In this document: positions 1 to 57,196 of the stretch, piece by piece
Position numbering within the stretch: position 1 is the first letter of the stretch
Layout: each line of letters begins with the position of its first letter
Assembly (NCBI GenBank): GCA_021806615.1
Contig: JAJZRB010000006.1
Coordinates: 1-57,196 of the forward strand
Length of the DNA stretch: 57,196 nucleotides
Origin: a bacterium
GTDB taxonomy: Bacteria; Patescibacteriota; Patescibacteriia; Patescibacteriales; UBA12465
Direction of reading: 5' to 3'
Program-made: the position numbers and the translations under genes
Notes under the pieces: generated by a model
Databases searched by the model: none
What the model was told of the DNA's origin: nothing
Seen by the model: only the letters and a program-made list of their open reading frames with translations

Positions 1-272
1 CGCTTTTGGACGTCCGGCCGACGGCTCAAGCAGCCGGTTACGACTATCTTAGCGGCGGCATTACGACGCCTGATCTCATTAGCCAAACCATAAACACGGT
101 CTTCGGCTGCTTGCCGGATGCCGCAAGTGTTGAGAATAACGGCTTGAGCGCTTTCAAAGTCGCGAGCCGCTCGGAAGCCCTCCCCCTCTAAAAAAGAGGC
201 CAGACGCTCGCTATCAGCCTGGTTCATCTGGCAACCGATAGTCACGATCTTATAAGTCTTATGGCGTTTCAT
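1..272 (-). CDS. Radical-SAM methylthiotransferase (MiaB/RimO/MtaB family), N-terminal fragment running off the left edge
   Basis: Absent from the ORF track because the window edge truncates it. Minus-strand translation from the ATG at 272 gives MKRHKTYKIVTIGCQMNQADSERLASFLEGEGF...AVILNTCGIRQAAEDRVYG...KIVVTGCLSRRPDVQK. This is the UPF0004 N-terminal domain pattern (GCQMN / NTC / GC cysteines). Confidence 0.7.
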   Translation of the reverse strand, partial: MKRHKTYKIVTIGCQMNQADSERLASFLEGEGFRAARDFESAQAVILNTCGIRQAAEDRVYGLANEIRRRNAAAKIVVTGCLSRRPDVQK

Positions 273-2043
273 AAATTTGTGAATTTTCCAATTTATACAG
301 GCCGAATTTAGCGTTGGTTTTCTGGACCAGCTTCAAGCTTAAGCCATAAACATTCAATTTTCGCTCATCCAGGTAAGAAACATCGGCATCATTCAAATAG
401 AAATTATAATAATAAAGCGGATAGAATTTAACCAGTTTCACGGCCGCCCGCAAGACTTCTCCGTCCGGGATAGTCCCCATGATGACCCGCCGCTCCGGCC
501 AAAAAAATTTATCATAATAGCGGGTGATAATGATAGCCGAGGGTTCGGTCAGGCTCCAAACTTTTTCAGTATTCAGCTTCTCCGCTCGATTATTATAGTA
601 TAAATAAGCCAAACCTTCTTCCGAGCCATAGAGGACGAACAGGAGAGACAAAGAGGCATAGGCTAAAACAGCCGCGGCCTGCAATCCGGTGGCGATAAAG
701 CCGCGCCAGCGCGGACCGTTTTCCCGCGCCAGAAGAAAAATCGCGCGGCTCAGGCGAACGAGGGCCAAAGCGGCGAGCGGCATCAAGCCCAAATAAAGCG
801 GCAGCCAATAGCGGGTATAAGAATTACCTATGGTAAAATGGGTCAGATCCGGATTATCGTTAAACTTCCAGCTGCCATAATAGAAGACGAGAAGGGCGCT
901 GGAAAAAATCCAGGCCAAGATATAAGCTAAATATTTCTTCTGGAAACGCCGGCCGTTCTGGATAATCAGGATGAATAAACCGACCGAACCGGCATTAAAA
1001 AGCAGGGAGAACATGTCCTGGACGTAATGCCGGAACATAGCCATAGATTGCGGATAATTAAAGCCGAAATAAAAGATCTGGTGGAAAATCCTCCCTAAGT
1101 AATGGCGGTAATACCCGAATTGTCCGGTCCAGGTAAACTGCCAAAGGACGCTGCTATTCTGTGCGATATCATCTAAGGAGCGGTTCATTTCGTTATAACC
1201 GCCATGCCAGAAAGAATTATATAAAATTTCATTATAATAAGCGACCGGGATAAAAGCTAAAATAAAACCGGCGATGGACAAGAACAGCTTGCTTATTCCC
1301 CATCGGCGGCAATAGAAGAGCCAGATTAAGAATAGGGCCGGAGCGAGCCATAATAATTCAGAGGTCCTGGTAATAGCCGCCAAGCCGATCAAAAAACCCC
1401 CTGAAAAAGCGGCTAATAGTTCCAGCCACGCACGCCCAGATAGAGACCAGGACAAGAATTTTCTGGACGGAGCCGGCGTTTCCCGGCGGCCTAAAGCCAG
1501 GCTTAAAACATATAAACCGGCGAGCAGCATCGCTACGAACAGGACATTATGGAACATGCTACGCACCGTATAATAGATATAAACCGGGAAAAAAGCCAGG
1601 AGAAAGGCGGACCATAAAGCGATGCGTTCCGAAAATAATCGCCTGATTATCAAGAAGAAAAAAATAAGGCCGAGAGCGGCAAAAAACGGCGTCAAGTAAG
1701 GAATGATCGGGGTGCCGAAAATGGCGGCCAGACTGCCGTAGATTAAAATAATCCCTAAAAAACTGACCGGCTTTATCGATCCGGCGTCGCTACGGACGCT
1801 GCGCGGCATGATAAGATTATCGCCGATCAGATTAGCAGAATCAAAAAAAGCCAACTGCCCGGTCTGGCTGAAGCGCTTCGTAAAAAAATAATTAGCCGTC
1901 TCATCCGGCGACGACCATTTGACGTAATCCTTATCCTGCGTCAAATAATTAAAGCTGGACGTAGCAAGAAAAAAAATCAAGGCTAACAGGCTGACGATGA
2001 TTAAATTATGATATTTTTTCCAGAACATTGAATTTAAAAGCAT
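259..2043 (-). CDS. GT-C fold polytopic membrane glycosyltransferase (PMT_2/ArnT-like, GT39/GT83-type)
   Basis: 594 aa with more than 10 predicted TM helices. An acidic motif sits in the first extracytoplasmic loop (WSSPDETANYFF, compare the DE(x)RYA motif of ArnT/PMT). The C-terminal part is soluble. Confidence 0.6.
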   Translation of the reverse strand: MLLNSMFWKKYHNLIIVSLLALIFFLATSSFNYLTQDKDYVKWSSPDETANYFFTKRFSQTGQLAFFDSANLIGDNLIMPRSVRSDAGSIKPVSFLGIILIYGSLAAIFGTPIIPYLTPFFAALGLIFFFLIIRRLFSERIALWSAFLLAFFPVYIYYTVRSMFHNVLFVAMLLAGLYVLSLALGRRETPAPSRKFLSWSLSGRAWLELLAAFSGGFLIGLAAITRTSELLWLAPALFLIWLFYCRRWGISKLFLSIAGFILAFIPVAYYNEILYNSFWHGGYNEMNRSLDDIAQNSSVLWQFTWTGQFGYYRHYLGRIFHQIFYFGFNYPQSMAMFRHYVQDMFSLLFNAGSVGLFILIIQNGRRFQKKYLAYILAWIFSSALLVFYYGSWKFNDNPDLTHFTIGNSYTRYWLPLYLGLMPLAALALVRLSRAIFLLARENGPRWRGFIATGLQAAAVLAYASLSLLFVLYGSEEGLAYLYYNNRAEKLNTEKVWSLTEPSAIIITRYYDKFFWPERRVIMGTIPDGEVLRAAVKLVKFYPLYYYNFYLNDADVSYLDERKLNVYGLSLKLVQKTNAKFGLYKLENSQIYETP

Positions 2044-2065
2044 TACGTGATTATCTTATCCGAAA

Positions 2066-2095
2066 TTGCCAATTTTAGCAAGAATTTGCTATTAT
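2066..2095 (+). promoter_or_regulatory. Candidate sigma70-type promoter for the 2102 gene, overlapping a palindrome
   Basis: TTGCCA (2066-2071), an 18 nt spacer, then TATTAT (2090-2095). The ATG at 2102 is only 6 nt downstream, so the mRNA would be leaderless. The palindrome TAGCAAgaatTTGCTA at 2076-2091 lies in the spacer. Confidence 0.3.
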
Positions 2096-2101
2096 TTAAA
2101 T

Positions 2102-4102
2102 ATGCACCAAAAAATTCTTAATTGGCCTAAAATAACAGGTGATTTTAACGAATACAGCCTGATTTTCCTGGCCCTGATCGCTATATTCGGAGCGACGATT
2201 TATTATGCTTACGCTTTAGACTGGCCAGCGATAATTATCACCATAATATTAAGCGCCGCTACTTTATTCTTTTTCCGACCTTTCAAACGGCAGCTGGCAT
2301 CCAGTCGCGGACTATCAAACCTTAAAAAGGCAGAAAAAATATGGCTCGCCGTTTACGGCCTGAACCTTCTGGCTCTCCTCGCCGTTTTATGGTCGAGTCG
2401 CAGCGATCGAGCCTTGATTTCTCCGTGGCAAGTCGTAAATTATAATTTTTTCTGGCTCTACGCCTCAGCCTCATTCTTCTTGATAGTTATCTTGGCCAAG
2501 AAGAGAATAAGCGCTAATTGGAAAATAGCCTTACTTAGCGCTCATTATTTTCTATCCTTCTCAGTCGCCTTGATCGTCTATAAGATCGGATACGGCTTTG
2601 ACCCCTTCATTCATCAAGCCACGATGGAGCTTATTGCCGCCAAAGGCCAAGTCCTGCCGAAACCTCCTTATTATCTCGGCGCCTACAGCCTGATGGTCAT
2701 TATCAATAAATTAAGCGGCTTATCCCTACATTTTTTGAATCAAATCTTGGTCCCCGGCTTGAGCGCTTTCTTCTTGCCGCCGGCCATATATCATTTTCTC
2801 GTCCAGCGGAGCGAAAATCAGGATAAGGCGGATGATGGGAATCTTTATTTTGAATCCGGACCTATATTTTTAACCATACTTTTCTTGCTGGTCTTGACCT
2901 TCGCTCCTTTCACTCTTACGACGCCGCAAAATTTAAGCTATCTGTTCCTGATCTTGACGGTCCTCGCCGGATTGAATAACGGCCGCTTGGACCGGGTTTT
3001 CATCCTGGCAGCCGCTACCGCTTCCATCCATCCCCTGACCGGACTACCGGCCTTAAGCTGGGCGGTTTGGTTAAGCTTTAGCAAGTACGGAAAAAAATTC
3101 AGCAAAAAAATTCAAAAAATTACCGCCGCCGTTATCTGGCTGATGACCGCCCTGGCTCTACCGGTATCTTTGTTCCTAAGCGCCGGCCAAAGCTGGAAAA
3201 CAGGCGGGAACTGGCTCTTATCATTTTTTGAGCCATTAAAAAATCTAATAGCCAACCCGGGAAGCGCTGGACGAGAAGACTGGCTCTTAAATTCCGTCTA
3301 TTTCTTGGCCGATAACTATCAACTGTTATTCATCCTGATTTGCGCCGCGGCCCTGGTCTTATTTTATCGCCGCGCTAGACAAAGCGAATCATCGGAAGAA
3401 CCGGCTCTAAGCGGCTTAATCTTTATAAACTCCGGGCTCATAGCAGCCTATCTCTTAAGCAGCCGAATAAAATTCACGGATTTAATAAGCTACGAGCAAA
3501 CCGCTTATGCCGAACGCATACCGCTTATTATCGCTATTTTCTTCTTACCGCTCCTGGCTTGGCTCTCTCTGAGACTGCTTGGCCGATTATTCCGGCTGCC
3601 GAATCCAGAAATGATTATCTGGCTTATTTTCGGCTTAAGCCTCTTGACTGCCAGCCTATATCTATCTTACCCGCGTTTTGATAAATATTGGAATAGCCGC
3701 GGCTATAGCACGAGCGCCTATGACCTCACAGCAGTCCACGCTATTGACCAGGATGCTCCGGCTTCTTATATTGTTCTCGCTAACCAGCAAGTCAGCGCCG
3801 CCGCTTTGCAGCAATTCGGCTTTGACCATTATTATCAGACTAAGCTCGGGCCGCTATACTTCTATCCTATCCCGACCGGCGGGCCGCTGTACCAATATTA
3901 TTTAGATATGGTTTATAAAAGCCCCAGCCAAGATAATCTGGCCGGGGCCTGCCGCCTGACGGGCGCAAAGAGAGCTTATCTCGTCGTCAATAAATACTGG
4001 TATCAAAGCGGCCGGACGATCAATGAGGCTAAATTAGCCGCGGACCATTGGTGGACTATAAATAATGAAGTTTATATCTTCTCTTATAATTGCCCGGACT
4101 GA
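2102..4102 (+). CDS. Large polytopic membrane protein with a C-terminal soluble domain (unassigned, possibly GT-C-like)
   Basis: The track ORF is 2066..4102. The first ATG is at 2102 (MHQKILNW...). About 12 or more hydrophobic helices are followed by a Tyr/Trp-rich tail of roughly 130 aa. It is transcribed divergently from the GT-C gene at 259..2043. Confidence 0.6.
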   Translation: MHQKILNWPKITGDFNEYSLIFLALIAIFGATIYYAYALDWPAIIITIILSAATLFFFRPFKRQLASSRGLSNLKKAEKIWLAVYGLNLLALLAVLWSSRSDRALISPWQVVNYNFFWLYASASFFLIVILAKKRISANWKIALLSAHYFLSFSVALIVYKIGYGFDPFIHQATMELIAAKGQVLPKPPYYLGAYSLMVIINKLSGLSLHFLNQILVPGLSAFFLPPAIYHFLVQRSENQDKADDGNLYFESGPIFLTILFLLVLTFAPFTLTTPQNLSYLFLILTVLAGLNNGRLDRVFILAAATASIHPLTGLPALSWAVWLSFSKYGKKFSKKIQKITAAVIWLMTALALPVSLFLSAGQSWKTGGNWLLSFFEPLKNLIANPGSAGREDWLLNSVYFLADNYQLLFILICAAALVLFYRRARQSESSEEPALSGLIFINSGLIAAYLLSSRIKFTDLISYEQTAYAERIPLIIAIFFLPLLAWLSLRLLGRLFRLPNPEMIIWLIFGLSLLTASLYLSYPRFDKYWNSRGYSTSAYDLTAVHAIDQDAPASYIVLANQQVSAAALQQFGFDHYYQTKLGPLYFYPIPTGGPLYQYYLDMVYKSPSQDNLAGACRLTGAKRAYLVVNKYWYQSGRTINEAKLAADHWWTINNEVYIFSYNCPD

Positions 4103-4130
4103 ACGCCGGTCGTCTGAGTCTAGCCGCTAA

Positions 4131-6530
4131 CTAATGGCTTTCTTGATAATCCCAGACCGGGCCGACGGAAAAGACCTTATTGTCCCCTTCTCTATGGATA
4201 AGAACGAGGAGCTTCAAACGGCTCAAGTCTTCACGAAGCACGCTTTTTTGCGTCGGCAGCTTTATAGCCAGCTGTTTAGCTGAAAGCGGGGACATGGAAA
4301 TCTGGAGCTGTTTAGTAAAATCAGTGATCAGTTCATTGTCGGTTTCGCCTAGCTTCTCGCCGCTCAGCTCCTTGACGACTATCTTTTTTAAGGAATTAAG
4401 GCTATCGGAAAAATTACGGACATCCTGCAAGGCTGGACGGACATCTGAATCCAATTGCAAGGCCGAGAACATCTTGAGAATCATATCATCATTAGCGGCC
4501 ATCTCATTAAGCAGATCCAAATTCGGCTCTATATAGGAATTCTCGCTCCAACGGGAAAAATCATCCAGATTTTGACCCTTAACGACCGGCGCCACGGAAA
4601 ATTTTTCTAACGGCAATTGCAGATTTATCCAAGCGGCGGCGGCAGTCTTCAAAGATTGGCCCTGCCAGGCGGCGGAACGGGCGAAGAGCGGCAGATTAGT
4701 CTTCGGCATGCTGAGGTAAGCCTTAAGCAGGCTTAAAGTAGTCCAATAATTATTCAGGTGCCAGACTGAATTACGGCTTAATTCGGTGCGCAGCTCCTGG
4801 GATACGCGGGAATAATCAGCATAGTTGGTATTCTCAGCGAAATAATCATTATTGCCGATAGGATAGACGAGATTTATAGTATCCAAGGCAAAACCATTAC
4901 AACGCTTATTCTGCTCGTTCGTCCTGTCTAGGCAAGCTGTGACATTATAAGGCTTAGTGCTCGTCCCGGCGTAACTGCCGATCACCGGAGAGACTAAACG
5001 GCTGAAAATATAGCTATTAGGCCAATATGGTTCCGCGAGCATTTTAAAGCCCAGTTTCGCTCTAGTCGCCGGATCGCTCTTGATAAGAGCGCCGGAAATT
5101 TCCGGAAAATCATAGCTGGCCAACTTTCCGCGTAATTTTTCCAGATTAGCCAACCCGTCTTTATTCTGGTCATCAAATAATTTTTCAATATCGTAATCAG
5201 TCCCAAATAAAGCGGCTAAAGAATCACGATAATGGACATAATCAAGCTCCTCCCGCAAACCCTTGAAGAAAGACATGACTTTATAAATCCGGGCCCATTT
5301 GTTCTTGACGTCCGATAAGCTGGAAAAGTCCTGGGAAATCAGGCTGGCCGCGGTCAGATTTATGCGCCAGTCCGCTTTGTCTAAAAGGCAGCTTGGGCAG
5401 TCTTTGGCGCGATAATTCAGAGGAAAGACGGAATTAAGCCATTTGGTGGTCAGATAAAAATTATTCAATTTGGCGTTGGCTAAATAATCGACCGGCACCG
5501 TAAAATCGGAATAATTTCGCGGGTACAGCATGACCGGCGATTTAGTTTGGGCTCTAGAATCTCGGATCAATTTTACTTCCGCCAAGACATCATCGCGCAA
5601 ATAAGGCGGAACCACGAAATAAAAATGGCTGGCTTCAGACGAAACGAAAAGCCCGCCGCTATCCGCCGCCCCTTTGGCCGCTATCTGGTCCGCCGCCGGC
5701 TTCAAGAGCTCAAGCGCGACCGCGAAGAAAGCGGTCTCCAGCCTTTCTCCTTCCAGGACGGAATCGTTAATATCGCCGATAGCCGCCAAACGGGCTTCAT
5801 AACGATTCTTGGCGACGGTATACATTTCCTTATTGATATCCCAGAGGTTATCATAAAACACATTCTCCTCCACATCTTTGAAGACTTTCTTAAAAATATT
5901 CTGATAATAATAAAGCAAGAAATCAGAAGTAATCATCAGCGGCAATTGGCGGCTATTCAAGTTGCTGTATAGCGAATAGAAGTCCGGCGCGGCCTGCGGC
6001 CAAGGATTGACGATAGTCGCGAAGCCGTTTTTATTAAGGCTGTCCAGGCCCGGATCCAAATTCAATTTACGGGAAACGTCATAATAGTTCATGACCTCTA
6101 TCTTCACATTGAGAGGCAGTTCATAATCATTTATCTGCGGGGAGATCTTATTATCCGGCGCCTTATAAAAATCGCCGAAAGTCAGATATTCCACAGAGGT
6201 GTTAGTGGAGGAAGCCACGATATCGCTGGAAGTCGCGCCGCCTAAAGCATTGAGGTCGGGCAAATTTCCGGGGCTGGTAGAACTGGCTGCGCTGGTCGCG
6301 GCAGTAGGCGCCGGAGAAGCCGGCGCTTTAGCCGGTTGGGAAAAAAAATGATATTTTTGCCCGATGAAAAAAACCGCGACGGCGAGAATGACAAAGAAAA
6401 TGATGAAAGCTAGCGCCAACAATATTTTCTTCCGGCCGGACCGGGGAGATTGCTGATCCTCGGAAGACGCCGGATTAGAGCTCGTTTCCGCCAGCTCAGA
6501 CGAAAGAATGGTTGGTTCATCGGAAGGCAT
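4131..6530 (-). CDS. Membrane-anchored large extracytoplasmic protein of unknown function (possibly DUF3160-like, unverified)
   Basis: 799 aa. It has an acidic N-terminus, a single TM anchor (ILLALAFIIFFVILAVAVFFI), a Pro/Ala/Ser/Thr linker, then a globular region of about 680 aa. I recognise no catalytic motif. Confidence 0.6.
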   Translation of the reverse strand: MPSDEPTILSSELAETSSNPASSEDQQSPRSGRKKILLALAFIIFFVILAVAVFFIGQKYHFFSQPAKAPASPAPTAATSAASSTSPGNLPDLNALGGATSSDIVASSTNTSVEYLTFGDFYKAPDNKISPQINDYELPLNVKIEVMNYYDVSRKLNLDPGLDSLNKNGFATIVNPWPQAAPDFYSLYSNLNSRQLPLMITSDFLLYYYQNIFKKVFKDVEENVFYDNLWDINKEMYTVAKNRYEARLAAIGDINDSVLEGERLETAFFAVALELLKPAADQIAAKGAADSGGLFVSSEASHFYFVVPPYLRDDVLAEVKLIRDSRAQTKSPVMLYPRNYSDFTVPVDYLANAKLNNFYLTTKWLNSVFPLNYRAKDCPSCLLDKADWRINLTAASLISQDFSSLSDVKNKWARIYKVMSFFKGLREELDYVHYRDSLAALFGTDYDIEKLFDDQNKDGLANLEKLRGKLASYDFPEISGALIKSDPATRAKLGFKMLAEPYWPNSYIFSRLVSPVIGSYAGTSTKPYNVTACLDRTNEQNKRCNGFALDTINLVYPIGNNDYFAENTNYADYSRVSQELRTELSRNSVWHLNNYWTTLSLLKAYLSMPKTNLPLFARSAAWQGQSLKTAAAAWINLQLPLEKFSVAPVVKGQNLDDFSRWSENSYIEPNLDLLNEMAANDDMILKMFSALQLDSDVRPALQDVRNFSDSLNSLKKIVVKELSGEKLGETDNELITDFTKQLQISMSPLSAKQLAIKLPTQKSVLREDLSRLKLLVLIHREGDNKVFSVGPVWDYQESH

Positions 6531-6534
6531 AAAT

Positions 6535-7485
6535 TTATTTTAAATATTTATATTTATTTCTCAAATGCTCTTCGTAGGTCTTGGCGTAGATTACCGTATC
6601 TTTCCCTTGAGGAGTCAAGAAATAATTATAATCGCTGGCCAGAGGATAAATGGCCGCCTCAATCGCCAAGAGGCCGGGGTTACAGATCGGACCGGGCGGC
6701 AAACCTCGATATCTATAGGTATTATAGGGTGAATCCACTTCCAGATCCTGGCGGCTATGGCTCGGCTCATTATCATCAAAAATATAAGATAAGGTAGCAT
6801 CGGACTGCAAAGCCTGGCCTATTTTCAATCGTCGCCAAAAGATGCCGGAAATTATGCGGGCATCATGGTTGTCTTGCCGTCCGTAATCAAGCGGCGCCTC
6901 TTTCTCGATGATAGAAGCCATAGTGACGATTTCATAGATCGTCTTGCCTTGGGCCTTGATGTCGGCGCGCATCTGCGGCGTTAATTTCTTATCGAAATTA
7001 AGCAACATCTTATTGACCACCGTTTCTACCGTCGAAGTAGCATAAATACGATAGGTGTCCGGGAATAAGTAACCTTCCAAGCCGTAATATCCGGGCTTAT
7101 CTTTCAAAAAAGAAAAGCGTTCAGACCAGTCGGCGAGCGGTGGCCAGTCTTTATGCTGGCGATAGTCAATCTGCGGCTGTCCGACGACCTCTAAAAATTG
7201 GGCATTCGGCCATTTGCCCAAGCGTTCAAAATAATCGGCGATATCGCGCTCAGTCCACCCCTCTAGAATCTGGATCGTTTCTTCCGGCCTGGCTAGAGAA
7301 GTTGGGGGCGTTTCTGCGCGATGGCTAAGCTTATCGATGATCTTGACGATGAAGGGCGGAAAATTTTTTTCATTATCGACGATCAGGGTGCGATAGACAT
7401 AACGGACGTAAAAAAGGCTGATGACTAAGATCGTGACGAAAAGGGTGGCGACTGTAATTGAAAAATATCTAACGACTTTTTTCAT
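6535..7485 (-). CDS. mltG: Endolytic murein transglycosylase MltG (YceG family)
   Basis: N-terminal TM anchor and YceG hallmark segments: SIIEKEA, SDATLSY, SPYNTYRYRGLPPGPICNPG. Confidence 0.9.
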   Translation of the reverse strand: MKKVVRYFSITVATLFVTILVISLFYVRYVYRTLIVDNEKNFPPFIVKIIDKLSHRAETPPTSLARPEETIQILEGWTERDIADYFERLGKWPNAQFLEVVGQPQIDYRQHKDWPPLADWSERFSFLKDKPGYYGLEGYLFPDTYRIYATSTVETVVNKMLLNFDKKLTPQMRADIKAQGKTIYEIVTMASIIEKEAPLDYGRQDNHDARIISGIFWRRLKIGQALQSDATLSYIFDDNEPSHSRQDLEVDSPYNTYRYRGLPPGPICNPGLLAIEAAIYPLASDYNYFLTPQGKDTVIYAKTYEEHLRNKYKYLK

Positions 7486-7488
7486 GGT

Positions 7489-8001
7489 TTATCTGCTAGA
7501 TTTAACACGCCTATGCTTTGAAGCGGCCGGAGCTTTCTGCTCTTTCAAGATAGCCGCGCGGGCGATTATTTCCGAGCTGGCTCTTATCTTACGGCCTAAG
7601 CCGTCAACCATCTTGATGCCTAGTTTCTGACAAATAGGATATTCCGGCACGTTGACGATATTATGCCGGTCGCCGCCATTGGCGAAAATATCCGGATGGA
7701 CTCTAGCCAATGATTTTATCACCGGTATTTCTCCATTGGCTAACTTATAGTCATCAACGGCCAAGAATACCTGGTCGACGTCACGCAAAGCTCCGATAAT
7801 TTTGACCCGGTCTTTTTCGGACATAAAAGGGACCCGATTCTTCAGTTTTACCTGCTTGTCATTATTGACGATCACGACTAATTTGTCGCCTAATTTCTTA
7901 GCCCTCCTGATCATATCAATATGCCCGACATGAAGCGGATTGAAAAAGCCGGAAACAGCGACAACGGTCAATTTTTTATGTTTTTTTCTTGATTTAGCCA
8001 T
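7489..8001 (-). CDS. Cytidylyltransferase-like nucleotidyltransferase (HldC/RfaE-II / TagD-like)
   Basis: GFFNPLHVGHIDMIRRAK (HxGH nucleotidyltransferase motif), 170 aa, with a basic C-terminal tail. Confidence 0.7.
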   Translation of the reverse strand: MAKSRKKHKKLTVVAVSGFFNPLHVGHIDMIRRAKKLGDKLVVIVNNDKQVKLKNRVPFMSEKDRVKIIGALRDVDQVFLAVDDYKLANGEIPVIKSLARVHPDIFANGGDRHNIVNVPEYPICQKLGIKMVDGLGRKIRASSEIIARAAILKEQKAPAASKHRRVKSSR

Positions 8002-8062
8002 AAGCCCTAATTAAATGGTGATTAGATGCTTACATTATAACAAAAAAAAGATAAATTAGCAC

Positions 8063-8092
8063 TAAAAGAGCCGCCCTTTTTCTGGCGGCTCT
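8063..8092 (-). terminator. Rho-independent terminator after groEL
   Basis: A 9-bp stem AGAGCCGCC/GGCGGCTCT (8067-8075 / 8084-8092) with an 8-nt loop. On the minus-strand RNA it is followed by a short U tract. Confidence 0.55.
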
Positions 8093-8115
8093 TGAAAATT
8101 AATCGCTAAAATAAA

Positions 8116-9807
<1,692 letters not shown>

Positions 9808-9815
9808 TTAAATAA

Positions 9816-10106
9816 TTATTCAATAATGGCAACGATATCGTTCTCGCTGAGCACCAGATAATCTTCTCCGTCGATCTTTACTTCATCGGGCGAATATTTC
9901 TTAAAGACGACTTTATCGCCGACCTTAACGGACATTTTGGCGGCTTGGCCATTTTCCAAAATTTTTCCGGAACCGACAGCGACGACTTCGCCTTTCTCGG
10001 GCTTTTCCTTATCTACCGTATCCGGCAAAACTATGCCGGACTTAGTGATTTCTTCTTTGGCTAAGGGCTTGATGATAACATTATTAAAGAGTGGTTTTAA
10101 TTTCAT
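9816..10106 (-). CDS. groS: Co-chaperonin GroES
   Basis: 96 aa. MKLKPLFNNVIIKP...GIVLPD...GEVVAVG. It sits 38 nt upstream of groEL. Confidence 0.97.
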   Translation of the reverse strand: MKLKPLFNNVIIKPLAKEEITKSGIVLPDTVDKEKPEKGEVVAVGSGKILENGQAAKMSVKVGDKVVFKKYSPDEVKIDGEDYLVLSENDIVAIIE

Positions 10107-10135
10107 ATTTTTTATCTTATATTAAATAAATTTGA

Positions 10136-10162
10136 TTAGCACTCTTTTATCGCGAGTGCTAA
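10136..10162 (-). promoter_or_regulatory. CIRCE operator (HrcA binding site) upstream of groES
   Basis: A perfect match to the consensus TTAGCACTC-N9-GAGTGCTAA (TTAGCACTC ttttatcgc GAGTGCTAA). Confidence 0.92.
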
Positions 10163-10172
10163 CGATGTTATT

Positions 10173-10201
10173 ATTTTAAGCCCTAAGAAAAAAGTTGTCA
10201 A
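10173..10201 (-). promoter_or_regulatory. Sigma70-type promoter of groES-groEL
   Basis: On the minus strand: TTGACA (10196-10201), a 17 nt spacer, then TAAAAT (10173-10178). The CIRCE element starts about 10 nt downstream. Confidence 0.6.
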
Positions 10202-10208
10202 GACAAAG

Positions 10209-10236
10209 AAAAAAGAGAGCTTTTTTACGGCTCCCT
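10209..10236 (-). terminator. Rho-independent terminator after the 10315..11172 gene
   Basis: A 7-bp stem (10214-10220 / 10230-10236, with one G-U pair in the minus-strand RNA) and a 9-nt loop, followed on the minus-strand RNA by UUUUUCUUU. Confidence 0.5.
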
Positions 10237-10314
10237 TTTAATTGAGGGGGGATTGGGGGTGAGATTAAAACCTTTTGAAGATTTGTAAGTACTGACTAAC
10301 AAATTTTGAAAGAA

Positions 10315-30542: not shown

Positions 30543-31214
30543 ATGCGCTTACTTATCGTGGAAGATGACAATAGCATCAATGAGCTCTTAGCCGCCGCAC
30601 TACGAGCCGAGGGCTATGCCGTAGATGCGGCCCTAGACGGAGAACGAGGTTATTTCCTAGCAAGTACTAATAGTTATGACTTATTGATCCTGGACTATAA
30701 CCTGCCGGGCTTGAACGGCAGAGAAATAATCCAAAAGCTCCGGCAAGAAGGAAAAGAACTCCCTATACTGATGTTGACGGTCCAGAATGCATTGGACGAC
30801 AAGGTAGACATCCTGACCTTGGGCGCTGATGATTATCTGACTAAACCGTTCGCTCTGTCAGAATTACTGGCGCGCCTAAAGGCTTTACTCCGCCGGCCGG
30901 AGGCCTGGCGCGGCCATACTTTAAAGCTTAAGAATCTAGAGTTAGATCCGGACAGGTTCTTAGTCACTAAAAATGGCAAACGCATCGCCTTATCATCAAA
31001 AGAATTTTCTCTTTTAGAGTACCTAATGCAGCACCAGGGCCAGGTGATGTCGCGACAAGAAATCATGGAACACGTCTGGGATGAAAATGCCGATCCTTTT
31101 TCTAATACTATTGAAGCGCATATCAGCAATCTGCGGAAAAAATTGGAAACCAAGCAAGATAAATTCATCTATACTGTGCCGAACCGCGGTTATAAAGCCG
31201 AAACGGCTGGTTGA
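30543..31214 (+). CDS. OmpR/PhoB-family response regulator
   Basis: Receiver domain (MRLLIVEDD, LLILDYNLPG, DYLTKPF) plus a winged-helix output domain (LSSKEFSLLEYLM...YTVPNRGYK). Confidence 0.93.
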   Translation: MRLLIVEDDNSINELLAAALRAEGYAVDAALDGERGYFLASTNSYDLLILDYNLPGLNGREIIQKLRQEGKELPILMLTVQNALDDKVDILTLGADDYLTKPFALSELLARLKALLRRPEAWRGHTLKLKNLELDPDRFLVTKNGKRIALSSKEFSLLEYLMQHQGQVMSRQEIMEHVWDENADPFSNTIEAHISNLRKKLETKQDKFIYTVPNRGYKAETAG

Positions 31215-31387
31215 AAAAGCCAAAAAGATAAAAAAATTTTTTAGAAAAATTTTAGATTTTTTTAAGGTTCCGCTTGCTATATTAAGACCGGTAATAGTCG
31301 GCGGGGCGAAACTGCCAATGATTCGTCCGCCCTGGCGACAAAGGTCGATATCAACCATATCTGGTTTAATCTTAACCCATAAAAATT

Positions 31388-31498
31388 ATGTCTAAGAAAA
31401 TCAGCGGAACCGATCCGGCCAAAAATCCGGAATCTGATTTACTGTTAGCCACGATTCTAGCCGCCGCTCTCAATCCGGGTATCCCCTGGCGGGATTAA
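31388..31498 (+). CDS. Candidate 36-aa small ORF between the response regulator and kinase genes
   Basis: ATG to TAA, encoding MSKKISGTDPAKNPESDLLLATILAAALNPGIPWRD. It is below the track cutoff and has no homology evidence. Confidence 0.2.
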   Translation: MSKKISGTDPAKNPESDLLLATILAAALNPGIPWRD

Positions 31499-31507
31499 CT
31501 TCAGACG

Positions 31508-31533
31508 GCGCTTCCCTGAAAACGGGGGAGCGC
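31508..31533 (+). terminator. GC-rich hairpin between the small ORF and the kinase gene (possible attenuator)
   Basis: GCGCTTCCC-tgaaaacg-GGGGAGCGC forms a 9 bp stem with one G-U pair. It is followed only by TTT and ends 17 nt before the kinase ATG. Confidence 0.35.
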
Positions 31534-31549
31534 TTTAGCGTTAACTAAT

Positions 31550-32986
31550 ATGAATAGGATTCTTAAAAATCTGACAGGATGCTTGATCTCCCCGCGTCTC
31601 CATGACGAAGACGGCCGGCGGCGAGAATTGGCTTTGAATATCCTCCTGTTATTTTCCATCACCGGATTCATAGCCATAAATATCATCCGAATCGCGGATC
31701 GGGTCACCCACCCGCATGATCGCGGACTGCCTATCGCTTATACTTTGGCCATCCTATTATTCTTCGGGGTACTGCTCCTCCTGTCCCGACGGGGATGGGT
31801 AAAAACGGCTTCTTGGTTTCTGCTCGCGACCTATTCTCTCCCTATGTTCTATTCGTTCGTCGCCTGGGGGAGCGATCTGCCGGCCGCGTTGCTTCTCGCC
31901 GTTCTGATCATTACTTTGTCCGGGATTCTAATCGGCGCCAACCTGGTCCTAGCCAGCACAATAATAATCAATATTTTCCTGATCGTCTTGACGTATGCCC
32001 AGAGCCGCGGCTTAATAGCAGTCAATCGCTATTGGCTGGCGGAAAAATATGAATTAAGCGACGCCGTCGCTCACGCCGTCCTATTCTTGATAATCGCGAG
32101 CATCGCCTGGCTGTTTGCGCTAGAAATCAATCGGGCGTTAAAACGAGCCCGCGAGAGCGAGGCGGCTTTACGCCAAGAAAGGGACTCTTTAGAAATTAAA
32201 GTCGCGGAAAGGACTGAACAGCTGCGCCAAGCGGAAGCAGAAAAAATCGGCCAGCTCTATCGTCTAGCTGAATTCGGGCGCCTATCTTCCGGGATCTTCC
32301 ATGATTTAATCAGTCCTTTAACGGCTGTCTCTTTGAATCTAGGGCAGATTAGGGACGGAACTAGCGGCGCTGGCGTCCTTGATGTAAGGTCTTATCTCCA
32401 TCACGCCTTATTAGCGACCCACAAAATGGAAGGCTTGATCGCAGGGATAAAGAAGCAAATTCAGCAAGAAAGCGACGCTAGGATTTTTACGGCCAATGAA
32501 GAGATCAAACAGATCATTCAAATTCTCGCCTATAAGGCTAGGCAGGCCAAAACGCCGGTAGAGTTTACGGCGGCTGAAGAAGTCCGTCTTTACGGGGACC
32601 CAGTCAAATTCGGGCAGATTATCACCAACTTATTAGCTAATGCCATCGAGGCCACGGAGGAAGCTTTGGAAAATAATCGGAACCGCGGAGTACCGTCAAA
32701 AATTAAAAAGATCAGGATAGATTTGAGCTTATCCGGACAAAAAGCGCGAATTGACGTTAGTGACGAAGGGGCGGGAATCGCACCGGAAAATATTAATAAG
32801 ATCTTTGAAGCTTTTTTCAGCACTAAGAAAGAAAGCGGGCGAGGCTTAGGCTTAGGCCTGTCATCAACTAAGAATATAATCGAAAAAAATTTTCAAGGCC
32901 AGATAGAAGTCACGAGCGGATTAAAGAGGGGCAGCCGATTCATGGTTACCATCCCTCTACCCTCGCAAGCCAATGAAAAAAATTGA
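31550..32986 (+). CDS. Membrane sensor histidine kinase
   Basis: About 5 N-terminal TM helices with no large periplasmic loop, then a coiled coil. H-box FHDLISPL, N-box NLLANAIEA, G1 DEGAGI, G2 GRGLGLGLS. Confidence 0.93.
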   Translation: MNRILKNLTGCLISPRLHDEDGRRRELALNILLLFSITGFIAINIIRIADRVTHPHDRGLPIAYTLAILLFFGVLLLLSRRGWVKTASWFLLATYSLPMFYSFVAWGSDLPAALLLAVLIITLSGILIGANLVLASTIIINIFLIVLTYAQSRGLIAVNRYWLAEKYELSDAVAHAVLFLIIASIAWLFALEINRALKRARESEAALRQERDSLEIKVAERTEQLRQAEAEKIGQLYRLAEFGRLSSGIFHDLISPLTAVSLNLGQIRDGTSGAGVLDVRSYLHHALLATHKMEGLIAGIKKQIQQESDARIFTANEEIKQIIQILAYKARQAKTPVEFTAAEEVRLYGDPVKFGQIITNLLANAIEATEEALENNRNRGVPSKIKKIRIDLSLSGQKARIDVSDEGAGIAPENINKIFEAFFSTKKESGRGLGLGLSSTKNIIEKNFQGQIEVTSGLKRGSRFMVTIPLPSQANEKN

Positions 32987-33815
32987 AAAAATTTACTTCT
33001 GGCCGCTCTGGTTCGCCGATGCCTTATCAAATGCTAAGCGCCCAAAAATCGCGCCGCGACTGATTAAAAATCTGCAAAAAGCTAATTTATTCCTATGGCG
33101 AGCTCTTAATATCTATGACGATTTTTTAGATCGGTCGGGAATAAACAGCAAGCTGCCGGTGGCCAATGGTTATTATAGGCGCTATTTAGAAATATATTAT
33201 CGCCTCAATCTGCCCGAAGATTTTTACCGGCTCTTCAATCGGACGATGGCGCATCTTGATAAGACCAACGAACGGGAAACCAAAGAAAATCATTTCTCAA
33301 TAAGCAAGGGGCGAGTCCCTTCAGCCATAGTCTGTCCGACGTTCGATAATCTGACCGTTTTAGCCGATAAATCTCTAGCTTTAGGGTTGGGGCCGATTGC
33401 CATCCTCTATCATCTGGATCCCGAAAAGGCTAAAACGGCCGTCCCGGCCATACTTTCCTTTTTCCGCTATGCCCTAGCGGCGAAGCAATTAGCCGATGAT
33501 GCGCGGGATTGGTTCAGCGATCTTAAAAATGGAATAATAACGCCGGCTAATCTGACAGTACTCCAAGCGGCTCAAGAAAAAAAATTGCCTCTCGACTTGA
33601 ATAAGGAACCAATAACAGCTTATTTGCTATTCAGCCAAAAAGCAGCCGAAAAAATAGTAGCCAGCCTATCGCGGCTTTGCCAACAGACAAGAAATGCGGC
33701 TAGGAAGGCCAAACTGAGGCCTGGTTGCCAATTGATAGAAGAAATAATCAGTCCCATAGAAAAAGGCGTGGCCGAAGTCACCCAATTCCGAACCTACTGG
33801 CTGAAAAAAGCTTAA
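32973..33815 (+). CDS. Isoprenoid (trans-polyprenyl) synthase-like protein, N-terminally short
   Basis: Two Asp-rich motifs lie 126 aa apart: NIYDDFLDR (DDxxD, aa 49-53) and QLADDARDWFSDLKNGIITP (DDxxD followed by DLxxGxxT, aa 175-190). This resembles the FARM/SARM pair of polyprenyl synthases. It overlaps the kinase stop by 14 nt. Confidence 0.45.
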   Translation: MKKIEKIYFWPLWFADALSNAKRPKIAPRLIKNLQKANLFLWRALNIYDDFLDRSGINSKLPVANGYYRRYLEIYYRLNLPEDFYRLFNRTMAHLDKTNERETKENHFSISKGRVPSAIVCPTFDNLTVLADKSLALGLGPIAILYHLDPEKAKTAVPAILSFFRYALAAKQLADDARDWFSDLKNGIITPANLTVLQAAQEKKLPLDLNKEPITAYLLFSQKAAEKIVASLSRLCQQTRNAARKAKLRPGCQLIEEIISPIEKGVAEVTQFRTYWLKKA

Positions 33816-33826
33816 ATAATGCTATA

Positions 33827-36376
33827 ATGGAAGCAAGCAAGCTAGGACTTATCTTTATGGCTTACAAACTATTAACGACCACGGAACTAAAGGCAAAAAA
33901 TCTGGAAGAACTATATTCCCTGACCGGTTCCGGCGCCGGAGGCCTGACGACTGAGGAGGCTATCAAGCGATCCCAGAATTTAGGATACAATCAAATATCC
34001 GCCTCTAAAAGAGAGCACCCGCTCATCCAATTTTTAGGATATTTCCGGAATCCTCTGATTATTATCTTGATTGTCGCCGCGCTCATCTCCGGCCTGACCG
34101 GAGAATTAAGGAGCATGGCTATAATCCTGTCTATGATCTTCTTGAGCGTTATCCTGAATTTTTACCAGGAGCATAAATCCAGCCAAGCAGCGGAAAAAAT
34201 AGCCCGGCGGCTAGCCATACGCACTCAAGTCCTGCGCGACGGGAAAAAACAGGAATTAGAAACCAAATATCTCGTACCAGGAGATATCGTCTTCCTCTCC
34301 GCCGGCGACATCGTGCCGGCTGACGGCCGGATAAGAGGCGCCAATGATTTCTTCCTGAACGAAGCCAGCCTGACCGGCGAAAGCCTGCCGGTAGAAAAAT
34401 ACGCCGATAGCGATAATAATATCTTTTCCGGGACGAACGTCGTTTCCGGTTTCGGCGAATTCCTGGTGACTAATATCGGCCTGAACACTGAATTCGGACA
34501 GATTGCCAAAAGAATAGCTAAGCCAGAAACGGAAAATGCTTTTGAAAAAGGCATCAAGGATTTCGGATTCTTGATCATCCGGGTCATAATTATTATCGTT
34601 TCTGTCATATTCTTGATAAACGCCGTGATGCATAAAGGCCTGCTAGATTCCTTCCTTTTCGCTCTAGCGGTCGCTGTCGGTGTTACGCCGGAACTGCTGC
34701 CGATGATCATGAGTATCAATATGGCTAAGGGCGCGACTAAAATGGCTAAAGGAGGAGTCTTGGTAAAGCGGCTCAACTCTATTCCGACATTCGGCTCCAT
34801 GGATATCCTCTGCACCGATAAGACGGGCACGCTGACCGAGGATAGGATTACGGTCATCAAACATATCGATATTTTCGGCCAAGACTCGGAAAGCGTCTTC
34901 CGCGATGCTTATATCAACGGCTATTTTGAAACCGGCATCAAGAGCATCTTGGATCAAGCGATCTTAGGACATAAGAAGCTGGACCTAGAAGGCTGCCTGA
35001 AAATAGAGGAACTGCCCTATGATTTCAACCGCAAACGCTCTTCAATAATCTATGAGCTGAATGGCCGGCTGACGATGATCACTAAAGGCGCGCCCGAAGA
35101 AATCTTCAAGATCAGCACACATTATGCCTTAGGAGATGAGATAAAGATCTTGGATCCTGAAACCTTACGCCGAGCCAAAGCGGTCTACGATGACTTAAGC
35201 GGCCAAGGGCTGAGAATACTGGCAATAACCGAAAAAAAAATCGACGCCAAAAAGGACAAATACGACAGGACGGAAGAAAACGGCCTGACTCTCAAAGGAT
35301 TTATGGCCTTCTACGATCCGCCAAAAGCCGATGTCAAAAAAACCCTCATCTTCATGAAGGCGCATGGCGTAGATATAAAAATCTTGACCGGTGACAGCCC
35401 GCTCGTCACCAAGAAGATCTGTTCGGATCTGGGCCTATCAATCAAGAATATCGTCAGCGGCGAAAATTTGGACTTAAACCGCTTAAGCGACGAGGAGATC
35501 TACAAAAAGACTAAAGACGCCACTATCTGCGCCCGCCTCTCGCCCGGACAGAAGGAAAAGATAATCATGGAGCTTAAAAGAAACGGCGCCATAGTCGGCT
35601 ACTTGGGCGACGGCATAAATGACGCCCCCTCCCTCAAGACCGCCGATGTCGGGATTTCCGTCAATAACGCTGTCGATGTAGCCAAAGAGACGGCGGACAT
35701 TATCTTGCTGAAAAAGGGCCTCAAGGAATTGATGGAGGGGGTGATCGAGGGACGGAAGACTTTCGGCAATACCATGAAATATCTCCTGATGGGCTTGAGT
35801 TCTAACTTCGGCAACATGTTTTCCATGATCGGGGCGAGCCTCTTTTTACCTTTCTTCCCAATGACGGCCGGACAGATCCTCTTAAATAATTTCATTTACG
35901 ACAGCTCGCAATTATCAATTCCGTCCGATAACGTTGATATAGAATATCTGAAGAAACCGAAGCATTGGGATATCAGATTCATTAAAAAATTCATGCTGGT
36001 TTTCGGACCGATAAGTTCCCTCTTTGATTTTTTGACGTTTTACGCCCTATACGGCCTGCTGCATCTTCCGGCCCATAGCTTCCAGGCGGGCTGGTTCGTC
36101 GAATCGTTGGCCACGCAGATCTTAGTCATCTATATCATCCGCACTCAGAAAATCCCTTTCTTAGAATCGCGCCCCAGCAAATACTTATTAGCGACGACTC
36201 TCGGCGCTGTCATCCTGGGGATAGCCATAGCCGGACCGGGCTTAGGAAAATTCTTCGGTTTCGACCCTCTTCCTCTTCTCGCCTTCGTGGCTATTTTCAT
36301 AATAGTCCTAGCCTACCTGGCCTGCGTGGAAATAGCCAAACAGGTCTTTTACCGCCGATTAGCCGCCCGGGGCTAA
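33827..36376 (+). CDS. mgtA: Mg2+-importing P-type ATPase (MgtA/MgtB type)
   Basis: I prefer the ATG at 33827 (MEASKLG...). Motifs are TGES, CTDKTGTLT, TGDS and GDGINDAPSLK, and the C-terminal TM bundle is typical of the P3B subfamily. Confidence 0.85.
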   Translation: MEASKLGLIFMAYKLLTTTELKAKNLEELYSLTGSGAGGLTTEEAIKRSQNLGYNQISASKREHPLIQFLGYFRNPLIIILIVAALISGLTGELRSMAIILSMIFLSVILNFYQEHKSSQAAEKIARRLAIRTQVLRDGKKQELETKYLVPGDIVFLSAGDIVPADGRIRGANDFFLNEASLTGESLPVEKYADSDNNIFSGTNVVSGFGEFLVTNIGLNTEFGQIAKRIAKPETENAFEKGIKDFGFLIIRVIIIIVSVIFLINAVMHKGLLDSFLFALAVAVGVTPELLPMIMSINMAKGATKMAKGGVLVKRLNSIPTFGSMDILCTDKTGTLTEDRITVIKHIDIFGQDSESVFRDAYINGYFETGIKSILDQAILGHKKLDLEGCLKIEELPYDFNRKRSSIIYELNGRLTMITKGAPEEIFKISTHYALGDEIKILDPETLRRAKAVYDDLSGQGLRILAITEKKIDAKKDKYDRTEENGLTLKGFMAFYDPPKADVKKTLIFMKAHGVDIKILTGDSPLVTKKICSDLGLSIKNIVSGENLDLNRLSDEEIYKKTKDATICARLSPGQKEKIIMELKRNGAIVGYLGDGINDAPSLKTADVGISVNNAVDVAKETADIILLKKGLKELMEGVIEGRKTFGNTMKYLLMGLSSNFGNMFSMIGASLFLPFFPMTAGQILLNNFIYDSSQLSIPSDNVDIEYLKKPKHWDIRFIKKFMLVFGPISSLFDFLTFYALYGLLHLPAHSFQAGWFVESLATQILVIYIIRTQKIPFLESRPSKYLLATTLGAVILGIAIAGPGLGKFFGFDPLPLLAFVAIFIIVLAYLACVEIAKQVFYRRLAARG

Positions 36377-36398
36377 GATATGGCCGAAATAATCTTTT

Positions 36399-37088
36399 AT
36401 GCCTGAAAAATTACTGTCCATAATAATTCCGATATATAACGAAGATAAGGTCGCGGCGGACTCGCTGCCCGCTATTTTCAGTCTGAAAATCAATAAAGAG
36501 GTCATCGTCGTCAATGACGGCTCTACTGACGAAACCGGACCGATACTTAACAAATTAGCGGCCACATACGATTTCCGGCTGATCGATCAGGAGACCAACC
36601 AGGGGAAAGGCGCCGCGGTCAAGCGCGGGCTGGAAGAAATAAGCGGCGATTATTTTATTATCTGCGATGCCGACCAGGAATATGACGCGCGGGATATCGT
36701 CCGTTTATTTACGGAGATGCTGGAGCAGAATAATGATCAAACGGTAATTTACGGATCTCGTTTTCTGTCTACCAGAAATCACGGCTTCCACTACTTAGTC
36801 AATAAATTCCTGACCTCCATGACTAATGCTCTCTTCCATAGCCGATTAAGCGATATGGAAACCTGCTTCAAGCTGATTCCCCGCTCGGCTCTGGCCAAGA
36901 TCAGGCTGAGCGGACGGCGATTTGAAATAGAACCGGAAATCACCGCCCAACTTTTAAAAGCCGGCTATAAAATCATGGAATTGCCGATAAGTTACACTCG
37001 GCGCGGTTATAGAGAAGGAAAAAAAATAAAAGCCCGTGACGGGCTATTAGCAATCAAGACTTTAATAGCGGAAAAACTATTTAGGTAG
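36399..37088 (+). CDS. GT2 family glycosyltransferase (polyprenol-phosphate sugar synthase-like)
   Basis: LSIIIPIYNE, VVNDGSTDET and ICDADQEY (DxD). 229 aa, soluble. Confidence 0.85.
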   Translation: MPEKLLSIIIPIYNEDKVAADSLPAIFSLKINKEVIVVNDGSTDETGPILNKLAATYDFRLIDQETNQGKGAAVKRGLEEISGDYFIICDADQEYDARDIVRLFTEMLEQNNDQTVIYGSRFLSTRNHGFHYLVNKFLTSMTNALFHSRLSDMETCFKLIPRSALAKIRLSGRRFEIEPEITAQLLKAGYKIMELPISYTRRGYREGKKIKARDGLLAIKTLIAEKLFR

Positions 37089-39098
37089 AGGCAGCTTCCC
37101 CTGCTTCTCCAAGCCTTTGATCTGATCTAAGTAAGATAAGGCCGAAGCATCGTGACGATCCAAGCTTAAAGCCGAGCGCCAATAAGCCTCGGCTTTTTGA
37201 TATTCGCCTAGCCGCCACTCTACTAAGCCCATCTGATCGTAGGCTCCGGGCAACTCATACCCAACCTGTAGGGCGCGGCGGAAATAAACCAGGGATTGCC
37301 GCAAGCTATAGGCATCCTGGCTATCCGCATATAAATAAGCGAAAGCAGCCAGGGCCTGGCGATTATCCGGAACATTGAAGATAACTTCTTTATACAACTC
37401 CGCCGCCAAATCAGGCTGGTCAACCAGCTGGGCAAAAGAGGCTAACTGCAGTTTGCCTCTATTATCAGACTGAGCGGCTAAAAGGCGCAGGCGGGAGCGT
37501 AAAGACCAGAGATCCAAGCTTAATTTCCGCACCGTTTCGGGGTCGGTTAACTTCTTATTGAGAAGAATGACCGTATAGCGGTCAAAATAAACCAATGCCC
37601 AATCATTATCAGACAGGATAGAATGCAAGAATTCTTGGGCCCAAGGCGTGGAGTCAGTATAAGCGAAATAGACGGCCTTGAATTTATATTTGGCATCCGC
37701 TTTCTGCCACTCAGCCGGATCGGACTGGAGGGGCTTATAAATTTCCTTGAAGAAGCGATCGCCATAAGCTTCCGGCCGATTATCGACAAATACTTTCTCG
37801 CGCGGATATAGCCAGAAAATAAGAGCGCTCCCTAAATCATAATTATTAAAGATCGGACCGGATAATCCATTATTCTGGAAAAAAGACGCGGAATCATCGC
37901 TGCCGGCGCTCAGACCCCAACCAGGAGCTGTGCGGATAAAATTGCCCTGCTGGCTATAATCCCTTAATAGATAAAAAGAGCTGCAAATGATAAGAAGCAG
38001 TAAACTGGAGGCGAGATAAGCGTTAATCCTTGGCCATAATCGCGCGACTAATGGGCGACGAATCTCTAAGAAGCTCAAAACCCGGCCTAAATTCTGGCTA
38101 ATAAGCCAAAAGGCGACTAATCCGAATAACGCTAGATTACGGGAAGCGAATAAAGCTAGGCCGGAAAAGAAAAATCCGAGAAAAAGATGGAATAGATCTA
38201 TTTTTTTGGCCGCCAAATATAACAACAGGAAGCTCAGGGCTAAAAGCGCCAGCAAAGATTTAAAAATCAAGAAATTATAATTTATCATCAGGCTGCTTAG
38301 ATAAAAAATAGATTTATTTTCAGCTATATCATAGCCGTAGCCCTGTAAAATGCTAAAGGGGTAGGATAAGCCGCGCCAGGTATTAGGATTTATAAGACAA
38401 GCTAAGGAAAGATAGAAAAGATTTCTTAACCAAGGCTTAGCCGCCGCCCAGGCGCCGCTAAGGCGGCGCGGCTCGCCTGCGGCCTTCCTGAAAAGAGGCG
38501 GCAAAAATTCGGCGGCGGCTTTAAAGCCGATGAGCGCCAAGCCGATAAAAAAATAGATATGGATATTAACCCAAAAGACAAAAAGCGGCAGAAGCCACAA
38601 TAGGCGGCGATAACGCCGATCAGCCGCCGTGCGCTCAATAAGCATCCAGGTCAAGATTATAAATAGATAGCTGAAAATTTCCGGACGGATCTCAACGCGC
38701 TCGCTTAAGAGAAGGATGGGCGGCAAGGCCAAAAAACCGGCGCCATAGAAACCGATAGCTCGCTGCACCATGGTAAAAACCAACCCGAAAATAAAGAGAG
38801 CTAAAATAATATTGAAAATCGATAACAGATTAAAGCCGCCTAATAAATAAATCCCGTAAAAAATGAGGCCGGACAGCCAATGATGGTTGATAAAAGGACG
38901 GCCAGTTTCAGTATAAGAATAAAAATTACTGAATAAGACCTGGCGATCCTGCCAGACGACCTTGCCGTTTTCTAAATGCCGCCCTAAATCGCTGGAAGTA
39001 AATTGGACTTTCTGCGAAAAGATAATAATCAGCAAGGAGGCCAAGCCTAAAAAAATAAGAACCTTTAAAAATATTTCTATTCTTTTCCCGGTAAACAT
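37077..39098 (-). CDS. Polytopic membrane protein (GT-C-like) with C-terminal TPR repeats
   Basis: 673 aa. About 11 TM helices are followed by a periplasmic region and TPR-like helices (ALAAFAYLYADSQD..., YQKAEAYWRSALSLD). Confidence 0.6.
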   Translation of the reverse strand: MFTGKRIEIFLKVLIFLGLASLLIIIFSQKVQFTSSDLGRHLENGKVVWQDRQVLFSNFYSYTETGRPFINHHWLSGLIFYGIYLLGGFNLLSIFNIILALFIFGLVFTMVQRAIGFYGAGFLALPPILLLSERVEIRPEIFSYLFIILTWMLIERTAADRRYRRLLWLLPLFVFWVNIHIYFFIGLALIGFKAAAEFLPPLFRKAAGEPRRLSGAWAAAKPWLRNLFYLSLACLINPNTWRGLSYPFSILQGYGYDIAENKSIFYLSSLMINYNFLIFKSLLALLALSFLLLYLAAKKIDLFHLFLGFFFSGLALFASRNLALFGLVAFWLISQNLGRVLSFLEIRRPLVARLWPRINAYLASSLLLLIICSSFYLLRDYSQQGNFIRTAPGWGLSAGSDDSASFFQNNGLSGPIFNNYDLGSALIFWLYPREKVFVDNRPEAYGDRFFKEIYKPLQSDPAEWQKADAKYKFKAVYFAYTDSTPWAQEFLHSILSDNDWALVYFDRYTVILLNKKLTDPETVRKLSLDLWSLRSRLRLLAAQSDNRGKLQLASFAQLVDQPDLAAELYKEVIFNVPDNRQALAAFAYLYADSQDAYSLRQSLVYFRRALQVGYELPGAYDQMGLVEWRLGEYQKAEAYWRSALSLDRHDASALSYLDQIKGLEKQGKLPLPK

Positions 39099-39784
39099 AT
39101 ATAAGAGATCATGGTTTTAAGTTCGCCCTTATCGCGGCGATAGGAAAAATATTTATCCGTCAAGCAATATGTACATTCTCCGCTGACACGGATATTATTG
39201 TCAGCCAATCCGGCGCTAACCAGCTGCCGACGGACAAGTCCGGATAAATCAATGAATGTTCTATCGGTCTTAATGATGAATTCCGGGTTGGCGGCGAAAC
39301 GGCTAGCTACGTCGTCTTGCACTTCAAAATGGCATTTTTGCAGATGCGGCCCGATGACGACCTGGATGTTCGACAGCTGGGATCCGTAATTCTTCTTGAA
39401 AGACGCCGCCACTTCACCGCCGATATTATCCAATATCCCTCGCCAACCGGCGTGAGCGATGGCAATGACGCTTTTCACTGGGTCATAAAAATAAAGCGGT
39501 AAGCAATCGGCCACCGTAATCGTCAGCATCATCCCTTTTCCATCGGTAATTAAAGCGTCATAGCCAGGCACCGTGCCACCAGGGTCTGTGGCTTGGATAA
39601 CGGCAACCCGGCGCCCGTGGACCAATCCGGCGGAGATGATCGGCCGATCGCTAAAACCGCGGCGATTGAAGAAAAGCTGGCGGTTATAAGCTGCGGGATC
39701 CGATACCGAGGAAGAATCAAGTTTCATGTTGCCATCTACCTTGGTAGAAATACCGGCGATAATGTGCGACGATTCTTTAAACAT
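39077..39784 (-). CDS. pgeF: Peptidoglycan editing factor PgeF / YfiH (DUF152, laccase-domain protein)
   Basis: TADCLPLYFYD, IAHAGWRG, and the overall length of 235 aa. Confidence 0.85.
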   Translation of the reverse strand: MFKESSHIIAGISTKVDGNMKLDSSSVSDPAAYNRQLFFNRRGFSDRPIISAGLVHGRRVAVIQATDPGGTVPGYDALITDGKGMMLTITVADCLPLYFYDPVKSVIAIAHAGWRGILDNIGGEVAASFKKNYGSQLSNIQVVIGPHLQKCHFEVQDDVASRFAANPEFIIKTDRTFIDLSGLVRRQLVSAGLADNNIRVSGECTYCLTDKYFSYRRDKGELKTMISYICLPGKE

Positions 39785-40841
39785 ATCTCTTTATTATCTC
39801 CACTTCTCCCTTATCGGCGTCTACCTCGATCAAGCTGCCGTCCGGGATTGATTTCGTCGCCGACTCCAGGCCGACGACACAGGGTTTCTTGACCTCCCGG
39901 GCGGTTATGGCGGCGTGGCAAAGCCGGCCGCCGGCATCGGTTATAAAGGCGGACGATAAATTGATCAACGGCAGATATTCCGGGCGGGTCATAGAAGTTA
40001 CTAATATATCTCCACTATTAAAGGTCTTTCTTTGAAAAGGATCTAAGATTATTCTAGCAATGCCTCTGATGCGTCCCGGGTAGGCGGAAAGTCCCCGAAG
40101 AGGGCCATAGCTCCTTTTCATCAGGGCATTATCCAGGCTAACCGCCGGAGATCCTATCAATAGTTCATCTTTCCCATGGTTAAAAAATATAGTGGATATT
40201 TCAAAACGTCTTTCTAATTCCTTCTTGCTAATGGGGATCTCGCCTCTCTTGAGAAGGGTGTCAAACTCGTCGTCAGATAAGCATAAGATCAGTTCCGGCT
40301 TATAATCATATTTCTTGCCGATCTTAGCCGCTAGCTTTTCCATGAATTTTTCAGTATCGGCATAGACATTTTCTGAATACAGCCTAGCGGAAGCTAGCGG
40401 GGACAAAAATTTAGACATCAGCTCGTCGGGCAAGTAATCGACGACTTTTTTCACGGCAAAATTATAAGCTCCAAAATCGATAAACTTATCAAGAAACCTA
40501 TGATATTCATCAAGAGACAATAAGCGCCCGGACAAGGACGCCATGATCTTATTGATACCGCGGGTGGCGGCCTTGATATTCTTAATCCAAATTAAAATCA
40601 GCGTCTCCTCAGCCCTTACTCTGCCCGCCAACTCCCGGCCTAATTTATTCAGTTCTCGCCTGGAAAAGTAGCAAGTGCTGAAACCCCGCCTGACAGTTAT
40701 AATAGAATGTTTCAAATTTACACCTAAATAATCATGGATTCTTCTGGAGTATTGTTTACCCAAATAGTGGCAGGTCAAAACGCTCCAATGACCGGCCCAA
40801 TTTTTTATCCAAATATCTTTTTTTATCTTAGCCAGATCCAT
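39777..40841 (-). CDS. Protein with an unassigned ~250-aa N-terminal region and a C-terminal PEP-utilizer phosphohistidine (swivel) domain
   Basis: C-terminus GDILVTSMTRPEYLPLINLSSAFITDAGGRLCHAAITAREVKKPCVVG...GSLIEVDADKGEV. No ATP-grasp or PEP/pyruvate-binding TIM-barrel motifs are visible. Confidence 0.75.
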   Translation of the reverse strand: MDLAKIKKDIWIKNWAGHWSVLTCHYLGKQYSRRIHDYLGVNLKHSIITVRRGFSTCYFSRRELNKLGRELAGRVRAEETLILIWIKNIKAATRGINKIMASLSGRLLSLDEYHRFLDKFIDFGAYNFAVKKVVDYLPDELMSKFLSPLASARLYSENVYADTEKFMEKLAAKIGKKYDYKPELILCLSDDEFDTLLKRGEIPISKKELERRFEISTIFFNHGKDELLIGSPAVSLDNALMKRSYGPLRGLSAYPGRIRGIARIILDPFQRKTFNSGDILVTSMTRPEYLPLINLSSAFITDAGGRLCHAAITAREVKKPCVVGLESATKSIPDGSLIEVDADKGEVEIIKRYV

Positions 40842-40842
40842 A

Positions 40843-41883
40843 TCAGGTGGCGGGATTAAATTTAGAATAATTCTTTAAGATTCTGACAAAACCGACGCGA
40901 GCATTGACTTCTACCAAATCCCCGTCTTTCAATAGCTTGGTTGCCTCTTTGGTTGATATAAGGCACGGCTTATTCAGCTCCCTAGCTACGATGGCGGCGT
41001 GACAGATGATACCTCCTTCATCAGTGATGACAGCCGCGGCTCGATTTATAGCTGGCAACATATCGACGGTTGTCATCGGGGCGACCATAATATCTCCTTT
41101 CTCGACTTTAGAGAGATCTCGAATGGAAAAGATGATCTTGGCCCGGCCGATCGCTAGGCCACGATGAGCTATCTGTCCCATGATGCTGCCTCCGACAGTC
41201 TTCGCTTCCTCTTCCCTGAAAATAAGATGTTTTTTCTGGCTATATTTTTTCAAACTTTCGATCTGGCGATAGCCGTCTGACGTATAAATATATTGCGCGA
41301 ATCTTAACCGGCACTCTCTCAAGCTAGGCGGGCTAACTATATCTTCTAGGCCTAAAACGTTCACGTACGTTTTTAATCTGGGGAAAATCTTGATCAGGGT
41401 ATTCCTCAGGACAGAATTATTATTCACGAAAAAATGATCCTCCGCTCTCAGCTGCGAAGCGAAATCCTTGACACGACCGGATAGTCGGCGATCATCGCCG
41501 ATATAGGAAATAAGCAGGTCTCCGACCATAGCGACAGAAATCTCAATCACGAATCGGCTCAGTTCCTGCTTGCTACCCAAAGACCCTCGTTTCCAAATCT
41601 TATCCAGACGCCGCAACGTTTTTTCATATTCCTTCAAAAAAGAAAAGGCTTTTTTAGGGTGTAAACGGCAGAATTTAACTAATTCCTTCTTTATATGGCG
41701 AACCGCGGAAACGTTTTCCCAGACTTCAATCACTCCGTTATTGATATAATCGACAACCGCCGGAGACTCTTTAACGCGAATATTGAATTGGCTGAGTCCA
41801 TTATGGAGACGGGACCACAGCTGCTGAATAATGAGGGTGGTGTCTCTGGTATATATTTTTTGAAAAATATGCTTGCTTTTCAT
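40843..41883 (-). CDS. Paralogue of the 39777..40841 product: unassigned N-terminal region plus PEP-utilizer swivel domain
   Basis: C-terminus GDIMVAPMTTVDMLPAINRAAAVITDEGGIICHAAIVARELNKPCLIS...GDLVEVNARVG. It has the same length class and is separated from its paralogue by 1 nt. Confidence 0.75.
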   Translation of the reverse strand: MKSKHIFQKIYTRDTTLIIQQLWSRLHNGLSQFNIRVKESPAVVDYINNGVIEVWENVSAVRHIKKELVKFCRLHPKKAFSFLKEYEKTLRRLDKIWKRGSLGSKQELSRFVIEISVAMVGDLLISYIGDDRRLSGRVKDFASQLRAEDHFFVNNNSVLRNTLIKIFPRLKTYVNVLGLEDIVSPPSLRECRLRFAQYIYTSDGYRQIESLKKYSQKKHLIFREEEAKTVGGSIMGQIAHRGLAIGRAKIIFSIRDLSKVEKGDIMVAPMTTVDMLPAINRAAAVITDEGGIICHAAIVARELNKPCLISTKEATKLLKDGDLVEVNARVGFVRILKNYSKFNPAT

Positions 41884-41889
41884 ATGGAA

Positions 41890-41918
41890 ATTATATCAAA
41901 AAACCGCCTAAATGGCGA
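41890..41918 (-). promoter_or_regulatory. Candidate promoter giving a leaderless mRNA for the 41883 gene
   Basis: On the minus strand, TATAAT (41890-41895) ends 6 nt before the ATG. TCGCCA lies 17 nt upstream. Confidence 0.35.
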
Positions 41919-41929
41919 TTTTGTAAATA

Positions 41930-42003
41930 TGGCTGCGAGACCTGGATTCGAACCAGGATAAACGGCTTCAAAGGCCGCTGTCCTACCGTTAGACGATCTC
42001 GCA
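41930..42003 (-). tRNA. tRNA-Gln (anticodon UUG), CCA encoded
   Basis: Manual fold of the minus strand: acceptor TGCGAGA/TCTCGCA, anticodon stem GCGGC/GCCGT, loop CTTTGAA, T arm CCTGG-TTCGAAT-CCAGG, 3-prime G-CCA. Confidence 0.88.
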
Positions 42004-42015
42004 ATCATCAGGTAA

Positions 42016-42039
42016 TAAAATATCCTCAAAGAGGATATT
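42016..42039 (-). terminator. Hairpin terminator after ftsX
   Basis: A perfect 9-bp stem AATATCCTC/GAGGATATT with a 3-nt loop, followed on the minus-strand RNA by UUAUUA. Confidence 0.5.
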
Positions 42040-42064
42040 ATTAAAAATTACATGAAATGTCAAA

Positions 42065-42973
42065 CTAAATACGCGCGTATTTGCGGACGGCAAAAAGGCT
42101 GGCCAGGACGTTAATAGCGACTACTACCAAGAATTGCGTACCGAAGATCAAGAAAAAATTATCCACGAAATAAGATAAAATATTTATATCATAACCCGTA
42201 AAAAAAGCCTCTAAATACGGCTGCAGAAGAGTCAGGAATGGATAAAAGACTGAAATGATGATCAAGACGCTGATGAGGGCATAAACAATAGCCGAAAACA
42301 AATAGGGCATGTAAATGAAGAAGTTAGAGGCACCGACGAGCCGCATTATTTCTATCTCCTGGCGATGCGTATAAATCGCAACCCGGATGGCATTATAAAC
42401 CACGAGCAAGCTGGTCAGGATAAAAATAGAGATGACGAATAAACCGACCTGATTGACCCGGTTAGTGATGCCGCTAATCTTGTTTAAAATAGCGGTATTA
42501 TCGGAAAAATCTCGCGATTCTATAATGGGCGTATCAATCATCTTCAGGTTATTGATAAGTAATTCTGACTCGTCAAAATTCTTAGGAATGATCGTCAAGC
42601 TCGGCGATAAAGGATTGCGCCCTAATTCTTTCAAAGCGGCCAATACGGCCTGATCATTCTGATATTTTTGCCGGAAAGCATCGATCGCACTCTGTTTGGA
42701 CACATAAATGACGTTCTTTACCTGCGGCAAAGCGGCTACTCTAGCCTTCAAAGCCATGATTTCAGTCTCCACTGTATCCGGTTTGATATAAAGGCTGATA
42801 TCGATTTTTTCCTTGATGGCCGTAACGGCGTTATCGCTGATCAAGCGGACAGTTATCAGGGTATTTATGGAAAACAAAGCGAGAAGCAGGATGGTCACCG
42901 TCACGATGGTCAGCCAGATATTCCTAACGATATCTTGAAAGCTGAATTTGATAATACGATAAAGCGATAACAT
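42065..42973 (-). CDS. ftsX: Cell division permease-like protein FtsX
   Basis: 302 aa. It has 4 TM helices with a large first extracytoplasmic loop and lies directly after ftsE. Confidence 0.88.
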   Translation of the reverse strand: MLSLYRIIKFSFQDIVRNIWLTIVTVTILLLALFSINTLITVRLISDNAVTAIKEKIDISLYIKPDTVETEIMALKARVAALPQVKNVIYVSKQSAIDAFRQKYQNDQAVLAALKELGRNPLSPSLTIIPKNFDESELLINNLKMIDTPIIESRDFSDNTAILNKISGITNRVNQVGLFVISIFILTSLLVVYNAIRVAIYTHRQEIEIMRLVGASNFFIYMPYLFSAIVYALISVLIIISVFYPFLTLLQPYLEAFFTGYDINILSYFVDNFFLIFGTQFLVVVAINVLASLFAVRKYARI

Positions 42974-42984
42974 AATTTTTTCTT

Positions 42985-43665
42985 CTAGAGTAAATATTTG
43001 CCATGCTCCTGGTCGCTGATGACTTGGCCGTGCTCCATGGCGATAACCCGCTTATTCAAACGGTTGACGATATCCTTATTATGCGTGACAAGGATGACGG
43101 TCGTTCCGAATTTATTGATACGGAGCAAAAGATCAATAATTTCATTAGCATTTATCGCATCTAAATTGCCAGTCGGCTCATCGGCTAATAATATTTTCGG
43201 CTGATGGACTAAAGCGCGGGCAATGGCCGCTCTTTGCTGTTCGCCGCCGGAAACCTCGTTCGGGTAGCGGTTCTTCTTATCGTCTAAGCCGACTATCTTC
43301 AAAACGCTCGGCACTATTTTCTTTATTTTCGCCGGACGACCGCCAGAAACTTGCAGGGCGAAGGAAACGTTTTCTTCTAATGTCTTCTTCGGCAACAACT
43401 TGAAATCCTGGAAAATAACTCCGATTTGCCGACGCAAATAAGGCACTTCCCGTTTGCTGATCCGGGTAATATCCCAATCTCCGACGCTGACCCGGCCGGA
43501 ATCTACCCGCTCTTCGCCTATCAGCAGGCGGACTAAGGTCGTCTTCCCGGCGCCGCTCTGGCCGACGATGGAAACAAATTCGCCCGGCTTGACGGCTAGG
43601 CTGACATTCTGTAAGACTTTTATTTTATTGCCGTAGGTCTTGGAAATGTTTTCCAGCTTGATCAT
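42985..43665 (-). CDS. ftsE: Cell division ABC ATPase FtsE
   Basis: Walker A GQSGAGKTT, signature VSGGEQQR, Walker B ILLADEPTGNLD. Confidence 0.92.
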   Translation of the reverse strand: MIKLENISKTYGNKIKVLQNVSLAVKPGEFVSIVGQSGAGKTTLVRLLIGEERVDSGRVSVGDWDITRISKREVPYLRRQIGVIFQDFKLLPKKTLEENVSFALQVSGGRPAKIKKIVPSVLKIVGLDDKKNRYPNEVSGGEQQRAAIARALVHQPKILLADEPTGNLDAINANEIIDLLLRINKFGTTVILVTHNKDIVNRLNKRVIAMEHGQVISDQEHGKYLL

Positions 43666-43691
43666 AGACGTAAGATATATTTTGGCGCAGA

Positions 43692-45188
43692 TTATTTCTT
43701 AATGAGACGTTCGCCGTAACGGATCAATTGTTCATTATCCAGGAAATTATTCGCTCGGCTGCTGGAGCCGAAATTGACGGAAATAAGATTCCCTTGAGGC
43801 GTAGCCACTCGTGTCATCAGACAGTACCCGGCCTCATCCAGATAACCGGTCTTGGAACCGATGATCTGATAAGTGTTCGTGCGCAGCAATTGATTGGTAT
43901 TGGTCAAAGTGTGAGCCTTTTTGGTGTTCCGGGTTTTGAAGCTATAGCGTTCGGTCGTACTGATTTTTTTAAGAAGCGGGTTCTTGAAAACTTCTTTAGT
44001 TATTATAGCATAATTAAATGGAGAACTCACATTCTTAGGGGATAGGCCGGTCGGTTCGATAAAATGCGTAGAAGAAGCGCCCCATTTTTTTACTTCTTGA
44101 TTCATCAGATCAATGAATTTATCCCGAGATAGTCCACTAACGCGCACTAAGCTTTCTATGGCATTGTTCGCGGAACCGACTAAAGCGCTATAAAGGAGGT
44201 CTCCTACCGATAGGGTCTCTCCGTCCCTTACTTTCAGGCGGGCTGATTCGCCGGGAGAACAATAACGATTATTATACTCTTCATCCGCCTTCTTATACGT
44301 GACGATTTTGTCCAAACTAGGTTTCGTGTCCAAAAAAATCTTAGCAGCCACTAGTTTGGTCAGGCTGGCCAGAGGCGAGACGGTGTCAGGATTTTTTCCC
44401 CAAAGTATCTGGCCGTCCTTTTCCAGCATGATAACAGCCGAAGAGGCGGTCAGCTGCAGCTCGCTCGTCGTCTGCGGCACCGCTTTTTTAGCTTCCGGAA
44501 TCACTATCTTAAGCGGCTCTACTCTGACCGAAATCAGGCCATCGGCCGTGGAAGCGATACGGCTGAAAGCGACCTTATCTAAATCAACCACTCTATCCGG
44601 ATGTTTCCCGCGATCCGGGCCCCAATCATTAACCGTGACATCTACATATTTATTATTAGCTAAATTATAGACTCTCAAAACCGACCCTTTCGCAAAATCA
44701 GGCGAGGCGGTAAACAGGCCGTTCTTGAATTTATACCAGCTGGCCTGGCCGACCGTCATCAGGTCGGGATTAGACAAGACTATCAAGCGCCCCGATGTAG
44801 AAACCGTCGTCGCGGAGACGTACCTTTCGTTAGGCGAATCTTCGGTTTTAAGCGGCCACCATTTGCCGCCCACCGGATCATAAGCATAAATCTGTTTGAA
44901 ATAACCATTCTTTTCCGGATAATATATGCGTACGGTCAGCGGCCGGCTCGGGTCATAAAAGCCGGCGGTCGTAAAAGCATAGTCGTAAGCCGGCGTCAGA
45001 GCTTCCTTTTCCCAGGGCAAGCCGGACACATTGGGATCAGCAGAAATATCCAAAGTAACAGGAGCGGTAAAAGCCGAAATATCATACTTTATTTGCAAAG
45101 CGCCGGCATTTTCCGCGCGGCCGGCTAAGGGGACAATAAATAAAAATAATCCGATAAGCCAAAAGAATTTTCTAGATTTCATAATCAT
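43692..45188 (-). CDS. Secreted fusion of an RlpA-like double-psi beta-barrel domain and an S11 D-alanyl-D-alanine carboxypeptidase
   Basis: Signal peptide. The DPBB segment is GQASWYKF...SVLRVYNLANNKYVDVTVNDWGPD. The S11 motifs are ASLTK (SxxK), GSANN (SxN) and SKTGY (KTG). Confidence 0.8.
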   Translation of the reverse strand: MIMKSRKFFWLIGLFLFIVPLAGRAENAGALQIKYDISAFTAPVTLDISADPNVSGLPWEKEALTPAYDYAFTTAGFYDPSRPLTVRIYYPEKNGYFKQIYAYDPVGGKWWPLKTEDSPNERYVSATTVSTSGRLIVLSNPDLMTVGQASWYKFKNGLFTASPDFAKGSVLRVYNLANNKYVDVTVNDWGPDRGKHPDRVVDLDKVAFSRIASTADGLISVRVEPLKIVIPEAKKAVPQTTSELQLTASSAVIMLEKDGQILWGKNPDTVSPLASLTKLVAAKIFLDTKPSLDKIVTYKKADEEYNNRYCSPGESARLKVRDGETLSVGDLLYSALVGSANNAIESLVRVSGLSRDKFIDLMNQEVKKWGASSTHFIEPTGLSPKNVSSPFNYAIITKEVFKNPLLKKISTTERYSFKTRNTKKAHTLTNTNQLLRTNTYQIIGSKTGYLDEAGYCLMTRVATPQGNLISVNFGSSSRANNFLDNEQLIRYGERLIKK

Positions 45189-45198
45189 AAGGCACTGA

Positions 45199-45228
45199 TT
45201 GACTAAAATGATTTAATAAGTCTATAAT
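45199..45228 (+). promoter_or_regulatory. Sigma70-type promoter for the tRNA-Gly/tRNA-Thr pair
   Basis: TTGACT (45199-45204), an 18 nt spacer, then TATAAT (45223-45228). It ends 14 nt before the tRNA-Gly 5-prime end. Confidence 0.6.
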
Positions 45229-45242
45229 ATTACACGATTAAA

Positions 45243-45314
45243 GCGGGTGTCGTATAATGGTCATTACATCAGCTTCCCAAGCTGAGGAAGGCGGTCCGAT
45301 TCCGCTCACCCGCT
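45243..45314 (+). tRNA. tRNA-Gly (anticodon CCC)
   Basis: Manual fold: acceptor GCGGGTG/CACCCGC, anticodon stem TCAGC/GCTGA, loop TTCCCAA, T arm GGCGG-TCCGATT-CCGCT. CCA is not encoded. Confidence 0.8.
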
Positions 45315-45357
45315 CCCGTAAATAAATTTCCGGGCGCTAAACTAATTTCCATCTATT

Positions 45358-45430
45358 GCCGAGATAGCTCAGCTGGTAGAGCAACGCACTCGTAACGCGT
45401 AGGTCAGGGGTCCGAATCCCCTTCTCGGCT
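45358..45430 (+). tRNA. tRNA-Thr (anticodon CGU)
   Basis: Manual fold: acceptor GCCGAGA/TCTCGGC, D arm GCTC-AGCTGGTA-GAGC, anticodon loop CTCGTAA, T arm AGGGG-TCCGAAT-CCCCT. CCA is not encoded. Confidence 0.85.
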
Positions 45431-45861
45431 CAATTAAAAAAATAATGCCACCATTTCTGCAGATTATTGCCAGCGCTGGCGGTCGTGGTGGCCGAAGTCT
45501 CATCAATATCAATTTTTTTATCTTCCACGACGATCACTCCTTCGCCAGGTTTTTTTAAATTCAAATTCAGGCGCGCCTGTTCCTCTAAAGATTGATCTGA
45601 TTGCAAATATGCGACTAAATCCTTCAGCTGCCTGTTCTGGCTTTCAAACCCGTTGATCTGGCTTTTGACATCGGCGATTTCCTTTTCCACCAAACGGCGC
45701 TGGCTATAAGTTTTAGCGAGCGGAAATATTATAACGACTAGAAAAACTAGGCCGATGATAGCCAAAAAACGCTGGCTAGAAACCAGACGATAGAAGAAAT
45801 TATCGGATGACGATCCCGCCACTGGATTTAAAACGCGCGGATGGTTTTTATTTTTTATCAT
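45430..45861 (-). CDS. Septum formation initiator (FtsB/DivIC family)
   Basis: 143 aa. A single TM helix is followed by a coiled coil and the family tail EEQARLNLNLKKPGEGVIVV. Confidence 0.8.
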   Translation of the reverse strand: MIKNKNHPRVLNPVAGSSSDNFFYRLVSSQRFLAIIGLVFLVVIIFPLAKTYSQRRLVEKEIADVKSQINGFESQNRQLKDLVAYLQSDQSLEEQARLNLNLKKPGEGVIVVEDKKIDIDETSATTTASAGNNLQKWWHYFFN

Positions 45862-45869
45862 TGTTTACT

Positions 45870-45878
45870 ATTATAGCA
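45870..45878 (-). promoter_or_regulatory. Extended -10 element (TGcTATAAT) giving a near-leaderless ftsB-like mRNA
   Basis: The minus strand reads TGCTATAAT and ends 8 nt before the ATG at 45861. Confidence 0.45.
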
Positions 45879-45906
45879 CAAAAACCCGCGCCGCTAAACC
45901 AAAAAA

Positions 45907-47502
45907 TTAACGGGTCTTAGGAGTGACCCAAAATCCCATATATTTACCGAGCATCAGGCGAATTTGCGCTTCTAAACAAGGCACCGCCCCGAAAATTATA
46001 ATAGTTACCGGAACAGCCAGCCACTCCAAACTCATCATTATCCTTTTCCAAAAACTATATTCTTGCGGTTTCTTCGGCAACAACAAAGCGGAGACGACCG
46101 CGGATAATACCAGCCCGATCATAGCGACGCTCATTAGATTCTGGGTAACCGAAGGAAGATTCCCTGAGAGGACGGTGGAATTAAAGCGATCTCCGCCCAG
46201 GAGCATCGGCAGCCAGCCGACGATAGCGATAATCAGGGCGTTGGTCGCCCAGGCGTTAAAACCATAAATCTGGATTATGATATGGCCGATTATTTTTTTC
46301 TTATCGAAATCTCGATTATGCCAGCGCTTACCGGCATTGAATAATAAATATGGAATATTTTCACCCCCCCAAGCCCAACGTCGTTGCTGTTTATAAAGGC
46401 TCTTAGCCGTCTTCCACAAGCTTTCATCGTGAGTCACGTCCATAGATAGTTCATAGTAAATAGGCTCTACCCGATAATGCCCGTCATAATACATGAGGCA
46501 ATGCCAAAATATCCGAGAATCTTCAGAGACATTCGTGGTTGACCAAAAACCTATTTCTGATAACGCCTGCCAAGTCATGGAGTGGGAAGAATAAGTAACC
46601 AGGCTCTCTTGGCGGACCTGCATTATCATCTGCCAGAAAGTATTGGATGAGGCGGCGACACGTGAAAAAAACGGGGCGTTCCAAATATTATTATGGTAAA
46701 CCGGAACCGGCTGATAACTGGTATGGTAAGGATCGCTTACCGTTAAAAATTTATAAGAAAGGGCGAAAAAATAGCCGGGCTGGACAACGGTATCAATATC
46801 AAAGACGCTCACCAGGATCTTGGCATAATCCAATCTTTCTGGATCGATGATCTCGGCTTTAGCCTGCTTGGCCGCCCAAGCTTGGTTCGCTCCTTTGCCT
46901 TTCAATTCGTTCGGCAAACCATCGGGATGGAAGCTGACGATAAAACGTCCGAATTTAGAGGAAAATTCCTGACGCATTATCTCGGCTCGGCGTCGAGCGT
47001 CTTCGCCGGCCCGCTCTTCCATAGCTAAGGCGATAATAAATCTTTCGGGCGGAAATCCGTCAGCCAAGAGAGAAGAGAGGGCTGTACGCAATATATCCAA
47101 ACTCTCATTGACATTAGGCAAAATGATCAAATGCCATAAATTATCCCAAGATATTCCTTGTCGAGCCAAGCAATCAGCCGGTAAATCATCTGATCCGGAC
47201 TGATCGTCTACCAGCGCCAAGCATTTTTGGCGCCAATCGGTCCGAAGTCCGACCTGTAAACGATGGTATGAAGTAATCAAGAATATAGCCATATAAATAA
47301 CCAGGAGTAACCAGTAGACATCGAACGCGATAATAAAATAAGCCACCCACACTGGCTTAAAATAAGATAAGATTGATAATAAAAGAAGGGAAAAAATCGA
47401 TAAAAATCCGGGAAAAATTTCTAATAACCGATAAATTCGGCGATCACGGCCGCTTAAATCAGTCGCTTTGCCTATTTTCAGATAATTAATAGCTTGTTCC
47501 AT
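45907..47502 (-). CDS. Membrane-embedded processive-type GT2 glycosyltransferase (cellulose/chitin-synthase-like)
   Basis: N- and C-terminal TM helices flank a cytoplasmic GT-A domain. Motifs are VFDIDTV (DxD), NVSEDSRIF (TED-like) and KQQRRWAWG (QxxRW). Confidence 0.75.
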   Translation of the reverse strand: MEQAINYLKIGKATDLSGRDRRIYRLLEIFPGFLSIFSLLLLSILSYFKPVWVAYFIIAFDVYWLLLVIYMAIFLITSYHRLQVGLRTDWRQKCLALVDDQSGSDDLPADCLARQGISWDNLWHLIILPNVNESLDILRTALSSLLADGFPPERFIIALAMEERAGEDARRRAEIMRQEFSSKFGRFIVSFHPDGLPNELKGKGANQAWAAKQAKAEIIDPERLDYAKILVSVFDIDTVVQPGYFFALSYKFLTVSDPYHTSYQPVPVYHNNIWNAPFFSRVAASSNTFWQMIMQVRQESLVTYSSHSMTWQALSEIGFWSTTNVSEDSRIFWHCLMYYDGHYRVEPIYYELSMDVTHDESLWKTAKSLYKQQRRWAWGGENIPYLLFNAGKRWHNRDFDKKKIIGHIIIQIYGFNAWATNALIIAIVGWLPMLLGGDRFNSTVLSGNLPSVTQNLMSVAMIGLVLSAVVSALLLPKKPQEYSFWKRIMMSLEWLAVPVTIIIFGAVPCLEAQIRLMLGKYMGFWVTPKTR

Positions 47503-47528
47503 AGTATTTAGACGGCTCTAGCCCAATC

Positions 47529-48101
47529 CTAGACGACACCTCTTCGTTTTAGCTCAAAAAAGCAATCGGCGCAAGCTTTGACGTCAAAAACCGCATCATG
47601 AGCCTCGGGAAAACTGCTAGAAAATAAGCAATGATAAAGCTCGGTCAAATTCGGCCATTTATAGCTGCCGCGGCCGTTGGGAAGGCGGCAGTACTGGACG
47701 CTGCTTTTCATGGTACAAATTTTATCGGCTGACGATAGAAAATTAGGGAGAGATTCCCGCAATAATTCGGCGCCGACTATCTTCTCATCAAAATCTATGT
47801 TATGAGCGACAAGGTGGGCAGCACCTTTGACGTCCCGTAAAAAATGCTCCAAGGCTGAGTGAAGCTTGACTCCGTCTCTCAAGGCTCGCTCCTGAGAAAT
47901 GCGATGAATTTTCGTAGATTCCGGCGGGATGATAAAGCCTTCCGGCTTAATAATATAGTTATAGCTCTCCCATTGATTACCCTCGGCGTCATATAAGCTC
48001 CAAGCGATCTGGACGATACGCGGCCAATTTAAAAAATCATCAAGCGGCGCTTGATAATTACGAGGCAGACCGGTGGTTTCCGTATCAAAAAATAAATACA
48101 T
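47529..48101 (-). CDS. DEDDh 3-prime to 5-prime exonuclease (DnaQ/epsilon-like)
   Basis: Exo I FFDTETTGLP, Exo II AHNIDFDEKI, Exo III HDAVFDV. Confidence 0.88.
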   Translation of the reverse strand: MYLFFDTETTGLPRNYQAPLDDFLNWPRIVQIAWSLYDAEGNQWESYNYIIKPEGFIIPPESTKIHRISQERALRDGVKLHSALEHFLRDVKGAAHLVAHNIDFDEKIVGAELLRESLPNFLSSADKICTMKSSVQYCRLPNGRGSYKWPNLTELYHCLFSSSFPEAHDAVFDVKACADCFFELKRRGVV

Positions 48102-48104
48102 AAT

Positions 48105-49994
48105 CTAAAAGCTATTGTTAGTAATTATGACCTCTTCTCCTTCTTGTAAATCCTTTTCTTCATAATGATGATCCGGCCGCTCCGTTTTGAGAGATGAGGA
48201 GGCGGGACGGCTCTTTATTTCTCTACCGCGAAAATCGCGCGGAGCAAGGTTAGGAATATCGTTCAAAGAAAGGCTCGGAGAAGAAGCGGCAGCCGGCTCC
48301 TGAGAATCAAGGGCGAATTTTTCCTTTTCCTGCTCTTTGGCTTCGCGGCGCGCTTCAACTTCTAGCCGTTTTTCCTCTTTTTTTTTACTTAGACATTCCC
48401 GGCAATAGACCGGACGGATGCCATCCGGCTTAAAAACGGTGGCCGTTTCTTTCCCGCAATTACTGCAAATAGCCGGATAACCGCTCTTGGAGTCTGTCTT
48501 AACGGGTTGCGAAAAAACGGCTGGCGTCGTCCGTTTGATTTGAGGAGCAGTGGAAACTGGAGGAGACGATTTCTGGCTAGCCGCGCCGACATTTTTAGGC
48601 GGCGAGGAAACGGCGGAAGCTTTTAAAATATTAGCCTTAGCTGAAGAAAAATCGCCATGCGGCACCCGATCATTCAAGATTATATTTTTCTTGCCCGCGG
48701 CCCCCTCCGGTTCACCGCCGTCATTATCGTGCCAGCTCATAATCTTTTCCTCCACCGAAGCGCGATCAGAGGCATACTTTTGACGAGAATATTCAATGAC
48801 TTTCTGAGTATTGCCGGTCTGCTCATCGTCGCGCAGAGGCGGCAAGCCGGCGGCCGAAAACGGAGAGGAGGCGATGCCGTCGATCATCAGCTTCAGATAC
48901 ATTTCATATTTCGGTAAATTGACCAGATCTTCCTCCGTAAAAGTCGGCGTAAACTCTTTGACTAGCTCTTCGGCGTCGGCCGCTCCGACACGGAAGACCA
49001 CCATAGTGCCGACATTGCCAAAAACGGCTGGTTTCACTTTCTCGCTCAACTGCTCGATATATTGATGGGCTAAGATCAGATTCAAACGATACTTACGCGC
49101 CTCTGATAAGATATTGGCGAAACTATCGGTAGAAAAATTCTGGAACTCATCAATATATAGATAGAAATCCCGGCGTTCGCGTTCCGGCACGTCTACGCGG
49201 CTCATGGCGGCTAATTGTATCTTAGTGATCATCATGGCTCCTAAAAGAGCGGAATTATCCTCGCCGATGCGCCCCTTGGACAGATTCATGATAAGAATCT
49301 TGCCATTATCCATGATATCGCGGATATCAATAGATGATTTGACTTGGCCGATGATGTTTCTCATCAAGGAATTAGACAGGAATTGGCCGACTTTATTCTG
49401 AATAGGAGATACGGCTTCAGCCGCGAACTTGTCAGCATAGCCAGAAAATTCTTTTTCCCAAAAAGCCTTAACGACCGGATCTTTGATATTAGAAACCACC
49501 CGCTTCCGATAATTCTTATCGGAAAGCATGCGGACAACGCCCAAGAGAGTTGATCCTGGAAAATCTAAGATAGCGAGGATGGCGTTACGCAGAATATACT
49601 CTAAGCGCGGCCCCCAAGAATCGGCCCATAGTTTTTGAAAAACCCCGATAAGTCCGGAAGCGACCAGATGCCGCAAGTGCGATTCAACCTGTTCTACGAC
49701 ATTGAAGGCTATAGGATAATTAATATCTGCCGGATTAAAATAGACGACGTCCTTAACCCGATTATCGGGGATATATTCGATGATTTTTTCGGCCAGATCG
49801 CCATGCGGATCCACGACAGCCACGCCGTGGCCGGCGCGGATATCATCCACTATCATATTCTCCAGAATAGTCGATTTACCCATGCCGGTTTTTCCAACCA
49901 AATACATATGGCGGCGACGGTCGTCGGTCTTGATGCCGAATCTTTTAGATTCGTTGCGATAGGTTGTCTGGGCAAAGACTGCGATATCCTTCAT
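48105..49994 (-). CDS. TraD/TraG/VirD4-like (type IV coupling protein-like) P-loop ATPase with a C-terminal zinc ribbon
   Basis: Walker A GKTGMGKST. The Walker B/coupling-protein C-domain pattern is FYLYIDEFQNF...ARKYRLNLILAHQYIEQL. No N-terminal TM helices are present. A long disordered linker precedes CSNCGKETATVFKPDGIRPVYCRECL (CxxC-x17-CxxC). Confidence 0.75.
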   Translation of the reverse strand: MKDIAVFAQTTYRNESKRFGIKTDDRRRHMYLVGKTGMGKSTILENMIVDDIRAGHGVAVVDPHGDLAEKIIEYIPDNRVKDVVYFNPADINYPIAFNVVEQVESHLRHLVASGLIGVFQKLWADSWGPRLEYILRNAILAILDFPGSTLLGVVRMLSDKNYRKRVVSNIKDPVVKAFWEKEFSGYADKFAAEAVSPIQNKVGQFLSNSLMRNIIGQVKSSIDIRDIMDNGKILIMNLSKGRIGEDNSALLGAMMITKIQLAAMSRVDVPERERRDFYLYIDEFQNFSTDSFANILSEARKYRLNLILAHQYIEQLSEKVKPAVFGNVGTMVVFRVGAADAEELVKEFTPTFTEEDLVNLPKYEMYLKLMIDGIASSPFSAAGLPPLRDDEQTGNTQKVIEYSRQKYASDRASVEEKIMSWHDNDGGEPEGAAGKKNIILNDRVPHGDFSSAKANILKASAVSSPPKNVGAASQKSSPPVSTAPQIKRTTPAVFSQPVKTDSKSGYPAICSNCGKETATVFKPDGIRPVYCRECLSKKKEEKRLEVEARREAKEQEKEKFALDSQEPAAASSPSLSLNDIPNLAPRDFRGREIKSRPASSSLKTERPDHHYEEKDLQEGEEVIITNNSF

Positions 49995-50011
49995 ACCTGT
50001 TTATTTAAAAA

Positions 50012-50737
50012 TTAACCGCGGACTTCACATAAACCAACATATTTTCGCCCGATGGCCGCAAAATCCTCCATATCTTTATTGTTATACGCAGCGCGAGACT
50101 GATAGCTGGCATTGACTAGGCCGGTATCTGATTTAAAGTTCTGTAAATACCACTTGCTAGCTCCTTTGATTATTTCTCCCATGCTAGCAAAATCTTTCCT
50201 GTCCAATAGTCCGGGAACAACCGTGGTCCTGAATTCATAAGGCAGGCCGCTAGTCATTATGATTTTAACACTTTTTTGCAAACTTTTACAGTTGACCGGA
50301 GCGCCGACCACCTCTTTATACTTATCTAGAGGCGCCTTTAAATCCATGGCGATATAATCGATTAATTTTTCTTTTATCAGCTGAGACAACATCTCAGGAT
50401 TAGTCCCATTAGTATCCAGTTTGACTAAATAACCTATTTTTTTTATTTTTTTGATAAAAGAAGGCAGGTCGGGGTGCAAAGTAGGCTCCCCGCCTGTAAT
50501 GACTACTCCTTCTAGTCGGCCGAATCTCTCTGATAAAAAAAGAAAAAGGTTTTTAGTGGAAAGCTGGGAAAAACCTTTTTCTTTTTTATTTTTTACGTCC
50601 TTCCCGACTTGGGGCAGGACAAGCATAGGGTTATAGCAGAAGTGGCAACGGAAATTACAACCTTGGGTGAAAATGATGGCCGCTAGATGATCGGGGTAGT
50701 CCAAAAGAGTCAATTTCTCTAAACCACCGATAATCAT
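50012..50737 (-). CDS. nrdG: Anaerobic ribonucleoside-triphosphate reductase activating protein (radical SAM)
   Basis: CNFRCHFCYN cluster motif, GVVITGGEP, and its position next to nrdD. Confidence 0.9.
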   Translation of the reverse strand: MIIGGLEKLTLLDYPDHLAAIIFTQGCNFRCHFCYNPMLVLPQVGKDVKNKKEKGFSQLSTKNLFLFLSERFGRLEGVVITGGEPTLHPDLPSFIKKIKKIGYLVKLDTNGTNPEMLSQLIKEKLIDYIAMDLKAPLDKYKEVVGAPVNCKSLQKSVKIIMTSGLPYEFRTTVVPGLLDRKDFASMGEIIKGASKWYLQNFKSDTGLVNASYQSRAAYNNKDMEDFAAIGRKYVGLCEVRG

Positions 50738-50748
50738 AGCCTTAAAAT

Positions 50749-50886
50749 TTACTCGCCGACCTTAAAAGTCTTGCGGTCTTTATACTCTGAGGCCTTGCCG
50801 GGATTGTAGTTCCTGACTGGCGTTAACCAGCCGACGACACGGCTGTAAACGATACATTCCTGTCTTTGCGTTTGTATGGGGCTCAT
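50749..50886 (-). CDS. Stand-alone 45-aa glycyl-radical segment of class III RNR (NrdD C-terminal motif as a separate ORF)
   Basis: Below the track cutoff. ATG at 50886 to TAA at 50749 encodes MSPIQTQRQECIVYSRVVGWLTPVRNYNPGKASEYKDRKTFKVGE. This matches the NrdD C-terminal pattern (V/I)YSR(V/I)xGY..PV..(W)N.GK..E..(D/E)RK. Confidence 0.65.
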   Translation of the reverse strand: MSPIQTQRQECIVYSRVVGWLTPVRNYNPGKASEYKDRKTFKVGE

Positions 50887-50965
50887 ATATATCTCTACGA
50901 TCCAAGTAACATACCGCGATATGTTGCCTGCAACGTGATTTAATTATAGATGATATTTATTTAAA

Positions 50966-53047
50966 TTACAAATTAGCGGCTTGGTTCTGGGCGGAGACTG
51001 TCTCGGAGATATTTTCCTGATAACCCAGTTCTTCGTCGCACTTCGGACAATATTTATGTTCGCCGGAAAGGTAGCCGTGCTTAGGACAGATAGAGAATGT
51101 CGGCGTGATGGTAAAATAGGGCAAGCGGTAATTCTCTACAATCTTCTTGACCAACTTCTTGGCGGTCTCGCCGTTAGGCAGCCTTTCACCTAAGTAGCCG
51201 TGTAAAACTGTGCCGCCCGTATACTTGATTTGCAGATCATCTTGTAAATCAAGCGCCGAAAAAATATCGTCCGAGAAACTGACATGTAAGTGAGAGGAAT
51301 TGGTGTAATAAGGGTCGGCCCCCTGTCTTTTAACGGATTCCGTATTAGCGCAGATAATACCGGGGTAAAGCTGCTGATCTTTCTTGGCGAAACGATAGGT
51401 CGTTCCTTCGGCCGGAGTCGCTTCTAAATTATAGAGGTTATTAGTCTCATTCTGGAAATCCATCAACTTTTCCCTCATGAAATCCAGGATTTCTCCGGCA
51501 AAAGCATGCCCCTCTGACGTAGAGATGTCTTTCCCCATCAAATTTAAGACAGCTTCATTCATGCCGTTGATGCCGATAGTTGAAAAATGGTTTTTCCAAT
51601 AAGATCCGAAGCGCTCTCTGATATTATCCAAATAAAACATGGAGTAAGGGTATAGGCGGTCATCAGTAAACTTCTCAATTATCTTACGCTTGATTTCTAA
51701 GCTTTCCTTAGCTAACTCCATCAATTTATTGACCCGCTCCTTGAATTCTTCCTTACTCTTGGATAAATATCCGATACGAGCTAAGTTGATAGTCACAACT
51801 CCCAAAGATCCGGTTAGAGGATTAGCTCCGAACAGGCCGCCACCACGTTTGCGCAACTCCCGATTATCTAATCGCAAGCGGCAGCACATGGAACGCGCGT
51901 CATCGCGCTTCATATCTGAATTCACAAAATTGGAAAAATAAGGAATACCATATTTAGCTGTCATTTCCCAGACCGGCTTCAAACATTCGCGGTTCCAATC
52001 AAAATCTTTATCAACATTATAAGTCGGTATCGGGAAACCGAAGACCCGGCCGGTAGAATCTCCGGCTAACATCACTTCGGCAAAAGCGGAATTGAACATG
52101 TCCATCTCAGCCTGGAAATCCTTATACTTCTCCGGCATGATTTCCCCGCCGATAATAGCATTCTCTTCGCCGATCATCGGGGACGGGGTAACGTCCAGCG
52201 TCACATTGGTAAATGGGGTTTGGAAGCCGACGCGAGTCGGTACATTTATATTAAACATGAATTCTTGCAAACCCTGTTTTACTTCCTTATAGGAAAGGTT
52301 ATCGTAACGGATAAAAGGAGCCAAATAGGTATCGAAATTAGCGAAAGCTTGCGCTCCGGCAGCTTCGCCCTGCATAGTATAGAAAAAATTTATGATCTGC
52401 CCCAAAGCGCTGCGGAAGTGCTTAGGCGGATTGCTTTGCACTTTCTCATTGACTCCTTTGAATCCTCGTATCAGAAGATCCTTCAGATCCCAGCCGCAAC
52501 AATAAGGGGCTAGCAAGCCTAAATCATGGATATGGAAATCGCCGTTAACGTGGGCCTGCCGGATATTTTCCGGATATAGTTTATTAAGCCAATAGCGAGC
52601 GGAAATGGAAGAGGCGATATAATTATTCAAACCCTGGACAGAAAAACTCATATTGCTATTCTCTTTCAAACGCCAATCTGCCTTGCCTAAATAATCCTCC
52701 ATCAATTTATTATCAGCAGTCGCGGTATTTATATCGCGCAATTGCCTATGCTGTTCCCGATAAAGGATATAGGCTTTAGCGATCTGGATAAGTTTATTCT
52801 CAATTAAAATCTCTTCCACGATATCTTGGACTTCTTCTACGGCCGGAATACTAGACTTATGAAATTTCTGATTCAAACGTAAAGAAATCTGACTGCTAAG
52901 CTTATTAGCGAGATGATGATCGTCAATGCCTGTCGCTAATGCGGCCTTATAAATCGCCTTGGTAATTTTATCCTGGTCAAAATCAACGATCTCCCCGGAT
53001 CTTTTTATCAGCTTGCTTATGGTCTCAGACATATTATTTCTTCTCAT
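50966..53047 (-). CDS. nrdD: Anaerobic (class III) ribonucleoside-triphosphate reductase large polypeptide, lacking the glycyl-radical tail
   Basis: N-terminal ATP-cone (LIKRSGEIVDFDQDKITKAI), the NrdD core, and C-terminal zinc-site residues ICPKHGYLSGEHKYCPKCD. An alternative ATG at 53032 (MSETISK) lies 1 nt after the nrdR stop. Confidence 0.92.
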   Translation of the reverse strand: MRRNNMSETISKLIKRSGEIVDFDQDKITKAIYKAALATGIDDHHLANKLSSQISLRLNQKFHKSSIPAVEEVQDIVEEILIENKLIQIAKAYILYREQHRQLRDINTATADNKLMEDYLGKADWRLKENSNMSFSVQGLNNYIASSISARYWLNKLYPENIRQAHVNGDFHIHDLGLLAPYCCGWDLKDLLIRGFKGVNEKVQSNPPKHFRSALGQIINFFYTMQGEAAGAQAFANFDTYLAPFIRYDNLSYKEVKQGLQEFMFNINVPTRVGFQTPFTNVTLDVTPSPMIGEENAIIGGEIMPEKYKDFQAEMDMFNSAFAEVMLAGDSTGRVFGFPIPTYNVDKDFDWNRECLKPVWEMTAKYGIPYFSNFVNSDMKRDDARSMCCRLRLDNRELRKRGGGLFGANPLTGSLGVVTINLARIGYLSKSKEEFKERVNKLMELAKESLEIKRKIIEKFTDDRLYPYSMFYLDNIRERFGSYWKNHFSTIGINGMNEAVLNLMGKDISTSEGHAFAGEILDFMREKLMDFQNETNNLYNLEATPAEGTTYRFAKKDQQLYPGIICANTESVKRQGADPYYTNSSHLHVSFSDDIFSALDLQDDLQIKYTGGTVLHGYLGERLPNGETAKKLVKKIVENYRLPYFTITPTFSICPKHGYLSGEHKYCPKCDEELGYQENISETVSAQNQAANL

Positions 53048-53492
53048 GGATTAATTTATTTAGCTCTTTTCTGAACTCATGGGCATCCTTGAAGGATTCA
53101 TAGACTGAGGCATAGCGGATATAAGCGACCGGATCGACTTTCTTAAGATTTTTCATAACCATTTGTCCGATCTGCCGGGAAGTAATTTCTGTCTTTTTCA
53201 AGCGCTGCAGATCCCTTTCAATCGAATGGATCAATTTTTTAAATCGGTCTTCGGTAATCGGACGCTTCTCGCAAGATTTCTTCAAGCCATTCACCATTTT
53301 CTCCCGGCTGTACGATTCGCGCCGTCCATCGCGCTTAACGATGACTAGATCCAGAAGCTCTATCTCCTCATAGGTGGAAAAACGAAAACCGCACTTCAAA
53401 CATTCGCGACGACGGCGTATTGATAAGCCGTCTGGCGCCACTCGGGAGTCAACGACCTTAGTATCAGGGAAATAGCAAATAGGACATTTCAT
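53034..53492 (-). CDS. nrdR: Transcriptional repressor NrdR
   Basis: Zinc ribbon MKCPICYFPDTKVVDSR...CLKCGFRFSTYE followed by an ATP-cone. Confidence 0.95.
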   Translation of the reverse strand: MKCPICYFPDTKVVDSRVAPDGLSIRRRRECLKCGFRFSTYEEIELLDLVIVKRDGRRESYSREKMVNGLKKSCEKRPITEDRFKKLIHSIERDLQRLKKTEITSRQIGQMVMKNLKKVDPVAYIRYASVYESFKDAHEFRKELNKLIHEKK

Positions 53493-53497
53493 AATAA

Positions 53498-53513
53498 ACC
53501 CTATATTTTGTGT
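53498..53513. promoter_or_regulatory. NrdR box 1
   Basis: ACCCTATATTTTGTGT matches 14 of 16 positions of the published NrdR-box consensus acaCwAtATaTwGtgt. It ends 5 nt from the nrdR ATG. Confidence 0.55.
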
Positions 53514-53529
53514 CTTTTATACCGTCAAA

Positions 53530-53545
53530 CCACTAAATGTTGTAT
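53530..53545. promoter_or_regulatory. NrdR box 2
   Basis: CCACTAAATGTTGTAT matches 12 of 16 positions. Its centre is 32 bp from the box 1 centre, which is the typical tandem spacing. Confidence 0.45.
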
Positions 53546-53622
53546 TACATCTATATTTTAACAAAATTTTATCTACGGGTCAATTCAGCTAATCTTAAAA
53601 AAAATATTAAAAAATTATCAAG

Positions 53623-53631
53623 TTATCCACA
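53623..53631 (+). promoter_or_regulatory. Perfect DnaA box TTATCCACA in the ftsZ/nrdR spacer
   Basis: An exact 9-mer consensus. Weaker box-like 9-mers lie at 53569-53577 (TTATCTACG) and 53615-53623 (TTATCAAGT). Confidence 0.35.
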
Positions 53632-53651
53632 GAATTTTAATAAAAAGATAA

Positions 53652-53681
53652 CAAAAATCCGCGCCACTGAATGGGCGCGGA
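53652..53681 (-). terminator. Rho-independent terminator after ftsZ
   Basis: An 8-bp GC stem TCCGCGCC/GGCGCGGA with an 8-nt loop, followed on the minus-strand RNA by UUUUUGU. Confidence 0.75.
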
Positions 53682-53706
53682 CTGCAAAAACTGCCTTTAG
53701 CCTATT

Positions 53707-54900
53707 TTAACCCATTTTTTTCCGAATAAACGCTGGAACGCTGAGATCGTCATCATCTTCTTTATTGCTTGGCTTCTCAGCTTTCTTTTCCAGAGCCGGC
53801 TTTACCGGAATATTCTTAAACACGGAAAATTTTCCTTTATTTTTGTCAACATTAGTATTAGACATTAGCTCTTTTTCATTCTCTTTTTCAACAATGAATG
53901 TATTCGGGGTGTAAGTCTTGGTTATTTCCCCTTTCTGGCTCTTGCCATGACCGTCAAAACCGGTTGCTACTACTGTAATCTTGATCTGGTCCTTCATCTT
54001 TTCATCGACTACAGCGCCAAAAATGATCTTGGCGTCATCGTCGGCGGCAGAGGTGATGACTTTAGCCGCCTCGCTCACCTCGGTCATACTCAGGTCCGGA
54101 CCGCCAGTAATAGTGAATACAATGCCGCGGGCGCCATCAATTGACATATCTAATAAATTAGAGTTGATTGCGTCCTTGGCGGCCTCTACGGCCTTATTTT
54201 CGCCACTAGCCTGTCCGATGCCCATCAAGGCTGATCCGGCATTAGACATAACCGCTTTGACATCGGCAAAATCAGCGTTAATAATGCCGGGGACGGTTAT
54301 AATTTCAGCGATTCCCTGCACGCCCTGCCGCAAGACGTCATCGGCAATCTTAAAGGCGTCTAATAAGGAGGTCCTTTTATCAATAACCTGTAATAATTTA
54401 TCATTAGAAATAGTAATGATAGTATCAACCTTATCGGCTAACTCTGAAAAGGCTCGATCGGCGATATTCTTCCGCTGTCCGCCCTCGAACATGAACGGTT
54501 TGGTGACAACAGCCACTGTCAGGGCCCCCAAATCTTTAGCGATCTGAGCGACTATCGGCGAAGCGCCAGAACCGGTCCCGCCTCCTAAGCCGCAGGTAAC
54601 GAAAACCATGTCGCAGTCTTTTAACACCTCTCTAATTTCGTTCTGCGACTCCTCGGCCGCGTTCTTGCCTAAATCAGGGTTCATACCGGCGCCCAAGCCC
54701 CTTGTCACCGTCTTACCGATATGTATCTTTTCTGTAGCCTTATTATAGTGCAAAGCTTGGACATCAGTATTTATCGCGACGAAACCGACGCCTTTTATGC
54801 CGCCAGAAACCATGCGATTAATGGCGCTTCCGCCGCCGCCGCCGACACCGACTACTTTTATCTTTGCAAAAGTTTCAATTTCCGGTTTTACTTCCGCCAT
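53707..54900 (-). CDS. ftsZ: Cell division GTPase FtsZ
   Basis: GVGGGGGSAINRM, the tubulin signature GGGTGSGA, and the C-terminal peptide DDLSVPAFIRKK. Confidence 0.98.
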   Translation of the reverse strand: MAEVKPEIETFAKIKVVGVGGGGGSAINRMVSGGIKGVGFVAINTDVQALHYNKATEKIHIGKTVTRGLGAGMNPDLGKNAAEESQNEIREVLKDCDMVFVTCGLGGGTGSGASPIVAQIAKDLGALTVAVVTKPFMFEGGQRKNIADRAFSELADKVDTIITISNDKLLQVIDKRTSLLDAFKIADDVLRQGVQGIAEIITVPGIINADFADVKAVMSNAGSALMGIGQASGENKAVEAAKDAINSNLLDMSIDGARGIVFTITGGPDLSMTEVSEAAKVITSAADDDAKIIFGAVVDEKMKDQIKITVVATGFDGHGKSQKGEITKTYTPNTFIVEKENEKELMSNTNVDKNKGKFSVFKNIPVKPALEKKAEKPSNKEDDDDLSVPAFIRKKMG

Positions 54901-54922
54901 AAAATTATCTTGAATTAATTAT

Positions 54923-56182
54923 TTACTTAGGCATTATCTTGTTCCAGAGTCCTTTAGTCTTTTCTAGCAGCCCTCCGAGGCTCCGCTTAAATGAATTATC
55001 CCCTAAGTTTTCGCCATCGGTATGGCTCCCCCAGATAACAAGGCCGAGCGCTGTCAAGAATTCGGGATTTTTAACCTTATCGATAATTACGTTGATATTC
55101 TTAGCGACGCCTAAAGCCGCTGGCAAGCGTAATTTTTTCTTAGAGGCTTCTACTAGCCCGTCCAACTCTGCGCCGCCGCCGACAAAAATAACTCCGGCCG
55201 GCAACATACCGGAACGATCTATCTTTCTGAACTCATTATCAACCTTATCAAAGATCTCTTCTACGCGCGCGTTGATAATCTCTGCTAGATACTTACGCGA
55301 AATGACATTAATATCATCATTGACTTCTTCTTCTTTGACTAATTGGCTGACATCAACTTCGTCTTTCTTATCCACTTCCTCGACGGAGGCTGTGCCATAT
55401 TCACGCTTGATCCGTTCTGCCAAGTTAATCGGACAGCGCAAGCCGATAGCGACATCAGAGGTGATATGTTCAGCGCCAATCGGCAAAATAGCCGTATGAA
55501 TAAGATTCCGCTCTTCATAGACCGCGAGCGAAGTCGTAGATGATCCTAAGTTTATCAAAGCCACTCCTAATTCTTTCTGTTTAGTACTCAAGACAGCTTC
55601 AGCGGCCGCAAGCGGCGCGATTACCAGGTCTTCTATTTCCAGCCCCGTCCGATAAATGGCTTTAGTCAGATTCTTGATCTGGGTGCTAAGCCCCTGGACG
55701 ATCAAAGTCTCTACTTCTAAACGGATGCCGTTCATGCCGATAGGGTCTTTCACGTCTCCTTGATTGTCAACGCTGAACTTGATCGGAATAACATGGAGGA
55801 TCTCATAATTGACTGGCACGGCCAAGGCGCGAGCCGCTTCTATAGCTCGATTGACATCATTCTCATTTATTTCTCCATCGCTGCGTCCGACCGCCACCAC
55901 GCCCTTAGAGCGCTCACATTTGATATAGGGGTCATTAATGCTCACCCAAACACGAGCAATCGGCACACCTACTAAGCGCTCCGCTTTTTCTAAGACGGCG
56001 GAAATGGAAGAGGTGGTTTCTTCTATGCTATTTACGATGCCGCGGCTCACGCCAGCGGTCGCTCCAGAAACAGCGCCGATTATTTGCAGTTCGTCGCCTG
56101 CCGGACCGGTAATTTTTTGACCGATAACTAGGCGAATAGAGGTGGAGCCAATATCCAGGCCAGCGATAACATTATCTTTCAT
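54923..56182 (-). CDS. ftsA: Cell division protein FtsA (actin-like ATPase)
   Basis: GLDIGSTSIRLVIG, VGGGAELDG, and its position immediately upstream of ftsZ. Confidence 0.95.
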   Translation of the reverse strand: MKDNVIAGLDIGSTSIRLVIGQKITGPAGDELQIIGAVSGATAGVSRGIVNSIEETTSSISAVLEKAERLVGVPIARVWVSINDPYIKCERSKGVVAVGRSDGEINENDVNRAIEAARALAVPVNYEILHVIPIKFSVDNQGDVKDPIGMNGIRLEVETLIVQGLSTQIKNLTKAIYRTGLEIEDLVIAPLAAAEAVLSTKQKELGVALINLGSSTTSLAVYEERNLIHTAILPIGAEHITSDVAIGLRCPINLAERIKREYGTASVEEVDKKDEVDVSQLVKEEEVNDDINVISRKYLAEIINARVEEIFDKVDNEFRKIDRSGMLPAGVIFVGGGAELDGLVEASKKKLRLPAALGVAKNINVIIDKVKNPEFLTALGLVIWGSHTDGENLGDNSFKRSLGGLLEKTKGLWNKIMPK

Positions 56183-56217
56183 AAGATAAATTTAGATTAG
56201 AAATAATTGCTGTTAAT

Positions 56218-56246
56218 ATTATACAAAATTTATAAAAATTAAACAA
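56218..56246 (-). promoter_or_regulatory. Sigma70-type promoter of ftsA-ftsZ
   Basis: On the minus strand: TTGTTT (56241-56246), a 17 nt spacer ending in TG, then TATAAT (56218-56223). Confidence 0.5.
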
Positions 56247-56268
56247 TTCCTGCCTAGGTAGAAAGGGC

Positions 56269-57063
56269 CTAAGAAAAAAGCTGTAAATACCAATTTATTA
56301 TTCGTTCTCCCCAAATTAGGGTAATAATAGCCCCCAAAGCTAAAAAAGGACCTAAAGCGATGCGCGACTGCCAATTTTTCTTACGCAACCAGAGCAAGAT
56401 CAAGCTAGCTATAGCGCCAACACCATAGGAAACGACCATGATCAAGAGGAGCGATCCAGCATCAGGGAAAGCCAAGCCCAATAACAGCCCTAACCAGATA
56501 TCTCCTTCGCCCAAACCGCGTTTTTTGGTTAAAAAATATTGGATATAGAAAAAAATCGTGCCTAGGGCGCCGAAAAAAACTAAAGTTACCCAAGGAATGC
56601 CCAAGCTTAGGTTCAGGATCAAGATTACCAGGCTCATCGGCCAAACGATCATCATCGGGACGAGCTGCCAGCGGAAGTCATAAACGAAGATAATGACCAA
56701 GGTAATAACCAGGAACCAATCGCGCATCAATAAGAAGCTGAAATCAGGGCTCAACCTATCCATTTGGAAAATGACAAGGAATAAGGACCCCGTAACAAAC
56801 TCCACGAGAGGATACTGCCAAGAGATTTTTTCATGGCACCGACGGCAACGTCCTTTTAAAAGGAAAAAGCTTAAAAGAGGGATATTATCATACCAAGCGA
56901 TAATGCTTCTGCACCGCGGGCAATAAGACCGTCCGCCAAGCGTTTCATTTTTATAAAGACGCCAAATAAGACAATTCAAGAAACTGCCGACAATGAGGCC
57001 GATAATGAAAACCCAGGCGAAAGATAAAGTAAGCATATAATAAAAATTATTGACTATAGTCAT
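56269..57063 (-). CDS. pilD: Prepilin (type IV leader) peptidase, A24 family
   Basis: N-terminal zinc-binding CPRCRS...CRRCHEKISWQYPLVE, multiple TM helices, and GEGDIWL/GPFLALG aspartyl-protease regions. Confidence 0.9.
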   Translation of the reverse strand: MTIVNNFYYMLTLSFAWVFIIGLIVGSFLNCLIWRLYKNETLGGRSYCPRCRSIIAWYDNIPLLSFFLLKGRCRRCHEKISWQYPLVEFVTGSLFLVIFQMDRLSPDFSFLLMRDWFLVITLVIIFVYDFRWQLVPMMIVWPMSLVILILNLSLGIPWVTLVFFGALGTIFFYIQYFLTKKRGLGEGDIWLGLLLGLAFPDAGSLLLIMVVSYGVGAIASLILLWLRKKNWQSRIALGPFLALGAIITLIWGERIINWYLQLFS

Positions 57064-57196
57064 GTTGTAGTTTTAAAATTTCTGAATCATTCGGAGCCAG
57101 ATGCTCAGCTTGCTTGATATACTCTAGGGCTCGCTCCGGATTTCCCGATTCATAGTATAGGGCGGCTAAAGCAACGGACCAATTATAATCTCCGGA
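57047..57196 (-). CDS. C-terminal fragment of a TPR-like protein running off the right edge
   Basis: Absent from the track because the window edge truncates it. The minus-strand frame reads SGDYNWSVALAALYYESGNPERALEYIKQAEHLAPNDSEILKLQHDYSQ*. It overlaps the pilD start by 17 nt. Confidence 0.55.
   Translation of the reverse strand, partial: SGDYNWSVALAALYYESGNPERALEYIKQAEHLAPNDSEILKLQHDYSQ

What the first reader, a model, noticed from the sequence alone, without database searches (positions are those of the whole stretch)
50749..53047. Class III ribonucleotide reductase appears split: the glycyl-radical segment is a separate 45-codon ORF between nrdD and nrdG
The 693-aa NrdD ORF ends just after its zinc-site residues (ICPKHGYLSGEHKYCPKCDEELGYQENISETVSAQNQAANL*). 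Its C-terminal 60 residues contain no RVxGY-type glycyl-radical motif. After a 79-nt gap, in a different reading frame (79 mod 3 = 1), an unannotated ORF at 50886..50749 encodes MSPIQTQRQECIVYSRVVGWLTPVRNYNPGKASEYKDRKTFKVGE. That is the part normally fused to the NrdD C-terminus: a Cys, the YSR-V-x-G-aromatic radical glycine loop, and N-x-GK..E..DRK. The radical-bearing element would therefore be a detachable mini-subunit, conceptually like the GrcA/YfiD spare part for pyruvate formate-lyase. The gap is far too short for a group I or group II intron or an intein, and it contains a small hairpin (AACATA-tcgcgg-TATGTT). The alternative explanation is an indel, pseudogenisation or assembly error.
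Basis: partly seen in the sequence, partly recalled or inferred. Interest (0 to 1): 0.72.

Follow-up and report, generated by a model that had tools for sequence, protein, structure and literature searches.

The report
Two-piece anaerobic ribonucleotide reductase, detachable radical peptide
In this ultra-small (Patescibacteria) bacterium and at least 78 related species, the oxygen-sensitive enzyme that makes DNA building blocks is encoded in two pieces, with the 45-residue segment that carries the catalytic radical made as its own mini-protein; phages carry orphan copies of that mini-protein, and reviews up to 2026 say no such part is known outside pyruvate formate-lyase.

Summary
nrdD (50966..53047, -) stops 23 residues after its zinc site. 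A 79-nt gap follows, then a 45-codon ORF (50749..50886, -) encoding the glycyl-radical loop, then nrdG. Pfam NRDD positions 1-529 fall on the large ORF and 530-562 on the small one.

It is not an indel, pseudogene or recoding site. All 79 loci with readable downstream sequence have the same layout. Gaps run 11-201 nt at 17% GC, in all three frame offsets (32/23/24). The small ORF always starts at a conserved ATG. It is under strong purifying selection (pN/pS 0.145; 17 residues invariant in 77 sequences while third codon positions vary freely). None of the 120 closest large-subunit homologues carries a radical motif. The nearest fused relatives, also Patescibacteria at about 58% identity, join the two parts by exactly 5 residues in 119 of 119 cases.

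Best reading: gene fission produced an obligate two-subunit class III RNR whose radical subunit acts in trans. It works like GrcA/YfiD but is not homologous to it.

Unexpectedly, phage-like contigs carry orphan copies of the mini-gene with no nrdD or nrdG found nearby (76 of 80 IMG/VR loci). I found no paper describing any of this.

Biochemistry is untested and the structure model is inconclusive for the peptide.

The parts
53034..53492 (-). nrdR (transcriptional repressor of RNR genes), first gene of the cluster. It overlaps the annotated upstream ATG of nrdD.
   Evidence: Pfam Zn_ribbon_NrdR (E 4.5e-20) plus ATP-cone (E 3.6e-20). The order ftsZ-nrdR-nrdD-small ORF-nrdG recurs in L166/L167.
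50966..53047 (-). nrdD large (alpha) subunit: ATP-cone plus the class III RNR barrel, ending after the zinc site and lacking the glycyl-radical loop. The probable true start is Met6 at 53032.
   Evidence: PF13597 positions 1-529 of 562, E 3.9e-185, and NF006126 at 1039 bits. It aligns to P. copri NrdD 8p23 up to residue 704 of 743 and to T. maritima 4coi up to 610 of 651. Met6 is invariant.
51881..51886 (-). Codons for Cys388-Cys389 of the finger loop (SMCCRLR), the expected thiyl-radical site that receives the radical from the glycine.
   Evidence: Read directly from the sequence. C388 and C389 are invariant in alignments with split and fused relatives. The MCCR double-Cys motif class is described in PMC9669993.
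51038..51088 (-). Zinc-site codons C654-x2-H657 ... C667-x2-C670 (ICPKHGYLSGEHKYCPKC), the last conserved element of the large subunit.
   Evidence: C654, H657, C667 and C670 are invariant across split and fused relatives.
50969..51031 (-). 21-codon tail of the large subunit (ELGYQENISETVSAQNQAANL): its first few residues (E-I/L-G-Y/F) are conserved in relatives, while the ~17 residues after them are variable, polar and have no counterpart in fused NrdDs.
   Evidence: Tails differ in sequence and length among relatives after CPKCDEE(I/L)G(Y/F). Fused relatives run CPKC-TI(K/Q)QP-CEVYSR. AF2 pLDDT is below 50 for residues 677-699.
50887..50965 (-). 79-nt non-coding spacer between the two ORFs.
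   Evidence: Across 79 loci the spacers are 11-201 nt at 17% GC against about 40% in the flanking coding DNA, in all three phases. There is no Rfam match at gathering score. The fold is not significant.
50943..50971 (-). Promoter-like site TTGTAA-17-TATAAT overlapping the nrdD stop. It could be an internal promoter for the small ORF and nrdG; this is unproven.
   Evidence: 10 of 12 consensus matches. However, -10-like motifs in the spacers of relatives are not clearly above the AT-rich expectation (25 of 79 loci against 23% of shuffles).
50749..50886 (-). 45-codon gene for the glycyl-radical mini-subunit (proposed NrdD beta): MSPIQTQRQECIVYSRVVGWLTPVRNYNPGKASEYKDRKTFKVGE.
   Evidence: PF13597 positions 530-562 of 562. 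108 standalone homologues of 40-65 aa were found. The ATG is conserved in 79 of 79 loci. pN/pS is 0.145. A profile of small proteins aligns Y14-K42 to T. maritima NrdD 616-645, YMRIVGYLVPV....
50830..50832 (-). GGC codon for Gly19, the predicted radical-bearing glycine (YSRVVG*W).
   Evidence: Gly19 is invariant in 77 of 77 in-register cellular homologues while the third codon position varies. It sits at the turn between predicted strands 705-710 and 713-717 of the concatenated model.
50012..50737 (-). nrdG, the radical-SAM activase expected to put the radical on Gly19. It starts 11 nt after the small ORF.
   Evidence: TIGR02495 NrdG2 E 1.9e-62, plus Radical_SAM and Fer4_12. It lies 2-157 nt downstream of the small ORF in relatives.

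Best explanation
[quoted passage not shown] The barrel, the finger-loop cysteines, the ATP-cone and the zinc site are made as a roughly 688-aa alpha subunit. The glycyl-radical loop is made separately as a 45-aa peptide from its own ATG. The activase NrdG is encoded immediately downstream.

Proposed mechanism, step by step:
1. nrdR-nrdD-small ORF-nrdG are co-transcribed. This is inferred.
2. The peptide is translated independently. This is strongly supported.
3. The peptide docks on alpha as the fused C-terminus does, placing its beta-hairpin with Gly19 next to Cys388/389. This is inferred by homology.
4. NrdG abstracts the Gly19 C-alpha hydrogen, either on the free peptide or on the complex. 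This is inferred from the family.
5. The radical passes to the cysteine and catalysis proceeds as in fused NrdD.

A further hypothesis follows from the chemistry. Oxygen destroys glycyl-radical enzymes by cleaving the chain at the radical glycine. In a two-piece enzyme only a 45-residue consumable would be lost and could be replaced. Phages that carry orphan copies could then supply their own radical peptide to the host alpha subunit.
For: Complementary profile coverage: 1-529 on the large ORF and 530-562 on the small ORF.

The layout is fixed in a clade. All 79 loci with readable downstream sequence are split, counting the window; most are species-representative Falkowbacteria or other Patescibacteria MAGs. 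The same synteny appears in L166/L167.

The spacer behaves as non-coding intergenic DNA:
- Length is 11-201 nt, GC is 17%, and phase counts are 0/1/2 = 32/23/24.
- Near-identical relatives differ by 1-2 nt in spacer length, which changes the phase.

The small ORF behaves as a real gene:
- ATG is conserved in 79 of 79 loci.
- pN/pS is 0.145, and codon-position entropy is 0.37/0.28/1.26.
- M1, P3, R8, E10, C11, Y14, S15, R16, V17, G19, W20, P23, N28, G30, K31, E34 and R38 are invariant in 77 sequences while synonymous sites are saturated.

The alpha subunit is intact but lacks the radical part. None of the 120 closest homologues has a radical motif. The finger-loop and zinc residues are invariant.

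The fission point is clear. 119 of 119 of the nearest fused relatives (Parcubacteria and Nealsonbacteria, 56-61% identity) read CPKC-TI(K/Q)QP-CEVYSRIVGY. T. maritima has the same roughly 5-residue join.

Standalone homologues are numerous. 149 of the best 150 cluster representatives among 1.84 billion proteins are 40-127 aa.

Trans action is plausible:
- Orphan copies sit on phage-like contigs with no nrdD or nrdG found nearby.
- GrcA/YfiD and T4 Y06I do the same for PFL (PMC8683613).

No terminator-like site was predicted between nrdR and the end of nrdG.
Against: There is no direct evidence of expression, of complex formation or of a radical on the peptide.

The concatenated AF2 model reproduces a class III RNR fold (pTM 0.70; TM 0.64-0.74 to NrdD structures).

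Shine-Dalgarno-like motifs are absent upstream of the small ORF (7 of 79 loci). The same is true of nrdG (5 of 79), so this looks like a lineage trait.

Seven loci have the two ORFs in the same frame separated by a single stop, where read-through cannot be excluded.

The 'cheap replacement after oxygen damage' rationale and the phage 'supply' role are hypotheses only.

Only the 80 best of 356 matching genome stretches were inspected.
Confidence: 0.85

Rival explanations
1. Sequencing or assembly indel, or recent pseudogenisation, of a normally continuous nrdD.
For: A single window cannot exclude it, and the two ORFs are in different frames.
Against: - The same architecture occurs in 79 of 79 independently assembled loci from many studies.
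- The window's NrdD protein itself is recorded on 6 contigs.
- The peptide is under strong purifying selection.
- The spacer is an AT-rich intergenic stretch of variable length, not a 1-2 nt indel.
Confidence: 0.01
2. Programmed recoding (frameshift, stop read-through, or ribosomal bypassing as in T4 gene 60) joins the two ORFs into one fused NrdD during translation.
For: The gap is short. Seven frame-0 loci have a single in-frame stop between the ORFs. Bypassing of a 50-nt gap is known in T4 gene 60 (10.1101/2022.08.31.505936, listed).
Against: - Gap length runs 11-201 nt and all three phases are about equally frequent.
- Close relatives change phase through 1-2 nt spacer indels.
- 25 of 32 frame-0 loci have 2-9 in-frame stops.
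- The sequence immediately upstream of the nrdD stop is variable, so there is no conserved take-off site.
- The ATG at the head of the small ORF is invariant, which recoding would not require.
- No conserved RNA structure is present.
Confidence: 0.03
3. An intervening sequence is removed after transcription or translation (a small intron, or a split or mini intein), restoring a fused protein.
For: nrdD genes often host group I introns and inteins (PMC3653736). Relatives of this NrdD carry inteins elsewhere in the gene (P0245, P0291, P0336).
Against: - Spacers as short as 11 nt cannot be introns.
- There is no Rfam hit and no conserved fold.
- Spacer GC is 17% and lengths are unconstrained.
- The flanking peptide pieces (about 20 aa and 5 aa) are far too short and too variable for split-intein halves.
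- The inteins in relatives sit at a different site (GGGLFG...TG|S).
Confidence: 0.01
4. The peptide is made but is not the catalytic radical carrier of the neighbouring NrdD. It might be a regulator or decoy for NrdG, with alpha inactive or using another radical source.
For: No biochemical data exist. A few standalone homologues lack the glycine (P0064 VVWW, P0154 VVEY), which hints that not all copies need to carry a radical.
Against: - Gly19 and the whole YSRVVGW loop are invariant in 77 of 77 cellular operon copies.
- Alpha keeps every catalytic feature except the loop and is itself highly conserved.
- No other glycyl-radical segment is present in the window.
- The operon keeps nrdG directly after the peptide.
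- No other RNR gene was seen in this 57-kb window; the rest of the genome was not examined.
Confidence: 0.06

Closest known systems
Canonical single-chain class III ribonucleotide reductase NrdD with NrdG (phage T4, E. coli, T. maritima 4COI/4U3E, P. copri 8P23, S. thermophilus 9D3X)
   Same: The barrel, ATP-cone, finger-loop cysteines (MCCR type), C-terminal zinc site and adjacent NrdG activase are the same. The peptide is homologous to the last roughly 33 profile positions of NrdD.
   Different: The radical-bearing loop is on a separate polypeptide encoded by its own gene. The large chain ends in a tail of about 20 residues, variable beyond its first few, with no counterpart in the fused enzymes.
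GrcA/YfiD of E. coli and Y06I of phage T4: autonomous glycyl-radical 'spare part' proteins for pyruvate formate-lyase
   Same: Each is a small standalone protein carrying a glycyl-radical loop that must act in trans on a large catalytic chain and be activated by the cognate radical-SAM activase. A phage-encoded version exists in both cases (PMC8683613).
   Different: - The family differs: the peptide matches NRDD PF13597 only, not the PFL-type Gly_radical domain.
- It is much shorter (45 aa against about 127 aa).
- In the operon it is the sole radical domain of its partner rather than a back-up for a partner that has its own.
- Reviews state that spare parts are known only for formate-lyases (PMC13450708).
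Split RNR catalytic subunits: NrdJa/NrdJb of Pseudomonas aeruginosa (class II), and genes-in-pieces nrdA of Aeromonas phage Aeh1
   Same: An RNR catalytic chain is encoded as two adjacent genes whose products are thought to reassemble. The P. aeruginosa case is cited in PMC9669993 and phage cases in PMC3653736. That the Aeh1 enzyme is functional is from my own memory.
   Different: Those splits cut the catalytic chain into two large pieces, and in Aeh1 the split is caused by an inserted homing-endonuclease gene. Here a 45-aa radical module is severed, with only a short AT-rich spacer and no mobile-element ORF.
Accessory small subunits of other glycyl-radical enzymes (HPAD gamma; BSS beta/gamma; MASS beta/gamma/delta)
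   Same: Each is a small protein that binds a glycyl-radical enzyme catalytic subunit (PMC13450708).
   Different: Those are Fe-S or rubredoxin-like proteins that do not carry the radical glycine, and they are unrelated in sequence to this peptide.

Membership tests
Class III RNR catalytic protein NrdD (Pfam PF13597, TIGR02487, NF006126) | Ten-stranded alpha/beta barrel core homologous to NrdD | tested here: met
   PF13597 E 3.9e-185, NF006126 at 1039 bits against a cut-off of 548. The model matches NrdD structures with TM 0.64-0.74.
Class III RNR catalytic protein NrdD (Pfam PF13597, TIGR02487, NF006126) | Finger-loop cysteine(s) that form the thiyl radical | tested here: met
   SMCCRLR at residues 386-392. 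C388 and C389 are invariant in the alignments.
Class III RNR catalytic protein NrdD (Pfam PF13597, TIGR02487, NF006126) | C-terminal zinc-binding site ahead of the radical loop | tested here: met
   C654-x2-H657 ... C667-x2-C670 is invariant. Metal binding itself was not tested.
Class III RNR catalytic protein NrdD (Pfam PF13597, TIGR02487, NF006126) | Glycyl-radical motif (RxxG[YWF]) on the same polypeptide, at the C-terminus | tested here: not met
   The motif is absent from the large ORF and from 120 of 120 closest homologues. It is present on the separate 45-aa ORF. Alpha and peptide together cover the whole family profile.
Class III RNR catalytic protein NrdD (Pfam PF13597, TIGR02487, NF006126) | Cognate radical-SAM activase NrdG encoded alongside | tested here: met
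   TIGR02495 NrdG2 E 1.9e-62, starting 11 nt downstream of the small ORF.
Class III RNR catalytic protein NrdD (Pfam PF13597, TIGR02487, NF006126) | NTP reduction dependent on a glycyl radical | not testable with these tools
   Requires anaerobic reconstitution and EPR.
GrcA/YfiD autonomous glycyl radical cofactor (InterPro IPR011140; PFL-type Gly_radical domain) | Small standalone protein consisting essentially of a glycyl-radical loop | tested here: met
   A 45-aa ORF with its own conserved ATG and stop, plus 108 standalone homologues.
GrcA/YfiD autonomous glycyl radical cofactor (InterPro IPR011140; PFL-type Gly_radical domain) | Sequence homology to the PFL C-terminal glycyl-radical domain | tested here: not met
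   The only Pfam hit at E <= 0.01 is NRDD PF13597. NCBIfam hits are NrdD models only.
GrcA/YfiD autonomous glycyl radical cofactor (InterPro IPR011140; PFL-type Gly_radical domain) | Acts as a replacement for the oxygen-cleaved radical domain of a partner that has its own domain | tested here: not met
   The operon partner has no radical domain at all. The phage-borne and zinc-ribbon-type orphans might fit this feature, but their partners are unknown.
GrcA/YfiD autonomous glycyl radical cofactor (InterPro IPR011140; PFL-type Gly_radical domain) | Radical installed on the free small protein by the partner's activase | not testable with these tools
   Needs NrdG plus peptide plus SAM in vitro, followed by EPR.
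Programmed translational bypass or frameshift sites (e.g. T4 gene 60) | Conserved gap length and phase, a conserved take-off/landing context, and no need for a start codon on the downstream part | tested here: not met
   Gaps are 11-201 nt in phases 32/23/24. The sequence before the stop is variable. ATG is invariant.
Intron- or intein-interrupted nrdD | Intervening element with a conserved ribozyme fold or with intein splicing blocks | tested here: not met
   There is no Rfam match. The fold z-score is -0.92. Spacers are as short as 11 nt. No ORF or domain lies in the gap.

The most novel reading that the evidence does not exclude
The 45-residue peptide is an exchangeable, consumable 'protein cofactor' for class III RNR. 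NrdG charges it with the radical, it plugs into the alpha barrel, oxygen destroys it, and a fresh copy replaces it. The module has become mobile. Phages of Patescibacteria, and apparently of other hosts including archaea, carry orphan versions, some with their own zinc ribbon, to take over or repair the host's anaerobic dNTP supply. These would be the first spare-part or trans-acting glycyl-radical proteins outside the pyruvate formate-lyase family.
Probability: 0.4. Interest if true: 0.88.

Novelty: new variant of a known kind. Interest (0 to 1): 0.76.

Why it matters
Glycyl-radical enzymes are thought to carry their radical on the same chain as the active site. The only known trans-acting radical modules are GrcA/YfiD and T4 Y06I, both for pyruvate formate-lyase. 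[quoted passage not shown]

This locus makes that open question directly testable in several ways:
- It offers a natural, evolutionarily fixed two-piece class III RNR, plus a large and diverse family of standalone NrdD-type radical peptides. Many of them are phage-borne.
- It gives a minimal 45-aa substrate for studying how activases recognise and charge the radical loop.
- It gives a way to separate radical installation from docking.
- It suggests an economical route to oxygen-damage repair in organisms with tiny genomes.
- It points to a possible new class of phage auxiliary genes that target nucleotide supply.

It also matters for annotation. RNR surveys that require a C-terminal radical motif would score these NrdDs as defective, and the mini-genes are easily missed or mis-named.

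Tried and rejected
**Structure prediction**
- I submitted the two window proteins concatenated, with 42 close large-subunit homologues as the alignment. The alignment was too shallow and the model was useless (mean pLDDT 47).
- MAFFT misplaced the small homologues onto an internal GRVFGFP stretch. It also misplaced the fused C-termini onto the large-subunit tail. Both alignments were discarded.
- A third alignment (A5) of fused relatives only aligned correctly. It gave pLDDT 72 and pTM 0.70, but only about 40-63 over the peptide. Coordinates cannot be read, so barrel insertion could not be measured.

**The hairpin in the gap** is not significant.

**An internal promoter.** A good TTGTAA-17-TATAAT site exists in the window. 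Across relatives, -10-like motifs are not clearly enriched over the AT-rich background, so this is left open.

**Shine-Dalgarno motifs** are rare for both the small ORF and nrdG, so they say nothing either way.

**phmmer of the 45-mer against PDB** found nothing. A profile of small proteins was needed to get the T. maritima match.

**GenBank phage search**
- The 45-mer and a high-GC orphan together gave only three hits.
- PhiF1 turned out to be a fused full-length NrdD.
- ANMV-1 has a true standalone 144-aa protein.

**Cross-check of orphan contigs.** Only 20 IMG/VR contigs matched two NrdD peptide patterns, and only one of them (a fused case) is shared with the small-gene contigs. The scan relies on two peptide patterns, so distant NrdDs would be missed.

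**Literature.** Seven full-text searches and six papers read turned up no description of a split NrdD or an NrdD-type spare part.


Full report
**1. What is in the window**

On the minus strand the order is as follows:
- nrdR, 53034..53492
- a 693-codon nrdD ORF, 50966..53047
- a 79-nt gap, 50887..50965
- a 45-codon ATG ORF, 50749..50886
- after 11 nt, nrdG, 50012..50737

Pfam places the large ORF on NRDD profile positions 1-529 of 562 (E 3.9e-185), plus an N-terminal ATP-cone. It places the 45-mer on positions 530-562 of 562 (E 1.2e-6, above the gathering score). NCBIfam agrees and identifies NrdG as the NrdG2 type. The two ORFs together make exactly one NrdD.

Against solved structures, the large ORF aligns to P. 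copri NrdD up to residue 704 of 743 and to T. maritima NrdD up to 610 of 651. A profile of small-ORF homologues aligns Y14-K42 to T. maritima residues 616-645, YMRIVGYLVPV.... The break therefore falls in the roughly 5 residues between the last zinc cysteine and the strand leading into the radical glycine.

Two small corrections apply. The likely start of nrdD is Met6 at 53032. The hairpin in the gap is not significant, with z = -0.92.

**2. Artefact or real**

A scan of one genome per GTDB species with the large protein found 356 matching stretches. The best 80 (73-90% identity; Falkowbacteria and other Patescibacteria MAGs) were fetched. Every one of the 79 loci (including the window) that has downstream sequence shows the same layout:
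- a stop about 15-20 variable residues after CPKCDEE(I/L)G(Y/F)
- a spacer of 11-201 nt (median 71)
- a small ORF that always begins with ATG and reads MSP... (MAP in three)

The spacer phase is 0, 1 or 2 in 32, 23 and 24 loci. Relatives whose small ORFs are at least 95% identical differ by 1-2 nt in spacer length and hence in phase. Spacer GC is 17%, against about 40% in the flanking genes. This is ordinary intergenic DNA.

The small ORF has pN/pS 0.145 and codon-position entropies of 0.37/0.28/1.26. Seventeen residues, including R16, V17, G19 and W20, are invariant in 77 sequences while third positions are close to saturated.

None of the 120 closest large-subunit homologues in a 5.8-billion-protein collection carries a radical motif. 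The window's own NrdD is recorded on six contigs.

Assembly error, a recent pseudogene, frameshifting, bypassing, read-through and splicing are all poor fits. They predict a constrained phase or gap, a conserved recoding context, or a conserved RNA or intein, and they have no need for a start codon. There is also no Rfam hit. The only residue of doubt is seven frame-0 loci with a single intervening stop.

**3. Where the split came from**

The closest fused relatives are also Patescibacteria (names such as Parcubacteria DG_74_2 and Nealsonbacteria). They are 704-708 aa long and 56-61% identical to the window's alpha subunit. All 119 read ...CP.HGY..GEH..CP(K/Q)C-T(I/V)(K/Q/R)QP-CEVYSR(I/V)VGY..., a linker of exactly five residues.

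The window's peptide residues 6-11 (TQRQEC) correspond to that linker plus the conserved cysteine. The fission therefore happened immediately after the zinc site. Alpha then acquired a tail that is free to drift beyond its first few residues. The peptide acquired five N-terminal residues, M-S-P-I-Q, of which M1 and P3 are invariant and S2 nearly so.

**4. How widespread standalone radical peptides are**

Searching the 45-mer against 5.8 billion proteins returned 108 hits, all 40-65 aa. An exhaustive HMMER search of 1.84 billion cluster representatives gave 902 hits at E <= 1e-3. Of the best 150, 149 are 40-127 aa, and 146 of the 150 start with Met. The one long hit is an intein-containing fused NrdD. 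Eight of the 150 carry their own two CxxC motifs ahead of the CEVYSRVVGY loop, which amounts to a complete zinc-ribbon-plus-radical domain.

**5. An unexpected turn: phage copies**

P0106 (62% identical to the window peptide) lies on contigs made of many small ORFs plus a terminase. No nrdD or nrdG was found in the sequence fetched around it.

A scan of IMG/VR found 223 stretches encoding a relative. Of the best 80 loci:
- 76 have a small ORF and no NrdD or NrdG homologue in the up to 6 kb of flank fetched on each side
- three are fused NrdDs
- one is a split pair

Loci with peptides 73-80% identical to the window's sit beside tail-fibre genes. Other copies sit beside an SU10-type capsid gene or a primase-helicase on a VirSorter contig. 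The published archaeal virus ANMV-1 encodes a 144-aa zinc-ribbon-plus-radical-loop protein, annotated simply as 'anaerobic ribonucleoside triphosphate reductase'.

A pattern scan for NrdD on viral contigs found 20 loci. Only one (a fused case) lies on a contig that also appears in the small-gene list. That scan uses two peptide patterns, so distant or far-away nrdD genes are not excluded.

These orphans make sense only if the peptide can act in trans on a large subunit made elsewhere. This is independent support for the 'detachable subunit' idea.

**6. Mechanism**

*Shown:* two genes, both under selection, that together equal one NrdD, with the activase adjacent, in a conserved ftsZ-nrdR-nrdD-peptide-nrdG block. 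No terminator-like site was predicted inside it.

*Inferred from family knowledge:*
- The peptide forms the beta-hairpin with Gly19 at its tip. The concatenated AF2 model does predict strands 705-710 and 713-717 flanking G712, but at low confidence.
- The peptide inserts next to Cys388/389.
- NrdG generates the radical.

*Hypothesised:* because oxygen cleaves glycyl-radical enzymes at the radical glycine, a split enzyme loses only a 45-aa part. Phages exploit the modularity.

An internal promoter-like site in the window's spacer could allow the peptide and NrdG to be made in excess. Comparative support for this is weak.

**7. Relation to what is known**

The peptide works like GrcA/YfiD and T4 Y06I, which are charged by PFL activase and reconstitute oxygen-cleaved PFL (PMC8683613). 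It is not a member of that family: it is homologous to NrdD only, and in the operon it is the sole radical domain rather than a spare.

It also resembles the split RNR subunits NrdJa/b and the phage 'genes in pieces'. Those cut the catalytic chain into large parts or are caused by mobile elements.

The 2021 and 2026 sources state that spare parts are validated only for PFL and that their existence for other glycyl-radical enzymes is undetermined. Seven literature searches found no report of a split NrdD. The library lacks most subscription-journal papers, so an earlier mention cannot be ruled out. Databases already hold the small ORFs under automatic names.

**8. Verdict**

I rate it a new variant of a known kind: a naturally two-subunit class III RNR with a trans-acting radical peptide, plus a large and partly viral family of such peptides. 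Interest is 0.76. The chief gaps are biochemical proof and a confident structural model of the complex.

Noticed in passing
L081-L083, L084-L096, L100-L109 and others (IMG/VR, JGI, Logan contigs); e.g. L087:6001-6135, L092:6001-6114, L095:1013-1141: Orphan genes for NrdD-type glycyl-radical mini-proteins (40-75 aa) sit on phage-like contigs carrying terminase, tail-fibre or SU10 capsid genes. No nrdD or nrdG was found in the up to 6 kb fetched on each side. This applies to 76 of the 80 best IMG/VR loci, and 223 matching stretches were found in all. Some are 73-80% identical to the window's peptide. They may be a new kind of phage auxiliary gene.
   Followed up: partly
L164:3686-4120 (ANMV-1 virus KP703175, AJP62049); L110, L112, L116, L123, L127, L129, L145, L148, L157; P0120, P0141, P0165, P0173, P0187, P0209, P0210, P0236: A second standalone type of 88-145 aa carries its own two CxxC motifs (zinc ribbon) ahead of the CEVYSRVVGY radical loop. 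That is the complete C-terminal domain of NrdD as a free protein. It is the closest formal analogue of GrcA for class III RNR. Partners and hosts are unknown.
   Followed up: partly
L097:1425-1500 (also L098, L099); P0064, P0154, P0112: Some standalone copies lack a normal radical glycine. Three viral contigs from different samples have a 6-nt insertion, TAA GTA, with an in-frame stop directly before the Gly codon (YSRVV*VGW). P0064 reads VVWW, P0154 reads VVEY, and P0112 has an extra WL. These could be errors, decaying copies or possible decoys.
   Followed up: no
P0245 residues 411-813; also P0291, P0336, P0365, P0430, P0442, P0455, P0471, P0474: Several close NrdD relatives, both split and fused, are about 880-1113 aa. 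Where checked this is due to an inserted intein: P0245 carries one, with a LAGLIDADG-type endonuclease Pfam hit, between ...GSLTG and SIGVVTINL, and P0291, P0430, P0471 and P0474 have intein Pfam hits. P0336, P0365, P0442 and P0455 were judged on length alone. The P0245 site is far from the fission point.
   Followed up: partly
window 53496-53560 (- strand), upstream of nrdR: The motif AAAATATAG occurs twice, 50 nt apart (about 53551-53559 and 53501-53509). It lies between a strong promoter-like site (TTGACC-17-TAAAAT with an extended TG, 53583..53555) and the nrdR start. The ftsZ terminator lies just upstream (53683..53656). These may be NrdR boxes.
   Followed up: no
L001, L002, L005, L006, L008, L010 and many others (record titles): Many MAG records carrying this Patescibacteria-type operon (NrdD 85-90% identical to Falkowbacteria) are titled 'uncultured Gammaproteobacteria bacterium'. 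One is titled Bacillota (L050), one Planctomycetota (L063) and one Saccharimonadales (L023). These look like wrong taxonomic labels in bulk MAG submissions.
   Followed up: no
79 loci, 18 nt upstream of the small ORF and of nrdG: Shine-Dalgarno-like 4-mers are rare upstream of both genes (7 of 79 and 5 of 79). This lineage seems to initiate translation largely without SD pairing, in very AT-rich leaders.
   Followed up: partly
window 48105-49994 (- strand): Seventeen nucleotides downstream of nrdG lies a 629-aa ORF with a Walker-type GKTGMGKS motif and a C-terminal CxxC...CxxC. By eye it resembles a TraG/VirD4-like type IV coupling or DNA-translocation ATPase. It was not analysed with any tool.
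   Followed up: no
L162:38-2010; L171: One IMG/VR contig (L162) has a split pair of a different sequence type: a large ORF 62% identical, followed by a small ORF of up to 75 codons reading ...CEVWSRVTGYLRPV.... This could be a second, independent fission or a divergent branch. L171 is a 'viral' contig with an NrdD 74% identical to the window's; its downstream region was not examined.
   Followed up: no
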